A DNA stretch of 8,385 nucleotides from Candidatus Hermodarchaeota archaeon (GTDB lineage Archaea; Asgardarchaeota; Hermodarchaeia; Hermodarchaeales; Hermodarchaeaceae): the NCBI GenBank assembly GCA_965372125.1, contig CBDVBC010000045.1, positions 1-8,385 of the forward strand. The letters run 5' to 3'. This document shows, piece by piece, positions 1 to 8,385 of this stretch. The notes under the pieces were generated by a model, which worked only from the letters and a program-made list of their open reading frames with translations, was not told the DNA's origin and searched no databases. The position numbers and the translations under genes were made by a program. Numbering within the stretch: position 1 is the first letter of the stretch; the number at the start of each line of letters is the position of its first letter.

Positions 1-781
1 GAAAACTTGGAATCATCTCCTTTTGTATCGCCGAGTCATCACTAACTGCACCAACTATCTCCCGGTCCTTAACTAGACCAAGTGCACGCATCAAAACAAC
101 AAGAGGAATCTTGCCTGGCACTGAAGGAAACGAAATACGGAAAGTGTGATCTGCACGACGCTCCATCGTAACAGGCGCTCGGAATCCCCTAGCAGTGGAA
201 AAGACTTTCGTCATATGCGTACACGAGCTGCTGCGTGAAGCTTCCTCGATCAGGATTCGATTTGGCGCCAAGTCTTCTTGAGTGACCAACACACGCTCAG
301 AGCCGTTAATCACAAAGTAGCCGCCCGGATCGTTAGGATCCTCACCAGCTTTAATCAGTTCCTCCGGAGACATATGAGAAAGTGAACAAAAAGCAGACTT
401 GAGCATAATCGGGAGTCGCCCAATATACACCTTGCTTGTATCCTTCGGATATTCCATCCCGGTTTTCTCATCTTTATCAATCGGGGTCATTTCAAGGTAA
501 ATCGGGGCTGAATAAGTCAGGTTTCGAATCCGCGCCTCCGCTGGTGTAATCTGGCGAATTGAGCCATCAGCCTCCCTAACTGAAGGGTCTTGAAGCTCGA
601 GCTTTCCTATTTTAACATAAAAATTCGGGATATCCGGTTCAATTTTCCCGACGTCGCTAACGATTTGTCGAATCCGCCGCTCTAAAAGATCGTTAAATGA
701 ATCGAGGTGCTGCCGGACCAAACCCTTCGAAGCAAAGAAGCCCTTCATTACTACCCAACGATCGTCTGAAGTGAGCGACAT
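1..781 (-). CDS. rpoB: DNA-directed RNA polymerase subunit B, N-terminal part (gene continues past the left edge)
   Basis: Absent from the ORF track because it is open at the window edge. Reverse complement from the ATG at 781-779 reads MSLTSDDRWVVMKGFFASKGLVRQHLDSFNDLLERRIRQIV...YIGRLPIMLKS...GEDPNDPGGYFVINGSERVLVTQEDLAPNRI, the conserved N-terminal region of archaeal RpoB / eukaryotic Rpb2. GGAGG (complement of 788-792) lies 6 nt upstream of the ATG. Confidence 0.9.
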   Translation of the reverse strand, partial: MSLTSDDRWVVMKGFFASKGLVRQHLDSFNDLLERRIRQIVSDVGKIEPDIPNFYVKIGKLELQDPSVREADGSIRQITPAEARIRNLTYSAPIYLEMTPIDKDEKTGMEYPKDTSKVYIGRLPIMLKSAFCSLSHMSPEELIKAGEDPNDPGGYFVINGSERVLVTQEDLAPNRILIEEASRSSSCTHMTKVFSTARGFRAPVTMERRADHTFRISFPSVPGKIPLVVLMRALGLVKDREIVGAVSDDSAIQKEMIPSF

Positions 782-1089
782 AACATTCCTCCAATGACGG
801 TAACATAATCCAATTGGACCAATACTCAGCGAGACAGTGTTAAGTGCCCCTTGAACAAGGCAGCGACAGCCCGCACGAGATGAAATGTCCTGACGATATC
901 GAATCGATGGAACGGTGTCTCACAAACATCTCCAGATTAGAAACATGCGGCGCCAACCAGCCGACGCTCAAGCGAACCCAAGCCAACCGTCTGCGGAGTT
1001 ACTCTGCCAATGTACAAAGCCCTTTTAAAGATTTTGAATCCTCGCGCGCAATATTCACACAAATGCGTCATCTGCAGAAGAAAAGAGAG

Positions 1090-1167
1090 TGGCGCCCGCG
1101 CCGGGATTCGAACCCGGGTCCTAGGAGTGACAGTCCCAGATGATAGACCTGGCTACACTACACGGGC
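1090..1167 (-). tRNA. tRNA-Asp (anticodon GTC), uninterrupted, CCA encoded
   Basis: Reverse complement is GCCCGTG TA GTGTAGCCAGGTCTATCAT C TGGGA CTGTCAC TCCTA GGAC CCGGG TTCGAAT CCCGG CGCGGGC G CCA. Acceptor stem is 7 bp with one G-U. Anticodon loop is CT-GTC-AC, the variable loop is 4 nt, and the T-loop is canonical. Confidence 0.93.
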
Positions 1168-1185
1168 TTGCATTGGGCTTGCATT
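1164..1185. repeat. Perfect tandem duplication of an 11-mer (GGGCTTGCATT x2) straddling the 5' end of tRNA-Asp
   Basis: 1164-1174 and 1175-1185 are identical. On the tRNA strand this reads AATGCAAGCCC AATGCAAGCCC-GTG..., so the first 4 nt of the tRNA plus 7 nt of leader are duplicated. Confidence 0.9.
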
Positions 1186-1195
1186 AGGTGTTTGG

Positions 1196-1203
1196 ATAAA
1201 AAG
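1196..1203 (-). promoter_or_regulatory. Putative TATA box for tRNA-Asp
   Basis: Minus-strand CTTTTTAT lies about 29-36 nt upstream of the tRNA 5' end (1167). The spacing is typical for an archaeal TATA box. Confidence 0.4.
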
Positions 1204-1265
1204 TTTTCTCTGTGATTGTCCACGAGCAACCCACTGACCACCCTTAACTTGTTAGAGAAAATTAG

Positions 1266-1421
1266 TGGTCCCGGCGCCCGGATTTGAACCAGGTTCTGGG
1301 TCCTTGGGCATTCCAAGGGCTAACCATCTGGTTTCTGACTGACACCTCGTCACTGCCCAGAGGGCTCGGGGTGCGGAGATAGCCTACAGCCAGACGCTCA
1401 ACCGGACTAAGCTACGCCGGG
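1266..1421 (-). tRNA. tRNA-Tyr (anticodon GTA), 156 nt gene with about 79 nt of intervening sequence (two insertions), CCA encoded
   Basis: Reverse complement is CCCGGCG TA GCTT AGTCCGGTT GAGC G TCTGG CTGTAG [51 nt, 1383-1333] A CCAGA [33 nt, 1326-1294, where only 5 are needed] CCTGG TTCAAAT CCGGG CGCCGGG A CCA. The acceptor stem is a perfect 7 bp. Removing 51 + 28 nt leaves a standard 77-nt tRNA including CCA. Confidence 0.85.
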
Positions 1422-1445
1422 TGTGTAGTTTTCGTTGGTGCATTC

Positions 1446-1453
1446 CTTATAAG
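1446..1453 (-). promoter_or_regulatory. Putative TATA box for tRNA-Tyr
   Basis: Minus-strand TCTTATAAGG has its TTATAA core at 1447-1452, 26-31 nt upstream of the tRNA 5' end (1421). It sits between the hycI stop codon and the tRNA. Confidence 0.45.
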
Positions 1454-1480
1454 ATTTTTCGAAGAGTTCGATGTTGGTTA

Positions 1481-1957
1481 CTAATCCAACATTGTGATTG
1501 CCGTAATGATTTGTTCGGCGGCATCACGCACAGGAGGTGAGATGGGTTTCGTGAATTCAACGGTGAGTGGTTGTATTCCAAGGACGAGAACGGCTGTTTC
1601 GATTTGGTTGGTGAGGTATTCGATGAAAAAGGTGAGAGGGAGTTGATGGGTGGAAAAGGCGACGCCTCCAATATTGTCCTTATCTATTAGGCGGATGGTG
1701 CCAGGGGGTTCGTTCATCAGAGCAGCGTCAACAATTAGAGTGAGAGAGGGTTTCGTGTCGCAGAGATGACTGATGAAGTTTTCAGGTACGGTGCTAGCGT
1801 TAACGAGTTCTACATTGTCAGGAACTCGGTTTTGGAGCTGCTTTACGATGTAGGGACCAACCCCGTCATCGGCCTTTAGATCGTTGCCGACGCCTAGAAT
1901 GGTGGTTCGTGATGAATTTCTGAGCGCTGCCGTTAAGTGTTGTCGCCAAGACTCCAT
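1481..1957 (-). CDS. hycI: Hydrogenase maturation endopeptidase, HycI/HybD family
   Basis: 158 aa. Motifs are ILGVGNDLKADDGVG, LIVDAA, PGTIRLID, STHQLPL and VLGIQP. These are colinear with E. coli HycI (CVGNSMMGDDGAG / LLIVDA / PGEIRIID / TTHNMPL / FLGIQP, from memory), and the Asp/Asp/His metal ligand positions are present. ATG start. Confidence 0.88.
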   Translation of the reverse strand: MESWRQHLTAALRNSSRTTILGVGNDLKADDGVGPYIVKQLQNRVPDNVELVNASTVPENFISHLCDTKPSLTLIVDAALMNEPPGTIRLIDKDNIGGVAFSTHQLPLTFFIEYLTNQIETAVLVLGIQPLTVEFTKPISPPVRDAAEQIITAITMLD

Positions 1958-1970
1958 TTAGTGAGAAGAA

Positions 1971-1990
1971 TTTATAATAGAGTGATAAAG
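1971..1990. promoter_or_regulatory. Putative divergent promoter region between hycI and endA
   Basis: The 71-bp intergenic spacer contains TTTATAAT (1971-1978), about 50 nt upstream of the endA GTG. It also contains minus-strand CTTTATCAC (1982-1990), about 27 nt upstream of the hycI ATG, which is compatible with a leaderless hycI mRNA. Confidence 0.35.
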
Positions 1991-2028
1991 GTTGCTATCA
2001 CTGGTAGCATAAACTCTTCGTTGAAGGG

Positions 2029-2646
2029 GTGAACCGATTGGCAGATGAGCAGCCGCCAGAAGAAGTTTCTCAAGATGAAATTCAGGAAGGGACGCGCCCT
2101 CAGCTCCCGGAGGAACCTATACCCGCAAAGCTCTCCAGAGGACGCGTTGTTGTGAAGGGGGAGAAGGCGCGTGTTCTATACGAAGCTGGACACTTTGGTA
2201 CCTTGAGAAGTGAGGTGGAACTCGCCTTGGAGCCTGAGGAAGCCCTCCTACTTATTCGACGAAAGCGAATCCAGGTTCACGACCGGAAAGGAGCAGAACT
2301 AGATTTTTCGGCCTTGCTTCAGATATTCTCCAAACGTCATCCTAGATTATGGACACAATATCTGGTTTACAGTGACCTTAGGAGCAGAGGTTATGTTGTT
2401 CGAACAGGCTATGGGAAAGGACTCTGGTTTCGTGTTTATCCCCGTGGAGCCAGACTAAATGAGGTTACAGCGAAGTACTTTGTTTGTGCCATATCGGAGG
2501 GTTCGCCACTGAAAGTAGCAGAACTAGATAAGCTTAGTCGACTAGCACTAAGGAACCGGAAGAAGCTAATGTTGGCTGTGTTGGATCGACAAGGCGAGAC
2601 AACATATTATTTAGTTTCACCCGCTGACATTACAGCGGATAAGTGA
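2029..2646 (+). CDS. endA: tRNA-splicing endonuclease family protein lacking the catalytic His, probably the structural (beta-type) subunit of a heteromeric enzyme
   Basis: 205 aa. The C-terminal half, YLVYSDLRSRGYVVRTGYGKGLWFRVYPRGARLNEVTAKYFV...LALRNRKKLMLAVLD..G...YY, aligns with M. jannaschii EndA ([42 protein letters not shown]...AHSVRKKLLIAIVD, from memory). Tyr (Y137) and Lys (K178/179) are kept, but the His position is Thr147 (codon 2467-2469). GTG start. The first 35 aa or so form an acidic, Pro-rich extension. Confidence 0.85.
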   Translation: MNRLADEQPPEEVSQDEIQEGTRPQLPEEPIPAKLSRGRVVVKGEKARVLYEAGHFGTLRSEVELALEPEEALLLIRRKRIQVHDRKGAELDFSALLQIFSKRHPRLWTQYLVYSDLRSRGYVVRTGYGKGLWFRVYPRGARLNEVTAKYFVCAISEGSPLKVAELDKLSRLALRNRKKLMLAVLDRQGETTYYLVSPADITADK

Positions 2647-2657
2647 AGAAAGAGGTG

Positions 2658-2784
2658 TGGCGGGCCCGCCGGGAAATCCGGTGCACACGATTTGTGTGGC
2701 ACGTTCGAACCCGGGATTACTGGCTTAGGAGGCCAGCGCCTTCTTCGGGATATCAGTGAACCAATCCGACTTGGCCACGGGCCC
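2658..2784 (-). tRNA. tRNA-Arg (anticodon CCT), 127 nt gene with insertions in the D-loop (about 21 nt) and T-loop (about 29 nt), CCA encoded
   Basis: Reverse complement is GGGCCCG TG GCCAAGTCGGA[TTGGTTCACTGATATCCCGAA]GAAGGC G CTGGC CTCCTAA GCCAG TAATC CCGGG TTCGAA[CGTGCCACACAAATCGTGTGCACCGGATT]T CCCGG CGGGCCC G CCA. The acceptor, anticodon and T stems are all perfect. The D region is 38 nt and the T-loop region 36 nt, against the normal 17 and 7. Confidence 0.8.
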
Positions 2785-2833
2785 TGAAGATGATTGTCTT
2801 TGGCTAGAGGAAATAACTATTTCCGTATTTCGC

Positions 2834-3523
2834 TTACCTTGTCAGGCGTTTGATATCTGAGTCTCTGCCAACGTATACAAAGTCCGCTTGGGAGGGGAAC
2901 AGACCTGTTTCAAGGACGCCGGGAATTGATATCAGGTGTCTATCCAATTGTGTAATGTTAGTAATTTCAGAGAATGCGACATCCAAGATGAAGTTGCCAT
3001 TATCGGTGATTACAGGCCCGGCTTTGCGTTGTCCCTGCCGAACTTTGGGTGTTCCTCCAAGTTGTTGAATCCGCTTCAAGGCGAGTGACAGAGCAGGTGG
3101 TATTACCTCAACTGGTACTGGCATTTTAACGCCTAACTTCGACACGAGTTTTCTTTGATCTACAATTATGACGAGTTCCTGAGCAGCTTCAGCAAGAATT
3201 TTTTCTCGCAAGAGAGCAGCGCCTCCCCCCTTGATTAAAGCGAGAGTATGATCCACTTCATCTGCCCCATCAATAGCTAGCGGGAGTGTTGAAATACTCG
3301 TGAGACATTCCACGCTGAAGCCTGCAGCCCGAAGACGATGACCAGTTGCAAATGAACTTGGAACTGTAGTGACCGACATTTTCTCAGCAGCCACTTTCTC
3401 CGTAAGCAGGTCAATGAAGATATCCACCGTTGAACCCGTACCAACACCAAGCATCATACCATCAGTAATATGAGCTAATGCCGCTTCAGCGGCCCTTCGC
3501 TTCTGATCCTTCGCAGTCAACAA
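2834..3523 (-). CDS. rpiA: Ribose-5-phosphate isomerase A
   Basis: 229 aa with the RpiA signatures KRRAAEAALAHITDGMMLGVGTGSTV, DGADEVD and IKGGGAALLREKI. The TTG start (3523-3521) is forced, because the first in-frame ATG would remove the conserved N-terminal segment. GGTGA lies about 10 nt upstream. Confidence 0.92.
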   Translation of the reverse strand: MLTAKDQKRRAAEAALAHITDGMMLGVGTGSTVDIFIDLLTEKVAAEKMSVTTVPSSFATGHRLRAAGFSVECLTSISTLPLAIDGADEVDHTLALIKGGGAALLREKILAEAAQELVIIVDQRKLVSKLGVKMPVPVEVIPPALSLALKRIQQLGGTPKVRQGQRKAGPVITDNGNFILDVAFSEITNITQLDRHLISIPGVLETGLFPSQADFVYVGRDSDIKRLTR

Positions 3524-3593
3524 AGTTCACCCTCACCCTTTCAAGTCTCCTAGATACTTAATATTACTTGCCGAGGAATCAGAAATGTAAAAA

Positions 3594-3670
3594 TGGAGCC
3601 TCGGGCGGGATTTGAACCCGCGACCCTCGCCTTACCAAGGCGATGCGCTACCGAGCTATGCCACCGAGGC
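3594..3670 (-). tRNA. tRNA-Thr (anticodon GGT), uninterrupted, CCA encoded
   Basis: Reverse complement is GCCTCGG TG GCATAGCTCGGTAGCGC A TCGCC TTGGTAA GGCGA GGGTC GCGGG TTCAAAT CCCGC CCGAGGC T CCA (77 nt). Confidence 0.93.
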
Positions 3671-3686
3671 TTTTACATTGAGGAGG

Positions 3687-3833
3687 TGCCGAGGGCGGGC
3701 TTTTCGCGGAACATTACTGTTCAGTTTCGAACCCGCGATCTCCAGATGGCTCCGGCGCCAGGTTCAAATAATATCTGACCCTGGGGCAACGCCCTATGAG
3801 TCTGGCGCTCGAACCAGGCTAAGCTACCTCGGC
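3687..3833 (-). tRNA. tRNA with CAT anticodon (elongator Met or Ile2), 147 nt gene with a canonical 37/38 intron (47 nt) and a T-loop insertion (about 25 nt), no encoded CCA
   Basis: Reverse complement is GCCGAGG TA GCTTAGCCTGGTTCGAGC G CCAGA CTCATA[47 nt, 3794-3748]A TCTGG AGATC GCGGG TTCGAA[ACTGAACAGTAATGTTCCGCGAAAA]G CCCGC CCTCGGC A, followed by CCT. A G1:C72 pair and a non-GGG/CCC anticodon stem argue against an initiator. Only 16 nt separate it from tRNA-Thr(GGT), so the two are probably co-transcribed. Confidence 0.8.
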
Positions 3834-3854
3834 GTTCCATAATCTTGGTTCGTT

Positions 3855-3864
3855 CCTTTTAATT
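3855..3864 (-). promoter_or_regulatory. Putative TATA box for the tRNA-CAT / tRNA-Thr(GGT) pair
   Basis: Minus-strand AATTAAAAGG lies 24-31 nt upstream of the tRNA 5' end at 3833. Confidence 0.4.
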
Positions 3865-3983
3865 CTTATTCTCAGGTCTACCCGTCACTTTCGATGCTCG
3901 AAGCAGTTTTAAGTAGCGACAGGAGTTTGGCTCTTTAACCAATGCGGGGGCCCTCCAAGGGTCAGCGACCGCAAGACAAGGCG

Positions 3984-4082
3984 GCGGGGGTTTCTAAGAC
4001 CTCAAAGCCAAGCCTGGTCAAAGGCGCAGGACTTAAGATCCTGTCTCGTAGGAGTTCCCGGGTTCGAAGCCCGGCCCCCGCA
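3984..4082 (+). tRNA. tRNA-Leu (anticodon TAA), class II, with a 14-nt insertion after position 9, no encoded CCA
   Basis: GCGGGGG TT [TCTAAGACCTCAAA] GCC AAGCCTGGTCAAA GGC G CAGGA CTTAAGA TCCTG TCTCGTAGGAGTTC CCGGG TTCGAAG CCCGG CCCCCGC A, followed by CCT. This gives 85 nt after removing the insertion. A second copy of the 5' acceptor strand GCGGGGG lies 40 nt upstream (3944-3950), so the true 5' end is ambiguous. Confidence 0.8.
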
Positions 4083-4158
4083 CCTTTCTTAACTTTTAGA
4101 GAATCAGCATTCTAGTTGCATAGATTTAGAGATGAGTGTATTCGATTAGAAGGGGATG

Positions 4159-4264
4159 TGGAGCCTCGGGCGGGGATTGAACCCGCGACCAGCAGCTTAC
4201 AAGGCTCAACGAAACCGGTTCAGTTTCCGGAAACTCTGTCACTCTACCACTGAGCTACCGAGGC
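4159..4264 (-). tRNA. tRNA-Thr (anticodon TGT), 31-nt insertion inside the 5' strand of the anticodon stem, CCA encoded
   Basis: Reverse complement is GCCTCGG TA GCTC AGTGGTA GAGT G ACAG[AGTTTCCGGAAACTGAACCGGTTTCGTTGAG, 4235-4205]C CTTGTAA GCTGC TGGTC GCGGG TTCAATC CCCGC CCGAGGC T CCA. The acceptor stem is identical to tRNA-Thr(GGT). The splice position is ambiguous between 28/29 and 30/31 because of an AG repeat. Confidence 0.82.
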
Positions 4265-4376
4265 ACACTCACAGCTGAGGTAATACTCCTTTTTGACTTT
4301 TATGGCGGTTGTAGGAGCGCTGCACTTGACGGGCAACATTTTTCAATACCTCAGTAATTCATTCTTAGTATTCCTT

Positions 4377-4481
4377 GGGCTGGTGGTCTAGATTCTCAGA
4401 AGGATAACCTTCTGGCTGGATTGGTATGATACGTGGTTTGGGTCCATGTGACCCCGGGTTCAAATCCCGGCCGGCCCACCA
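4377..4481 (+). tRNA. tRNA-Pro (anticodon TGG), 28-nt insertion in the D-loop, CCA encoded
   Basis: GGGCTGG TG GTCTAG[ATTCTCAGAAGGATAACCTTCTGGCTGG, 4392-4419]ATTGGTATGAT A CGTGG TTTGGGT CCATG TGACC CCGGG TTCAAAT CCCGG CCGGCCC A CCA. The insertion contains a perfect 7-bp hairpin, CAGAAGG-ATAA-CCTTCTG. Confidence 0.82.
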
Positions 4482-4529
4482 ACTTTTTCCTTATTCCTCT
4501 TGATTCGGATATGCTGAATTACGAAACCG

Positions 4530-4537
4530 TTATATAT
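4530..4537 (+). promoter_or_regulatory. TATA box for the 5S rRNA gene
   Basis: TTATATAT is centred about 25 nt upstream of the first base of 5S helix I (about 4558). Confidence 0.55.
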
Positions 4538-4557
4538 CCAGGGTTGTTGATGTTGGT

Positions 4558-4677
4558 CGGACGCGGTCATAGGAACTGGGTCACACCCGGTCCCATCAGA
4601 CCCCGGAAGTTAAGCCGGTTTCGTCTGTCCGAGTACTGATGTCCGAGAGGCTTCGGAAAAGGGCCGAGCTGCGTCCA
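4558..4677 (+). rRNA. rrf: 5S ribosomal RNA, not linked to 16S/23S in this window
   Basis: The terminal helix pairs GGACGCGG with CTGCGTCC. The internal sequence ACACCCGGTCCCATCAGACCCCGGAAGTTAAGCC ... GAGTACTG matches the universal 5S loop C / helix III and loop E regions. Length is about 120 nt and the ends are uncertain by 2 nt either way. Confidence 0.9.
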
Positions 4678-4706
4678 TTTCTTATGCCTTTTTGAAAAGG
4701 TTTTTA
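4678..4706 (+). terminator. Oligo-T tracts downstream of 5S rRNA (archaeal-type terminator)
   Basis: There are three T runs, at 4678-4680, 4689-4693 (TTTTT) and 4701-4705 (TTTTT), directly after the 5S 3' end. Confidence 0.4.
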
Positions 4707-4760
4707 TTCGTTGTTGAAACCGTTCGGGCAATAGATGCAGCTATCTGGAGAACTAAACAA

Positions 4761-5861
4761 ATGCAAATTGGTACCGATTTTTCTTGGATATTTCAATTGA
4801 TATTCATGGTCCTATTCTTAGTGATGTATCTTTACGGAACGCGACTTCAGGTATTCATGATGACGCGGCAAGTTGAGGCTGCGGCTGGACAGCTGGAATC
4901 GCTTTCAAAGCAGGGCAAGCAGATTGCCTTTCGGGTGTTTAAGGAGCTTGGTGTAGCGGAGGAGGAAATCAAGGCCGCTGTGGAGGAGTTCATGGAGTTC
5001 TTCTTAATCGAGCCGGTTAGCATTGATCCTGCGGGCGTTCTTGGAAGGTTGGAACATCTATTAGATGTACGCTCACATAGATATGAGAAGCATATAGAGC
5101 GGGTTGCTCCAGATGCTGAGCCTGAGCAGGCTGCAAATGCGGAGAGCGTGCTCTCTGCAGCCATGGCTGTTTATTATGTTTTTAGAGTTGTTCGCCACTT
5201 TCTAATTCTTGGAAAGAAAACAAAGAGCCTTTACCTTATCATGCAAGTTCAGATGCAATTACCAATGATTATGCAGATGGCAAAAGCCTATTTCGACGCT
5301 ATCAAAGCCTTTGCTGATGGTAAACCTATTGGGGATGGCATGGGTCCTTTAGCCGTCGCGCATTTCGCTCGTGAACTAAAGGCCGGTAAATCCGAGGAGC
5401 TTGCTAAGCACACAGTATCCATATCTGCCAAGTTTGAAGAACGGACTGTGTTTATTGTACGTGCGAAGGGACATGGCTCACATGTTGGCAAGCCGGGTGA
5501 AGTTATTCGGAAGCTGGTTGATCGTCACAAAGGCAAAGTCGCCAGAATTATCACGGTCGATGCTGGCTTAAAGTTGGAAGGTGAAGACAGCGGACACGTT
5601 ATTGAAGGAGTTGGTGCGGCAATCGGTGACCCTGGACCTGAGAAATGGAAAATGGAAGACTCAGGGGTCAGATACGATATCCCGATCGACGCGATTGTGA
5701 TAAAAGAATCTCTCGAAGATGCACTTAGTCCGATGAAAAAATCCCTTGTCGACGCGGTTCCTAAGGTAATAGAACGGATAAAGAGCGCAATTCGGCTGCG
5801 AACAAAGAAAGGCGACACCATTATAATAGCAGGTATCGGAAACACCATGGGCATAGCCTAA
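4761..5861 (+). CDS. Conserved archaeal protein of unknown function, DUF1512-like, with an N-terminal transmembrane helix
   Basis: I prefer the ATG at 4761 (GGAG 10 nt upstream) to the tracked TTG at 4692, which lies inside the 5S terminator. The product is 366 aa. It starts with the hydrophobic helix FSWIFQLIFMVLFLVMYLYG, followed by a coiled/acidic region and a C-terminal block ITVDAGLKLEGE..G.V.EGVGAAIGDPG.EK...E......IP.DA.VIKES that I recall from family DUF1512 (from memory, not searched). Confidence 0.78.
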   Translation: MQIGTDFSWIFQLIFMVLFLVMYLYGTRLQVFMMTRQVEAAAGQLESLSKQGKQIAFRVFKELGVAEEEIKAAVEEFMEFFLIEPVSIDPAGVLGRLEHLLDVRSHRYEKHIERVAPDAEPEQAANAESVLSAAMAVYYVFRVVRHFLILGKKTKSLYLIMQVQMQLPMIMQMAKAYFDAIKAFADGKPIGDGMGPLAVAHFARELKAGKSEELAKHTVSISAKFEERTVFIVRAKGHGSHVGKPGEVIRKLVDRHKGKVARIITVDAGLKLEGEDSGHVIEGVGAAIGDPGPEKWKMEDSGVRYDIPIDAIVIKESLEDALSPMKKSLVDAVPKVIERIKSAIRLRTKKGDTIIIAGIGNTMGIA

Positions 5862-5911
5862 AGAACTGATGTCTTCACAAACTAAACATTCGGTCGACAT
5901 ATTCTGTCTCT

Positions 5912-6430
5912 TTGCAAAGCATCAATGGAGGCTATTCACTGCCAGGATTTCCATATGACTGGGTAGCAATAGGAGGCACCTTTGATAGGCTCCACAAAGG
6001 ACATAAAACTCTTTTACGTAGGGCATTCGAGCTTGGACGGAGCGTTCTCATCGGATTGACCACACACGCATTGATAAACCATAAACCTGACTGGCAGTTA
6101 ATTAATTCATACGAGAATCGGGCGGCAGAGTTGAGACAATGGTTGAACTCGGAAGGTTATGGAGGACGCTTCATAATCGAGCCATTGTGCGACTCCTATG
6201 GACCTGCAATAACTGATGAGAAGCTGCAACTCATAATTGTGAGTGAGGAAACCTACTCCCGAGCTAAAGAAATAAATGAGATTCGACGAAAACGAGGGCT
6301 TCCACTTTTGGACATCGCAGTACTGACAATGGTTTTAGCAGAAGATAAAACCTCTATATCTTCAACACGAATCCGTGCAGGGATTATTGATAGAGATGGT
6401 CGGGTCGAATATCGTGAGCGCCCTGCTTAG
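5912..6430 (+). CDS. coaD: Phosphopantetheine adenylyltransferase, archaeal type (cytidylyltransferase-fold, COG1019)
   Basis: 172 aa with the nucleotidyltransferase motifs GGTFDRLHKGH and ISSTRIR. The TTG start at 5912 is the only start codon upstream of the GGTFD motif in this frame. Confidence 0.85.
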   Translation: MQSINGGYSLPGFPYDWVAIGGTFDRLHKGHKTLLRRAFELGRSVLIGLTTHALINHKPDWQLINSYENRAAELRQWLNSEGYGGRFIIEPLCDSYGPAITDEKLQLIIVSEETYSRAKEINEIRRKRGLPLLDIAVLTMVLAEDKTSISSTRIRAGIIDRDGRVEYRERPA

Positions 6431-6800
6431 AAGCGGAAGCCTTTAAGAGTGTGCAATTCTTCCTTTCTTCTAGCGATGAAAGGATACTGCCAAAATACGA
6501 GGTCAGGTCTGAAGGATGGACACTGATGAAGACCTGAGCAAAATATTGGCGACACTGGAGCACGTTGAGGGCTATGCGGCATGTGACAGGTTCCTACACG
6601 ATCTACGGCGTAGCGCCAAGAGGTGAGTGTTTGGCCAACCCAGAATGTCCACAACTCAACGCTGGGTCGCGTCGAGTTCGCATGTCTCGGCACATCAAGA
6701 GAGGACCTGCCGGAGGATTGAAGGCGTTTGCCGACCAAGGACGGCGGGGAGTTAGTGTATCGAGGAACAGAGCAAGGCCGACCCACCACAACCTTCTATT
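6431..6800 (+). ncRNA. Candidate structured non-coding RNA of unassigned family (strand and ends tentative)
   Basis: The 405-nt gap between coaD and trm5 has no credible ORF and is visibly richer in G+C than its flanks. It carries many complementary segments: 6461-6467/6478-6484, 6489-6493/6546-6550 enclosing 6503-6510/6530-6537, 6571-6577/6608-6614, 6587-6594/6703-6709, 6615-6619/6631-6635, 6638-6643/6662-6667, 6563-6569/6655-6661, 6727-6733/6742-6748, and an end-to-end pairing of 6434-6443 with 6774-6780. The G-T wobbles fit only the + sense. Intact signatures of RNase P RNA or SRP RNA were not recognised. Confidence 0.35.
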
Positions 6801-6835
6801 ATCACTCAGATATCAGCTTGATGAAGTGACGCTAT

Positions 6836-7693
6836 TTGAAGAGACTTCGCTATAGATATCGTAGAACCTTCCATCAGTTTCTTCAAGAGCAGTTAGGGGA
6901 TAAGATTCCAGAGTCTCTACTGCCGCGCCGCTTACGTATCTACGGTCACGTAGCTGTTCTCTGGTTGAAGCCCGAAGCAGTTTCTCTTAAGGAAGTCATT
7001 GGCCTGAAAGTTCTTGAATACGATTCAAGAATACGCTCTGTGTTAAGACGCACTGAAGCGATTTCAGGGCCTTTTCGAAGGCCTGCCCTAGAATTAATTG
7101 CTGGGTCTAGCGAGACCGAAACGTCATTTTCGGAGAATGGGTGCACATTTCATATTGATCCAATGAAGGTTATGTTCTCTCTCGGCAACAAGGCTGAACG
7201 GGAGCGAATGAGCTTGCTAGGTACAGACGAACTAGTTGTAGATATGTTCGCAGGCATCGGACAATTCACTATCCCGATGGCGGTTCATGCTTCTCCTCGA
7301 TTGATTCATGCCATCGAATGGAACCCTGAGGCTTTCCACTATCTTGAGCGGAACATACACGAAAACCGGGTTGATGGTATCGTTACTCCCCATCAAGGAG
7401 ATACCGATATTATCGCAATCGAAGTATCTCAAGGTCAGGCTGATCGTGTACTAATGGGATTGGTTCAGGGAACTGAACGTTATCTAGAGAAGGGAATCAC
7501 CTGTTTGCGTCCAGGAGGCGTTCTTCACTTTCACGAAATATGTCCGCGCCCAGGGGCGATTGCGGCAGCAGTCAAGATTGTTGAACATGCCGCCCAGCAG
7601 ACGGATAGGCAGGTAAGAATGCTCGGCGGACGAATTATCAAGTCATATAGCCCGCTGAATGTTCATGTGGTTTTAGATGTACGAGTGGACTAG
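6836..7693 (+). CDS. trm5: tRNA (guanine37-N1)-methyltransferase, Trm5 family (short form without the N-terminal D1 domain)
   Basis: 285 aa. VVDMFAGIGQFTIPMAV (SAM motif), IEWNPEAFHYLERNIHENRV, ADRVLMG and NVHVVLDVRV are colinear with M. jannaschii Trm5 (VVDMFAGIGHLSLPIAV ... IADRILMG ... VWHVVLDLRV, from memory). The TTG start is forced by an in-frame TGA at 6827-6829, and the next in-frame ATG is more than 100 codons downstream. Confidence 0.88.
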   Translation: MKRLRYRYRRTFHQFLQEQLGDKIPESLLPRRLRIYGHVAVLWLKPEAVSLKEVIGLKVLEYDSRIRSVLRRTEAISGPFRRPALELIAGSSETETSFSENGCTFHIDPMKVMFSLGNKAERERMSLLGTDELVVDMFAGIGQFTIPMAVHASPRLIHAIEWNPEAFHYLERNIHENRVDGIVTPHQGDTDIIAIEVSQGQADRVLMGLVQGTERYLEKGITCLRPGGVLHFHEICPRPGAIAAAVKIVEHAAQQTDRQVRMLGGRIIKSYSPLNVHVVLDVRVD

Positions 7694-7821
7694 ATAATTA
7701 GCTGTCTACAGTTGGCGATAAATCTGTCATTTACAACAGTCTCCATCTTCGAGGCATTAAAAGGGCTGATAATGGTATTCTTTCATTTTTTCATTATCCT
7801 TCAATACAAAAAGACGAAATC

Positions 7822-7850
7822 ATAAAATAGTTCTAATATGTGTCATTAGA
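7822..7850 (+). promoter_or_regulatory. Putative TATA box plus a 7-bp inverted repeat immediately upstream of the Toprim gene
   Basis: ATAAAATA (7822-7829) is centred about 27 nt before the ATG at 7853, which implies a leaderless mRNA. TTCTAAT (7831-7837) and ATTAGAA (7844-7850) form a perfect inverted repeat between the TATA box and the start. Confidence 0.4.
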
Positions 7851-7852
7851 AT

Positions 7853-8272
7853 ATGTCAAGCACGCGGAATGCATTATCAGCAATGCAAGAATTACTCGAG
7901 GAGAAATTTAGAGATGGTGTTGCACTCCTAATAGAACTATCAAGGGAGGGAGTAGTGGTTATAGCGGAGGGACAGAAGGATATAACGTCCTTAAGGCGGT
8001 TAGGACTCACTGGACCAATTGTTCCTCTTGCAGGGCATAGTGTTATCACACTAGCAGATTTACTTGCTGGAGATAGTCAAGTTTTGATACTTTTCGACTT
8101 TGATACACGTGGTGAACAGCTTACTAAATTATTAACGTCACAATTACACGGAACGGGAACGAGAATACATCATGATTTTCGAAGAAAATTAAGGAAGGCA
8201 TTCAGTTGGCAATCCCGAGTAATCGAGGGATTAAGCCCACTGGATAGGGATTCAAGCACCACAAAGCTTTAA
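7853..8272 (+). CDS. Small Toprim-domain protein (COG1658-like, RNase M5 / small primase-like)
   Basis: 139 aa. VVVIAEGQKDITSLRRLGL supplies the conserved Toprim Glu, and VLILFDFDTRGEQL supplies the DxD motif. ATG start. Confidence 0.8.
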   Translation: MSSTRNALSAMQELLEEKFRDGVALLIELSREGVVVIAEGQKDITSLRRLGLTGPIVPLAGHSVITLADLLAGDSQVLILFDFDTRGEQLTKLLTSQLHGTGTRIHHDFRRKLRKAFSWQSRVIEGLSPLDRDSSTTKL

Positions 8273-8385
8273 TCAACCCCACTCATGTCTCATCTTGTAT
8301 CATACTTACATATCGTCAAGCTCACTTTGACGTCTTTAGTACAATTGGTATACCTATCCCAGATATGATTGTGGTGACGAAAACC

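Follow-up and report, generated by a model that had tools for sequence, protein, structure and literature searches.

A predicted three-hairpin box H/ACA guide RNA encoded between coaD and trm5 in Asgard archaea

The spacer between the coaD (PPAT) and trm5 genes of a Candidatus Hermodarchaeota archaeon very probably encodes a single box H/ACA guide RNA, about 318 nt long and with three hairpins, which would direct pseudouridylation at key sites of 23S rRNA. The locus lies in an 8,385-nt stretch of DNA (contig CBDVBC010000045.1, hereafter the window), the positions of which are used throughout. Transcription, RNA ends, protein binding and pseudouridylation at this locus are what we infer from comparing sequences. 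The assignment would give a function to a strongly conserved but unannotated Asgard locus, and leads one to expect specific pseudouridines, three or four in number, within the functional core of 23S rRNA in these archaea. In the literature searched, we found no description of H/ACA RNAs in Asgard archaea. As one predicted site is guided from yeast to human, and the helix-69 guide has the peculiar spacing of its haloarchaeal counterpart, the RNA may offer a handle for comparing rRNA modification in the archaeal relatives of eukaryotes with that performed by snoRNPs.

Conservation, non-coding nature and limits of the locus

The PPAT–Trm5 spacer is kept at about 30 syntenic Asgard loci (nhmmer scores of 250–370 bits), and over positions 6470–6789 the nucleotide identity among 17 genome loci is 72–87%. 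Metagenomes and MAGs supplied fifteen further copies, 11 in one search and 4 in another, and for every added copy except one (L052) DUF1512-PPAT and/or Trm5 neighbours were confirmed. The relatives share no open frame, as stop codons interrupt all six, and their alignment contains indels of 1–2 nt within the conserved block. The three ORFs present in the window (6427–6789 on the minus strand, 6565–6855 on the plus strand and 6603–6791 on the minus strand) have no Pfam match. The original prediction, made from the window alone, had treated the segment 6431–6835 as non-coding, and it indeed holds no conserved ORF; the raised G+C content noted there is a modest rise (0.50–0.57 against 0.42–0.46 in the flanks).

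Searches against Rfam, at the gathering threshold for the whole window and at E ≤ 10 for positions 6350–6900, returned only noise-level snoRNA fragments for the spacer, and the Rfam H/ACA families, Hgc models included, did not match the spacer RNA. An undescribed RNA, one of the outcomes originally envisaged, gives way to a known class, since the RNA fits the archaeal box H/ACA guides. The core of the original prediction, that the plus strand carries a structured RNA gene which had no annotation, is strongly supported: the sequence is conserved, its helices covary, and it has a promoter-like element of its own. The gene and its flanking elements are as follows.

6435–6449, + strand: BRE/TATA-like promoter element (GGAAGCC TTTAAGAG), from alignment A2
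6472–6789, + strand: inferred sRNA gene of about 318 nt, three-hairpin box H/ACA guide (conservation, no ORF, structure)
6473–6487, + strand: single-stranded 5′ leader, GCRAUGAARGGAYA..., with invariant columns in alignments A3/A4
6785–6789, + strand: conserved tail ACCAC, from the alignment
6794–6803, + strand: T/A-rich element TTCTATTATC 3′ of the RNA, an A/T-rich block in relatives

The ends of the RNA would lie near 6472 and 6789, where conservation starts and stops. In alignment A2, AAG..TTTA(A/T)GAG is kept within 6435–6449 in 18 of 18 loci and the adjoining spacer is variable. An archaeal TATA box is expected at about −30/−23, and since this element lies about 30 nt upstream of the conserved start, its position fits that of a BRE/TATA. 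The sRNA is probably transcribed from its own promoter just past the PPAT stop codon. The original prediction had drawn a closing helix between 6434–6443 and 6774–6780, which is not real: its first strand overlaps the promoter-like element, outside the RNA, and 6778–6784 pairs instead with 6664–6670 (see below). The leader contains ten columns that are invariant in alignments A3/A4 (G5, C6, A8, T9, G10, A11, G14, G15, A16 and A18). Downstream of the RNA, the A/T-rich block is retained in relatives with variable sequence (alignment A2), and it is a possible terminator and/or TATA box of trm5, which starts with a TTG at 6836, about 45 nt after the end of the RNA.

Structure of the predicted RNA

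The structure model comprises 75 pairs with three hairpins and was scored on 25 sequences against controls in which pairing partners had been slid. The pairs are 94.1% formed, compared with 36–49% for the slid partners; two-sided (compensatory) changes occur in 22 pairs, compared with 5–10; and the covariation score is 0.219 (reached by none of 500 shuffles), compared with 0.05–0.08. Across the aligned relatives the pocket strands are invariant and the stems covary. As a whole, the spacer folds no better than its shuffles (z = −0.84 for the plus strand and −0.57 for the minus strand), so the evidence for structure is comparative, and the helix density noted originally does not exceed chance in thermodynamic terms. 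The elements of the model are listed below.

6488–6551, + strand: hairpin 1 (HP1), with covariation, a K-turn and a target match at LSU Ec2496
6488–6493/6546–6551, + strand: HP1 lower stem, compensatory changes
6503–6510/6530–6537, + strand: HP1 upper stem, compensatory changes
6494–6502, + strand: HP1 5′ guide (..CGAGG)
6538–6545, + strand: HP1 3′ guide (GCAAAAUA)
6511–6512 and 6528–6529 (G-A), 6525–6527 (bulge), 6513–6524 (C-stem/loop), + strand: HP1 K-turn
6552–6554, + strand: ACA box 1, ACA in 25/25
6563–6569/6655–6661, + strand: enclosing helix E2, 7 bp, 98.9% paired, 2 double-sided pairs
6576–6650, + strand: hairpin 2 (HP2), from structure counts and a K-turn
6576–6582/6645–6650, + strand: HP2 lower stem
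6590–6599/6627–6636, + strand: HP2 upper stem
6583–6589, + strand: HP2 5′ guide (GUGACAG)
6637–6644, + strand: HP2 3′ guide (AACCCAGA)
6600–6601 and 6625–6626 (G-A), 6622–6624 (bulge), 6602–6621 (apical stem-loop), + strand: HP2 K-turn
6651–6653, + strand: ACA box 2, ACA in 25/25
6664–6670/6778–6784, + strand: enclosing helix E3a, 97–98% paired, one covarying pair
6676–6679/6770–6773, + strand: enclosing helix E3b, 97–98% paired, one covarying pair
6685–6765, + strand: hairpin 3 (HP3), with covariation in lower and upper stems and a K-turn
6685–6690/6760–6765, + strand: HP3 lower stem, covariation
6706–6712/6742–6748, + strand: HP3 upper stem, covariation
6691–6705, + strand: HP3 5′ pocket strand (..CAAGAGAGGA)
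6749–6759, + strand: HP3 3′ pocket strand (GAGUUAGUGUA)
6713–6714 and 6740–6741 (G-A), 6737–6739 (bulge), 6715–6736 (apical part), + strand: HP3 K-turn
6767–6769, + strand: ANA box 3 (ACA in the window), ACA 13, AUA 3 and GCA 9 of 25

The three hairpins are built alike: the lower stem is followed by an internal loop of invariant sequence, then by an upper stem that covaries and carries a K-turn. In every hairpin and in all 25 sequences, the K-turn has tandem G-A/G-A pairs, with a bulge of 3 nt and a canonical stem beside them. HP1 corresponds to the hairpin originally drawn at 6489–6550, which is borne out by the minimum free energy of its fold (z = −3.6 to −3.8) and by its covarying stems, the C-stem among them; the K-turn suspected there from CUGA...UGAUGA is indeed conserved. 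Boxes 1 and 2 lie exactly 14 nt from the upper stems of HP1 and HP2 (25/25 each), in keeping with the 14–16-nt or n+15 ANA spacing of archaeal H/ACA RNAs (PMC2377435, PMC7991803, PMC7075261). The box of HP3 is GCA rather than ANA in nine of the 25 sequences, which agree with the ANA consensus in part; its distance is 16 nt if counted from where the 3′ arm begins to pair with the target, and 18 nt if counted from the stem. From the base of the upper stem (P2) to the distal G:A pair there are 10 positions in HP1 (9 in the L073 group) and 9 in HP3, both of which fit, as against 12 in HP2 if its stem is fully paired, the usual distance being 9–10. In the window, the HP2 upper stem is weakened by four lineage-specific substitutions (6591, 6631, 6632 and 6635).

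Further helices enclose the second and third modules, such that ACA box 2 and ANA box 3 sit in internal loops. E2 surrounds HP2 together with its ACA box; its strands, CGTTGAG and CTCAACG, had been noticed originally, and covariation supports their pairing, as an ordinary enclosing helix rather than the pseudoknot proposed at the time. An ACCCAG/CTGGGT hairpin postulated in the same region is not supported, as ACCCAG belongs to the 3′ guide arm of HP2 and CTGGGT is part of E3a. The domain enclosed by E3 has a fold with z = −2.9, and the linkers, enclosing helices and 3′ tail match the hairpins in conservation and also covary. The 5′ and 3′ ends of the RNA are not complementary and form no helix with each other. 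The plus strand had been correctly named as the RNA, and conserved G-U pairs favour it, but these are other than the four G-T wobbles originally cited, which fall outside the supported structure. Two candidate pairings were discarded for want of covariation: GGAGC (6557–6561) with GYUCC (6590–6594), in which L015 and L056 carry disruptive single changes, and GUGGG/CCCAC inside 6627–6644.

Predicted rRNA targets and related guide RNAs

The comparison used LSU rRNAs of other lineages, namely haloarchaeal, Lokiarchaeial/Asgard and methanogen ones. The predicted target of HP1 is U2496 of 23S rRNA (E. coli numbering), in the peptidyl-transferase region, around which the pocket can form 4 + 7 bp in both haloarchaeal and Asgard LSU. 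The target string UUGC-U-N-CCUCGAU occurs once in the haloarchaeal rrn operon, at Ec2496, and shuffled HP1 arms match anywhere in only 0.025% of trials. Ec2496 is also the top match for HP1 in the Lokiarchaeial 23S rRNA, with a score that was reached by 5 of 200 shuffles. The position equals yeast Psi2865, for which snR46 is the guide; guided modification of this site is conserved between yeast and human.

HP3 is predicted to address U1915 and U1917 of helix 69 (H69) in an atypical configuration with several unpaired nucleotides. With the family consensus guide, its arms can form 4 + 9 bp with Asgard LSU, flanking the unpaired UAUAA in H69; in the window itself the guide carries a C at 6696, which leaves about 7 bp. 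From the HP3 guide we predicted in advance CUCUCUUAA at Ec1920–1928, and this string was then present in Asgard LSU; the haloarchaeal and methanogen LSUs carry CCCUCUUAA in its place. The H69 site is the top match of HP3 in an unbiased scan of Asgard LSU. Its complementarity is unexceptional in a permissive scan (equalled by 74 of 200 shuffles), so the weight of the match rests on its location and on the advance prediction. The distances from ANA box 3 to U1915 and U1917 are 17 and 19, outside the n+15 rule.

For HP2 we tentatively propose U2586. The 3′ arm, AACCCA(G), can pair without mismatch (6–7 bp) to the (C)UGGGUU just before U2586, at a distance that satisfies n+15, and the 5′ arm shows no contiguous complementarity next to this site; the target is tentative because the 3′ arm alone matches. 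U2586 is not the top match of the unbiased HP2 scan, and the 7-mer of the 3′ arm alone finds a chance match somewhere in about 30% of trials. The A-loop position U2555 looked like a good HP2 target on the haloarchaeal LSU, provided that P2 opens by 2 bp, but it is not supported, as the Lokiarchaeial LSU has an A there. The tRNAs and 5S rRNA in the window were unconvincing as targets, and 64 matches of the predicted target strings in a viral collection were chance hits in coding DNA, not rRNA. None of the loci compared here includes an rRNA gene.

A close counterpart is sR-h45 of Haloferax volcanii (2011), which likewise is an archaeal H/ACA RNA and has several hairpins and K-turns. Its SL1 guides Psi2605 (equivalent to Ec U2586, after UGGGUU) with n+15 spacing, and one pocket of SL2 guides helix-69 Psi1940/1942 (Ec 1915/1917). 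In this pairing several nucleotides of the target stay unpaired and the ACA lies at the atypical distances of 17 and 19, and SL2 is experimentally active. HP2 and HP3 thus parallel SL1 and SL2 in candidate targets, in 5′-to-3′ order and in spacings. The long P2 of HP2 also has a parallel in the long, bulged P2 of SL1 (8 and 10 bases from the base pair to the distal G:A), and sR-h45, too, has an unusually long structured linker. The Asgard RNA differs by an added 5′ hairpin (HP1, Ec2496), by the extra helices around HP2 and HP3 and by its length (about 318 versus about 210 nt); and its HP2 5′ arm lacks obvious complementarity. The likeness drawn here is one of architecture, candidate targets and spacings.

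Three H/ACA motifs that guide 23S pseudouridylation are likewise combined in Afu4 of A. fulgidus, Pf7/HgcG of P. furiosus and Pab40 of P. abyssi, and every motif comprises an ANA box and either a K-turn or a K-loop (PMC2377435). These RNAs are shorter, with hairpins in plain tandem and a helix H2 of 5–6 bp, and their target sets differ, as far as reported, from that of the Asgard RNA. At about 318 nt and with a conserved 5′ leader, the latter exceeds the described archaeal H/ACA RNAs. In eukaryotes, yeast snR46 acts at the position predicted for HP1, and snR191 and human U19 (helix-69 Psi2258/2260) at those predicted for HP3. They are two-hairpin snoRNAs with H and ACA boxes, lacking K-turns and encoded by separate genes, and their resemblance to the Asgard RNA is in target position.

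Proposed working and alternative readings

If the RNA acts as an H/ACA guide, it would work as established for archaeal H/ACA RNPs. L7Ae would bind the K-turn in the upper stem of each module, and the pseudouridine synthase Cbf5, together with Nop10 and Gar1, would contact the lower stem and the adjoining ACA/ANA triplet through its PUA domain. The internal-loop strands would pair with the two stretches of 23S rRNA that flank an unpaired uridine, and this uridine would enter the Cbf5 active site and be isomerised to pseudouridine. There is room for a bolder picture, as the enclosing helices covary and confine ACA boxes to internal loops, the RNA begins with an invariant 5′ leader, and the three pockets would address segments that line the peptidyl-transferase centre and helix 69. 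The RNA could form a single ‘locked’ RNP with several Cbf5 copies that contacts domains IV and V of nascent 23S rRNA as an assembly chaperone, resembling the essential eukaryotic H/ACA snoRNAs in this role, with an HP1 site shared by Asgard archaea and eukaryotes. We regard this as speculative and rather improbable; were it true, the site of yeast Psi2865 would be a guided modification older than eukaryotes.

A less likely variant of the guide RNA interpretation, and not exclusive of it, is that the ~318-nt RNA is a precursor, with E2, E3 and the linkers as processing signals and single-hairpin H/ACA sRNAs as the mature products. Most archaeal H/ACA sRNAs are single-hairpin (PMC7991803), the stem-loops of sR-h45 function independently and its linker is dispensable, and helices directly 3′ of ACA box 2 and ANA box 3 look awkward for binding by the Cbf5 PUA domain. 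Against this, linkers, enclosing helices and tail are conserved like the hairpins and covary, which suggests that they still function once the RNA is mature; archaeal H/ACA RNAs with two or three hairpins are known as single molecules; and we saw no bulge-helix-bulge or other known processing motif in the RNA.

It is quite unlikely that this K-turn-rich RNA serves another role, as an L7Ae-binding scaffold or a 5′ leader regulating trm5/taw2, its H/ACA likeness then being partly coincidental. The nearness of its end to the trm5 start, with no strong oligo-T terminator between, would suit such a leader, HP2 and HP3 do depart from canonical H/ACA geometry and box sequence, and the conserved 5′ leader and enclosing helices stand outside the three hairpins. 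Yet a K-turn, an invariant pocket and an ACA in the canonical 14-nt position recur in three independent modules; the pockets of HP1 and HP3 fit archaeal/Asgard LSU at pseudouridylation sites known already, one of them by advance prediction; and the A/T-rich element could be a separate trm5 promoter.

The preferred reading, a three-hairpin H/ACA guide, also contends with a divergent RNase P or SRP RNA, which the original prediction had considered and to which we now give almost no credence. The length (~320 nt), housekeeping-like conservation and K-turns do resemble archaeal RNase P RNA, whose K-turns bind L7Ae, and there are loose string likenesses (GAGGUGAG, ACAGAGCA), but topology and conserved motifs are other than those of archaeal RNase P and SRP RNAs. 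In the isolated region, RNaseP_arch, RNaseP_nuc, RNaseP-T and Archaea_SRP gave no match at E ≤ 10; the P4 pair of GGAAAGUCC (CR-I) with ACAGAA..GGCUUA (CR-V), the SRP helix-8 motif and a helix-5 pairing of the ends are all missing; and covariation traces three successive hairpins without P1/P2 end pairing or a P4-type pseudoknot. A P4 built from 6563–6569/6655–6661 and strings like CR-I, CR-II and CR-V fitted neither in topology nor in motifs.

A protein-coding gene, be it the 120-aa minus-strand ORF 6427–6789, whose limits in the window are those of the conserved block, the 96-aa plus-strand ORF or the 47–71-aa ORFs called here in public MAGs, is refuted by the closure of every frame across relatives, and the indels, the missing Pfam match and the compensatory nature of helix substitutions agree with this. 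A look-up of cluster names returned none for the proteins of the 47–71-aa ORFs, which gene callers had spuriously placed over the sRNA locus.

Conservation and setting of the spacer

The segment between the PPAT and Trm5 genes most likely encodes, judging from sequence comparison, a box H/ACA guide RNA of three modules (hairpins HP1-HP3) with predicted targets. The window is archaeal, with a 5S rRNA gene and several tRNA genes, one of them containing an intron; the closest homologues of its Trm5 are from Asgard archaea throughout, and the nearest genome loci are those of Hermodarchaeota MAGs (83% and 75% amino-acid identity). The features concerned are:

5912-6430, PPAT gene, cytidylyltransferase-like, upstream flank of the spacer
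6435-6449, conserved BRE/TATA-like element
6472-6789 (+), putative sRNA gene
6473-6486, 5' leader of the sRNA (GCRAUGAARGGAYA), invariant and single-stranded
6488-6551, HP1
6576-6650, HP2
6685-6765, HP3
6836-7693, Trm5/Taw2-type methyltransferase gene, downstream flank of the spacer

The arrangement DUF1512-PPAT-spacer-Trm5 recurs in 17 genome loci, where nucleotide identity over window positions 6470-6789 is 72-87%, equal to or above the conservation of the flanking proteins. Further copies came from metagenomes (11, found by a motif scan followed by an nhmmer profile filter) and from MAG contigs (four), with flanking PPAT and/or Trm5 genes confirmed for all but one (L052). Since no reading frame is open in all homologues and indels of 1-2 nt occur within conserved blocks, the element is not coding; a protein gene in the spacer is thus rejected, and the segment originally described as ORF-free (6431-6835) has no ORF that is conserved. 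Public gene calls in related MAGs place 47-71-aa 'proteins' over the sRNA gene (L213:2601-2744, L215:2090-2305), almost certainly spuriously; the window ORFs 6427-6789 (-) and 6565-6855 (+) likewise overlap it.

The BRE/TATA-like element lies ~30 nt ahead of the start of conservation at 6472, which suggests a dedicated sRNA promoter. Between the sRNA and trm5, an A/T-rich element (6794-6803), whose A/T-richness is kept in relatives, could serve as sRNA terminator and as TATA box of a near-leaderless trm5 mRNA.

Comparative structure and box H/ACA features

RNase P RNA and SRP RNA, both considered at the outset, are rejected, no Rfam family being found in 6431-6835, whether the whole window is searched at the gathering threshold or the region by itself at E<=10. 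The spacer had also been described as helix-dense, a view lacking thermodynamic support because, taken whole, the spacer has no folding advantage over its shuffled versions (z = -0.84 for the + strand, -0.57 for the - strand); the 62-nt composite hairpin singled out in it is, indeed, exceptional (z = -3.6 to -3.8). It is the comparison of homologous sequences, not the folding energy of the spacer, that is decisive for a structured RNA.

Applied to 18 sequences, RNAalifold predicted 80 pairs, of which 20 show compensatory changes. Inspection of the alignments revealed one design used three times: a lower stem, an invariant internal loop, a covarying upper stem (P2), a K-turn (non-bulged strand ...GA plus C-stem; bulged strand C-stem, 3 nt and GA...), an apical stem-loop and, immediately after the lower stem, ACA. 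In a 75-pair model for 25 sequences, 94.1% of positions are paired versus 36-49% with slid partners, both-sided changes affect 22 pairs versus 5-10, and covariation scores 0.219 versus 0.05-0.08, a value reached by none of 500 shuffles. The predicted CGTTGAG/CTCAACG pairing exists, as a plain helix around HP2 and not as a pseudoknot, while the comparative structure supports neither an end-to-end closing helix nor an ACCCAG/CTGGGT hairpin. Two more helices (6664-6670/6778-6784 and 6676-6679/6770-6773) enclose HP3; the helices around HP2 and HP3 covary and place the boxes of both hairpins in internal loops. For the 5' leader, we found no pairing partner, C/D-box partner or rRNA complement.

Published descriptors of archaeal H/ACA RNAs comprise one to three hairpins, an ANA box, a K-turn or K-loop separated from the pocket by 5-6 bp (counting 9-10 positions from the base of P2 up to the distal G:A) and a box-to-target spacing of 14-16 nt, i.e. 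n+15 (PMC2377435, PMC7991803, PMC7075261). In all three hairpins, the G-A/G-A pairs of the K-turn are invariant in 25/25 sequences, and HP1 and HP2 are followed in every sequence by ACA at exactly 14 nt. The K-turn distance is canonical in HP1 (10) and HP3 (9) and, at 12, long in HP2 versus the published 9-10. The HP3 box, 16-18 nt from the pocket, reads ACA in 13 sequences, AUA in three and GCA in nine. The substitutions found only in the window among the 25 homologues (6591, 6631, 6632, 6635) all fall in the HP2 upper stem, which they weaken by breaking two base pairs; this lineage may either be relaxing HP2 or use an alternative pairing with GGAGC (6557-6561). The mature product may be either a single RNA or a set of processed hairpins. 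Unusual for such an sRNA are its size (~318 nt), the covarying box-enclosing helices, the invariant leader, the GCA form of the third box and an unmatched HP2 5' arm.

Predicted target sites in 23S rRNA

The pockets predict the targets 5'-UUUGC-UN-CCUCG (HP1) and 5'-UGGGUU-UN-... (HP2), and the HP3 5' arm predicts the complement (U)CCUCUCUUAA. The first proxies searched were a haloarchaeal rrn operon (plasmid record) and an E. coli operon. In the haloarchaeal LSU there is a single occurrence of the HP1 pattern (4 bp + U + N + 7 bp), at GGCUUGC[UA]CCUCGAUGUCGG, E. coli position (Ec) 2496 by computed numbering; shuffled arms match anywhere in just 0.025% of trials. In yeast 25S rRNA this position is Psi2865, which snR46 guides and which human shares; HP1 is a predicted guide for the equivalent site. 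For HP2, the 3' arm AACCCA(G) is exactly complementary to (C)UGGGUU preceding U2586, at n+15 spacing; beside U2586 the 5' arm lacks a contiguous match, and the 7-mer alone is not significant. The HP3 arms bracket U1915/U1917 of helix 69 (H69), at ANA box distances of 17 and 19.

The route to an Asgard LSU was a stop-free stretch on the strand opposite the haloarchaeal peptidyl-transferase region, whose translation was used to search a protein collection. At least 98 spurious 'proteins' (clusters), with examples at loci L216-L220, turned out to be called inside archaeal 23S genes, antisense to this region; such ORFs are a handy route to rRNA-bearing contigs. One of them sits on a contig of 11.5 kb; the aRF1 encoded there shares 90% identity with the Promethearchaeum syntrophicum protein, which makes the LSU Lokiarchaeial. 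It reads GGCUUGC[UU]CCUCGAUGUCGG and GAGUAAC[UAUAA]CUCUCUUAAGGUAGCC, the latter including the eukaryote-like CUCUCUUAA where haloarchaeal and methanogen LSUs have CCCUCUUAA; CUCUCUUAA had been predicted from the HP3 guide ahead of any Asgard rRNA. An unbiased scan of the locus ranked Ec2496 first for HP1 (5/200 shuffles as good) and H69 U1915 first for HP3 (4 + 9 bp). Because the HP3 score is unremarkable under this permissive scan, the evidence for HP3 rests on location. The A-loop, an alternative HP2 target, is not supported on this LSU. This LSU and the MAGs that carry the sRNA belong to different Asgard classes; the test is strong, though made across genomes and not within one.

Two regions of the Lokiarchaeial LSU (L218/L220, - strand of the locus) resemble eukaryotes in sequence, one around H69/H70 (CUCUCUUAAGGUAGCCAAAUG) and one following the PTC (GGCUCUUCCUAUC), and the A-loop of this LSU has A, not U, at Ec 2555 (CUGUACGCC).

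A literature search brought up no publication about H/ACA RNAs of Asgard archaea. The RNA class itself is familiar, and what is new is confined to a further family or member from this group. In Haloferax volcanii, Psi2605 at the U2586 site is guided by stem-loop SL1 of the multi-hairpin RNA sR-h45, so that SL1 and HP2 share a candidate site, and SL1, like HP2, has a long P2, bulged in its case. SL2 modifies both H69 uridines from one pocket, with several target nucleotides unpaired, at distances of 17 and 19, identical to those of HP3. HP1, with its predicted Psi2865-equivalent site, is additional to this pair.

Other genes in the window

Immediately after trm5, the related loci L212, L213 and L215 carry a gene for a class-Ib aminoacyl-tRNA synthetase of 365 aa (PF00579, - strand). 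This gene is missing from the window (7693-7853), where a 139-aa Toprim-like ORF (7853-8272) comes next after a gap of ~160 nt; the difference is a local rearrangement. The tRNA match at 4162-4264 (-; Rfam 47 bits), unreported by ARAGORN, has a length (103 nt) that suggests an intron-containing archaeal tRNA. A borderline tRNA at 4410-4478 (+; Rfam 32 bits versus a 29-bit cutoff), called tRNA-Pro(UGG) of only 68 nt by ARAGORN, is possibly atypical or degenerate; a stand-alone 5S rRNA gene (4559-4677) follows just downstream.
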